50,843 nucleotides of DNA from an uncultured Candidatus Saccharibacteria bacterium (GCA_964405095.1 CAYOML010000005.1:1-50843), one strand, 5' to 3'; positions 1 through 50,843 are shown, numbered from the stretch's first letter. Notes: generated by a model from the sequence alone, not told the origin. Program-made: numbers and translations.

Positions 1-834
<834 letters not shown>

Positions 835-888
835 AGAATATCAAATTGATATTCGTGTTTTTAACAACTGACGTTGACTTGCACTACC

Positions 889-973
889 AAATTGTTAAAG
901 GACCGCCAATCCCTTCCACCAGATTAGCGGACAGACTGAGAGCAATCATACTCCATGACCCTCTCGAAGTCAA
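889..973 (-). promoter_or_regulatory. rRNA operon sigma70 promoter and boxA-like antitermination site
   Basis: Minus strand TTGACT (968-973), 17 bp spacer, TATGAT (945-950); GTCCTTTAACAATTT at 889-903 resembles boxA (TGCTCTTTAACA). Confidence 0.8.
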
Positions 974-995
974 CAGGTATAGAGGGCTAAGAACG

Positions 996-1427
996 TTACA
1001 AAATTTGCAACAAAGCTAAAGCAATAACCACTCCGATTGCAATGCCGACTACGATCTCGTTCAATCTGTGGCCATAGGCTATGAAGAATGGCTGGCCTTC
1101 AGTTTTGTCAGATGTGACCAGCTTTCGCAGAGCGTCACCCTGTTCGCCGACAGATCTTCGCACATTGACAGCGTCATAAAGAACTACCGCGGCCATAACA
1201 GCAGCGACGGCAAACAAAGGGCTGTCAAAACCCAGCCGCACACCTATGACGGTAAGCAGTGACGCAACCATGCTGCTATGAACGCTTGGCATGTTTCCTG
1301 ATCTAAAGAACTTGCGGTTTCTCTGTTCTTTGGGTTTACGAAGCTCAAGAAGCGCCTTAAGCGTCTGCGCTACAAGCCAAGCCGTTGCCGGAACAACCAA
1401 GTACACCGATAACCAGTTATTACTCAC
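996..1427 (-). CDS. Divergent PAP2 family membrane protein (DUF212)
   Basis: [18 protein letters not shown] and GH..EI..G motifs; hydrophobic helices. Confidence 0.9.
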
Positions 1428-3951
1428 CCTCTACCCCCTCTGGTGGTTCCTCAACCGCTGAATCACTCACCAAACCAACTGTAGCTACTGTGTCCCCGGC
1501 GGCAAGGCGCATAATTCTCACGCCTTGGGTTGTTCTCCCTAAAACAGGTATGCCCTTGAGTCCTATGCGAATTGACTGGCCTCTAGAGGAAATAATCAGA
1601 ACCTCTTTAGTTTCCTCGTTGAGTGACCTAACAGTAATCAAATCACCTGTCTTGTTATTAACAATAGCCGCCTTTATACCAACACCACTTCGCTTATGGG
1701 TTGGGAAGTTACCGACTTTTGTAAGTTTGCCGTAGCCATTCCTACTGAGAACAACCAATTGTCTATCCTCGATTACAAGGTCTGCGCCTACCACTTTATC
1801 ACCAGGACGCAGTCGTATACCGCGAACACCTCTCGCTGAGCGACCCATGGGTCTCGCATCCTTTTCGCTAAAGCGAATTGCTTGGCCAAACGATGTGGAG
1901 ATTACTACTTCATCATCGCCTGAGGTGAGATGGATCCAACGTAACTCATCACCTTCATCAAGGCGGATAGTAATTAAGCCCGTCGTCCTAATGTTGCCGT
2001 AATCAGATATCGGTGTCTTCTTTACAACGCCATGAGTCGTCGTCATGAACAAGAAGCCCTTGTCGCCGTGATCTTTACTGACACGCACCATCGAAGTCAC
2101 GTGTTCTTCGGGTTGTAGCTGTATTAAGTTAACAACAGCCACACCTTTAGCGGTAAGACTAGAGGCTGGCACCTCGTAAACTTTGAGTCTGAAGACCCGG
2201 CCTTTATTAGTAAACAGTAGTAACCAATCGTGGGTGCTAGCAGTGATGAGTTGGTCGATGACATCCTCTTCCTTCGTGGTCATAGCCCGTTTGCCTTTAC
2301 CACCCCGGTTCTGTTTGTGATAGTCACTCACGAGAGTTCGCTTAATGTAGTTCTCTGTTGTAATGGTGACTACAACCTGTTCATCCGGTATCAATTCTTC
2401 ATCGCTAAACTTACCGAGTTCCTGAGCTATGATCTTAGTCCTGCGTTCGTCCGAGTAGAGTTTCTTCATTTCCAGCAGCTCTTCTTTGATGATGGCAAAG
2501 ACTTTTTGCTCGTCAGCTAAAACGCCTTCGAGTTTGGCTATCAATAGTTTGAGTTCTTTGAGTTCATCTTCAATCTTTTTGCGCTCAAGCCCCGCCAAGC
2601 GGCGTAGTTGCATTTGTAGGATGGCCTCAGCTTGTATCTGGCTTAGATTAAACCTTTTAATAAGGTTCACTTGAGCCTCTTCACTGGTCTCGCTCTTACG
2701 GATTGTGTCTATAACTTCATCAATGTGATCTAGGGCAATCGTGAGGCCTTCTAAAATGTGAGCACGGGCTTTTGCCTGGTCAAGCTCAAATTGTGTACGC
2801 CGGCGAACAACTACCTGGCGATGCTTAAGGTACTCACGTAGTATTTCTTCGAGACCCAAGATGCGTGGTTGGATACCATCAACTAGAGCCAGCATGTTGA
2901 AATGGAAGCTGGTCTGTAAAGGTGTGTGTTTGAATAGCTGGTTCAACACCTTTTTAGGGTAGGCGTCCTTCTTAAGTTCGACAACGATGCGTAAATTACC
3001 GCGCGCTGTTTCATCACGAAGGTCGGCGATACCATTGACTTTCTTTTCATGATGGAGCGCTGCTATACGCTCTACAAGTGTAGCTTTATTAACAGCATAT
3101 GGAATCTCTTTGACTATAATACGTTGAGCGCCTTTTCGATCACTTTCCTCTATTTCTGCTATTGCGCGTATTACAACACCTCCCCGCCCCGTAGCGTAAG
3201 CTTGTCGCATAGAATCACCGCCATAAACAATGCCGCCAGTTGGGAAATCTGGCCCTTTTACATATTTAAGTAAGTCATCAAGTGTTGTGTTGTCCTGGTG
3301 GTCAATAATGTGGATTATCGCATCGACTAACTCACCTAGGTTATGTGGCGGAATACTGGTTGCCATACCTACTGCAATACCAACCTGACCGTTCAACAAC
3401 AAGTTTGGCAGCTTTGCCGGCAATACAGTCGGTTCCTTGAGCCGACCATCGTAGTTGTCGCGCCAGTCTACGGTATCTTTGTCGATATCAGCCAACAGCT
3501 CCTCGGAGTGCCGTGTCATACGAGCTTCGGTGTAACGCATAGCAGCCGGTGGGTCGCCATCCATTGACCCAAAGTTCCCCTGGCCATCTACAAGCAAATA
3601 ACGCATAGCCCAATCTTGAGCCATCCTAACCATCGAGTCATAAATAGCCACATCGCCGTGTGGGTGGTAATCACCCATTACACCACCCACTACTGTCGCC
3701 GATTTGCGGTGCTTAGTTGTTGGCCTTAGGCCATCACGGTTCATGGTAAACAAAATGCGGCGGTGTACTGGTTTTAGACCGTCACGTACATCTGGCAAGG
3801 CGCGATCGACAATAACACTCATCGAATAACGTAGGAAGCTGTCTTCCATAACGTCTTCGACGGTTCTTAACTCAAGGCTCTTAGAATGGACCTGCGGTTC
3901 GTTAGGTGCAGCTTGTTCTTCAATCGGGTTGTTCAGTTCTTCGTCGTCCAT
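1420..3951 (-). CDS. gyrA: DNA gyrase subunit A
   Basis: [29 protein letters not shown]; GyrA-box QNRGGKG; C-terminal pinwheel repeats. Confidence 0.99.
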
Positions 3952-3953
3952 GG

Positions 3954-5945
<1,992 letters not shown>

Positions 5946-6053
5946 TCAGTATTTTACAACTCATTCATTATAGCGTTTTTTATATCTTCTTGGCAACTAT
6001 TGTATTGAACATATTTCTTATGCTATTTTAAAGAGTAAGGAGCAAAACAAAAA

Positions 6054-7964
6054 ATGTTTCGGAAACTTGTTTCCAATCTGCCGTTTAGTCCGGCACTGGT
6101 TGGACAACTCGGTTTCTACGCAAGACGCTTGCGTAAGGAAGAGTTCACGCGCCGTTTAGGGCTATTTTTTACTGTCCTCGCGCTGGTTGTTCAGTCTCTG
6201 GCTGTATTTAGCCCGCCAGAACAGGCGTTAGCCAGCAGTGCTTCAGATATTATCAAAGGTGGGATCTCTACAGTTAAAGAAATATTGACGGTATACGATG
6301 CAGGCGCTCAGGGTCAAAACGACTTCAAGGACCTAATGGACTACTTTGGTATCACTCGCCGGGAACTAGCAGCAATGAATACGAAGGTGGTTTACGTGTG
6401 TTCGAGCGACCATAGTATCATCAGCTACGGCCGTCAGCATCACTACTCTACAGCCGAAGGCGAGTTAGTCCACACTGTACCTAAGCAGAACGGTGGCTTT
6501 TCTACCTTCTACTCCGTACCCCTTTACCGCTTCGACAGTGTCAATAACAGCGTAAATTGTTACGACTCATTTGTCGGTAACTCGGCAAAAGTCGGCTGGT
6601 TCTCAGTCATGCGTAAATGCGGCAACATTGAAATGAAGAAAAATGTACGCAAACTGCCCCGCGGCCACTTTGTTGCCGCCAGCTGTACTGCAATTCAGGG
6701 TTACGCCTACGATGAACGCCAAGTCGACCTTAAAGTTAAAGTCTATCTTTACTTTGGCGGGCAACCCGGCAAGGGAAAACAATTTGGTCCGATAGCGGCT
6801 AACCAAAGTACCCCCACTTCCAGTATTGGCGGTGGTTATGGTTTTAACTTTACGGTACCCGCGGAGTATCAGAAATTAGCCACACCTACCGTTGTTTGGG
6901 CAGTGATGCAACCTCTTCCGGGCTGGGCTCAACCAACCGTCCAGTTTGACAACACAGTACAAGTACCGGGGGACTGCACGCCGCACGCCAAGACCACGGC
7001 AGCGTGTAGTGGGCTTAGGGTTAGTTATATCGATCGAACGCACATTACTCTAGCCGCTCAAGCGGTCGCTGATCCAGGCGTTAATGTAACTGCGTATGTG
7101 TTCACAATAACCGATTCTAGTGGTAAAAAAGTCTACGAGAAAATTCTCACATCTGCATCCCTGTTGGCAACCGTAGATAACATAGAGCTTGCTAACCCAG
7201 GTGATTACACTGCTAAAGTTGTTGTTAAAACATCAATCGGTGATCGTGAATCAGCAGATTGTATAAAACCAGCTCAGATTTCACCCCCCGAAAAATGTAA
7301 GTTTAGCAATACCATACTAGCCACTGATGAGAATTGTAAGCCTTGCCCCTACGATTCCGGCATATGGATCAAGGATGAAGAAAATTGCCGGCCACAAATA
7401 AGTGAATCAAAGGCAGCAAAAAATCTAACACAGAATACGAATGATGCTAATGGTACAACTGCCAAGACTGCTGATAGACTTGAATTTACCATTTACACAA
7501 CCAACATTGGTAATGGAACCGTCAGTACTACAATCCAAGAGAGCCTAGGCGATGTTCTGGAATACGCCAAGCTACTAGATAGTGGCGGCGGAACTTTTAA
7601 TGACAACGAGAAGATATTAAGTTGGGGTACTGTCCAACTGGGGCCGCAACAAACCGATGTCCGCCGCTTTGTAGTGCAGGTAATGGACACCATACCAGGC
7701 ACACCGCATGGTTCCAACGGCTTGGCGGCCTACAACTGCTTGATGACTAACTCGTACGGCAACACTATAGAGATTCATGTTGAATGCCCAGTTGTGAAAG
7801 CTATTGAGGGTGCCACGCACGTACTGCCATCCACTGGCCCAGGCGAAAACATGCTATTTGGTGCGGGTCTGCTGATGGTTGTTACCTACTTCTATGCACG
7901 CAGTCGCCAAATGGGCAAAGAGGTCCGTCTTATCAAAAAAGAGTTTAACGCAGGCACAATATAG
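6054..7964 (+). CDS. Secreted/surface protein, Cys-rich, DUF11/Ig-like C-terminal region, LPxTG-like anchor
   Basis: SD AAGGAG upstream; long N-terminal signal (..RRLGLFFTVLALVVQSLA..QALA); C-terminal LPSTG, hydrophobic segment and basic tail. Confidence 0.75.
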   Translation: MFRKLVSNLPFSPALVGQLGFYARRLRKEEFTRRLGLFFTVLALVVQSLAVFSPPEQALASSASDIIKGGISTVKEILTVYDAGAQGQNDFKDLMDYFGITRRELAAMNTKVVYVCSSDHSIISYGRQHHYSTAEGELVHTVPKQNGGFSTFYSVPLYRFDSVNNSVNCYDSFVGNSAKVGWFSVMRKCGNIEMKKNVRKLPRGHFVAASCTAIQGYAYDERQVDLKVKVYLYFGGQPGKGKQFGPIAANQSTPTSSIGGGYGFNFTVPAEYQKLATPTVVWAVMQPLPGWAQPTVQFDNTVQVPGDCTPHAKTTAACSGLRVSYIDRTHITLAAQAVADPGVNVTAYVFTITDSSGKKVYEKILTSASLLATVDNIELANPGDYTAKVVVKTSIGDRESADCIKPAQISPPEKCKFSNTILATDENCKPCPYDSGIWIKDEENCRPQISESKAAKNLTQNTNDANGTTAKTADRLEFTIYTTNIGNGTVSTTIQESLGDVLEYAKLLDSGGGTFNDNEKILSWGTVQLGPQQTDVRRFVVQVMDTIPGTPHGSNGLAAYNCLMTNSYGNTIEIHVECPVVKAIEGATHVLPSTGPGENMLFGAGLLMVVTYFYARSRQMGKEVRLIKKEFNAGTI

Positions 7965-7982
7965 AGGGGTTGGAGAAATACT

Positions 7983-8537
7983 ATGGCAGACGGCGAAAGA
8001 CATGTGGGAGGTATCGAGCGTACAGAAGAGTTAGAAAGGGCTGCTGCAGCACGTAGCGCTGAGCTCCGCGAAAAGCCGGCCGATGCCGAGGCTAACGAGC
8101 GTACAAGCGAACAGGAAGCGACTGAGGCCCGTCTAGAAGCCAATCGTGAAGCAAAATCGGCCAAGGAGTATGGCCCTCCGTCCGAGGAAGAAAGATCCGC
8201 CCCGACTTCGAGTGGCTTCAGCCGCAAGGCAAGCTACAATCAGACCTTAAAAAGCATACAAAAAGATATGTCTGCACCTTCAAGATTATTCAGCAAGGTG
8301 ATCCACAATAAGGTCATCGATAAAACTAGTGATGTTATCGGCAAGACTGTAGCCAGGCCAGATGCAATACTGAGCGGAGCCGTCTGCGCCTTTGTGCTTG
8401 TCCTTGGGCTATACGCCCTAGCAAAATACATGGGATTTGCACTCTACGGCTCGGAAACAATCGCAGCCTTTATTATTGGTTGGCTTTTGGGGATACTCTT
8501 TGATCTGTTACGCGGTGTGTTCAGAAAAAGACGCTAG
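7983..8537 (+). CDS. Hypothetical membrane protein (charged N-terminus, two C-terminal TM helices)
   Basis: 184-aa ORF with GGAG SD, directly after the previous gene; two hydrophobic segments. Confidence 0.8.
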   Translation: MADGERHVGGIERTEELERAAAARSAELREKPADAEANERTSEQEATEARLEANREAKSAKEYGPPSEEERSAPTSSGFSRKASYNQTLKSIQKDMSAPSRLFSKVIHNKVIDKTSDVIGKTVARPDAILSGAVCAFVLVLGLYALAKYMGFALYGSETIAAFIIGWLLGILFDLLRGVFRKRR

Positions 8538-8538
8538 A

Positions 8539-11500
8539 TTAAGAGGTAGTCTGTCCGGGCTTAGGTGGAATGCCGTCTTCACCCCGGTGATGCAAGCGGC
8601 CTTGCATATCAATATAGATTTCGTCTAAGTTATTGCCGGCAGGCGCAACAGGCGTTTCGGGGGCCTGTGCTGCCGAAGACTGGCGGTTGAGTATCAACTG
8701 GCCATCACTACTCTTAACTTGCTGTGTAGGTTCTTGAGGGGGCGGAGCGGCTAAGCTATGTATTTTGGCCGAGGTTAGAGCAGTTTCTAGCTCCTTGGCA
8801 TCATAATCGGTTTGTTGACTATCCCTGGGGTCCTTGAAGCTAATATGCCCACCGAAGCCCTGATTTTCCAGATCGGTTAACCTACGATGGTCGCTGGTAT
8901 CAGTATTTAGGGGTGTTACAGTTGACCCAACGCTGGTCGTTGGTAGCGGGGCCACCTGGCTCGGCATAGCGGGAACTTTTGGTTGCCAGCTAGCTGGAGG
9001 CTGTGTAGCAGCAAGGGGGCTAGGTGAACCCGTTGCTTGAGGTTGAGCTTGCACTGGGGCTAACGTGGGCAGGTTATCATTGTTGGTTTGTGTGCCAGCA
9101 ACTGGTTGCTGTGCCGGCTTTGCTCCGAATTGCTGCTTGCGCTTAGCCAGCCACTCGTCAAGGAACGATGAGCCGCCAGCCTGGGTAGAGGGCGGGGCAC
9201 TACGCTGCTCTCCTAGAGGTGCACCTGGTTGAGACTTTCCTGACTGACGCATTCTATCAAGCGCCGCCTGTCGACGAGACTCGCGCTCATCATCACCCGC
9301 CTTAAGGCGCTTAAATATCTCCTGCTCGACAGCGGCTCGCGGTCGCCCGTACTTGGCCGCTGATAAACGTTTCAGCGCTTGAGAAAGCTGGGCGTTAGGC
9401 TGACCGAGTGGCGGAATAAGCGCCATACTAAAAGGCGCTGATGGGACATTATTGATCATCACCGAAGCGACTGCCTCAAAGTTCGGCAGTTTTGTCAGGT
9501 CTTCGGCATCAAATGTTGGCGAAAATTTCTTGGTCATCAATTCGGCGTCCGTTGTACCAATACGCCCAGATATAACAGTACCTACGTTACCTATAACTGC
9601 TTCCCGGATCTTATCTGGTAGCTGAGTCATGAACTGGTTGGCAAGTACCAAGCTCAGACGATATTTACGAGCCTGTGACAAAATAATCTCAAATGACTCA
9701 GTCGCAAAGTTTTGAAACTCGTCGGCGTAAAGTGTGAAGTCGACACGCTGATCCTCAGGCGTGCCTGCCCGTCCCATAGCTGCAGCTTGAAATTTCATGA
9801 CGAAGATCATACCCATCAGCTGCGAATTCAACTCGCCCATCTTGGAAATGTTGATTAGCAAGATCTTTTTGTTATCCATAATGTCGCGCAAATCAAAACC
9901 ACTTTTAGTCTGACCAATGATGTTGCGCATCATCTCATTGGAGAGGAAGGCACCAAATTTACTGACAAACCAGCCTAAAACCTCACTCTTGTGGTAGTCG
10001 CTGGTCTGCGCCATTTCCTTGTTCCAGAAGTCAAGCACTGTTTGATCAGTGACGTATTTGAGTTTTGCTTTTGAGAAGTCGTTATCATTAAACACCTGTG
10101 GTATATCAATAAACGAGGAGCCTGCAGGATCACTCATAATTGTTAGGGCAGCATTGCGAAACCAGTGCTCATAACGAGGGCCAATGATACCGGTATGACC
10201 AGGATCGTAAAGACGATATAGCATGGCAATCGCCTCTTGAATCAGCAAATCACGCTGATTTGAGCTCTCAAACTCGAATAGGTTTAGCCCAATAGGAGTA
10301 TCGAGCATGTCGCCTGGGGCAAAATAAATTACATCCTCTACACGCTCGCGAGGCACCATAGCCAGTAGTCTCTCGGCAGAGTCGCCGTGTGGATCGAGAA
10401 AAGCAAAGCCCTTGCCATCCAGCATGTCCTGTAGGGCTAGGTTTTCAAGCAACGCCGACTTACCTGTACCAGTCTGACCAATAATGTAAACGTGGCGCCG
10501 GCGATCCACATCGCCCAATCTAATTTCCTTCTTAATACCTCTAAACATGTTATAGCCGAGCAACAACCCACCTTCTGAAGTTTGATTGGGGCCGTCCACT
10601 TGCTTGGAAGCTTGACGTTTAAGTTGCGAGGTTGGCGTGTTGCGCTGATCTGGAAAGTGAAAGATTGTCGCAAGCTCTACGCTATTCATAATGTTTTGTC
10701 GCATTTCCTGTGGGAAGAAACGAAAAATAAAAGCTGTTACAAATTCCTCGATATTTTTAGATAGTGTGAACCTGAAACCGTTCTTGCTTGGTGAATCGAA
10801 TAATGAGAATGCTGCCACAATATTTTTCAAAATCGCCTGTGAACGGGCTGAGGTATTGGAAGATGCAACAACACGCACTAAGACCTCGTATCCAGGATGT
10901 CGAGTTTTATCCTCTATGGCGTCTACAGTCGCTTGTTCGAGTGCACTTAGTTGCTTGTCCTCCGGCTTCGTCTCCTTGCTCTCAGGGGGCTTCCAGAGCG
11001 CTCCAGCGACATCTTTAACGGAGATGAGCCCACTCTTCACGCCCTTATCCTTCCGAATCTTGTTGGCGCGGTTTATAGAGCCCTTAACCCATTTGTCACC
11101 AGCAGGGCGCAACAAGATCTGGATACCCGCACCGTCCTCACGCTGCAGGGTCGATAATGAGTTAAGAATCGCCTGCATAGCATCTCGTTTTGTCTCTTGA
11201 TAGGTAGCTATTGGATAGCTAAACTCTTTCCTAAGCGTAAGCTCACCACCAATTGTGCCGCTGATCTTACCGACAGTGCTGAAGATATTGTGCTCTTCGC
11301 ATTCCTCAACTCGGGCTGTCGGATAAGCAGCCAGTACAGCTTGCTGTACTACCTCCGTTAACACAAGAGGCGTTACCAGATAGAAGTGTATAAGGCCTTT
11401 ATTTGCGATAATTTCTAACGCAAGGTGCCGTTGGCCATACAGCCGACTTTTAAAACCCTTGGTCGCTGTGCTAGCAATAATGTTATACATGATCTGCGCT

Positions 11501-11718
11501 TGAGAGATTGCCTCTTCTGCTACCTCTCTTGCATCACGCGCGCCAAGTTCTATGTCGTCACTTGATGGTGGCAAGTGAATCAGTAGCGGTACCATTTTGA
11601 GGCCACGTTCGTAATTCTTAGCCTCGCGCACAATCCTTCGGTATTGCCAGTACACCAGGTATAGAACTACCAGTAATAAGCCGACGCCTATTGCAATGCC
11701 CACAAAGAGATCGCTCAT
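8539..11718 (-). CDS. VirD4/TraG-like (HerA/FtsK superfamily) coupling ATPase with N-terminal TM and Pro/Gln-rich tail
   Basis: RRRHVYIIGQTGTGKS (Walker A), LDPHGD, LYADEFQNF (Walker B), ARKYRLSLVLANQ. Confidence 0.85.
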   Translation of the reverse strand: MSDLFVGIAIGVGLLLVVLYLVYWQYRRIVREAKNYERGLKMVPLLIHLPPSSDDIELGARDAREVAEEAISQAQIMYNIIASTATKGFKSRLYGQRHLALEIIANKGLIHFYLVTPLVLTEVVQQAVLAAYPTARVEECEEHNIFSTVGKISGTIGGELTLRKEFSYPIATYQETKRDAMQAILNSLSTLQREDGAGIQILLRPAGDKWVKGSINRANKIRKDKGVKSGLISVKDVAGALWKPPESKETKPEDKQLSALEQATVDAIEDKTRHPGYEVLVRVVASSNTSARSQAILKNIVAAFSLFDSPSKNGFRFTLSKNIEEFVTAFIFRFFPQEMRQNIMNSVELATIFHFPDQRNTPTSQLKRQASKQVDGPNQTSEGGLLLGYNMFRGIKKEIRLGDVDRRRHVYIIGQTGTGKSALLENLALQDMLDGKGFAFLDPHGDSAERLLAMVPRERVEDVIYFAPGDMLDTPIGLNLFEFESSNQRDLLIQEAIAMLYRLYDPGHTGIIGPRYEHWFRNAALTIMSDPAGSSFIDIPQVFNDNDFSKAKLKYVTDQTVLDFWNKEMAQTSDYHKSEVLGWFVSKFGAFLSNEMMRNIIGQTKSGFDLRDIMDNKKILLINISKMGELNSQLMGMIFVMKFQAAAMGRAGTPEDQRVDFTLYADEFQNFATESFEIILSQARKYRLSLVLANQFMTQLPDKIREAVIGNVGTVISGRIGTTDAELMTKKFSPTFDAEDLTKLPNFEAVASVMINNVPSAPFSMALIPPLGQPNAQLSQALKRLSAAKYGRPRAAVEQEIFKRLKAGDDERESRRQAALDRMRQSGKSQPGAPLGEQRSAPPSTQAGGSSFLDEWLAKRKQQFGAKPAQQPVAGTQTNNDNLPTLAPVQAQPQATGSPSPLAATQPPASWQPKVPAMPSQVAPLPTTSVGSTVTPLNTDTSDHRRLTDLENQGFGGHISFKDPRDSQQTDYDAKELETALTSAKIHSLAAPPPQEPTQQVKSSDGQLILNRQSSAAQAPETPVAPAGNNLDEIYIDMQGRLHHRGEDGIPPKPGQTTS

Positions 11719-11726
11719 CTCTTAGG

Positions 11727-12152
11727 CTACTCACTACTTAATTTAAGTTCTTTACCGTAGCGTTTCTTCAGGTAGTCTGCTTGTAGTTTACTAACTTCTT
11801 TTTCCTGACTGTATGGATCGTTCTTAGTTTGGCCAACGATTTTTTTGGCTTTATCAACCCATTCTTTTTCAACCAGGTCTTCATCAGCAGCAGCCAGCGG
11901 GCCAGTATTATCTGTGGGTGCATGGACGACAGGTACGCTTGGTTGTGGCATAGGCAGCGTTGGTAACTGCGGCAATGCCATCACCGGAGTTGACCCTGTA
12001 CCAGTCTGAGGACTGGACTCGGCAGTCTCAGCGCTGACTGGCGCTTTCTCTGGCGCATGCTTTAAGACCTCCCCAAGGGTTTTGAGGGTCTCGGGCGGAT
12101 GATAAGCCGCCATTTCTGGCGACGGGATTGACGCTGGTGATCCTGGCTCCAT
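11727..12152 (-). CDS. Hypothetical protein (Pro-rich N-terminus, helical C-terminal domain)
   Basis: 141-aa ORF 8 nt upstream of the ATPase; TGnTACAAT upstream of ATG. Confidence 0.8.
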   Translation of the reverse strand: MEPGSPASIPSPEMAAYHPPETLKTLGEVLKHAPEKAPVSAETAESSPQTGTGSTPVMALPQLPTLPMPQPSVPVVHAPTDNTGPLAAADEDLVEKEWVDKAKKIVGQTKNDPYSQEKEVSKLQADYLKKRYGKELKLSSE

Positions 12153-12192
12153 AACTAGCTAAATTGTATCATACGACGTTCCAAGAACCCAT

Positions 12193-12600
12193 CTATATAA
12201 CCTCTTTGGAACTACGCCGTATAACATAAAAACAGCCCAGACCAATCAGGATTACCACAAGAACAATGTCTTTTGGGTCTAATTGGTTAAGGGTATTAAG
12301 AGCCAATAAAAACACGGGGCCCAAACCTATGACGCTTGTCAAATAGTAAGCAGTTTTCATGTTAGCCGACCTCGCTATGTTCAGTAGGCGTAAGATTTTG
12401 ATCACACTAAAAACCATTGCATATAGCACACTTGTAACAAACAGATATATCAAAACAAAGGCGGCCAACACGCTCAAGGGGCCGCTTTGTAAAGGGTTTG
12501 TAATATTAAGAAAGAACAATATACCCAAACCCCATAAAAACGGTAGACCGTAGATCGACGCGAGTCTTATGTGCCCTATCCATTCTGCTATGCTTACCAT
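12193..12600 (-). CDS. Hypothetical 4-TM membrane protein
   Basis: Strongly hydrophobic ORF; ATG at 12600 preferred over the upstream GTG, which lies in a terminator U-tract. Confidence 0.7.
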   Translation of the reverse strand: MVSIAEWIGHIRLASIYGLPFLWGLGILFFLNITNPLQSGPLSVLAAFVLIYLFVTSVLYAMVFSVIKILRLLNIARSANMKTAYYLTSVIGLGPVFLLALNTLNQLDPKDIVLVVILIGLGCFYVIRRSSKEVI

Positions 12601-12614
12601 GACTTTAACTCTAC

Positions 12615-12910
12615 ACAAAAAAGCAAAGGCAGGAAATGCGCTCTACGTATTATGACTTATGTAGCGCTTCCTGCCTGTTGCTGTTGACCGCTCTCTTTAC
12701 AATAAGAGAGCACGTCTTAGCTTGTCATTCAGCCCCAAAACTTGAGACCGAACCACGGGGGAATGCCCTGCGGCTTGGCGTATTTATGCCAACCATATCG
12801 AGAGCTTGTTTGGCAATTTATCCGCCAAGCCGCATAGCATATGAGTAAGGTGCAAGCCTTTAGCTCAACTTTTCTTTGTTTCAAAGGTTGTTCGTTTTTG
12901 CCAAAAGCTA
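12615..12910 (-). ncRNA. Candidate structured ncRNA or attenuating leader (~295 nt), unknown family
   Basis: Promoter TTGACT-17-TATGTT (12916-12944); several long hairpins; final hairpin followed by a U6 tract; no credible ORF. Confidence 0.6.
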
Positions 12911-13099
12911 CTCCAAACATAGCATATGCTTATGCTTAAGTCAACCTATTATCAAGATATTGTCGATGTGTTTATTACATTGATGATCTGTAGAGAAAAA
13001 ATTTGAACACAAAAATGTAATCGAATCCCAGTGTTGTTAATACAACCCTTTATACTGCTTATTTGCCATCTGCGTAATTAGAGTTTAAAACTAGATCAG

Positions 13100-13695
13100 T
13101 TTATTTAACGCTCACAGCGCAGTTTGGTGTAGCCGGGTTGGCACACGAGTTATGAACTGCAGAGTCAAATAAAAGTCAGTCACATTGTTGCCCAGTGTTT
13201 TTGTAATTTTCTTTTGCCCTCAGCCCAGCAATTGTGCGTACATACCAACTAACTTGACCATATGGAAATTAGCCATGCTATGGTCTGTGCCATTTTAGGC
13301 ACAGAATTCGCATTGGCTCATGGCATTGATAATGACAATAATAATCGTGAGTCGACACACGCTCCGTGCTTGGACTTGCCCATCCCTACACATAGTCCTC
13401 ACGTCTAAGCACGGCGCCATGATTCAGACATTAAACTTTGCCACGCGTTGCAGCAGCTATGGGATGGTCAGAGCCTTGAGCCTTGGTTCTGAAACTAAAT
13501 TGCTGATACTGTGTGTTGGGTGTAAGCGAATGTAAGTAAACACGATGGTCAAATGTTACAGCAACCTGAGCCGAGGCGCCTTAAGTCATACGTACCGGCA
13601 TCAAATCGGAGTCGATCGGGTCGCGAGTACTCGGTCGCGTTGACACGTATCGCCCCGGGTTATGATCGTCAGGCTGACTGTAGGCGGGCAATAAA
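13100..13695 (+). ncRNA. Candidate large multi-stem ncRNA (~480-600 nt), unknown family
   Basis: Nested long-range stems, G-U wobbles consistent with the + strand, possible pseudoknot; no credible ORF; promoter not identified. Confidence 0.45.
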
Positions 13696-13726
13696 AAATG
13701 TCAGTAATTTAATTAACCATTAGGAC

Positions 13727-13821
13727 TTTTCCACAGTTTTTGCACAATACAAAAAATAGCGTTGACAGGCAGGTGGTGGCACACTATTATAGGGGTAGCA
13801 CTTGAGTAAAAAAAGTGCTCA
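13727..13821 (+). promoter_or_regulatory. Two DnaA-box matches, sigma70 promoter and CIRCE-like inverted repeat
   Basis: TTTTCCACA (13727-13735) and TTTTGCACA (13738-13746) match TTWTNCACA; TTGACA-17-TATTAT (13762-13790); GTAGCACTT-N9-AAGTGCTCA (13795-13821). Confidence 0.65.
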
Positions 13822-13841
13822 AAAACAAAAAAGAAAACATG

Positions 13842-13874
13842 AACAACGGCTTCTCGCAGGCCGTTGTTTTTATT
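13842..13874 (+). terminator. Intrinsic terminator
   Basis: AACAACGGC-loop-GCCGTTGTT followed by TTTATT. Confidence 0.7.
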
Positions 13875-13894
13875 GGCTGATATGTAAAATTGGG

Positions 13895-14087
13895 ACTGGT
13901 CTTGGCAAACGACCCATAAAGTCAGGGTGTGATTTCCTGCTCTTCACGCCACGGCGGATTCACGACGAGAAGCATTTGGAGTCTGCTGGCGGAAGTAAAA
14001 TTGGTGCAAGCTGGAATTACGACTAGGTCGCTAGCGCGACATGTTTCTAGCTGCCCGTCGATCGTAAAATCACCCTCGCCTGCCAGT
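13895..14087 (+). ncRNA. Candidate structured ncRNA (~190 nt)
   Basis: Closing stems plus two internal hairpins with + strand G-U pairs; TAAAAT at 13885-13890. Confidence 0.4.
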
Positions 14088-14140
14088 ACATAGTAAAAAC
14101 CTGAGTGGGATGCTGGGCATAGGAAAAAATATATAATGCT

Positions 14141-14986
14141 CTAGATTCCATAGCCAGCTCGTAAGGCCTCAACTAGCAGTGTTTTGACCGAACTCCTAGG
14201 TCTGTACCGACGATTCCCCACCAGTAGCGGCAGCGACTCTTGTCCGCTCAACCGTCTTTGTAACAGTTCAATACTTGACCTTGGTATTGTGCCGCTGGCC
14301 CGTTGAGACGTGAATTTGGCGGCTAACATTGATAGCTTGCAAACTGTTTCAGCCAGCACCTCGGGTCTATGCCGGCTGTCCATAACATAGTCCGTCGGCA
14401 CCCACGTCTTAGATAATTCTCCAAAGGGAGCAACCTTTATGCCAAGTTGACTTACCAAATATTCCAGGCCCCAACCATGGTGGTAGGTCGGACGAAAAAC
14501 TAGTCTAACTTGAGGTATGACCTCGATCTTGCCAGGGACGACAGCCTCGTAGACTTCCCGATGGCCACGTATATAGTCTAGTTGCTGCTTGAAAGTGGGC
14601 AATTGCTCTATCAATTCCCATTCAGGTATAAAAGGGTCGGTTTCGATACAGTCATGCTTAGTATCCCCCATTACACTATTACCGCCGGATAGATGCATCT
14701 CATCACGCGATGTATAGGCGATGAGGTGCTGTAAACCAGTGGGTACTAAGTCACCATCAAACTCGTCGTCACCTGGAAATAGCACGTATTCCTTGTCCCA
14801 TTCCTGACCAAATGTTTCGACAACCCAATGAGCAATATTCGTTGCAAAGCTATTGGTTGATTCGATCGACTCGTGCCGAAAATCCCATTCATCAACTAAT
14901 TTGCCAGCAAATGCTAATACTTCTTGGATTGGTACCTCTGGGTTGTTAGTGGTCTCGTGGTTATCTGGGCGGGTCGGGTCTGCCAT
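14141..14986 (-). CDS. Hypothetical protein (no recognised family)
   Basis: Long ORF; ATG (MADPTRPD) chosen over the upstream alternative start; lies just downstream of the tmRNA 3' end. Confidence 0.75.
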   Translation of the reverse strand: MADPTRPDNHETTNNPEVPIQEVLAFAGKLVDEWDFRHESIESTNSFATNIAHWVVETFGQEWDKEYVLFPGDDEFDGDLVPTGLQHLIAYTSRDEMHLSGGNSVMGDTKHDCIETDPFIPEWELIEQLPTFKQQLDYIRGHREVYEAVVPGKIEVIPQVRLVFRPTYHHGWGLEYLVSQLGIKVAPFGELSKTWVPTDYVMDSRHRPEVLAETVCKLSMLAAKFTSQRASGTIPRSSIELLQRRLSGQESLPLLVGNRRYRPRSSVKTLLVEALRAGYGI

Positions 14987-15104
14987 AGACCCATTTAGGC
15001 AAAATACCTGGAGAAGGGCAAGCATGAGCAGAAATGTTTCAGATCAAGAAGTTAGCATGAAACTGTAGGGAATGCCCACTCGAGTGCAATACTCTACGAA
15101 CCAT

Positions 15105-15151
15105 ACCAAAATAAATAGCCCAACCTTTAGGGTTGGGCTATTTATTTTGGT
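15105..15151 (-). terminator. tmRNA terminator hairpin
   Basis: ACCAAAATAAATAGCCCAACC-loop-GGTTGGGCTATTTATTTTGGT, a 21-bp inverted repeat. Confidence 0.85.
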
Positions 15152-15542
15152 GGAGCTGCGGGGTATCGCACCCCGGTCCGCATGGTTATAACCTATTCCT
15201 CTACAAGCTTAGTACGTTTAGGTTGCTTTTCGGTTACAAGAAACGTACAAACGCCGAAAAGTTTGGCGAAAAGTCTTAAGTATGAGCCCTCGCCGGGAGC
15301 CAATACTCCAGCCAGCTATATGACACCCCTCTGCCCCGACTGGCGCGAAGCAGGGAATGGTTACCCTAAAATTAGGCAACAGTCGCGGTTACGAACTGTG
15401 GGACTACAAAAGCAGTCTTCACAGTGTCGATCACGCGGCTAACAAAAGATTTGACACTTATTGTGCTTGCTACTGTGACGGCGTAGCGGCCGACTTGCCA
15501 AGCAGATTATAAAGGTCCACACGTCGAAGCTAATTCAGCCCC
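15148..15542 (-). ncRNA. ssrA: tmRNA
   Basis: 5' GGGGCTGAATTAGCTTCGAC; 3' T-arm and CAGCTCCACCA with G3-U70; internal tag ORF ending in Ala-stop; TGGTATAAT promoter upstream. Confidence 0.96.
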
Positions 15543-15604
15543 ACGTAAGGAGTTATTATACCACGCTTGAGCTTTTAGGGAAAGGCTGGCATAATGGGCG
15601 CGCT

Positions 15605-17128
15605 ATGATCGCAAGGGTATACTCAGCAACAGTTGTTGGCTTCAAGGGAGAACGCATTGAAGTAGAGTGCGATGCTTCACAAGGTCTACCAAGCATGATA
15701 ATTGTTGGTCTCGGTAATAAGTCTATAGATGAGGCCAAGGAACGTGTCCGGAGTTCAATTAAAAACTCGCGCCTCGATTTCCCCCGTAAACGCGTCACAA
15801 TAAACCTGGCACCGGCTAATTTGCCCAAGGACGGTGCGCACTTTGACCTCCCTATAGCCATCGCGCTACTAACCGTTAGTGGCCAACTTGAGCAGACATC
15901 GGTGGATGATACGCTTATCGTTGGTGAACTAGCTCTTGATGGGTCTCTACGCCCAGTACGCGGCATTATCAATTGTGCCGAGACAGCTCGCAATTCTGGC
16001 ATGAGAGCCATTATCGTGCCTCGCGCCAATACCGACCAAGCTCTTCTTGTCGAAGGTATCACCGTATTACCAGCAGACACACTAAAAGATGTATACCTGC
16101 ACCTAAAAGGTGAATCGCCACTCATACCAGCTAAACCGGTTCCGCGCCCTATACAAAATAAATCTGATAGCAAAGTCAGTTTGGACGACATAAAAGGACA
16201 GGAACAAGCAAAACGCGCGCTGATCATCGCCGCTGCCGGTCACCACAATATCCTATTGAGTGGTCCGCCCGGTGCTGGTAAAACCATGTTGGCCAAAGCT
16301 TTGGTTTCTATTCTTCCCCCGCTCTCGCTATCTGAGATTATTGAGACAACTAAGTTACATAGTATTGCTGGCGAAACTTGGCAAGAAGTGATAACCAGAC
16401 GCCCGTTTCGTTCGCCGCACCATAGCACAAGTCATGTAGCGCTGGTTGGTGGTGGCCAAAGCCCGCGGCCAGGCGAGATCAGCCTTGCCCACCGCGGCGT
16501 ACTATTTTTAGATGAGTTACCAGAATACAGCCGTCAGGCACTCGAGTCTTTGCGCCAACCGCTCGAGGACAGACTCGTACATATTGCCAGAGCTAAAGAG
16601 CACGTCAGTTATCCGGCAGACTTTATGCTGGTTGCAACTCAGAACCCATGCCCCTGCGGATATGCCGGCGACCAACAAAAAATCTGTGAATGTTCAAGCC
16701 TACAGATACTTAATTATCGAAAAAAGATATCTGGGCCACTTATGGATCGGATTGACATGGTTATCGAGGTATCTCGGGTCGAGACCAACAAACTCCTTGA
16801 TAACTCCGAAGCCAATGATACCCGTGCAGCCTATAAAGCAATTCTGGCGGCTCGTAACAGGCAGTACCAACGTTTTGGTAACAGACAAAGTACCAATGCA
16901 CATCTAAGCGGCAAGCAAATTGCCAGTCTAGCCCGCTTTGACACCACGGCCCAGCAGCTTATTAACAGCGCAGCACAAGCCCTCAGCCTCTCCGCCCGAG
17001 GTTACTTTAAGGTTATTAAAGTTGCACGTACAATTGCCGACTTAGAAAACTCCGACAGCATATTACCAACCCATATTGCCGAGGCGCTGCAGTATCGGCC
17101 ACGAGCCGAAAATGCTGTTAGTGGTTGA
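15605..17128 (+). CDS. comM: YifB/ComM family Mg-chelatase-like AAA+ ATPase
   Basis: INLAPANLPKDGAHFDLPIA, GPPGAGKT, RPFRSPHH, GEISLAHRGVLFLDE, NPCPCG. Confidence 0.95.
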   Translation: MIARVYSATVVGFKGERIEVECDASQGLPSMIIVGLGNKSIDEAKERVRSSIKNSRLDFPRKRVTINLAPANLPKDGAHFDLPIAIALLTVSGQLEQTSVDDTLIVGELALDGSLRPVRGIINCAETARNSGMRAIIVPRANTDQALLVEGITVLPADTLKDVYLHLKGESPLIPAKPVPRPIQNKSDSKVSLDDIKGQEQAKRALIIAAAGHHNILLSGPPGAGKTMLAKALVSILPPLSLSEIIETTKLHSIAGETWQEVITRRPFRSPHHSTSHVALVGGGQSPRPGEISLAHRGVLFLDELPEYSRQALESLRQPLEDRLVHIARAKEHVSYPADFMLVATQNPCPCGYAGDQQKICECSSLQILNYRKKISGPLMDRIDMVIEVSRVETNKLLDNSEANDTRAAYKAILAARNRQYQRFGNRQSTNAHLSGKQIASLARFDTTAQQLINSAAQALSLSARGYFKVIKVARTIADLENSDSILPTHIAEALQYRPRAENAVSG

Positions 17129-17195
17129 AATCAAGGCTGACCTCTGCTACAATCGTCCAACGAAGAGACAATAAGCAAGGTAAGGAGCAGACTCT

Positions 17196-17753
17196 ATTAG
17201 TAAATCGGTGCGAACCAACGAAGCGATCACCGCTTCTGAGCTTCGCGTAATCGGCCCAGACGGGAACCAGATAGGTATTCTGTCGCGGGCGGAAGCACTT
17301 TTAGAAGCAGAACGAGCTGGTCTGGATCTTATAGAAGTATCACCACAAGCTACCCCGCCAGTGGCGCGGATAGTTGACTGGGGCAAATACCTTTATCAAA
17401 AGACTAAGGAACAGCAACGCAGCCGCAAGAACAACAAGACGTTAGATGTTAAACAGATGCGTCTTGGGCTAAAAATCGGCGCGCATGATCTAGACATTAA
17501 ACTGCGCAAGATCCGCGAGTTCTTAGAAGAAGGACACAGAGTTAAAATCATGGTTTTCTTCAGAGGCCGTGAAATGGCTCACCAGGAATTAGGCTACGAA
17601 CTGCTCAAAAGAATCACCGAAAAACTGCAAGATGTTGCTACTGTCGAACAAAACCCAATACTAGCCGGTAAGAATTTAGGAATCGTCGTAAGGAGTACCG
17701 CCAATGCCAAAGCTCAAAACACATCGAGGCACAGCGAAACGGATCAAGGTTAG
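17196..17753 (+). CDS. infC: Translation initiation factor IF-3 (AUU start)
   Basis: NEAI, DLIEVSP..PPVARIVDWGKYLY, FRGREMAH; in-frame ATT at 17196 behind SD AAGGAG. Confidence 0.95.
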   Translation: MSKSVRTNEAITASELRVIGPDGNQIGILSRAEALLEAERAGLDLIEVSPQATPPVARIVDWGKYLYQKTKEQQRSRKNNKTLDVKQMRLGLKIGAHDLDIKLRKIREFLEEGHRVKIMVFFRGREMAHQELGYELLKRITEKLQDVATVEQNPILAGKNLGIVVRSTANAKAQNTSRHSETDQG

Positions 17754-17904
17754 CCCAACTGGCAAATTAATGCGCGAGCAAGCTAACCACATTCACTTTA
17801 ATGAAAAGAAGGGTGAGGCTCGCAAGCGCCGCACAGCTTCGAAGACGAGTGTAACAGGCGCAAATGGCCGTAATCTTAAGCGCGCCCTAGGAGCATTAAA
17901 GTAA
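17704..17904 (+). CDS. rpmI: 50S ribosomal protein L35
   Basis: [15 protein letters not shown]; position in infC-rpmI-rplT. Confidence 0.97.
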
Positions 17905-18248
17905 TGAGAGTCAAAAGAGGCGTCGCCGCACGCAACAAACACAAGAAAATTTTAGGTCAAGCAGCTGGTATGCAAGCGGCCCGCCGCCGATCTTTCCGGT
18001 TAGCTAAACAGGCAGTGATTCGCGCGTTGCAATACGCTTATCGAGACCGTCGTAACAAAAAACGCGATTTACGTGGCACTTGGATAACTCGCGTCAATGC
18101 TGCTGCCCGCGAGAATGGTGTAACTTACGCCCAGCTTATCAACAACATGAAGAAAAGCGATATTGAACTCGACCGTAAGGTGTTATCTGAACTCGCCGCA
18201 ACCGAACCGGCAGCCTTTGCAGAAGTTGTAAAAGCCGCAACCAAATAG
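17904..18248 (+). CDS. rplT: 50S ribosomal protein L20
   Basis: [38 protein letters not shown]. Confidence 0.98.
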
Positions 18249-18262
18249 GCCAAATACATCCA

Positions 18263-18303
18263 ACTAAAAATACCGCCTCCTAAACGAGAGCGGTATTTTT
18301 AGT
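18263..18303. terminator. Bidirectional terminator between rplT and rnpB
   Basis: ACTAAAAATACCGC...GCGGTATTTTTAGT inverted repeat. Confidence 0.85.
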
Positions 18304-18304
18304 A

Positions 18305-18639
18305 TCAGACTACCTGTAAGCCGGGTTCTGTCGGGGATGACCATCTATCTAGTCTCGCGGTTGCTCGCGAGATCAAGCGGATTTTGTCGACTGGCGTAGC
18401 GGAACCACTCTTATAGCCAATCTCCTTGCAGCAGACAGGGTTTACCTTCTTGCCATGTCACCATGACACGCTGTGGGCTCTTACCCCACTCCTTTCACCC
18501 TTACCTACTTTTGGTAGGCGGTATCGTTTCTGTGGCACTTTCCCTGGGGTTACCCCCGGTTGCAGTTAGCAACTGTCTTGTCCTATGCTGCCCGGACTTT
18601 CCTCTTAGCTTATCGCCAAGCGGCCATCCAGTAGTCTGA
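18305..18639 (-). ncRNA. rnpB: RNase P RNA (type A)
   Basis: GAGGAAAGTCCGGGC, AGTGCCACAGAAAC, GGTAAACCC, ACAGAACCCGGCTTA; P1 TCAGACTAC/GTAGTCTGA. Confidence 0.97.
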
Positions 18640-18682
18640 CAAACTAAATTATAAACATTTTAGGCCGAAAATACAAATACAC

Positions 18683-19555
18683 TTATGCTCCTGAGTGCTG
18701 GTCAAGTATCTTATTGACCATAGCATCGGCTTCCTTGTTAAATTCACGGCGTACGTGCATAAAGGTGACTTTCTCGAATTTGCCCACTAACTCTTTGATA
18801 CTGACATGAATTGGCCAAAGATCGCGATTGCGAATCTGGTAGGTTCCATTCAGCTGGTTGACTACAAGTTGGCTATCTAGCCGGAAACTTATGCGGCGAG
18901 GTCTGAGTTCTACAGCTTTCTCGAGCGCAAGTTTGACAGCATGGTACTCTGCCTGGTTATTGGTTGTGATACCCATGTATTTGCCACCTTCAAAGATCAA
19001 TCTTTCCTCGGCATCCAGTATGACGAAGCCAGAGGCTGAGGGCCCCGGGTTACCCCGTGATCCACCGTCTGCATAAATGATTAATTCTTCATTCTTAGTT
19101 GTATTGTTAACTACAGTCTTGATGATACCAGGTATGTTTCCGTCCTGCATGTGTTCGCCTGTCTCTAGTTGTAGTGCCAATCTTGTTGTTTCTGTTACTT
19201 CATTCAGTTGAATATCGGCTAACTTTTTCCAGGCATATTTGTCATGATCCGAGCTTATTTCGATATTCGTCTCCGCCCGCAGCGCGACAAGGAACACTAA
19301 TACGATATATTGATGTTTAACATCACTAACATCTAACTCTGAATGGACATCAAACAGTTGGAGTGTTTCAATCTCACGACCAGTCTCTTCGGCAATTTCG
19401 CGTTGCAAAGAGGCGCGCGGATCCTCGCCAAAATCAACCTTTCCGCCCGGCAATTCAAACAAGCCTATATATTGGGGACTGCCTGTGGCACGACGTAAAA
19501 GTAAAACCTTATTGTCTTGTTTAATAACGGCGCGGACTGTGAGGGTTTGTTTCAT
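18683..19555 (-). CDS. NUDIX hydrolase - RNase HI-like fusion protein
   Basis: Nudix box PGGKVDFGEDPRASLQREIAEETG; RNase H motifs YADGGSRGNPG, TNNQAEY, DSQLV, REFNKEAD; start moved downstream of tRNA-Pro. Confidence 0.9.
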   Translation of the reverse strand: MKQTLTVRAVIKQDNKVLLLRRATGSPQYIGLFELPGGKVDFGEDPRASLQREIAEETGREIETLQLFDVHSELDVSDVKHQYIVLVFLVALRAETNIEISSDHDKYAWKKLADIQLNEVTETTRLALQLETGEHMQDGNIPGIIKTVVNNTTKNEELIIYADGGSRGNPGPSASGFVILDAEERLIFEGGKYMGITTNNQAEYHAVKLALEKAVELRPRRISFRLDSQLVVNQLNGTYQIRNRDLWPIHVSIKELVGKFEKVTFMHVRREFNKEADAMVNKILDQHSGA

Positions 19556-19594
19556 TCTTTTAACTGTAATGCAAAATATGTAAAGATAATAGCT

Positions 19595-19670
19595 TGGTCG
19601 GGATGACAGGACTTGAACCTGCGGCCTCACGGCCCCCAGCCGTACGCGCTACCAACTGCGCCACATCCCG
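19595..19670 (-). tRNA. tRNA-Pro(GGG)
   Basis: CGGGATG...CTGGGGG anticodon loop...GGTTCAAGTCC...CATCCCGACCA. Confidence 0.96.
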
Positions 19671-19680
19671 GACAATAAAA

Positions 19681-19841
19681 GTCCTGCTTGGCCTAGGCAC
19701 GGACAAAGAGCTATTTCCCGCTAGTATGTGCAGGTGGCTGCCCGCAACATTACTCCACGGAGCAATTGTATATTGAGCTGCCCTAAAATACCTTTGTACA
19801 GGAAAATATATTCATCCGTGCTATGAAGGTACAAGCAGGAC
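19681..19841 (-). ncRNA. ssrS: Probable 6S RNA
   Basis: 161-nt rod: GTCCTGCTTG/CAAGCAGGAC closing stem, GCACGGA/TCCGTGC, central AU-rich bubble, GGGCAGCCACCTGC..GCGGG segment resembling Firmicute 6S; TATAAT 6 nt upstream. Confidence 0.75.
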
Positions 19842-19857
19842 ATCTTCATTATACCGC

Positions 19858-20496
19858 CTACAAAAATATTTGGCCACCACCGGTCAGTAGGCTAAACGAC
19901 CAGTTAAGTACTTGTACGAAGGGTTGTGTAAGAAAAGTGTAAAATAAAACGAAGAATAATATGATCGCCATAAACCCTAACGACTCAATCTGTTCCATCA
20001 CTCGCCTGACTCCGTCAGGGGCAATGGCATAAAGTAGCCTGGACCCATCGAGTGGCGGAAATGGGATCATATTAAAGATAAAGAACGATAAGTTCACCAA
20101 GATAAACAAGCCCAGTGCCAGGATTCCGAACTCCGGTAGTGAACCGCTGAAAAGCCGCAGGATGCCGCTAGCGAATACGGCTAATAACAAATTGGTGAGA
20201 GGTCCGGCAACGCCAACCAAGGCCGCACCGTACTCTCCGTATCGCAGTCGATAAGGGTTAAATGGTACTGGTTTAGCAGCGCCAAATGGTGGTGCACCGG
20301 CCATGACTAGTAGTAATGGCAGTATTACAGTTGTGAGTGGGTCGATATGCGCCAGGGGGTTGAAAGTTAGCCGGCCGTGATGCTTTGCGGTGTCGTCACC
20401 TAACCAGTAACTAACAAAGGCGTGCATCGCCTCATGAAGTGTCATAGACACCAATATACAAACCAGAACAATAACTAGAATCGTTATATCTACCAT
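19858..20496 (-). CDS. Site-2 protease (peptidase M50)
   Basis: HEAMH, GRLTFNP..HID, AGPLTN, FNMIPFPPLDG. Confidence 0.93.
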   Translation of the reverse strand: MVDITILVIVLVCILVSMTLHEAMHAFVSYWLGDDTAKHHGRLTFNPLAHIDPLTTVILPLLLVMAGAPPFGAAKPVPFNPYRLRYGEYGAALVGVAGPLTNLLLAVFASGILRLFSGSLPEFGILALGLFILVNLSFFIFNMIPFPPLDGSRLLYAIAPDGVRRVMEQIESLGFMAIILFFVLFYTFLTQPFVQVLNWSFSLLTGGGQIFL

Positions 20497-20576
20497 CCAC
20501 ACAAGTATATCAACTCTTGACTTGAACAGATACAATGAGGTAGAATAACCCCTTAGTAATTGAGAGCGTTATAGAT

Positions 20577-20780
20577 ATGGCCGCAACATGCGATTTAACC
20601 GGTAAAGGTAAACAGTTTGGTAACCACGTGAGTTTCTCTCAACGGCATGTTAAGCGTGTCTGGAAACCCAATCTACAGAAGAAAACCTTTGTTGTCGATG
20701 GCCAAAAGGTTACAATGAACCTTAGTACACAAGCTATCCGGACGCTCAAGAAAAAGGGTGTACTCACCAAAGCCACCTGA
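20577..20780 (+). CDS. rpmB: 50S ribosomal protein L28
   Basis: CDLTGK..GNHVSFS..KRVWKPNLQ. Confidence 0.96.
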   Translation: MAATCDLTGKGKQFGNHVSFSQRHVKRVWKPNLQKKTFVVDGQKVTMNLSTQAIRTLKKKGVLTKAT

Positions 20781-20800
20781 TAAACAATGAGTGTACTTTA

Positions 20801-20834
20801 AAACCCCGCAGCCTTTGCCGCGGGGTTTCTTTTT
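20801..20834. terminator. Bidirectional terminator
   Basis: AAACCCCGC...GCGGGGTTT plus T tract, between convergent genes. Confidence 0.8.
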
Positions 20835-21458
20835 TTACTTCGTGCGTGTCAGTTCGTATACCGTTAGCGTCTCTGGTAACAGAGAGGCTTTAAGTTTCAA
20901 CTTGGCGAGTGTTTCCTGGTGAGCACCTAGTTCTTTAAGAAAGTCTTCGAGACTGGCTTGTGGTACCTCGTATTTAACCCCCTCCTCAGAGTAGTGTGTG
21001 GGGATGATGGCCTTGGGCCCAATCGCCTTTACTACTTCGACGGCCTCTTTGGGATCTAGGGTAAGCCCATAACCGCCAACTGGGATAACTAATATATCGA
21101 CCACGCCGATGGTTTCTAGCTCCTCGTCTGTTAGTTTAGGCTTTATATGCCCAACGATTGCAACTGTGCAATCATCTAGCTCCAAACGGTAGATTGTTGC
21201 CTTTTCATTGGATTCATCGCTGTAGGCCTCGGCTGCCACGCCCTTAATCGAGCAGTTGTGGACTTCGTACTCACCTGGTCCGTCTATAACCACAGTGTCG
21301 TCGTTACCGGTTGCCACCGACGATCTGTGGGTGAGTATCTGAGCTGTTGCATCACCCTGGTCTTTAAGGCCAAACTGACTAAGCTTGGGGTCAACTACAA
21401 AACTATACTTCTTGTGCGAGATAACTACACAATTTCCGCCTTTGCGTTCAATATCCAT
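20835..21458 (-). CDS. MBL-fold metallo-hydrolase-like protein (Lactamase_B_3 type)
   Basis: VVDP, IDGPGEYEV, VDILVIPVGG, IIPTHY; metal-binding motif partly degenerate. Confidence 0.85.
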   Translation of the reverse strand: MDIERKGGNCVVISHKKYSFVVDPKLSQFGLKDQGDATAQILTHRSSVATGNDDTVVIDGPGEYEVHNCSIKGVAAEAYSDESNEKATIYRLELDDCTVAIVGHIKPKLTDEELETIGVVDILVIPVGGYGLTLDPKEAVEVVKAIGPKAIIPTHYSEEGVKYEVPQASLEDFLKELGAHQETLAKLKLKASLLPETLTVYELTRTK

Positions 21459-21470
21459 ACGACTCTCCTT

Positions 21471-22064
21471 TTAGGCCTCTGATAACACGTGCTCTGAATC
21501 TTGCAGCAATGTAAACTTACCGTTAATTATATCTGTAATAAACCGATCTTTGATACTGAGGCGATAATAGAAGTCTTCGTAGGGCATAACAGTGTAATTA
21601 AGCTGCCTGCCCTCTTCTTCCTCCATCTGTTTTACAAACCGTTTCAGCTGGGTTTTGTTGATGTTGCCAGCTAATAACACATCAACATCACTCTGGCTAC
21701 CGCGGACAAGCCCGCCACTTAGTAGGGCAACCCGAACATCACCTATGGCTTTAAGGCGCTTAGGCCAATCACTCACTGCTGCTGGGCTTGCTGACTCGGT
21801 GCCAAGTGCGCGATCGGCAAATATAGCGCGCAGAGGTTCATAGTGAACGTAATTCTGGTTGATCTCATAGTAAAGCCTATTGTTTGAACTATCGCTCTGG
21901 ATGATGCCAATACTAAGCATGTTCGCGAGCTCGCGGCGCACTGAATTAATCTGTTCCTCGATCTTGCGAGTAATTTCGCGCACATAAAAAGCACGGTTGG
22001 GGTTGTTCAGGAATAGATGCAGCAATTTTACCCGAGTTTTTGAACCAAATAAGGCGTCAATCAT
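21471..22064 (-). CDS. Winged-helix regulator fused to minimal nucleotidyltransferase-like domain
   Basis: LFGSKTRVKLL..YVREITR..INSVRREL wHTH; C-terminal SG....SDVDVL resembling GS..DxD. Confidence 0.8.
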   Translation of the reverse strand: MIDALFGSKTRVKLLHLFLNNPNRAFYVREITRKIEEQINSVRRELANMLSIGIIQSDSSNNRLYYEINQNYVHYEPLRAIFADRALGTESASPAAVSDWPKRLKAIGDVRVALLSGGLVRGSQSDVDVLLAGNINKTQLKRFVKQMEEEEGRQLNYTVMPYEDFYYRLSIKDRFITDIINGKFTLLQDSEHVLSEA

Positions 22065-22104
22065 TTCCCGCTTCCACTTAATACTTCTGATTCATTGTAT
22101 CAAA

Positions 22105-22995
22105 TTATGGTGTTCTTCGGATACCTTTTACAAAATCATCGATCAGACCCATCAGTTGCTCAGATGATCCCCAATGGATAGCCGGGTTGCGCTTAAACCA
22201 GGTCAGTTGGCGCTTTACCAGAGACATATCACTCCTCACAAATTCTTCGATGGCTTGAGTCTCAGTTTTATCGCCGGCCACAACATCTTTGAAGATTCGA
22301 TATATATTACCAGTCATTGCCTCACTACCCCACCCGTACCGCTCACTCAAGCTTTTGACCTCATCAACAATGCCCTCTTTTAGCATAGCGTGGGCACGTT
22401 GTTCGATTCGTTCACGTAATTTTTCTTTTTCTGTTGCTATTCCAACAACTAGTGTATTGTGTCTGAGTTGACCATTCCTATGTGGTAGACCACCAAGTTC
22501 TATAGCGCGTATTAAATGACGTTTATTTTTGGAATTTATCGGTATTTCGATGTCGTTTAGTCTACATATTTCTTGCAACTCCTCAACACTTTTTGCCTCA
22601 AGTTCTATGCGCCTGGCTAAATCCGATGGTGACCCAAACTGGTAGTCAAAAATTACAGAGTCAACATATAGCCCTGTTCCCCCGACCATGATCGGTAGTT
22701 TACCTTTTCCATTAATATAATCTATGGCGTGCTCCGCCCTTAGCCTAAAGTCGGCAGCACTAAACTTTTCATCTGGTCTGACTAAATCTAGCAGATAATG
22801 CGGAACTCTCTCCCTATCTGCCTCCGAGGGCTTTGCAGTACCTATATCCATACCCTTATAAACTGTTCGAGAGTCAGCGCAAATTATCTCCCCGTTGTGC
22901 CTCTGGGCGACTTGCATAGCAAGAGCAGACTTACCGCTAGCGGTCGGGCCGACAATTACTAGTAGCTTATGCGCCTGTTCAACACTATTTGACAT
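22105..22995 (-). CDS. miaA: tRNA dimethylallyltransferase
   Basis: GPTASGKS, ADSRTVYKGMDIGTAKP, VGGTGLY, KRQLTWF. Confidence 0.97.
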   Translation of the reverse strand: MSNSVEQAHKLLVIVGPTASGKSALAMQVAQRHNGEIICADSRTVYKGMDIGTAKPSEADRERVPHYLLDLVRPDEKFSAADFRLRAEHAIDYINGKGKLPIMVGGTGLYVDSVIFDYQFGSPSDLARRIELEAKSVEELQEICRLNDIEIPINSKNKRHLIRAIELGGLPHRNGQLRHNTLVVGIATEKEKLRERIEQRAHAMLKEGIVDEVKSLSERYGWGSEAMTGNIYRIFKDVVAGDKTETQAIEEFVRSDMSLVKRQLTWFKRNPAIHWGSSEQLMGLIDDFVKGIRRTP

Positions 22996-23578
22996 CGAGA
23001 AGACCTACTACATCATCCCAGTTTTTGGCTCGCTTTACAGGAGCCGGCAATGACTCACTTTTATTCCAGCGGTAAACGCCAAATAAGATAGACGGTATAC
23101 CAGCCTCAGCGCACCTTAAACAATGATCCAGACTGTCGTCTATTAGATATGATGCCCTTAGCTCTTGGCACAGTTCTGCCTTTGTTTGTCTGTCACTAGT
23201 CTCCCAGTACGATACAAAGCGTACATCCGCAATCAGGCCCTTGAAGTGTCGATTAAGCCAATCATGTGTAGTCGGAATTACAACTTTGCGTCTAATTGTC
23301 ACCACAACAAGATTAAATTTAGTGGCCAACCTAGTAAGTGCCTCTTTTGCACCTTCGATTACCTCAAAACGCCCATGCTCTAGATCGTTGTGAAACTCGA
23401 TTGCGCGCCGCTCAGCTTCCTCCTCATCCACGTCCCACACCTCTCGCCAGAGGTAGTTAGTAAAGTAGTCATCCTCCGTGTGATTAGTACCGTAGTTTTT
23501 ATTGTGCCAGCGAACAATACCACGAGTGTGTTGTGCTAAAACGTCATCAATATCAATTGCAAGAGTTGGTTTTTGCAT
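22985..23578 (-). CDS. HAD-family 5'(3')-deoxyribonucleotidase-like protein
   Basis: IDIDDVL motif I, VVT.R, K..LIDD, WN motif. Confidence 0.85.
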   Translation of the reverse strand: MQKPTLAIDIDDVLAQHTRGIVRWHNKNYGTNHTEDDYFTNYLWREVWDVDEEEAERRAIEFHNDLEHGRFEVIEGAKEALTRLATKFNLVVVTIRRKVVIPTTHDWLNRHFKGLIADVRFVSYWETSDRQTKAELCQELRASYLIDDSLDHCLRCAEAGIPSILFGVYRWNKSESLPAPVKRAKNWDDVVGLLDVK

Positions 23579-23595
23579 TTCTTACATCGTACACC

Positions 23596-25419
23596 CTAAA
23601 CTAAATGTTGTAAATAACTCTTCAGATCGACAAGATCAACCTTTTCTTCTTTGTCATGCAGGCGTATGCTTACCTGCTTTGCTTCTACGTCCTTAGGACC
23701 GATAACCATTACGACTGGGACTTTTTTGTCTAAAGCCTCGCGTATCTTCTTACCTAAACTTTCGTTGCGGCTATCTACACTAAAACGTAACTCATTGTAT
23801 TTCAGCGGCTCCATCAGAACCGTACCGGTTAGCAGATCCCCGATCTGCTTAACATAGTCACCAACCGATTCGTTGATAGTCAAAATTCTGATCTGTTCAG
23901 GTGCCATCCAGAACGGAAACCAACCGGCAGTGTGCTCAATATAGACACTTAAGAAGCGTTCTAGTGAACCCAGGATCGCACAGTGCACCATGACCGGACG
24001 TTGCATCGAACCATCTTCAGCCACGTACTCTAGTTTAAAGCGTTCTGGTTGGACAAAGTCGAGCTGAATTGTTGCGACCTGGTGCTCGCGGCCAATAGCG
24101 TCAGTGGCCATAAAATCAATCTTAGGCCCATAGAAGGCCGCTTCACCATCTGCAACAAAGAATTCGAGCTTAGTTTTGTGTGCAACATCGTTGATTGTTG
24201 CTTGTGCTTGTTGCCACAACTCAGCAGCACCAAGATAGGCATCGCTGTCGTCCCTAAAGCTCAAACGCGCCCGAAGAGGCATGCCAATCAGCCCATATAG
24301 GTTCTGCACGTCCTTAATTAGAGCTCTAACCACATCCTCTATCTGCTCCTCGCGGCAGTAGACGTGGCTATCATCTTGGGATATCGAACGTACCCGGCTT
24401 AACCCGCCTAGCTCACCAGTCTTTTCGTCGCGATAAACGGTAGTGGTCTCGAAATAGCGCACAGGTAGTTCGCGATAGCTTCGAGGCTGATTAGCGTATA
24501 TCTGGTTATGGTGCGGGCAGTTCATTGGTTTCAGGGCAAAGCTATCTGAAGTTTCTTGGCTTTTTACCAGAAATAACTCATCACCAAACTTATCCCAATG
24601 TCCTGATACCTTGTAAAGCTCCACTTTTGTTATATGCGGAATACTAACACGCTGGAAACCTGCTGCCTTACGCAACTGCTCAGCATAACCGGTCAGTTTC
24701 TCGCGAAGTACTGTACCACGCGGCGTAAACAACGGCAGCCCAGCGCCCACCAATGGTGAAGTCGTGTAGAGATCAAGCTCCTGGCCAAGCTTGCGATGAT
24801 CGCGTTTACGCGCTTCTTCAAGCATAGCCAGATAGTGATCAAGTTCATCCTGCTTCTCGAAGGCAACACCTACCACCCGCTGCATCTGAGGATTGCCTTC
24901 TTTACTACGCCAATACACGCCCGAGACGCGCATAAGTTTAAAGGCGCCCACTTTGCCTGTGCTGACCACGTGCGGGCCGCGGCAGAGGTCGGTAAAGTCA
25001 CCATTACGGTAGAAAGACACCTCGTCAACTTTACTGCCCTCTTTCGCCTCTAACCCTAACTCATCTACATCAAGTTCCTTAACTATTGTTGTGCCGGCAC
25101 GTTGGAGGTCGTTAAGTAACTCGGCTTTATATGGCTGCTTGGCTTCTTTGGCCCAAGTAATGGCATCATGTATGGATTTACTGAACTGCTCAAAAGGTTG
25201 ATCTTCGGCAACGATCTTCTTCATCTCGGCTTCGATCTTCTCAAAGTCGTCTTCAGACAGATGAGCCTTCCCCAGATCAAGGTCGTAATAGAAACCATTA
25301 TCAATGACAGGGCCAACGCCCAGTTTGGCCTCTGGCCAGAGTCGCTTTACTGCACTAGCAAAAACATGCGCTGCACTATGGCGCATTGCGTACAAATTAT
25401 CGTGCGGAGAGTGAGACAT
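23596..25419 (-). CDS. thrS: Threonyl-tRNA synthetase
   Basis: RHSAAH, DLCRGPH, RDHRKLG, LKPMNCP, AFYGPKID, GSLERF. Confidence 0.98.
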   Translation of the reverse strand: MSHSPHDNLYAMRHSAAHVFASAVKRLWPEAKLGVGPVIDNGFYYDLDLGKAHLSEDDFEKIEAEMKKIVAEDQPFEQFSKSIHDAITWAKEAKQPYKAELLNDLQRAGTTIVKELDVDELGLEAKEGSKVDEVSFYRNGDFTDLCRGPHVVSTGKVGAFKLMRVSGVYWRSKEGNPQMQRVVGVAFEKQDELDHYLAMLEEARKRDHRKLGQELDLYTTSPLVGAGLPLFTPRGTVLREKLTGYAEQLRKAAGFQRVSIPHITKVELYKVSGHWDKFGDELFLVKSQETSDSFALKPMNCPHHNQIYANQPRSYRELPVRYFETTTVYRDEKTGELGGLSRVRSISQDDSHVYCREEQIEDVVRALIKDVQNLYGLIGMPLRARLSFRDDSDAYLGAAELWQQAQATINDVAHKTKLEFFVADGEAAFYGPKIDFMATDAIGREHQVATIQLDFVQPERFKLEYVAEDGSMQRPVMVHCAILGSLERFLSVYIEHTAGWFPFWMAPEQIRILTINESVGDYVKQIGDLLTGTVLMEPLKYNELRFSVDSRNESLGKKIREALDKKVPVVMVIGPKDVEAKQVSIRLHDKEEKVDLVDLKSYLQHLV

Positions 25420-25442
25420 AGGAAATTCCTTTTTAAAAATGA

Positions 25443-25520
25443 TAGTAACAACAAAATGGGTTAGAAAATTACCCCCTAGGGGGTCGTAGTGCGTACAACT
25501 GTTGTTACTAAACGCCTCAT
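25443..25520 (-). promoter_or_regulatory. thrS leader peptide (MRRLVTTVVRTTTP, 25476-25520) with attenuator-like hairpins
   Basis: Five Thr codons; ACCCCC/GGGGGT hairpin over the stop codon; 11-bp complementarity between 25500-25510 and 25443-25453; TACAAT upstream. Confidence 0.75.
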
Positions 25521-25617
25521 GACTAGGTTTATTGTAATCGGTTGGGGCGCAGTTAACAAGAAATAATTCAGTTGTTAGTAAGGGACATCGAACCTGCAGG
25601 TTCGAGCTTTAATAAAA

Positions 25618-25667
25618 CCACCAAAGTAAATACCCCTAGACGAGTCCAAGGGTATTTACTTTGGTGG
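25618..25667 (-). terminator. Hairpin terminator after tRNA-Val
   Basis: CCACCAAAGTAAATACCC...GGGTATTTACTTTGGTGG, an 18-bp inverted repeat. Confidence 0.8.
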
Positions 25668-25738
25668 GCTCTACAGGACTCGAACCTGTGACCTCTTCCA
25701 CGTCAAGGAAGCGCTCTAGCCAACTGAGCTAAGAGCCC
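25662..25738 (-). tRNA. tRNA-Val(GAC)
   Basis: GGGCTCT..CTTCC TTGACGT GGAAG..GGTTCGAGTCC..AGAGCCCACCA. Confidence 0.96.
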
Positions 25739-25864
25739 ATGCAATAACAGATTACGATAAATTATGCCGATGATCAATAGTCGGCTAAAAAACCATATAT
25801 GGTATTATGGGTTATTAAACTCAATTTGACTATACATGACGTTTATGCTAATATAGTATTTGCT

Positions 25865-25987
25865 ATGAATACTACTGCGGTAACACCAAGCGCACAGCAA
25901 TCAGAGCTAAACAAATTCAGGCTGTTCTACGAACAGATTGATGACCACACCCCAGAGCGTCGCCCAAAGCAGCGTCAAAATAAGTAA
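25865..25987 (+). CDS. Small hypothetical protein (40 aa)
   Basis: Promoter TTGACT-17-TAATAT (25826-25854) upstream and terminator-like hairpin (~26014-26043) downstream. Confidence 0.5.
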   Translation: MNTTAVTPSAQQSELNKFRLFYEQIDDHTPERRPKQRQNK

Positions 25988-26103
25988 TCAATAACCATAA
26001 TAGTTATCAACCGGCCGGCACCTACAGTAGTAGTGTCGGCTTTCCACATTTTTACACGCCTTTTCCACTAGACTTTCAGACTGCCGTATGACAATATATA
26101 GTC

Positions 26104-26562
26104 ATGGTGTGTCCATTTTGCCTTCACAAGAAAACTCGTGTTTACAACTCCCGGCCTGGTACAAAACTGAATGCTACCTGGCGTCGGCGCGAATGTTTGA
26201 ACTGCAAGCGACAGTTTACAACTTACGAAAGCGCTGATCCATCTGACATCTTAACTATACGTGTAGGCCGTAGACTGATACCTTTTGCGCGCAATACACT
26301 TCTAATCAGTTTACTTCGTGCCTGTGACCATCGCCGCGATGCAGCTGAAACCGCCTCATATCTACTCAGTAATATCGAGCAACGGCTTTACAGGGAGATT
26401 GCAGCAACTGATTCGCGAACTATTACCAAACAAGATATTATTAATATTACCACCGAAATACTCCATAAGTTTGACACGGTAGCATATGTAAAATACGTTG
26501 GGCAATATCAACCCAATATCAATGCTTCTATCCTTAACCGAGCGTTGCGTAAGAAGACATAG
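26104..26562 (+). CDS. nrdR: NrdR-like transcriptional repressor (Zn ribbon + ATP-cone)
   Basis: MVCPFC..SR..RRRECLNC..FTTYE; C-terminal D.VAYVKY. Confidence 0.85.
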   Translation: MVCPFCLHKKTRVYNSRPGTKLNATWRRRECLNCKRQFTTYESADPSDILTIRVGRRLIPFARNTLLISLLRACDHRRDAAETASYLLSNIEQRLYREIAATDSRTITKQDIINITTEILHKFDTVAYVKYVGQYQPNINASILNRALRKKT

Positions 26563-26563
26563 G

Positions 26564-28186
26564 CTACTTTTTGACGGCTTTAACTGTAACGTCGAACCTG
26601 TCGAGATACTTACCTATCAAGAGGCGCGTTTGAGAGTAGATTGCGGCAGCCGAGCCGTAGCCAATACTTACTACAGGCATCATTAGCCACTGCAACAACA
26701 TAAATATATTACGACGGCGTTTGTACCTGGCGGGTCGTGGCGGCAACATCTTAAACGTCAGATATATGGTGATAAACAGACCAAACATAGCCACAAATTG
26801 TAGCTGGCTGGCAACCAGAGGTAAGTTGTGCGCTACTATACTGCGACTGGATTCACTATTGATTAGTAATGGCGCCCAGGCACCAAATGTAATAATAATT
26901 GGCGCAGACGACCAACTAACGTGATTATCTAGTAAACGTATAAACCGGGCCAGAAAGGGCCAGAAAGGCGCGCTGCGGCCCTTACGAAAGCCTTGGTTGG
27001 CAACATAAGCAATATCCGAGGCACCGTACGCCCAGCGCCTTAGCTGTACAAATTGAGCACGAATAGTTTTCGCGTATGTCTCAGATAAGACTGCGTCCTG
27101 GTAAATCGGTACATATATGGGCGTAACCTCGTAGTTACCATTAAATGCAAAATAGCTACGCCAGTATTGATGACCATCTTCAACTATGGTACGGGTGCTC
27201 CAAAAATTTGTGGCAATAAGTGACGCCATGCCCTGTGAGTGAGATGAAAAGTTGCGGAGTATGTGTGGCCTAGTGGCATTGATGATCGTCCAAAAAGAGT
27301 TACCCGTTGCCAATACCCTCATGGGTGCAGGTGCATCCCAGATGTTATTAAGATACAGGGCAATCGGCTGGTAGGCTCTATGGTCACGCTCTGGGTCGAC
27401 AATATATTCGTAGGCAGCGTAGGCAAGATACTGCGAGTGTGGCCGGTTATCGGCATCAAGTGTTGTAACTAGCACATTTTTAGGATCAATTGCTCTTTCG
27501 GCTAACACTTCTCGGAGATAGTGACCGGTGAAAGTTATATTACCACCCTTACCCACCACCTCGTCTGGTATATCCTTGGGGTGCATAACCGCTGCCGCGA
27601 AATAGCAGCTCCCAGCATAATGGGTCGCTAACTCAACAGCCGTCCTCTTATTCTCGTCTGGGCAGCGCTCTTCATAGGCAATGACTAGGATTACTTGCTT
27701 CATATCAAAATTGCTGGCGAAAATTGCATCAAGAGTCGGCTGTAGAACAGCGCGGGATTCAAGATACACTGGGACAACAACAGCGTTGTAAAATTTGCTT
27801 GGCCTAATATAATCTGTTGGCTCGTCACTAATCTTATGTAGATTTTTGATATGTTGTGAAAGTAACCACCCCTTACGTACCAAATTGGGCTCATACAGCT
27901 TAAGTGACTGAGGAGGATCTTCAAGCTCCAACAACCTAGCATTCCAATCAACACTGCTCGCTTTACCCAGCTTGCCATATCCTTGGATAGTGCGGTATGC
28001 TATACCGATGGCCTTTACGAAGAACATGATCAGATAACCGATAATGAAAATTGCCGCCCACAATGGGTTAACGATGCTAAGAACAATTGGCAAGGAAATT
28101 AGACTATAAGTGAACAACGCTGGAAGCATCTCGAACAGGCGGTACTTCAGTGCTCGCTTGCCTATAGGTATTTCTAGATCGATCAT
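26564..28186 (-). CDS. Membrane-embedded processive glycosyltransferase family 2
   Basis: GKGGN, LDAD, VEDG, QLRRW (D,D,D,QxxRW) motifs; multiple TM helices. Confidence 0.9.
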   Translation of the reverse strand: MIDLEIPIGKRALKYRLFEMLPALFTYSLISLPIVLSIVNPLWAAIFIIGYLIMFFVKAIGIAYRTIQGYGKLGKASSVDWNARLLELEDPPQSLKLYEPNLVRKGWLLSQHIKNLHKISDEPTDYIRPSKFYNAVVVPVYLESRAVLQPTLDAIFASNFDMKQVILVIAYEERCPDENKRTAVELATHYAGSCYFAAAVMHPKDIPDEVVGKGGNITFTGHYLREVLAERAIDPKNVLVTTLDADNRPHSQYLAYAAYEYIVDPERDHRAYQPIALYLNNIWDAPAPMRVLATGNSFWTIINATRPHILRNFSSHSQGMASLIATNFWSTRTIVEDGHQYWRSYFAFNGNYEVTPIYVPIYQDAVLSETYAKTIRAQFVQLRRWAYGASDIAYVANQGFRKGRSAPFWPFLARFIRLLDNHVSWSSAPIIITFGAWAPLLINSESSRSIVAHNLPLVASQLQFVAMFGLFITIYLTFKMLPPRPARYKRRRNIFMLLQWLMMPVVSIGYGSAAAIYSQTRLLIGKYLDRFDVTVKAVKK

Positions 28187-28551
28187 ACTACCGGCGTCAG
28201 GTTAAAAATGGCGTTCATGATAATAATAGTCAGAATCATAACCAATAGACTCAGACTAAGAAAACCAAGACTGAGTATGCGGTTGGATTGATAAGTTTTT
28301 ATCGCCAAAAAAGCATTGGTAGAGCCAACTAGTATGCCAAAACCAGCATAACCAAGCTGAGCATACCAATGGTCACGATAAATATTATTCGGTCCGTAGC
28401 TTGTGAAGCGAGCTGGTACCTGTATATCGCTAATGTGAATACGAACAAGGGTTGTAATAATGACTGTGACCACCAGAACTACTAAACCTAAAAGCAGCAT
28501 GATTGCTGCGCGGTCTTTGCCAATAGCCAGCCAATCGGCCCTTTTAATCAT
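28183..28551 (-). CDS. Hypothetical 3-TM membrane protein
   Basis: Hydrophobic ORF overlapping the GT2 start by 4 nt. Confidence 0.75.
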   Translation of the reverse strand: MIKRADWLAIGKDRAAIMLLLGLVVLVVTVIITTLVRIHISDIQVPARFTSYGPNNIYRDHWYAQLGYAGFGILVGSTNAFLAIKTYQSNRILSLGFLSLSLLVMILTIIIMNAIFNLTPVV

Positions 28552-28594
28552 TCATTTTACTCACTTATGAGTTAGTATACACCAAAGTTTACAC

Positions 28595-28669
28595 TGGTGC
28601 GGGTAGAGAGAATCGAACTCTCCGCTTAGCCTTGGGAAGGCCACATATTAACCACTATACGATACCCGC
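28595..28669 (-). tRNA. tRNA-Gly(CCC)
   Basis: GCGGGTA..TGGCC TTCCCAA GGCTA..GTTCGATTC..TACCCGCACCA. Confidence 0.94.
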
Positions 28670-28670
28670 C

Positions 28671-28747
28671 TGGAGCCACCTCGGGGATTCGAACCCCGGA
28701 CCCCCGCTTTACGAAAGCGATGCTCTAGCCAGCTGAGCTAAGGTGGC
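28671..28747 (-). tRNA. tRNA-Thr(CGT)
   Basis: GCCACCT..TCGCT TTCGTAA AGCGG..GGTTCGAATCC..AGGTGGCTCCA. Confidence 0.96.
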
Positions 28748-28783
28748 GTAACAGATCACATTATAACAGATTACGATGGCCAA

Positions 28784-29290
28784 CTATAAGTTCAAACCTT
28801 TACGCACCTGCATCGCAACTTGTTGAGGTGTCATATCATCGGTAGCTATGATTAGTTCACCCTCTATTGGTATCGTTTGCCGACTACCCACATAGTCATC
28901 AAGATCTTGTTTATTGTATATCCTATATGGATCGTTACGCTGTAACACGCGTTGCAGCAAGGTGTCATAGGTCGCCGTCAACAATACGGGGCGAAACACG
29001 TAATTAGGGTCGGACTCAACCGCAAGCTTAACCCCTTCAACCGTTTCTTTATCTGGCGAGCAACGCGTATAGATTATGTTTTCACCTTGGCCTAGCAGAT
29101 GCTCAATAACCGGCCGAGTCACTTCATCCATTAGTCTAGGAATGCGATGCTCTTTCACAACGTTATAGACTGCATTCTTAAGATCATGGAACCATAAAAC
29201 TTTCCAACCAAGCTCTCCCTCGAGAATTCTGGCGACTGTTATTTTGCCAACACCTGGGTTGCCTCGTAGATAAACAAAATGCTTCTTCAT
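28784..29290 (-). CDS. P-loop kinase (AAA_33/nucleotide kinase-like)
   Basis: GNPGVGK Walker A near N-terminus; lid R..QR; 168 aa. Confidence 0.8.
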   Translation of the reverse strand: MKKHFVYLRGNPGVGKITVARILEGELGWKVLWFHDLKNAVYNVVKEHRIPRLMDEVTRPVIEHLLGQGENIIYTRCSPDKETVEGVKLAVESDPNYVFRPVLLTATYDTLLQRVLQRNDPYRIYNKQDLDDYVGSRQTIPIEGELIIATDDMTPQQVAMQVRKGLNL

Positions 29291-29380
29291 GGTCTAATAA
29301 TACCAAATGGGGCCTTAGTGAAGCATATCCTCAAACACTGACTTCTTGGTGAATCAAAGCGTAGGGCATATGGAACGATT

Positions 29381-30160
29381 TCACAGCTGGAATGTCGCAA
29401 CAACGGGATAATGGTCGGTCAGCACACTACTGGACACCTTGGAATCAATAACCTTCAACCCTCTATACATAATGCGGTCTGGCCGTTCTCCATTAGGAAT
29501 GGTAGGCGCCATAAGATCCAGTTCTTGTATACCCGCTTGCGACAAACGTGGCATAACTTCTCTCACTCGTGGGTTCAGATGCCCGAGGTTCAGGTCCCCC
29601 TGGATGAGTAACCGTTCACTCGAGTCCAGTAGTTGATCCTCAACATCGGAGAAAACCTCTTTAGCAACATTAGAGCTCAAATCAATCTTGAAAGGATCAA
29701 ACGGAACAAGATGAAGAGTCTCAACAACAAGCGACACACCACCAACCTCTACAATGCAAGATGTAACACCATTATCATGTGTAGTGACAGCCCTACCGTC
29801 TTTCCATATAACTTTGACAAGTGGATTTTTGAAAAGCCGAGATTTATGATTGGTGATCGGAAACCGCGCGATTATCCCCTGGCCCAGTCTCTGCCCATAC
29901 TCAAGATGTGATTCAGAATAAAAGTCGCTGACATAATAGCTATAACCAAGCCCCTGAGCAATAATCTCTACTTGATTACGCTTATCATCAGCATGCACTT
30001 CCTGCAGAGTGATAATATCTGGGTTTTCTAATCTTAAAACCTCTATGACATTATCGATATCATCCAAATTATATGAACCACCAACTAAAGCGTCGTCATC
30101 CTTTAGGCGAAACTTCCCCGCCCCTACATTCCACTGGATAGACTTTATAGTTTGAGCCAT
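29381..30160 (-). CDS. Endonuclease/exonuclease/phosphatase (EEP) family protein
   Basis: WNV, DIITLQEV, HL, GDLN, PDRI, TDHYPV. Confidence 0.92.
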   Translation of the reverse strand: MAQTIKSIQWNVGAGKFRLKDDDALVGGSYNLDDIDNVIEVLRLENPDIITLQEVHADDKRNQVEIIAQGLGYSYYVSDFYSESHLEYGQRLGQGIIARFPITNHKSRLFKNPLVKVIWKDGRAVTTHDNGVTSCIVEVGGVSLVVETLHLVPFDPFKIDLSSNVAKEVFSDVEDQLLDSSERLLIQGDLNLGHLNPRVREVMPRLSQAGIQELDLMAPTIPNGERPDRIMYRGLKVIDSKVSSSVLTDHYPVVATFQL

Positions 30161-30215
30161 AGAGTAACTATACCAAAATATGTATTTGGTGAGTCATGGC
30201 GGAACAGGTGTGGAA

Positions 30216-30613
30216 CTATTTTGTCGTCACAATTGATGCCAACGAAGCAGTGACGTCAGTGTAAGTCTCGTACTTGATTACCTTTGTAGCAACACCGTCA
30301 AAGATGTCTTTGTGTTCTACGCCTTGCTTCACAAGCACGAATATGGGCATTTTAGGCCAAAGGCAATGCCAATTTCTATAACACGACCACCTGTCGGAAA
30401 ATCAGACACATCAACCAGTAGGGCGTCACACCTGGTGAGCTCTTCTCTGGCTCTCTGCCACAATTCAACAGGGTTGTCGAAAATCTTTTGATAATTCTCT
30501 ATATCGCGTATAAACGAAAAGTCCTCCAAGCCAGCAGCACTCACTGCCGCACACAGAGCTTCTATGTCGCCACGATTTGCATCTTTAAAACGGGCTGTTA
30601 CAAATACTTTCAT
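30216..30613 (-). pseudogene. Nucleoside 2-deoxyribosyltransferase-like gene with 1-nt frameshift
   Basis: CDALLVD..TGGRVIEIGIAFGLK, then the sequence continues in another frame (MPIFVLVKQG..TTK*) across a 4-A run near 30350. Confidence 0.75.
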
Positions 30614-30729
30614 TGTTTAAATCATATCAAAAAGAGACCAAGGAGGTATCTTTTATGACATGGCTTACGCTTGGCGGACCGTGGCAGAGAATGGGTGGAA
30701 CTTTTACTCCGATGAGCTATACTGCAGCA

Positions 30730-31536
30730 ATGGTTGGTAAGCTAAAGCCCATGTATCGAATACTGAAAGCGTTTTTGATACAACTTAGTAATTCTTATGT
30801 GCCACTGCCCGACGGCCTTCAGCTGATAAACATTGGGCAAACGCAAGAGAACCGTCTCATAGCAGCCTACCGTTTCGGAACCGGAAGCCGGAAGATTTTA
30901 TTAACGTTCGGTATCCACGGCAACGAAGTTGGTACCGTAAAACTCGCCCATCATGTTGTTAATATGCTGGCGAGAGGGCAAGTACCAAAAGCACATACCG
31001 TCTATATTGTCCCGTGCCTAAATCCAGACGGGTTTGCGCTTGCCCAAAAGAATCCTGATTTTGCTAACGGAGGTGCTATTGGTCGTCTGAATGCTTCGGG
31101 CGTAGACCTTAATCGAAACTTTGCTACGCCAAGCTTTGTATCCAGAGCAACATGGTCGTACGGAAAAGGCTATTCATTATCGCGTCCGGTATTTGCCGGT
31201 GCTAAGCCATTTTCGGAAATCGAATCGCGCAGCATCGAGCAGTTTATCTTGAAACACGGTATCCAGACGTGGTGTTCCTTTCATAATGCTGGAAGTGATG
31301 TCATGGCAAGCAGCGACAAGACCGCCCAAAAAATTGCCAAAGTATTTGCAGGTATAGGCAAACTCACATTCCTAAAAGAAGCGGAGTGGCGCCGCCTTGA
31401 GCAAACGGGGACTCCAAAAGAATGGTGCGAGATGCACCATATTGCATATATTGAAGTTGAGGGCAGTAGCCGTTGGGCGTCGGATTGGACTAGGTTGAGG
31501 CCAGCTATAGAGCAGCTTATTGCGAATGCGAACTAG
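30730..31536 (+). CDS. M14 zinc carboxypeptidase (MpaA-like peptidoglycan peptide amidase)
   Basis: GIHGNE, NPDG, R.NA.GVDLNRNF, PFSE.E, SFH, IEVE; ATG 6 nt after TATACT. Confidence 0.88.
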   Translation: MVGKLKPMYRILKAFLIQLSNSYVPLPDGLQLINIGQTQENRLIAAYRFGTGSRKILLTFGIHGNEVGTVKLAHHVVNMLARGQVPKAHTVYIVPCLNPDGFALAQKNPDFANGGAIGRLNASGVDLNRNFATPSFVSRATWSYGKGYSLSRPVFAGAKPFSEIESRSIEQFILKHGIQTWCSFHNAGSDVMASSDKTAQKIAKVFAGIGKLTFLKEAEWRRLEQTGTPKEWCEMHHIAYIEVEGSSRWASDWTRLRPAIEQLIANAN

Positions 31537-31638
31537 TGCTACCAATCAATGACCTGCTTGCCGCGTGCTGGGTGCAAGCACCTGAGCGCGTCCTCGAAGG
31601 TCGAATCTCCGGTTCGAACACGCCAAGCAAGCTCGGCG

Positions 31639-31679
31639 CATAGTAAAACACCCATCGCAAGGATAGGTGTTTTACTATG
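31639..31679 (-). terminator. Hairpin terminator after tRNA-Asp
   Basis: CATAGTAAAACACC...GGTGTTTTACTATG inverted repeat. Confidence 0.75.
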
Positions 31680-31755
31680 GCGGGCCCGACCGGATTCGAA
31701 CCGGCGATCTTCTCCGTGACAGGGAGACGTGATAGGCCAACTTCACTACGAGCCC
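31678..31755 (-). tRNA. tRNA-Asp(GTC)
   Basis: GGGCTCG..TCTCC CTGTCAC GGAGA..GGTTCGAATCC..CGGGCCCGCCA. Confidence 0.96.
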
Positions 31756-31811
31756 ATGGCCATAAGACTTGCTAAGTCTAGCAATTTTAGTCTTGAATGG
31801 CAACAGGGTGA

Positions 31812-32873
31812 CTACTGGCCGGTAGCCTGCTGTAAGGTATTAAGATGTAGAATCTCCTGTATCAGATTTTCTTTACGCAACTCTGCAATCTTTTTATCTA
31901 GCACTTTATAACTTATAAAAATCCTGGCAATATGCAGATCGCCTGTATCGCGTTTTTCGAGCAGCTTCACTATGTAAAAGCCGTCGACACCTTCGATGAT
32001 TTTTGACACTTGATTTGGCTTGAGTGTAGCGGCTGCGGCAATCAGCCCACTTGGGTCATCACTCCCCTTCGTGAGCATACCCCAATCACCGCCTTGGTTT
32101 TTGGTTAGAATGTCTTCGGAATCGGCTTTAGCTATTACTGAAAAATCGCCGCCGGCTTCTATACGTTTTAGAATAGACCCCATTTTCAGTCTAGCCGCGT
32201 CGTCAAGTTTAGCCATCACTCTCTGGCGCAGTATCTGCTGTTTAACCGAGTCTTTGTATTCTTCGAATGACCAATCGTAGTAGTCGCGGATAACTTGGCG
32301 ATAGACATCTTCGGTGACGCCTAGCTTATAAGATGAGATCTGTTGCCGTACAAAGTCATCGACTTCTTGTTGACTGACAGATATGTCATTTGTGGCCGCC
32401 AGATGTTTAACTAGCGTATTTTCGATAGCTTTGTCCATGGCCAAACGCTTCTGGTAATCAAGCTGACGCCTTCCATCATCTGAACTAAAGTTAACCGCCT
32501 CCTTGGTCGAGAGATAATGAACAGCACTTCTTAGTCGCAAAAGATAATCACTGTAGCGTACCCATTCGCCATCGACTTTAGCGACTGGCAAAGGCACTAC
32601 CTCTGTTAAACGATACATAAACCTATCGGTGGATTGCACGCCATAGAGCTGCCAGAAACAAAAGCCAGAAAACAACAACATTACTGCAATAACAAGCGCT
32701 ACAGTAATGATAAGAAGTCGATGCTTCGTATATTGCAAAGGATATTTAAACTTGCGGCCGCCGGCTAAAACGCGCTCGCGGTGCTCTGCGACTGTTTCGT
32801 TTGTAATACGGCCACCAGTTTCTGGCGGTGCAACGTTCTGTTTCCTGAATGGTTTATGTAGTAAATTCTTCAT
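31812..32873 (-). CDS. SurA/PrsA-like peptidylprolyl isomerase (PpiC domain)
   Basis: TM anchor, VAKVDG, F..IAK..SED..TK..GGDWG, VS.IIE...GFYIVK. Confidence 0.85.
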   Translation of the reverse strand: MKNLLHKPFRKQNVAPPETGGRITNETVAEHRERVLAGGRKFKYPLQYTKHRLLIITVALVIAVMLLFSGFCFWQLYGVQSTDRFMYRLTEVVPLPVAKVDGEWVRYSDYLLRLRSAVHYLSTKEAVNFSSDDGRRQLDYQKRLAMDKAIENTLVKHLAATNDISVSQQEVDDFVRQQISSYKLGVTEDVYRQVIRDYYDWSFEEYKDSVKQQILRQRVMAKLDDAARLKMGSILKRIEAGGDFSVIAKADSEDILTKNQGGDWGMLTKGSDDPSGLIAAAATLKPNQVSKIIEGVDGFYIVKLLEKRDTGDLHIARIFISYKVLDKKIAELRKENLIQEILHLNTLQQATGQ

Positions 32874-33372
32874 CGTTTATTGTGGCGTCAGACGCTCCGT
32901 ACTGGCGGATAACTTGAGATAGGTCGTTGTATATCTTACCTGGTTGGTGAATTTTATCGAGATAAAGATCACCCACATACGTTTGTACAACCATAGTTCC
33001 AAAGCCCAGCATAGATGCAGTAAAACCAGGTATATTATAGCTTATGTTTTGGATCTTCGATATGCCGAGATCTATCACGCTTCGATTGAAAAACCCTTTT
33101 TGGGTCACCTGTCTCAGGCGCTGGTCGGTCACTATAAAGACACTGAAATACCAGCCAATCCAGTGATAAAAGAACAATGTTATTCCAAGTCCTAGCCCAC
33201 CAAAGGCCAACCATAGATTGTTGAGGTTATCAGGCCAGATGAGAACCGGGATTGAGGCTATCAGAAAAGGTATGGCCAGGGCGTAGAAACCTTTACGCAT
33301 GGCTATGATGTGGCGCCTGAATGTAAAGATGATTTGTTCACCTTCGTGTTGGCCTTCAAACAGTGTACCCAT
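32854..33372 (-). CDS. PH-domain (bPH_2-like) membrane protein
   Basis: GEQI....RRH, two TMs, IVTDQR....QKGFF, KIQNI, GFGT..VQT. Confidence 0.8.
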   Translation of the reverse strand: MGTLFEGQHEGEQIIFTFRRHIIAMRKGFYALAIPFLIASIPVLIWPDNLNNLWLAFGGLGLGITLFFYHWIGWYFSVFIVTDQRLRQVTQKGFFNRSVIDLGISKIQNISYNIPGFTASMLGFGTMVVQTYVGDLYLDKIHQPGKIYNDLSQVIRQYGASDATINDEEFTT

Positions 33373-33424
33373 ATTGATTTATTATACGTTCCCGGCCAGT
33401 ATCCGACTAGTAGTGCTATAAGCT

Positions 33425-33502
33425 TGGTACTCCGGGCAAGATTTGAACTTGCGACACCCTCCTTAGGACGGAGGTGCTCTATCCAGGCTGAGCTACCGGA
33501 GC
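33425..33502 (-). tRNA. tRNA-Arg(CCT)
   Basis: GCTCCGG..CCTCC GTCCTAA GGAGG..GTTCAAATC..CCGGAGTACCA. Confidence 0.94.
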
Positions 33503-33521
33503 ATATAGGTATTATAGCAAT

Positions 33522-33650
33522 CACCCTCCTTCACACTCTTCCTCTCGTTCGGCTAAAGCCTCCACTCGAGCTTAAAGTCGGAGTACATAACCTGCAGACT
33601 TGCAGGTTATGGGACGGAGGTGCTCTATCCAGGCTGAGCTACCGGAGCAT
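33522..33650 (-). pseudogene. Partial duplicate of tRNA-Arg(CCT) with 79-nt insert in the anticodon loop
   Basis: 33612-33650 is identical to 33466-33504 (39 bp); 33522-33531 is identical to 33455-33464 (10 bp). Confidence 0.8.
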
Positions 33651-33684
33651 GTGGCTCAGTATACCGCAGACTGCTACTAGCCGA

Positions 33685-34323
33685 CTAGTAATACTTGCCA
33701 TACATCATTAGGTCATGGCCGAGGTCGTAATCATGCATTTCATCATCACCGAACCAGAGGTTAATCTCGTGTTCGGCTTCTGCTTTATTTTCGCTGGCAT
33801 GAAAGATGTTGTGGATGGCCCGTTTTTCAGCGTTGGCGACTGCCGGACTGTCGACTGAGAAATCACCACGAATCGTACCGACGGCCGCTTTAAACGGCAA
33901 CGTGTGGCCGGCTAGTTTGCGCACCATCTCGATGGCCTGAATACCCTCGACAACCATGCAAACTACTGGACCAGACTGCAAGTAATCGACTAAGCTTTGG
34001 ACTACGTCTTGGCCAAGAACCATTTTATCGGTCGAGCCCAAGACTTCTTCAACATTGATTTCTGGGTTGTTCTCGAAGCCGCTCAAACCCTTTTCACCAA
34101 GCCGCATTACCCAGACCTCATCACTTGTTGGGTAATGGGCTTTAGCTTGTTCAACAGTTGGACGTACCATTTTAAGAGCTACTACTTTGAGACCGGCCTT
34201 TTCGAGACGATGAATAATTTCACCCACTAAACCGCGCATAACACCATCTGGTTTGACCATACAAAACGTATGTTCGTAACGAATCTTGTGGATCTCAGGA
34301 TGTAGGTGGCTTGATTTTGCCAT
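33685..34323 (-). CDS. ndk: Nucleoside diphosphate kinase
   Basis: TFCMVKPDG..RGLVGEII, SGPVV, GTIRGDF, NIFHAS. Confidence 0.95.
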   Translation of the reverse strand: MAKSSHLHPEIHKIRYEHTFCMVKPDGVMRGLVGEIIHRLEKAGLKVVALKMVRPTVEQAKAHYPTSDEVWVMRLGEKGLSGFENNPEINVEEVLGSTDKMVLGQDVVQSLVDYLQSGPVVCMVVEGIQAIEMVRKLAGHTLPFKAAVGTIRGDFSVDSPAVANAEKRAIHNIFHASENKAEAEHEINLWFGDDEMHDYDLGHDLMMYGKYY

Positions 34324-34389
34324 AAAACTTATCTGCCCCTTCCCGGGTACTTAGGTTGGCCTGTTCCCTACTAGCTTATCAACAGATGA

Positions 34390-35187
34390 CTAAGCAAACA
34401 AGAGTGTTGCGAAAATTACTGCTGCAAGCGCCAAGCGATAGTACCCAAAGATTTTAAAGTTGCCTTTGGCTAAAAACCTAAGCATAAAACTAACGGCAAA
34501 CAGCCCACAGGCAAAAGCAGCCAGGTTGCTTACTACCCACACACCAAAATTGGCCGTAATGAACTCGCGGCCGGCATGGCCCAAGAAACCTTTCAACAAC
34601 ACTCCAGCCATAACAGGTATAGATAGTAGGAAGCTATACTCGGCAGCTTGTCGGTAGCTTAAACCTAAGAGCCGGCCAGCTACCATAGTCGCTCCAGAAC
34701 GTGACGTACCTGGTATAAGCGCCACAACTTGTGCCAGACCAATCAAGGCAGACCTAGCAGGGCTTAATTGATCCTCAACTGCAAGTTCGCTAAGTTTGGG
34801 CAACTTATCAATGACTACCATGACAATACCAATGAGGGCTAACATAATTGCCACTGTTAGTGGCTGCTGGATAAAAGCCTGCTCAAAGAAGTCAGCGAAC
34901 AAAAAACCGATAACACCCACTGGAATAGCCGAAATAATAAGGTTGCGTGCCAGGCGTATATCGCGTTGCTGGATAATTCTCTGCATTATACCGAGGATAC
35001 GTCGCCAAAAATAAACGACTAGAGCCAGAAAAGTACCAAGGTTAACTAATATATCAAATGTTGGCGAAGTTTGCAGACCCAGAAAATGCTGCCCAAGCAC
35101 CAGGTGCCCAGAGCTAGAAACAGGGATGAATTCGGTCAGCCCCTGCAAGATACCCAAAATAAGACCGTCAAGAATGGTCATTGCCAT
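34390..35187 (-). CDS. uppP: Undecaprenyl-diphosphatase
   Basis: QGLTEFIPVSSSGH, PGTSRSGAT, AEYSFLLSIP, FGYYR. Confidence 0.97.
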   Translation of the reverse strand: MAMTILDGLILGILQGLTEFIPVSSSGHLVLGQHFLGLQTSPTFDILVNLGTFLALVVYFWRRILGIMQRIIQQRDIRLARNLIISAIPVGVIGFLFADFFEQAFIQQPLTVAIMLALIGIVMVVIDKLPKLSELAVEDQLSPARSALIGLAQVVALIPGTSRSGATMVAGRLLGLSYRQAAEYSFLLSIPVMAGVLLKGFLGHAGREFITANFGVWVVSNLAAFACGLFAVSFMLRFLAKGNFKIFGYYRLALAAVIFATLLFA

Positions 35188-35237
35188 AAGTATTGTATCG
35201 TACTTAAGATAGCCTGCACACTTGCTACAATAGGTAC

Positions 35238-36167
35238 ATGGGGCATTATTTGTCAGAGCTAATTGTCGACTTTTTAGAGTATCTGGAAGTCGAACAAAAC
35301 CGTTCTCAAAAGACAGCCGAGAATTATCATCTGTATCTGATGCGTTTGGTTGAATTTAGTGAAGACGTAACGGTCGAAAAGATTAATGACGAGCTAGTAC
35401 GCAAATGGCGGCTTTGGCTGGCCAGGTTCAAGGATGAGCATGGCCAAGAATTGTCTAAGATCACCCAAAGTTACCACTTAATTGCTTTGCGTAGTTTTTT
35501 GCGGTTTTGTTCGAAGCGCGGCATTGCCAGCCTGGCCCCAGACCACGTTGAGCTACCGCGTGTAGCCCGCAAACAAGTTAGCTTTTTGCAACAGGATGAA
35601 TTAAGCCGCCTCTTTAGCCAAATTAAGTCAGATAGTTTAATTGGCATGCGTGACCAGGCCATTATTGCCTTGCTCTACTCGAGCGGGCTGCGTGTGTCGG
35701 AGCTGACAAAATTGGATCGCGGGCATATTAATTTGGATCGACGTGAGTTTATGGTACGCGGCAAGGGCCAAAAAGACAGGTTAGTTTTTGTGGACGAGGG
35801 CTCGGCCGAGCTGATTGCCCAATACCTAAGTAAACGTACTGATGCCCTGCAACCACTATTCATTCGCTACGGCGGTCACGAGGCTTTGGATCAGTCCGGC
35901 AATTTTGGCCGCCTGACACCAAGGAGTATTCAGCGAATTGTCAGCCACTATGCGAGCATGGCAGGCATTACCAAGCATGTCTCACCCCACACGCTAAGAC
36001 ATTCCTTTGCTACTGATTTACTGATGAACGGCGCAGATATTAGAAGTGTTCAGACGTTGCTTGGGCATAGCAATATTTCGACAACTCAAATCTACACCCA
36101 CGTAACTGACCCTCATCTTCGTGACATTCATAGTAAATTCCACAATGATATTGGCAAAAAGATCTGA
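35238..36167 (+). CDS. xerC: Tyrosine recombinase XerC/XerD family
   Basis: YSSGLRVSEL, VRGKG.K.R, SPHTLRHSFAT, LLGH..ISTTQIY. Confidence 0.88.
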   Translation: MGHYLSELIVDFLEYLEVEQNRSQKTAENYHLYLMRLVEFSEDVTVEKINDELVRKWRLWLARFKDEHGQELSKITQSYHLIALRSFLRFCSKRGIASLAPDHVELPRVARKQVSFLQQDELSRLFSQIKSDSLIGMRDQAIIALLYSSGLRVSELTKLDRGHINLDRREFMVRGKGQKDRLVFVDEGSAELIAQYLSKRTDALQPLFIRYGGHEALDQSGNFGRLTPRSIQRIVSHYASMAGITKHVSPHTLRHSFATDLLMNGADIRSVQTLLGHSNISTTQIYTHVTDPHLRDIHSKFHNDIGKKI

Positions 36168-36175
36168 TTATCTAC

Positions 36176-37372
36176 CTACGGGCAGTTATTAGCAACATAG
36201 TAAGTACCGTTGCTTACAACAAGATTCTTGCAGATAGTAGTCGCAGATTCTATAACGTATTCGGGTAAAATGCCCGGCGGGTTGAGTCTTACCCGCGATT
36301 GTATGCGCCGATAAACATCAGCCGCTCTGCCAGTCGAGTCAATAATTGGTTGTACCCCATCGAAGTTGATAGCCGTACCATTGTGTTGCATGACTACCGA
36401 GAAATGAGATTGTCCATAGATAGGTGTGACCCTCAAGAAGTAGCTATTGGTGGGACCACGCAGGGCTGCGATGTTCGGTAGCTCGAGCGTAGCTGCGCAG
36501 GCGTAACTACCGAGGTTAGACCCTGGGTTGTCCTTGCATTTGATCGCTTGCAAAACAAGTTTACTCTGATCAAAACCTCTAGGGTCGATTGTACCAAAGT
36601 TGATGGGGGTATTCTCGTCTACGGCCGTTCCACTCGTGCTAACGGTTGGCACAAGTAATACTGTGTAGCTTCGCGCGTCAATATCGGCTCGAGTAAATGC
36701 AAAGTTGTTGGGATAGCCATAGATCTGGACTCGCAGGTAGGCAGGATAGCCTTGGCTAGACCAGCTGTTTGTAGGGTTGCCATTTACATTAACTAATGGC
36801 CGGAGCGCGGTGCTACTGGCGTAATTAGTCGGAGTCCCATCACCGTCGGCGTTGATACTCTGGCTGAGGAGGTGCCACGAGATCTTTACTCGCTCAAATC
36901 CGGCAGGCTCATCGGTCACAAGTGGAACAAAATCACTATTGCCAGCTGAGACCATGTTTATGTAGTTTGGTGATTTTAGGTTAACTGTCAGACACGTGTA
37001 GTACTGATTAAGTTGAGAATTACCGATGACATTTCCACCTACGTCTAAGTTAAGCGAGGTACGAATCGTCGGTGAACTGGTAAGCGCATCACACTGGGTA
37101 TTGTTAGTTAGAGCCGAAGCCAGAGCCGCCTTAAGAGTAGCGTCAGATGTTGTGTAATATGACAAGACCGCCCGCTTACCGTCCTCCACTCCTGATTCAG
37201 CGGCACTAAGAGCTGAAGCAGTTAAATCATTATCGAGCGATTGTTGTTGTTCAATCCCCATGATACGCAGGAACCCAATGGTGATAACTGTAATAAGCAG
37301 CATAAAGAAGATGACGGTAAACAGAGATACGAACCCGGCTTGCTTATTGTTGGTAGCTGGCTGACGTTTCAT
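36176..37372 (-). CDS. PilX-like minor pilin
   Basis: QAG/FVSL class III signal lacking Glu5; A..AAESGVE motif. Confidence 0.8.
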   Translation of the reverse strand: MKRQPATNNKQAGFVSLFTVIFFMLLITVITIGFLRIMGIEQQQSLDNDLTASALSAAESGVEDGKRAVLSYYTTSDATLKAALASALTNNTQCDALTSSPTIRTSLNLDVGGNVIGNSQLNQYYTCLTVNLKSPNYINMVSAGNSDFVPLVTDEPAGFERVKISWHLLSQSINADGDGTPTNYASSTALRPLVNVNGNPTNSWSSQGYPAYLRVQIYGYPNNFAFTRADIDARSYTVLLVPTVSTSGTAVDENTPINFGTIDPRGFDQSKLVLQAIKCKDNPGSNLGSYACAATLELPNIAALRGPTNSYFLRVTPIYGQSHFSVVMQHNGTAINFDGVQPIIDSTGRAADVYRRIQSRVRLNPPGILPEYVIESATTICKNLVVSNGTYYVANNCP

Positions 37373-37373
37373 C

Positions 37374-38045
37374 TTAATATCCTCCTCTTGCATCGACTGT
37401 TGTTGTAAAGTTAGCTACAGAGCAAAACTGTCCGCCACTTCCACCTTTACATTTTACTCTTTGAATCGGGTCGGGGTTAGCTGAATCATAGCTCAGTGCA
37501 GGTTCGGCTACATCATCCGCGGTCGATAGTTGCATGAATACTTGATAGAACCCGCCTCCGGCCTGAGGTGTCACGGTCAGCTGATGAACCCATACTCTGT
37601 CGGTTATAAGCTCGGTTGCTTTAGTACGGTCAATCTGGGGATATACCCCTGCAGAGGCAACACAAAGACTTGAACCTGGATCCTCAACCCGAGCAAATGT
37701 CACTCGACTATTGTCTGTATAAGTATTAGCTGCGCTGTTGGTAAAGTTCCAGACGTAGCTAACTCCGCCAAAACAAACTCGCGCCTTGCTACCACCCGGA
37801 TCAGTTAGTGGTGCGGTAACCACGCTGTAGCGACTAGTAGAACGTATGATGCGTGACATGTCCTCGGTTATCGCTCTTGCAGTTTGGTTAATCTCCTTTA
37901 CGGCCAAACCCTTATTGTAGGTGCTCATGACCTGGATAATGGTAGTAATAGCAAAGATCATCACGAAACCAACAAAGGCTAAGGCCAGCATGAGCTCTAC
38001 GAGAGTGAAGCCACGACTACGATGTCTTCTAACGTGATGGATCAT
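37374..38045 (-). CDS. Minor pilin (PilW-like)
   Basis: RG/FTLVE prepilin motif. Confidence 0.85.
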   Translation of the reverse strand: MIHHVRRHRSRGFTLVELMLALAFVGFVMIFAITTIIQVMSTYNKGLAVKEINQTARAITEDMSRIIRSTSRYSVVTAPLTDPGGSKARVCFGGVSYVWNFTNSAANTYTDNSRVTFARVEDPGSSLCVASAGVYPQIDRTKATELITDRVWVHQLTVTPQAGGGFYQVFMQLSTADDVAEPALSYDSANPDPIQRVKCKGGSGGQFCSVANFTTTVDARGGY

Positions 38046-38586
38046 ATAACCTCACAGCTGTCACCGTACGTTGCTGACCAGCACTACCCGAACCCTGCCA
38101 ACAGGCTCTGATAACAAAATCTGTATATGCCGGAGTAATGCCACCTGGCGAATTGACCGATTCTATCCACAAGCCATCACCGGCCGTTGCGACGGTCTGA
38201 GGCTGTGAGGCTGTATACGTATTGTAGTGAGTCGAACTACCAACTATCGACATATAAAAGGCCTGCTTAGTGCCGCTAATGTTGCAGGTATCATCGTAGG
38301 TGATTGGTTGCTGATCGGTGGCAGATATGATCGCCGCCCATTGTTGGGCACTGACACTACCTGCCGTACCATACGTTACATAATAGTCGCGGCTGTAGCG
38401 AAGCATATCAATCTGGCCATTTATCGATAATCTCACCTGCGAATGCTCTAGGGCCACTTGCGCGGCTGCCAAGCCACGGTTCATCATGGTAATAGCGCCC
38501 ACGATAACCACGCTAATAATTACAATGGCCATCAGCACCTCTACCAAGGTGTCGCCGCGCTGCCTAAAAAAGAGATTACGTGCCAT
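38029..38586 (-). CDS. Minor pilin (PilV-like)
   Basis: RG/DTLVEV prepilin motif. Confidence 0.85.
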   Translation of the reverse strand: MARNLFFRQRGDTLVEVLMAIVIISVVIVGAITMMNRGLAAAQVALEHSQVRLSINGQIDMLRYSRDYYVTYGTAGSVSAQQWAAIISATDQQPITYDDTCNISGTKQAFYMSIVGSSTHYNTYTASQPQTVATAGDGLWIESVNSPGGITPAYTDFVIRACWQGSGSAGQQRTVTAVRLYDPSR

Positions 38587-39346
38587 TACATTCGTCCCCA
38601 CTCGTATCTGCATCAAAGATGACATTCACAGCACTCTGTGTCGGTGCACCAGTCACAATCATTTTAGCAGGTAATCCAAGGTTGTCAGCGTTCTTAACGC
38701 AAAAGTTGGTCGTCTGACCAAGGTTAGCGCTATTAGTTACCACTGCATTTCCGTCAATATCTAACAACGTGGTACTAATCGTAGTCGGTGGCTTGTAGGT
38801 GTAGCTAAGTATGCGACTAGATTTAGGGCTACGGACCAACACCAAAGCCGTAACAGCCTTATTATCGCTGAGGCGCTTAGTGCCCGAGATAACCGCTTCC
38901 CATGGGATATCATAAGTGCTGACCCCCGTATTAGTAATAACTGTCGGATTAAATGCGGTAACCAGTTGTTGATCCGATTGGGTGTAATCCACCCCAGCAG
39001 GTTCCGAACCAATAACGTTATATACAGTAATATTAAAGCTGTTAAGACCAAACACGAGCAGTCTGCCTAGTAATAAACAGTTGCTCGTCCCCGGGGTCTG
39101 GTTGCTGCCAGTGCTGACGATACCGCCTGAACATGTCTCGAGGCCTGGGCGAGTGTTCAGACCGTTAATGATGTCGTCGTACTGGCGCTGTACGAAAGCC
39201 ACCAATGAGTGGTTACTGTCACTGAATCGAACGGTGCGTATGCTCGAGCCGGTTCCGATTAAAACAATCAGGAACAACAGCCCAGTTATACCCAGGAACA
39301 ATGTGACTTCAATAACTGTGTAGCCTGCCTGGCGAACGCCATCCAT
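38576..39346 (-). CDS. Minor pilin (FimT/FimU-like)
   Basis: AG/YTVIE prepilin motif; ATG 9 nt after TGCTATAAT. Confidence 0.85.
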   Translation of the reverse strand: MDGVRQAGYTVIEVTLFLGITGLLFLIVLIGTGSSIRTVRFSDSNHSLVAFVQRQYDDIINGLNTRPGLETCSGGIVSTGSNQTPGTSNCLLLGRLLVFGLNSFNITVYNVIGSEPAGVDYTQSDQQLVTAFNPTVITNTGVSTYDIPWEAVISGTKRLSDNKAVTALVLVRSPKSSRILSYTYKPPTTISTTLLDIDGNAVVTNSANLGQTTNFCVKNADNLGLPAKMIVTGAPTQSAVNVIFDADTSGDECNGT

Positions 39347-39387
39347 TTGAACCTGATTATAGCATAAGCGGGTTCTTAACTCATCTA

Positions 39388-40197
39388 TTAAACGAGAATA
39401 AATGTGTGAACATACCAGTCGATCATGGCGTTGCCAAACAGACCGACAATTACGAAGGCCACGATCATAAAGGGCCCAAACGGTACGCGGCTTTTCGGGC
39501 CCAGTTTGCGGGTTAGCAAGCCTGGCAACACAATCAGCAGCCCAATTACGTTGGCGAGCATAAGAACCAGAAGAGTTTTCTGCCAACCAAGTACCGCCCC
39601 CATAAACACCGCTAGTTTTACATCACCATAGCCGACCCATTTCCCCTTCGAAACCATGTACAGCGTCCAATAGACACCAGCCATGGCTAGTATGCCCAGT
39701 ACCACGTGGCTTGCGTAGTCTGCAAGCGAAGCACCTGCCAATAAAGTTTGAATCCCGGCATCAATGAAGCCCAGTGCAACCAGCGGCAAAACAATAACAT
39801 CTGGTAGTAAAAACCATCTAAGATCATAAACGAATAGTGCACCAAGCATTACTAGGTAGACCAACCAGAGTCCAAACAGCGCTATGGCCTGCCATGAATC
39901 AAAACCCAGTGGCCATAACAGATACGAAACAACAAATAAACCAGCCAGGGCGAGTTCCGATAGGAGCGCTAGTGGTGTGATAGGTTTGCGGCAATAGCGG
40001 CATTTTCCCCTCAGTATCAACCAGCTAAAAATCGGGATTAGATCCAACACACCGAGTCTATGGTGACAATGTTCACATTCAGAGCGCCCAGTTACAAAAT
40101 TGCGTTTGGTATGTAAACGCCAGGTTAGAGCGTCAACAAAGCTACCCATAGCTGCCCCGACAGCCCCCAAGAAAACAGCAGTAACTACCATTAGCAT
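39388..40197 (-). CDS. pilD: Prepilin peptidase
   Basis: GSF, RSECEHC, GKCRYC, YDL..LPD, GYGDVKL, PFGPF. Confidence 0.96.
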   Translation of the reverse strand: MLMVVTAVFLGAVGAAMGSFVDALTWRLHTKRNFVTGRSECEHCHHRLGVLDLIPIFSWLILRGKCRYCRKPITPLALLSELALAGLFVVSYLLWPLGFDSWQAIALFGLWLVYLVMLGALFVYDLRWFLLPDVIVLPLVALGFIDAGIQTLLAGASLADYASHVVLGILAMAGVYWTLYMVSKGKWVGYGDVKLAVFMGAVLGWQKTLLVLMLANVIGLLIVLPGLLTRKLGPKSRVPFGPFMIVAFVIVGLFGNAMIDWYVHTFILV

Positions 40198-40219
40198 AAT
40201 GCTAGCAGTTTTTCGGGTT

Positions 40220-40256
40220 AAAACAAAACTCCGCCTACTGGCTGCAGACGGAGCTT
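40220..40256 (-). terminator. Terminator after the major pilin
   Basis: Minus strand GCTCCGTCTGC-loop-GTAGGCGGAGT followed by TTTGTTTT. Confidence 0.75.
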
Positions 40257-40275
40257 AGGTCAACCAGCAGAAGAG

Positions 40276-40764
40276 CTAGTTGCTTTGACAGTAGAAGCCG
40301 CCCTGTTCCTGATATATGATAGCCGCAAAGTTTCTGCTACCAAGATTGGCCTGTACGCCGTTAGCACCACCGCACTTGGAACCAATGTAGACTTTAATTT
40401 CACCGGCTGCCACAGTCACAGGCGAACCCGGTGCCGCAGCATTGTAACCACCAGTGGCTGGCAACGCATATGTTGTACCGTTGCTAGGATCCGAGAACGA
40501 GGAACCATTTACAGTCAGATAGTTACCAATGAACGCGTTAAAGGCGGCCAAATCCGCAGGCAACGCACCCTGCGTGTTACTCTGGTAAGAAGTTACCTGG
40601 CTCATGAAGCGCCCAAGGTCACTCTTGCGCTGTGTGTCACGCTGACCACGCTGCAAAGCTGGCAGCGCCAGGAATACCACCAGGAAGATCAGGCCAGCGA
40701 TTGCCAGCACCAGTACAACCTCGATGATGGTGAAACCCTTGTTATTTGCTTTTGCTATTCCCAT
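40276..40764 (-). CDS. pilA: Probable major type IV pilin
   Basis: KG/FTIIEVVLVLAIAG; C-terminal Cys pair; own promoter (TTGCGC-16-TATAAT), SD and terminator. Confidence 0.85.
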   Translation of the reverse strand: MGIAKANNKGFTIIEVVLVLAIAGLIFLVVFLALPALQRGQRDTQRKSDLGRFMSQVTSYQSNTQGALPADLAAFNAFIGNYLTVNGSSFSDPSNGTTYALPATGGYNAAAPGSPVTVAAGEIKVYIGSKCGGANGVQANLGSRNFAAIIYQEQGGFYCQSN

Positions 40765-40837
40765 AACCACCCTTTCAACTCTTTATATCGTAACTGCTTA
40801 TGATTATATACTACGAGGCTTCGCGCGCAAGCATATT

Positions 40838-42052
40838 TTACGTGCCAGGCAGGTTGCCGATAAGGCCATAAACCGGCAGCAGGATCGCCAGAACCATTAG
40901 GCCGGCAATTAAAGCCAGGACAACCATAAGGATAGGTTCGATGGCTGTCGAGATCGATCGGACTGTGTTATCTAGTTCGTTCTCGTAATAAGTTGCAGCC
41001 TTGCCCATCATCTTGTCGATACCGCCCGACTGCTCACCAATACTAATCATCTGTGGTACAAGCGATAGAATAACCGATTCACTTTTGAGTGCCAACGATA
41101 AGGCCTTGCCGCCTTTAACTTTTTCGCTAGCGCGCATAATCGCTTCGGATACCGGAATATTGTTTACAGCGCGGGCCGTAATGCGCAACATCTCGAGCAT
41201 TGGCACACCAGTAGCCATAAGGGTTTGACCGGTGCGCGTGAGGCGTGCCATGTAAAGCTTTCTGAACAAGCCACCAAATACCGGCACACTGATCTTAAAA
41301 TTATCGAATGCTCGGCGACCAGCATCGGTCTCGATATAGCGCTTGGCAAAGTAAACAGCCGCAATGAGCAGCATGAGTAACAGCCACCAAAATTTGATGG
41401 CAAAGTTTGAAGCCGACACCAGGCCAGCGGTAATGAATGGCAGCGACTTATGGAGGTCATGATATAGCCGTTCGATCTGCGGCATTATGGTGAACAACAT
41501 AAAAGCCACGACACCGGTAATAACCACTAGGACGATAATCGGGTAGACCATCGCACCGCGCACTTTGCTCAGTAGTTCAGAATCTTTTTCTTGTTGGGTG
41601 GCTACCCGCTCCATTGCTTCGTCGAGTGTACCCGAAACTTCGCCGGCGGCTATCAGTGCTACAAACACGTCATTGAAAACTTCTGGGTGTTTAGAAAACG
41701 AGTCGGCTAGCGAGCTACCACCTTCGATACTAGTGATAATTTCGTTAATAACCGCCACCAGACGCTTGTTTTGTGTCTGCTCGGATAGCGTTCGCAAACT
41801 CTGGGCCAGCGGTAGGCCGGCGTTAATAAGGGTCGCTAGCTGCCGAGTAAAAATAATCCTATCTTTAGAACCAACCCGGTTTGCAATCCGGCTAATAACA
41901 CTCGCCTTGCGGGTCTGTTCGGTAATTTGCAGGGGTACGATCCCCTGCGCCATTAGTAACTTAGCAGCCGCGCGCTCTGATTGGGCCTGCACTGTTGAGT
42001 GAATGACCTTGTTGGAACTTGTGTCGCGGGCAGTAAAGTCAAAAGTAAGCAT
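40838..42052 (-). CDS. pilC: Type IV pilus platform protein
   Basis: FTRQLATLINAGLPL, AGEVSGTLD, AMVYP, IGEQSG, IEP. Confidence 0.95.
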   Translation of the reverse strand: MLTFDFTARDTSSNKVIHSTVQAQSERAAAKLLMAQGIVPLQITEQTRKASVISRIANRVGSKDRIIFTRQLATLINAGLPLAQSLRTLSEQTQNKRLVAVINEIITSIEGGSSLADSFSKHPEVFNDVFVALIAAGEVSGTLDEAMERVATQQEKDSELLSKVRGAMVYPIIVLVVITGVVAFMLFTIMPQIERLYHDLHKSLPFITAGLVSASNFAIKFWWLLLMLLIAAVYFAKRYIETDAGRRAFDNFKISVPVFGGLFRKLYMARLTRTGQTLMATGVPMLEMLRITARAVNNIPVSEAIMRASEKVKGGKALSLALKSESVILSLVPQMISIGEQSGGIDKMMGKAATYYENELDNTVRSISTAIEPILMVVLALIAGLMVLAILLPVYGLIGNLPGT

Positions 42053-42062
42053 TGCTTTTAAA

Positions 42063-43130
42063 TTAGCCTCGCATCATCCTTTCAAACTCCCCGAGGTCAA
42101 CGGCATAGTTGTGAGCTTCGTCATAGGTTATGGTGCCACCCTGAACAAGACCAACGAGTGTTTTATCCATCGACTGCATGCCTACGTCACCACCGGTCTG
42201 GATGACAGCGTCCAGCTGATGGCTTTTGCCCTCACGTATGATGTTACGAACCGCGGGCGTCGCCAGCAGAATCTCGGCAGCGACCACACGACCGCCACCT
42301 ATAGCGGGGATCAATCGCTGCGAACAGATGGCTTGTAGAATGTTAGCCAGCTGCGAGCGAATCTGTGGCTGTTGGTGCGGAGGGAAGACGTCTACCATGC
42401 GATCTATAGACTGGGCAGCGCTGTTAGTGTGCAGTGTAGCAAACACCAGGTGGCCGGTTTCGGCAATGGTAATGGCAGCGCTAATTGTTTCTAGGTCACG
42501 CATCTCACCTATCAAAACCACGTCTGGGTCTTGGCGTAAACTAGAACGCAGGGCCGCCGAGAAACTGTAGGTGTCATAGTGGACTTCACGCTGAACCACC
42601 AGTGATTTTTTGGATTTGTGGGTAAACTCAATCGGGTCTTCAATAGTAATAATATGGTCGGCTTTTTCGGTGTTTATCTGATCGACGAGTGCCGCCAAAG
42701 TGGTCGACTTACCCGAACCAGTCGGGCCAGTCACAAGAACTAGGCCTCGTGGATAGTTGGCGAAGTTATTGACCACCGCCGGCATGCCAAGTTCGGCCAC
42801 GCTCTTAATTTCGTTGGGGATTAAACGGAGAGCGCCTGCCAGGTTACCTCGCTCATGAAAGGAGTTTACCCGGAAACGCCCGAGATCGCCAAAGGCAAAA
42901 CTAAAGTCAAACTCTTTGTCTTTTAGTAGAATTTGCTTCTGTTCGTCGTCGAGAATGGCGAATACTAACGCTTCGACATTTTCTTCGCTGAGCGTTTCAT
43001 AGCCAGCGATTGGCACCAGATGGCCATCAATCCGAAGCATCGGAGGCATTGATACCTGTAAATGCAGGTCAGAGGCCTTTTTCTTTATGACCTCTTCCAG
43101 TAAAACTTCAATTCTTAAACTTGCTGCCAT
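42063..43130 (-). CDS. pilT: Type IV pilus retraction ATPase
   Basis: ASDLHL, GPTGSGKSTT, TIEDPIE, LRQDPD, AETGH, AVRNIIRE, GMQSMD. Confidence 0.97.
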   Translation of the reverse strand: MAASLRIEVLLEEVIKKKASDLHLQVSMPPMLRIDGHLVPIAGYETLSEENVEALVFAILDDEQKQILLKDKEFDFSFAFGDLGRFRVNSFHERGNLAGALRLIPNEIKSVAELGMPAVVNNFANYPRGLVLVTGPTGSGKSTTLAALVDQINTEKADHIITIEDPIEFTHKSKKSLVVQREVHYDTYSFSAALRSSLRQDPDVVLIGEMRDLETISAAITIAETGHLVFATLHTNSAAQSIDRMVDVFPPHQQPQIRSQLANILQAICSQRLIPAIGGGRVVAAEILLATPAVRNIIREGKSHQLDAVIQTGGDVGMQSMDKTLVGLVQGGTITYDEAHNYAVDLGEFERMMRG

Positions 43131-43144
43131 GCTCCACCCTTTCC

Positions 43145-44932
43145 TTAGGCGACATTTGCCGCGACACGGTTAACCTCTTCAAGTGTTGTCAGGCCCGTCA
43201 GCGCCTTCAGATACCCGTCCTGGCGCATTGGAACCATTCCCTGAAGAATCGCTTGCTTCTGGATCTCGGCACTGGTCGAATGCCTGACGATCAGGTTCTG
43301 GATATCTTCGGTCACTTCCATTACCTCATACAAACCAACGCGACCTTTGTACCCGCCAGGGGTCTGAGGCGAATCGACACCCTTGACCAAAGTATAAGCT
43401 TTTTGGTCTGCCAGGGGCAAGTCTTTGTAGCCAAGGTCCTCGGATACATGATGGATACTAGCCCGATCTTTTGGTAATAGATTGCCAACTGTCTCGTTAA
43501 TATTCTGGGTCTCAATCTCGTTGGACTTGTAGGTTTCATGTTCTTCGGTCACACGACGGACAAGACGCTGACCGATTATTACATTGACGGTAGAGGCGAT
43601 TAGGAACGGCTCGATGCCCATATCGAGTAAGCGCGGCAAAATACCAGCCGCACTGTTGGTGTGTAAAGTACTAAATACCAAGTGGCCGGTTAATGCGGCC
43701 TGTACTGCCAGGTCGGCAGTTTCTTTGTCGCGAATCTCACCAACCATCACGACGTTGGGGTCCTGACGCAAGATTGAGCGTAAACCAGTTGCAAAAGTCA
43801 GGCCAACATCGGCGTTCACTTGTATCTGGTTGACACCTGTCATCTTATATTCCACCGGATCTTCAAGCGTCACAATGTTAATTTTGTCACTTTTAATCTC
43901 TTGGATGAGGGCGTATAACGACGTTGTTTTACCGGAGCCAGTCGGGCCAGAAGTCAAAATCATACCATTGGGTTTTTGGATTCCGCGGCGGATCATGCGT
44001 AGTGCTCGGCCGGCAAAACCCAGGTCTTCGAGCTGAAAATTTGTGCCGGTTTTGTCGAGCAAACGAATAACCACCTGTTCACCCCACATAGTTGGGCTAA
44101 TCGCTATACGCAGGTCGACGTCCTTGCCGGCCATATGAATGGCAAATTGACCGTCTTGCGGAATACGATGTTCATCAATTTTTAGATTACTAAGGATTTT
44201 AATACGCGATATGAGCGCCGGTTCAATACTTTTGGGCAGTTGCATAATTTCGCGCAAAACACCATCTATGCGGCAACGAATCTTCAGTGCCGCTTCCAGT
44301 GGTTCTATATGCACATCTGATGCTCGGTTCGAGACGGCATATTCCAAAATTGTACTTAAAGCCCGGCTAATTGGTGAATCCTGGACGATTGCCTTAATGT
44401 TTTGCTCGAGAGTTAGTTTGCTTTTGCCGGCCGGCGTTTCTTCCTCTGACTTGGCGGTGGCAATAGCCGCGCTAACGCCTTCTTCCAGGTTAGTGCGATA
44501 CTGGCCGAGTACATGGCGTACGCCTTCTTCTGAGGCCATATAGACCTTAAGCGGGTGGCCTATTTTGTTTGCCAGGTAATCCACAGCCTGGACGTTGTTC
44601 GCGTCGAGCATGGCGACCGCCAATCGGTTTTGTACTTCTCCGAGCGGTACGGCCATAAAGTGCTCAGCAACATCACGCGGTAGGAGTTCCAACACTGTTT
44701 GATCGATTTGTGCGTCGCTTAAATCAACGTAAGGCACGTTGGACACCTGAGCTATGTAGCGAGTTAGCTGCTCGTCACTGACTACTTTGTCTTCGACAAG
44801 GGCCACAAACAATGGTTTACCCGTCTGGGTAACCTGTTTATGGTACTTATCCAAAACGGTCGCTTTAACCAAGCCCTCACTTAATAAGAGTGCTTCCAAC
44901 TTCTTCTGGTTCTCGTCGGTGAGAATACTCAA
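43145..44932 (-). CDS. pilB: Type IV pilus extension ATPase (GspE/PilB)
   Basis: ASDVHIEP, PQDG, GPTGSGKTT, LRQDP, GEIRD, ALTGH; TTG start behind GGGGGAG. Confidence 0.95.
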   Translation of the reverse strand: MSILTDENQKKLEALLLSEGLVKATVLDKYHKQVTQTGKPLFVALVEDKVVSDEQLTRYIAQVSNVPYVDLSDAQIDQTVLELLPRDVAEHFMAVPLGEVQNRLAVAMLDANNVQAVDYLANKIGHPLKVYMASEEGVRHVLGQYRTNLEEGVSAAIATAKSEEETPAGKSKLTLEQNIKAIVQDSPISRALSTILEYAVSNRASDVHIEPLEAALKIRCRIDGVLREIMQLPKSIEPALISRIKILSNLKIDEHRIPQDGQFAIHMAGKDVDLRIAISPTMWGEQVVIRLLDKTGTNFQLEDLGFAGRALRMIRRGIQKPNGMILTSGPTGSGKTTSLYALIQEIKSDKINIVTLEDPVEYKMTGVNQIQVNADVGLTFATGLRSILRQDPNVVMVGEIRDKETADLAVQAALTGHLVFSTLHTNSAAGILPRLLDMGIEPFLIASTVNVIIGQRLVRRVTEEHETYKSNEIETQNINETVGNLLPKDRASIHHVSEDLGYKDLPLADQKAYTLVKGVDSPQTPGGYKGRVGLYEVMEVTEDIQNLIVRHSTSAEIQKQAILQGMVPMRQDGYLKALTGLTTLEEVNRVAANVA

Positions 44933-44953
44933 GGGCAGGTCTCCCCCGTCCCC

Positions 44954-45199
44954 CTACTGGCCATTAAACGGTTGCTGGTTTGCCGGGTTGCCTATCTGGA
45001 TCACCACCGTTGGATTAAGGGCGTCTTTGTTGAACGTTTTATCCGATGGTTGAGTAATTTGACTCGAGATTGGTTCAACCTTCTCAACCTTAGTCCCACT
45101 CTGTTGCGGCTCGCCGAACACGGCCTTGACTATCAGAAAGGATATCACTAGAGTGAGCGACACAATAAGCATTAATAAAGCTAGATCGTTACGTTTCAC
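44954..45199 (-). CDS. Small membrane-anchored protein (PilP-position)
   Basis: One TM; GGAGG SD; located between pilO and pilB. Confidence 0.7.
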   Translation of the reverse strand: MKRNDLALLMLIVSLTLVISFLIVKAVFGEPQQSGTKVEKVEPISSQITQPSDKTFNKDALNPTVVIQIGNPANQQPFNGQ

Positions 45200-45897
45200 T
45201 GTACTACCTCCTGGATGGCGTTGACCGTTTTCGATGGTTGGTAATAGGTTGTGGCTTCAATACCAGCTCGCAGATTAGCATCGGTACCATTTAGGGTAAT
45301 ACCGGTAATCTTTATTGGCCGGATGGTCCGCTCCAGGTCTTTGATCATGGCTTCGACCTTGGCGTATGTGCCGGACACTACAAAACTGAATCTAATTTCC
45401 TGGGGCTTGGCTTCGGTTGCACCTTCGGCCGCTTGGTCGTCTTCGGGTGGGACTGTAATGCTCTCGATAGTTACTCCGGATCGACCCAAAATAACTTGTT
45501 GCAATGAGGTAGCCAGCGCAGCCGAGTCTTGGGCAGTTGGCAGGGCGTCAAGAATGCTTTTTAGATTGCTGTCGTTTGGATCGGTCTTTACCAAGGCAAG
45601 GTTGGCGTTGGCTACCAAGCTGTCGACTTCTTGCTTCAGCTGCTTGGCATTGGTAATATTCTGGGTTAGCGTATCGCTGGCCTTGAATTTGGCGCTTAGA
45701 ACCTTGTTATTATATTGCCACTTACTGAAGAGATATTGACCTGTTGCCACACAGAAACTGACGGCTACAGCCGCTACCACCACCCAGATAAACATATTGC
45801 GCCCCGCTAGCTCAATTTGTTGGCGTTTTTTGAGACCAGTCAGACGCTGGGTATCAACTTTTATACCTGGAGTTGGCGTTTTTGCTTCGGCCATCAC
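45196..45897 (-). CDS. pilO: PilO-like alignment protein
   Basis: TM, coiled coil, ALP, V.G.Y..V...I.DLER..RPI. Confidence 0.85.
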   Translation of the reverse strand: MMAEAKTPTPGIKVDTQRLTGLKKRQQIELAGRNMFIWVVVAAVAVSFCVATGQYLFSKWQYNNKVLSAKFKASDTLTQNITNAKQLKQEVDSLVANANLALVKTDPNDSNLKSILDALPTAQDSAALATSLQQVILGRSGVTIESITVPPEDDQAAEGATEAKPQEIRFSFVVSGTYAKVEAMIKDLERTIRPIKITGITLNGTDANLRAGIEATTYYQPSKTVNAIQEVVQ

Positions 45898-46601
45898 TGG
45901 CTCCCCTTGTCATCAAATACTGGTTTTGGACTCTGTGTTACCGACGGAGTAGTGGTAATATTAGGCACTTTGGCAGTTAGATCGGTATTACCGGCGGCAA
46001 ACACCGCATCGCGGAATATAGCCTTGACAGTAAAGCCAACCGACCCTTCGGCAGTAACCCTTACCAGACTGGAAGTTTGGATCCGTACCTGATCAAAAAT
46101 TTTCTCGGTTACCGGGTCGCCTTGGCCATCCACCTTATAGGTTACTTGAGCGTTCTTAAGAGTATCAATAAAGATGTTTAGTGTTTCAAAGCTAGCCGTA
46201 CTACCTGTGAAGACTATCGTCTTATCGAGGCTTACCAGCTGCAAGCTGCTTAAACTGACTGAGTTCGGGGCACTTGGATTCAGAACGCTTAGGAAACTAA
46301 ACAGCCGGCTGCTAACACCTTTGGCATTATGCAGGGCGGGCAGGCTCTCGAGTTGGTTCTGGATGGTTAAGTATTTGTCGACATCCGGTATATCTTTAAG
46401 CTCCTGCACTTCGCGTTTAATATTTTCGGAGGCCAAATTAATCTGCAGCTGCTGTACAAACGTCACGTATACAAACAGTAGAGCGCTAAGCCCCAAAGCC
46501 GCCAGTGTCACAAGAATCGATATGGTAACAACCGCGTTCTTCGCTTTTTGGGCGTTGATAAACTCTTTCTTGAGGTCTGGTAATAGATTGAGCTGGATCA
46601 T
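45894..46601 (-). CDS. pilN: PilN-like alignment protein
   Basis: N-terminal LNLLP motif followed by a TM helix. Confidence 0.88.
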   Translation of the reverse strand: MIQLNLLPDLKKEFINAQKAKNAVVTISILVTLAALGLSALLFVYVTFVQQLQINLASENIKREVQELKDIPDVDKYLTIQNQLESLPALHNAKGVSSRLFSFLSVLNPSAPNSVSLSSLQLVSLDKTIVFTGSTASFETLNIFIDTLKNAQVTYKVDGQGDPVTEKIFDQVRIQTSSLVRVTAEGSVGFTVKAIFRDAVFAAGNTDLTAKVPNITTTPSVTQSPKPVFDDKGSQ

Positions 46602-46647
46602 GAGGCTTCGCCTCCTGGCAGCATACTGATGTTTAGTTTAGGAAAAA

Positions 46648-47688
46648 TCATATTGTGCGCTCCGCCAGGCCAACCACCACACCAAACTGCGGTGCTAGTT
46701 GCGTTAATGTATCGCGTACATCGTTACCAAAATGGACATTACTCCAGGCATTGCCAGCGGCGGTGGCTAAACCGGTTTTAGTTGCTAGGTACTCTCCAAA
46801 GGCTGGGATACTGAGCGCAAAGCCAGACAACACCACCGAACTAATCGGGATGTTCGGGTAGCGTGATTGGAAGAATTTGGCCGACTTGACGACTTCGCCA
46901 GCAAACTGCTCGAGTGTCGCATCGAGCGATTTAATAATTTGGCCCTCTAACCGGTCTGGGTAGAGGCCAAACTTAAGGATGAACTGCGTGGCCTGGTTGG
47001 CGTCTATGTTCAGGTTCTGCATGGCGGCTTTCACCAGCGTTTGCATGCCAACTGGTATAGAACGTACGAGCCGTGGTGCGCCGTCCAATACAATCACTAT
47101 GTCGGTGGTGAAGTCAGCAAAATCAACAATTGTATGAACATCCTTACTGGTTGGCGGTAGCAGCGAACGCACAAGTGCAATCGAATCTGGTTCCAGAGCT
47201 ACGACATTGAGGCCCAAGCCTTCGATCATATCAAGCCGGGCCTCACTAAACTTATTGGCCACACTAGCTAGCAGAACTTCAATTTTACTGGGGTCGCGTA
47301 CCGACTTGCCAAGGATTGCCCAATCGATTTTGACTTCGTCGAGTGCCATCGGGATAAATTGTTCGGCCTGGTATTTAATAGTGCTCGCCAGTTCCTGCGG
47401 TGGCAGATCGGGTAAATCAACGACGGTAGCAAACGTCTTATTGGAAGGAATGCCGACGACCACGTTGTGCAGTGTAATGCCGGCTTGGGTTACTAAATTG
47501 GTGATAACCTCGCCAAGTCGCCTTTGGTCTTCGGGTGCGTCCGATGTAGATATACGAATATCAACCGGAGCCGAACCATATTTAACCAGACTCCAACTAT
47601 CACCGCTTTTCTTGAGCTGCACAACCCTCACTGCGGATGTGCCAATATCAAGCGCAAAGAAGTCGCCCACCGAGGAAAAAACCTTCAT
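46648..47688 (-). CDS. pilM: Type IV pilus assembly protein PilM
   Basis: ALDIGTSAVRVVQL actin-like fold, AEQFIP, VLSG, VVGLA.R. Confidence 0.93.
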   Translation of the reverse strand: MKVFSSVGDFFALDIGTSAVRVVQLKKSGDSWSLVKYGSAPVDIRISTSDAPEDQRRLGEVITNLVTQAGITLHNVVVGIPSNKTFATVVDLPDLPPQELASTIKYQAEQFIPMALDEVKIDWAILGKSVRDPSKIEVLLASVANKFSEARLDMIEGLGLNVVALEPDSIALVRSLLPPTSKDVHTIVDFADFTTDIVIVLDGAPRLVRSIPVGMQTLVKAAMQNLNIDANQATQFILKFGLYPDRLEGQIIKSLDATLEQFAGEVVKSAKFFQSRYPNIPISSVVLSGFALSIPAFGEYLATKTGLATAAGNAWSNVHFGNDVRDTLTQLAPQFGVVVGLAERTI

Positions 47689-47748
47689 ACTGCCCTCGAT
47701 TATAGCACAAGCACGTTGCTCGTCGATGCTATAAAAGACACTATTTTT

Positions 47749-49938
47749 TCAGAAGCGAGGCGGTAACTCGATGGTATTTATAACCTGAACCATGGTGCTG
47801 TTTGTACTATTCAGAGCATTGCGTAAGTAAATCTCGGGAGTAAACTTGAACAGTTCAGCAGGAGTCTGGCGGGCAACAGTTGTAGCGCCTGACGCACCAT
47901 ATGAACGCCACAACTCAAACTGGCCGGCACTAACCGCTCCGTTAACAACTAACTGGTTAACGTCACAGGCGTCGCCTACGGCTTGCGGGGAGGTCTTTGG
48001 CCAACAGTCCCGGAAAAGGCCAGACGTAACACCATCGCCCTGTGCCACATAGAATCCATCAAGTTGTTTAACGTTCGACATTATAGCCAAGTTGTGAGTA
48101 GTAATAACCACCAGGCTTGGCACATCCGCAAGATTGGCGTAAGAAGCGGGATATTTTAGGTCGTTATCAACAAAAAGGTCGTTAACGCCTATATATATTT
48201 GCGTGGCACCGGCCGGCATCGTGCCATAAAGATGTAGGTTGCCCGAAGCAGCACGCCAAACACCGCTTCCTCTTGTACCAACATCATACGTCCCCGCAGC
48301 CAATGGCGTAGCCGAGGCATAAAGCGACGCGTAGTCCGTCAGACAGTGCGAAGCCGCACCGTAATAGCCTAATTTCGTGGCGTCAGCTTCATTGTTGGCG
48401 AACGTTAGACTACGCGACAAGTCACCAAGTGCTCCCGAGCCCACCAAGACTCGTCCGGCCGAACCAAAGGACGTAATCTTGTTAAGGGCAAAGGCATTAT
48501 ATTCCACTGATGAACCAGCGTACTGTGTCGGAGCAGTACCGGCGAGTGCGCGTGCAGAGGTTGTAATCTTAGCACTTGTGTTACACGCAGGGTTAGCGGA
48601 CACAAAACCACCGCCCGCCCACAAATCGTTGCCGCTAAAACGCACATACGGCTTTTTAGCCACAACTGCACATGCGCTAGTACTGGCTCTGCTGGCAACC
48701 GAAGGGCTAGCTGGCTGTACATACAGCACGCGACAGATCGTAGTACCAGGCGTTTGGGTAGTTATAGGGATGTTCTCTGTACCAACCGTTACTGTCGCAC
48801 CAGCCGCGAAGACCTGCGAAACCGAGCAGGTAAACGATGTGCCGACCAGTGCACCGCCACCATCCTTGTTGTAGCACTGAGCTGCACTACTAGGGGTCGT
48901 GCCTAAATTATTAACGGTATATGTAAACGTCAAGGTATCGCCATCCTGCACAGTGGTCAGGTTGGGAGTCACGACAGGATTTAGGTTGTAGTCGATCGTA
49001 ACCGTCGCACAGACCAAGGCGCCAGAAACACCGGCTGTATTGTCATCTGAAGCAGGGCTGCCGGCAACCCGTCTACAAATCTGCGTGCCGTTCGCCGCGT
49101 TGGCCGGCACCAGATAATTCTCGGTGTTAACATTTACCTCGACACCACTGCCTATATAGCCGACTGAGGAGCCAATATTTACAACATCGGAATCAGAGTT
49201 ACTAAAGTAAGTCCTCCAGATTATACTTGAGGGGTCAGTACTGTTTGGGCCGGCATTCTTTAGGTAATGATTGAATGTGATTGTTTGCCCGGGGGCCGGC
49301 GTTGCGTCGTTGACAGTTGTACGGCCGGAAATAGAAAAGTTATTATCGTAAATATTATCAAAGTTTGTATTGCCTACAGGATTGGCACATTGGCGACGAA
49401 TACCATAGACCCATGCCCCGGCAGCGGATGTTTTGAAGGTGATAGTAGAGGCTGTATTGACATCGCCAAAGAAGGCATCGTCAGCCGGGTTAGTACCAGA
49501 GCCAGTGCCTTGATAATAACTATTTATTGCATAGCCAAATGAAGTTGTCCAACCTATCCAACCATTATCGGCTGCAAAATTGACCCGCGACTGCCAGTCG
49601 GCTATAGCCGCGGCTGAAGGAGTACTGTCGTGAGGATTTAAATCGGTCATTGTGCCGATAATGAAAGCTGCGCCACGTTTCTCCTGTGTCGTGCCATTGT
49701 TGTAGTCGTCCATAATAAAGGCAATTAGTTCGGCGGCCGTATTGACATAATTAGGAACAGCGTTTACGCCGCCATCGTAGAGTACCGGCAAAACATACGT
49801 GCCCCAGTCATCCTTAGTATTCAGGAAGTACCCATAGTTGGGGCTTCGACCGAAATAGGGCCAGGCCTTAGCAACGTCGGTATAACCTACAGCAAACGAT
49901 GTCGCCGCAACGATCGCTAAAATAACATAACGTCTCAT
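47749..49938 (-). CDS. Large secreted beta-rich protein, candidate pilus adhesin
   Basis: Signal peptide (..VAKA/W), two Ig/CARDB-like repeats with Cys pairs, C-terminal ELPPRF; adjacent to pilM. Confidence 0.65.
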   Translation of the reverse strand: MRRYVILAIVAATSFAVGYTDVAKAWPYFGRSPNYGYFLNTKDDWGTYVLPVLYDGGVNAVPNYVNTAAELIAFIMDDYNNGTTQEKRGAAFIIGTMTDLNPHDSTPSAAAIADWQSRVNFAADNGWIGWTTSFGYAINSYYQGTGSGTNPADDAFFGDVNTASTITFKTSAAGAWVYGIRRQCANPVGNTNFDNIYDNNFSISGRTTVNDATPAPGQTITFNHYLKNAGPNSTDPSSIIWRTYFSNSDSDVVNIGSSVGYIGSGVEVNVNTENYLVPANAANGTQICRRVAGSPASDDNTAGVSGALVCATVTIDYNLNPVVTPNLTTVQDGDTLTFTYTVNNLGTTPSSAAQCYNKDGGGALVGTSFTCSVSQVFAAGATVTVGTENIPITTQTPGTTICRVLYVQPASPSVASRASTSACAVVAKKPYVRFSGNDLWAGGGFVSANPACNTSAKITTSARALAGTAPTQYAGSSVEYNAFALNKITSFGSAGRVLVGSGALGDLSRSLTFANNEADATKLGYYGAASHCLTDYASLYASATPLAAGTYDVGTRGSGVWRAASGNLHLYGTMPAGATQIYIGVNDLFVDNDLKYPASYANLADVPSLVVITTHNLAIMSNVKQLDGFYVAQGDGVTSGLFRDCWPKTSPQAVGDACDVNQLVVNGAVSAGQFELWRSYGASGATTVARQTPAELFKFTPEIYLRNALNSTNSTMVQVINTIELPPRF

Positions 49939-50465
49939 GGCTGCCCACCAAGATTGCGGATCATATTCTGGTAGCGTTCTTTGTCAGCCTCACCAGTTGG
50001 TTTATCGGCTGGGATGAGTTGAATAGCCTTCTTGTAGGAGTTAATTGCTAACTCTTTGTTGACGACTTTTTCGGCGACCCTGCCAATCGACTCTTCGATG
50101 CCCTGTGTATCTTTGATGGCAGCGGCGGCCTGATAGGACTTCAGCGCAGCTTGGTTATCGCCCTTGTTTTCGGATACAGTACCCTGCATATATAACAGAT
50201 TGAACCGCTCTTGATCAGTCAGGTCGGAGCGCTGCAACTCGTTAGAGAGCGTTTGTTGAGCTGCGTCATAATTACCATTGGCGGTCAGGGTTTGGGCACT
50301 ATCGAGCTTCTTAGCGAAACTTTCGGCCTGGTTCTCGGCGGCTTGTTGTTGTAAGAGCTTTATTAACAAACCTGCTCCCAGCGCTAATACGGCAACACCG
50401 GCGATGCTACCTACCCACACCAAAATCTTCTTGCGTTTGCTATCTTTTTTAGGTGTATCAGCCAT
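49935..50465 (-). CDS. Membrane-anchored TPR protein
   Basis: TM followed by TPR-like helices (G..AALKSYQAA, AINSYKKAI). Confidence 0.8.
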   Translation of the reverse strand: MADTPKKDSKRKKILVWVGSIAGVAVLALGAGLLIKLLQQQAAENQAESFAKKLDSAQTLTANGNYDAAQQTLSNELQRSDLTDQERFNLLYMQGTVSENKGDNQAALKSYQAAAAIKDTQGIEESIGRVAEKVVNKELAINSYKKAIQLIPADKPTGEADKERYQNMIRNLGGQP

Positions 50466-50553
50466 AATACTTACGCTTTATAGTTTACTATACGCTACCC
50501 TCGCCGGCAAAACCAAAACTAATAAATTTAGAGCTGTCTGTATAATCAGATCT

Positions 50554-50843
50554 ATGCGCCGGCTAAGTCCAAATATGCGCAAGTTGTATATAGCCAATTT
50601 TTTAACTGGCCTGGTTTTTTGGTATGGGATCGAAAAATTATTTCTGCAATCAATCGGTATAGGTGCAGCCGACATTGGTTGGATGCTAGCCGCTTACACA
50701 TTGCTGGCGTTAATATTGGACGTGCCCGCGGGTATTCTGGCCGATAGGTGGAGTCGCAAAGGTACACTTATACTGGCGATTGTCTTCTTAGCTGTGTCGG
50801 CGGTAGTACTGGGCGCCAGCACGAATACCTCGCAGTACGTTAT
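50554..50843 (+). CDS. MFS transporter, 5' part (truncated by window end; absent from ORF track)
   Basis: MRRLSPNMRKLYIANFLTGLVFWYGIEKLF...DVPAGILADRWSRK (MFS motif A); TATAAT 7 nt before ATG. Confidence 0.88.
   Translation, partial: MRRLSPNMRKLYIANFLTGLVFWYGIEKLFLQSIGIGAADIGWMLAAYTLLALILDVPAGILADRWSRKGTLILAIVFLAVSAVVLGASTNTSQYV

What the first reader, a model, noticed from the sequence alone, without database searches (positions are those of the whole stretch)
12615..12944. ~295-nt promoter-to-terminator structured RNA upstream of the VirD4-like operon
The minus-strand promoter is TTGACT-17-(TGC)TATGTT. The 5' end TAGCTT (12905-12910) can pair with 12718-12723 to close a multibranch domain. 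That domain includes a 12-bp stem TGCGGCTTGGCG/CGCCAAGCCGCA with inner TGCCAA/TTGGCA. It is followed by GCTCTCTT/AAGAGAGC and a ~60-nt hairpin plus U6 ending ~15 nt before the next ATG. It is either a free sRNA or a riboswitch-like attenuator. No T-box or known aptamer consensus was recognised. Strand is inferred from promoter and U-tract; wobble pairs are ambiguous.
Basis: partly seen in the sequence, partly recalled or inferred. Interest (0 to 1): 0.7.

Follow-up and report, generated by a model that had tools for sequence, protein, structure and literature searches.

The report
Conserved leader RNA of Saccharibacteria
This is a real, strongly folded RNA with no match in Rfam 15 that sits in front of a DNA-pump-like gene cluster in nearly all genomes of one order of tiny parasitic bacteria (Saccharibacteria), and it probably controls whether those genes are read.

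Summary
On the minus strand a TTGACT-17-TGcTATGTT promoter (12944-12916) drives a ~295-nt RNA (12912-12615). It folds into five hairpins (-116.7 kcal/mol, z = -6.55). The last hairpin plus U6 ends 15 nt before the next ATG.

It matches no Rfam 15 family and is single-copy in the genome. Its 3' core (hairpin P4, the linker GGUCAG, hairpin P5) occurs exactly once per genome in 122 of 151 sampled genomes of the order. Record titles identify that order as Saccharimonadales. The core was found in 0 of 144 genomes of other Patescibacteria orders. Compensatory changes and strand-specific G-U pairs support the fold.

In 40 of 42 loci it lies directly upstream of the same operon: a small membrane protein, a small protein, and a VirD4-like ATPase.

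The common form is ~150 nt. Its 3' end varies: a separate terminator, P5 used as the terminator (this window), or no terminator with the ORF starting about 10-30 nt after the RNA (12-31 nt in four loci read).

Best reading (~0.55): a new cis-acting leader/attenuator whose sensor is unknown. The main rival is a free-standing sRNA. No switching helix was found and no expression data were available.

A second, extremely conserved small RNA lies about 0.9 kb upstream.

The parts
12939..12944 (-). -35 hexamer TTGACT
   Evidence: TTGAC is invariant in the 5-genome alignment. TTGACA-like hexamers with 17-nt spacing recur across the order.
12916..12924 (-). TG-extended -10 (TGC TATGTT)
   Evidence: TGnTAnnnT is conserved in relatives.
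12615..12912 (-). The RNA, from the inferred start (about 12912-12909) to the U-tract
   Evidence: Fold z = -6.55. The ends are inferred from the promoter and terminator, not measured.
12852..12911 (-). P1, the 5' hairpin. Its A-rich stretch GGCAAAAACGAACAAC lies at 12902-12887 and is a degenerate copy of the order-wide motif AAAACAAAAAC.
   Evidence: In the short form the motif sits in a hairpin loop in 44 of 63 sequences, with 22 distinct arm pairs.
12847..12857 (-). GCUUGCACCUU, the 3' arm of P1 plus a conserved tail
   Evidence: CTTGCACCTT is nearly invariant in the 5 family sequences.
12763..12840 (-). P2, the 12-bp stem plus inner stem. It is a family-specific insertion.
   Evidence: Compensatory changes are seen. 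It is missing in G004 and in other families.
12724..12756 (-). P3 hairpin, the expanded form of the small CGGY/RCCG hairpin seen in other families
12686..12716 (-). P4 hairpin (GCUCUCUU/AAGAGAGC). The base pairs CGCUC/GAGCG are invariant order-wide.
   Evidence: In one search, four of the five basal pairs are kept in 63 of 63 sequences and the fifth in 61 of 63.
12683..12689 (-). J4/5 linker GGUCAAC. The order consensus is GGUCAGUCAAAG.
   Evidence: GAGCGGTCAGT is invariant in 63 of 63 sequences.
12622..12682 (-). P5, a long hairpin with the conserved inner part GGAAGCGCUA...GAGCGCAUUUCC and a 2-nt bulge (GA in the order consensus, CA in this window). In this window it doubles as the terminator stem.
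   Evidence: The G-U pair is kept in 37 of 42 and 62 of 63 sequences.
12616..12622 (-). U6 tract (UUUUUUG)
12193..12600 (-). ORF1, a 135-aa membrane protein. Its ATG at 12600 lies 15 nt after the U-tract.
   Evidence: Homologues lie downstream of the RNA in relatives.
11727..12152 (-). ORF2, a 141-aa protein with a conserved C-terminal ~60 aa
   Evidence: An ORF2-like domain also sits next to the ATPase in a genome outside the order.
8539..11718 (-). VirD4/TraD-like (T4CP-like) ATPase, 1059 aa
   Evidence: Pfam T4SS-DNA_transf and TraG-D_C; NCBIfam weak hits to conjugative coupling proteins.

Best explanation
The RNA is a member of a family with no Rfam 15 match, confined to the order Saccharimonadales (Saccharibacteria/TM7). 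It acts in cis as the 5' leader of the operon ORF1 (small membrane protein) - ORF2 - VirD4-like ATPase.

A strong sigma-70-type promoter starts transcription at P1. The conserved core then folds. The core consists of the A-rich motif in P1, the invariant base of P4, the linker GGUCAG, and P5 with its invariant CGCU/AGCG helix and two-base bulge (GA in the consensus).

In this window P5 plus U6 forms an intrinsic terminator 15 nt before the ORF1 start codon. Most transcripts would therefore stop as a ~295-nt RNA, and the operon would be made only by read-through (attenuation).

What is shown: the RNA fold, its conservation, its strand, its constant position, and the variety of 3' ends.

What is inferred: that read-through is regulated, and that the invariant core binds a factor, either a small molecule or a protein. 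The two near-identical half-sites CGCUC...GAGCGG and GCGCU...GAGCGG would suit a dimeric protein. The sensor is unknown.
For: 1. The structure is real and is RNA on this strand. Fold z = -6.55. On 42 sequences 90.3% of cells pair against 79.2% in shuffles, 16 of 25 pairs show double changes, and 0 of 500 shuffles reach the observed values; slid controls collapse. The G-U pair in P5 is kept in 37 of 42 sequences and 62 of 63, and it would be C-A on the other strand.

2. There is one copy per genome: 14 of 19 family genomes and 122 of 151 genomes of the order. Weaker or divergent copies sit at the same place in 7 of the 8 genomes re-examined without the speed filters.

3. It always lies upstream of the operon and on the same strand. 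ORF2 and the ATPase N-terminus are found downstream in 40 of 42 loci. One of the other two is cut by a contig end, and the other (G029) has a ~550-nt insert but the operon still follows.

4. The 3' end varies as riboswitch and leader expression platforms do. Of 112 loci with enough flank, 63 have a separate variable terminator, 22 have P5 plus a U-tract, 11 have both, and 16 have none by my criteria.

5. In L131, L080, L074, L065 and L063 the ORF1 start lies only 23-53 nt after the last conserved block. That is about 12-31 nt after P5 in the four I read. There is no terminator and no room for a promoter, so in those lineages the RNA must be the 5' UTR of ORF1.

6. In this window 15 nt separate U6 from the ATG, which leaves no room for a standard promoter.

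7. The invariant helices and linker contrast with freely covarying outer pairs. This is the pattern of a binding core.
Against: 1. I found no alternative (antiterminator) pairing that competes with P5. Folding the five family sequences without the 3' strand of P5 gave no common partner for its 5' strand.

2. In most lineages the terminator is separate from the conserved core and variable in sequence. This also suits an independent sRNA gene.

3. The whole neighbourhood is syntenic. comM lies within 1.5 kb upstream in 21 of 38 loci, and a second RNA lies upstream in 35 of 41. Constant linkage to the operon is therefore weaker evidence than it looks.

4. TAnnnT hexamers 6-11 nt before several ORF1 start codons, including TAGAGT 7 nt before the ATG here, could be -10 boxes of a separate, leaderless-type promoter. 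This was not tested statistically.

5. A near-consensus promoter is more usual for abundant stable RNAs.

6. The simple terminator scan did not call P5.

7. There are no expression data.
Confidence: 0.55

Rival explanations
1. It is a free-standing, abundant small RNA gene with its own strong promoter and its own terminator. It would act in trans or as part of an RNA-protein particle. It merely neighbours the ATPase operon, which has its own weak or leaderless-type promoter.
For: The promoter is near consensus (TTGACA-17-TAGTAT type) across the order. A terminator-like 3' end is present in 96 of 112 loci. No switching helix was found. It is single-copy and order-wide, like housekeeping RNAs. 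The neighbouring, even more conserved RNA-2 shares the motif CAAAAACAAAAAC and, in this window, stands alone between opposite-strand genes, so free sRNA genes of this style do exist here. -10-like hexamers lie just before several ORF1 starts.
Against: In at least five lineages ORF1 starts 23-53 nt after the conserved block with no terminator between them, so there the RNA is part of the mRNA. In 150+ genomes it was never seen away from the operon. The 15-nt gap in this window cannot hold a standard promoter.
Confidence: 0.25
2. It is a constitutive 5'-UTR module with no sensor. It could be a processive-antitermination element (like put or EAR RNAs) that lets RNA polymerase pass the following terminator and transcribe the ~4.4-kb operon. 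Or it could be an mRNA stability, processing or translation-recruitment element.
For: The terminator is separate from the conserved core and not interlocked with it in 63 of 112 loci. That fits elements that modify the polymerase rather than switch structure. No antiterminator helix was found. Many ORF1 starts lack a Shine-Dalgarno sequence. An A-rich unstructured motif is conserved.
Against: There is no similarity to any Rfam antitermination family. The A-rich motif is not the genome's boxA: the rRNA leader carries a canonical-looking CCTTTAACAAT instead (the boxA consensus is recalled from memory). Nothing was tested functionally.
Confidence: 0.12
3. The region is protein-coding (the 63-aa minus-strand ORF 12920-12729 or the 70-aa plus-strand ORF 12636-12848), or it is a DNA-level element such as an oriT or repeat element.
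For: Both ORFs are open in this window. A coupling-protein gene lies nearby, which is where an oriT might be expected.
Against: The longest ORF in the homologous region changes strand, frame and length among the 14 family loci (14-76 aa). It has a median of 26 aa in 27 short-form loci. A 1-nt indel shifts the frame inside the most conserved block. Neither ORF has a Pfam hit. G-U pairs are strand-specific. The element is not repeated in the genome.
Confidence: 0.03

Closest known systems
Riboswitch-type and protein-binding 5' leader attenuators (orphan riboswitch candidates in general)
   Same: Promoter, then a conserved folded domain with an invariant core and covarying helices, then an intrinsic terminator just before the first gene. 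The expression platform differs between lineages: a terminator, or close apposition to the start codon.
   Different: It matches none of the 4227 Rfam families. No ligand or gene-function clue is available. No mutually exclusive antiterminator helix was found. The promoter is unusually strong. The family is confined to one order and one operon.
prgQ leader (Qs RNA / IRS1 terminator) of the enterococcal conjugative plasmid pCF10 (recalled from memory, not fetched)
   Same: A few-hundred-nucleotide leader RNA ends at a terminator in front of genes of a monoderm-type conjugation/T4SS apparatus. Operon expression depends on read-through.
   Different: There is no sequence or structural relation, no antisense partner was seen, and no peptide is encoded. 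Here the gene set is chromosomal and phylum-wide, not on a plasmid.
Processive antitermination RNAs (phage HK022 put, Bacillus EAR; recalled from memory)
   Same: A conserved structured RNA lies upstream of terminators it does not pair with, in front of a long operon.
   Different: No Rfam match. The architecture differs. No evidence was obtained for polymerase modification.
6S RNA (ssrS) co-transcribed with a downstream gene
   Same: It is single-copy, broadly conserved within its clade, driven by a strong promoter, and followed by a gene on the same strand.
   Different: RF00013 gives no hit in this genome. The fold is a row of hairpins, not a rod with a central bubble.
SRP (4.5S/scRNA) RNA
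   Same: It is a single-copy conserved hairpin RNA. An RNA for SRP seemed to be 'missing' from these genomes.
   Different: RF00169 and RF01854 do not match it. No SRP54-type GTPase was found in 21 relatives or in 41 genomes of the phylum. Loss of SRP is already reported for Parcubacteria (PMC4508563, passages read). The P5 apex is AU-rich and variable, not a GNRA loop.

Membership tests
Any Rfam 15 family (4227 models) | Covariance-model score at or above the family's gathering threshold | tested here: not met
   No hit over the region at gathering threshold. At E <= 10 there were only chance-level miRNA/sRNA hits of 20 bits or less. There were no hits in 6 homologous loci.
T-box leader | Stem I specifier loop plus a T-box antiterminator sequence (Rfam T-box model) | tested here: not met
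   No T-box match even at E <= 10.
SRP RNA | Match to RF00169 or RF01854 | tested here: not met
   RF00169 was found in 0 of 31 genomes of the order.
SRP RNA | A partner protein Ffh (SRP54 GTPase plus M domain) encoded in the genome | tested here: not met
   TIGR00959 and PF02978 were not found in G000. PF00448 was found in 0 of 21 and 0 of 41 genomes, while the 14 control genomes all matched.
6S RNA | Match to RF00013; a rod-like fold with a large central bubble | tested here: not met
   No RF00013 hit in G000. The MFE and consensus folds are serial hairpins.
Intrinsic (Rho-independent) terminator | A GC-rich hairpin directly followed by a U-tract | tested here: met
   P5 (12682-12622) is followed by U6.
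Sigma-70-type promoter | -35 and -10 hexamers with 16-18 nt spacing, conserved in relatives | tested here: met
Riboswitch / cis-regulatory leader (kind, not family) | A conserved folded domain with covariation | tested here: met
Riboswitch / cis-regulatory leader (kind, not family) | Constant position in the 5' region of the same gene set, on the same strand | tested here: met
   40 of 42 loci. It is contiguous with ORF1 in at least five lineages.
Riboswitch / cis-regulatory leader (kind, not family) | A mutually exclusive terminator/antiterminator (or RBS-sequestering) pairing | tested here: inconclusive
   No common alternative partner for the P5 5' strand was found in the 5 family sequences. 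The duplicated half-sites CGCUC/GAGCGG allow strand swapping on paper only.
Riboswitch / cis-regulatory leader (kind, not family) | Ligand or protein binding that changes read-through | not testable with these tools
   This needs in-line probing, termination assays or pulldown experiments.
boxA (NusB/NusE antitermination site) | Similarity of the A-rich motif to the boxA of the genome's own rRNA leader | tested here: not met
   The rRNA leader has CCTTTAACAAT. The motif here is CAAAAACAAAAAC. The boxA consensus is recalled from memory.

The most novel reading that the evidence does not exclude
The RNA is the sensor of a new riboswitch or RNA-protein switch class restricted to Saccharibacteria. 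It would gate a phylum-wide, VirD4-like DNA-translocase operon. Together with the neighbouring ultra-conserved RNA-2 and the rsmH upstream region, which share the 13-nt motif CAAAAACAAAAAC, it would form a small RNA-based regulon tied to DNA transfer, competence or cell division in these obligate epibionts.
Probability: 0.25. Interest if true: 0.8.

Novelty: new variant of a known kind. Interest (0 to 1): 0.62.

Why it matters
Saccharibacteria are ultrasmall obligate epibionts with about 0.6-1.3-Mb genomes. My literature searches found no description of their non-coding RNAs, apart from the usual tmRNA, RNase P, rRNA and tRNA genes that Rfam recognises here.

This RNA is single-copy, conserved across the order, complex in fold and driven by a strong promoter. 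That makes it a handle on how these organisms control a conserved coupling-protein-like ATPase. Its homologues occur in 146 of 151 sampled Patescibacteria genomes, and their role is unclear.

If it binds a metabolite, it would be a new riboswitch class and would point to a signal these parasites sense. If it binds a protein, it would define a new autoregulatory circuit. In either case it supplies a ready covariance model for annotating hundreds of metagenome-assembled genomes.

Tried and rejected
- Repeat element (REP/MITE): rejected. The element is single-copy in the genome.
- Known RNA families: none match.
- SRP RNA: rejected. The weak RF00169 candidate at G000:C2:59406-59505 was not confirmed by cmscan, and I saw no SRP motifs in its sequence.
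- 6S RNA: rejected.
- boxA: rejected.
- Hfq as reader of the (AAN)n-like motif: no Hfq domain was found in G000.
- Coding potential: rejected.
- Closing helix 12910-12905 with 12723-12718: not conserved. The RNAalifold long-range helix CUUGC/GGUCAG has no double changes.
- Antiterminator search by truncated folding: nothing consistent.
- tRNA-like NCCA tail after P5: CC(A/U) follows P5 in only about 40% of 114 sequences, so I did not pursue it.
- P1 3' arm pairing with the GUAAG of P5: no covariation by eye.
- Expression data: no RNA holder was listed for window 11700-13300, and read laying was not used.
- Literature: searches, and term look-ups in PMC8040213 and PMC7160235, found no description of this RNA.
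- A full-length covariance model was not built. The MAFFT alignment A6 is poor in the variable linker.
- One script failed on an index error and was corrected.

Full report
**1. What is in the window**

On the minus strand, a -35 TTGACT (12944-12939) and a TG-extended -10 TGCTATGTT (12924-12916) are spaced 17 nt apart.

The stretch 12912-12615 folds into five successive hairpin domains at -116.7 kcal/mol. Dinucleotide shuffles average -82.1 (sd 5.3), so z = -6.55, and 0 of 200 shuffles fold as well.

The domains are P1 12911-12852, P2 12840-12763, P3 12756-12724, P4 12716-12686 and P5 12682-12622, followed by U6 at 12622-12617.

The ATG of a 135-aa membrane protein (ORF1) lies at 12600, 15 nt after the U-tract. 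It is followed by a 141-aa ORF2 (12152-11727) and a 1059-aa ATPase (11718-8539). The ATPase has T4SS-DNA_transf and TraG-D_C Pfam hits and weak NCBIfam hits to conjugative coupling proteins.

The proposed closing helix (12910-12905 with 12723-12718) is complementary on paper, but it is not used in the MFE fold and is not conserved.

**2. It is not something ordinary**

- It is single-copy in the 880-kb, 20-contig genome.
- No Rfam 15 family matches at gathering threshold, and at E <= 10 only chance-level hits appear.
- The 63-aa and 70-aa ORFs that overlap it have no Pfam hit. In 14 family loci the longest ORF changes strand, frame and length.

**3. Conservation**

BLAST against 40 relatives found the P5 region in four genomes of the same family at 78-83% identity, with collinear weaker hits further 5'. 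An alignment of the five full-length sequences shows a conserved promoter, P1, P4 and P5, and compensatory changes in P2.

A covariance model of the 3' core (model R1: P4, the linker, P5) gave these results:

| Sample | Genomes with a hit |
|---|---|
| Same family | 14 of 19, one hit each |
| Same order | 122 of 151, one hit each; 107 of 131 high-quality genomes |
| Other orders of the phylum | 0 of 144 |

In that phylum-level sample, only 1 of 6 other same-order genomes passed the stricter filters.

In eight 'no-hit' genomes searched again without the speed filters, weaker or divergent copies lie at the expected place upstream of the ATPase in seven of them:
- L177: 23 bits; L174: 20 bits; L176 and L175: about 14 bits.
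- L188: 29.6 bits.
- L183 and L184: a variant that keeps GAGCGGUCAG, seen by eye.
- The eighth, L178 (G063), gave only about 9 bits (E about 1.5), which is not significant.

Nearly all were titled Candidatus Saccharibacteria, Saccharimonadales or Patescibacteria, so the order is Saccharimonadales. A few hits in other phyla have stretched gaps and look like chance; L072 is a confirmed false positive.

One row of these alignments (L030) comes from the unpublished genome G001. No claim depends on it alone.

**4. Structure support**

On 42 core sequences:
- 90.3% of cells form standard pairs, against 79.2% in shuffles.
- 16 of 25 pairs show changes on both sides.
- The covariation score is 0.372 against 0.164 in shuffles, and 0 of 500 shuffles reach the observed value.
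- Sliding the partner by one to three columns drops pairing to 35-52%.

The alignment was fitted to the model, which favours it. An independent MAFFT alignment of 63 short-form sequences recovers P4 and inner P5.

The base of P4 (CGCUC/GAGCG), the linker GGUCAGU and the inner helix CGCU/AGCG with a GA bulge are essentially invariant. The outer P5 pairs covary freely.

A G-U pair in P5 is kept in 37 of 42 sequences and in 62 of 63. This fixes the transcribed strand as the window's minus strand.

**5. Architecture across the order**

Most members are short. A TTGACA-17-TAGTAT-type promoter lies about 36-110 nt before the GAGCGG of P4 in 77 of 103 distinct sequences that had a scorable promoter. 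That call started from 122 loci, and duplicates and low-scoring promoters were dropped together.

The order of elements is:
1. P1, usually GUAAGU...ACUUAC, closing a loop that holds AAAACAAAAAC. The motif is in a hairpin loop in 44 of 63 sequences, with 22 distinct arm pairs. 8 of 63 had no motif by my pattern, and in 11 it lies outside a loop.
2. An A-rich linker, sometimes with a small CGGY/RCCG hairpin.
3. P4, whose apex is often CCUAAAGG or GCGAAUAGC.
4. The linker GGUCAGUCAAAG.
5. P5.
6. A short tail, often NCC(A/U).

The window's family carries a ~140-nt insertion (P2 and an expanded P3) between P1 and P4.

**6. Context**

ORF2 and the ATPase N-terminus lie downstream on the same strand in 40 of 42 loci. 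One exception is cut by a contig end. The other (G029) has a ~550-nt insert but still carries the operon.

The first 360 aa of the ATPase have homologues in 146 of 151 Patescibacteria genomes. An ORF2-like domain sits beside the ATPase in a genome outside the order. The operon is therefore older than the recognisable RNA.

PMC12102498 (passages read) reports that VirD4-like coupling-protein homologues are abundant in Patescibacteria and mostly lie far from virB4. It also reports that this homologue was not essential in one cultured Saccharibacterium.

**7. The 3' end and what it implies**

Of 112 non-redundant loci with at least 100 nt of flank (examples):
- 63 have a separate, sequence-variable hairpin plus U-tract after P5.
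- 22 use P5 plus a U-tract, as in this window.
- 11 have both.
- 16 have none by my criteria.

In L131, L080, L074, L065 and L063, ORF1 starts 23-53 nt after the last conserved block, with no terminator and often no Shine-Dalgarno sequence. In those lineages the RNA must be the 5' UTR of ORF1.

A conserved core with lineage-specific expression platforms is the signature of a cis-regulatory leader. This is the main reason I favour that reading (about 0.55).

Several points count against it:
- No conserved antiterminator was found.
- The terminators are not interlocked with the core.
- The promoter is near consensus.
- The whole region is syntenic.
- -10-like hexamers sit just before some ORF1 starts, including TAGAGT 7 nt before the ATG here.

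A free-standing sRNA (about 0.25) or a constitutive antitermination or stability module (about 0.12) therefore remain open.

**8. Alternatives examined and dropped**

- SRP RNA. I tested this because RF00169 is found in 0 of 31 genomes of the order. However, no SRP54-type GTPase is found in 21 relatives or in 41 genomes across the phylum, while all 14 control genomes match. Loss of ffh and ffs is already reported for Parcubacteria (PMC4508563, passages read).
- 6S RNA.
- boxA. The rRNA leader has its own CCTTTAACAAT.
- Hfq as a partner: no Hfq domain was found in G000.

**9. A second RNA, noticed in passing**

A divergently transcribed element lies about 0.9 kb upstream at 13797-13880 on the plus strand, with a promoter TTGACA-17-TATTAT at 13762-13790.

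It is conserved at 81-93% identity in 35 of 41 other loci. It consists of a hairpin AGCACUU/AAGUGCU, a single-stranded CAAAAACAAAAAC, and a hairpin AACAACGGC-UUCUCGCAR-GCCGUUGUU. Rare compensatory and G-U changes fit its own strand.

It shares the 13-nt A-rich motif with P1 of the finding. Exact copies of that motif occur one to three times per genome in five genomes. They include a conserved site with several copies upstream of rsmH.

**10. Verdict**

The finding is real and is not in Rfam 15. I found no description of it in six literature searches or in term look-ups in two papers. It is best described as a new family of leader/attenuator-type RNA specific to Saccharimonadales, with its sensor and mode of action still to be determined.

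Noticed in passing
window 13762-13880 (+ strand): A second, extremely conserved small RNA ('RNA-2'). It has a promoter TTGACA-17-TATTAT followed by about 85 nt: hairpin AGCACUU/AAGUGCU, single-stranded CAAAAACAAAAAAG, then hairpin AACAACGGC..GCCGUUGUU plus a U-tract. It is 81-93% identical in 35 of 41 other loci of the order, has no Rfam family, and is transcribed divergently from the finding. It shares the finding's A-rich motif.
   Followed up: partly
G095:C1:~109090, G085:C1:~110980, G136:C1:~82340, G029:C1:~50090 (loci L190-L192, L195): The 13-mer CAAAAACAAAAAC occurs exactly one to three times per genome in five genomes, which by my rough estimate is far more than chance. A conserved third site carries several copies just upstream of a gene whose product begins like RsmH/MraW.
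   Followed up: partly
whole genome G000 and relatives: No SRP components were found. RF00169 was found in 0 of 31 genomes, the SRP54 GTPase domain PF00448 in 0 of 21 relatives and 0 of 41 genomes of the phylum, and TIGR00959 and PF02978 were absent from G000, while all control genomes matched. Loss of SRP is already published for Parcubacteria (PMC4508563).
   Followed up: partly
window 13925-14100 (- strand): A reading frame resembling the C-terminal half of a cupin domain (...GEGDFTIDGQLETCRASDLVVIPA...), with no start codon, lying just after the 294-aa ORF (14141-15025). It may be a gene remnant or a frameshift.
   Followed up: no
window 12960-13760: About 800 nt between the two divergent RNA promoters with no ORF of 100 aa or more and no nucleotide conservation in relatives. 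It includes an 18-nt inverted repeat at 13361-13378 / 13400-13417.
   Followed up: no
window 8539-11718 and Patescibacteria genomes: The N-terminal 360 aa of the VirD4-like ATPase have homologues in 146 of 151 sampled genomes of the phylum, often two per genome. G000 has a paralogue at C1:93214-94176.
   Followed up: partly
window 835-960 (- strand): The rRNA operon leader has a promoter TTGACT-17-TATGAT and a boxA-like CCTTTAACAAT upstream of the 16S gene, which is cut at the contig end.
   Followed up: no
loci L068, L080 (genome contigs): Contigs carrying the complete Saccharibacterial RNA sit in MAGs titled as other taxa (Pristimantibacillus sp., Sulfotelmatobacter sp.). They are probably mis-binned contigs.
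   Followed up: no
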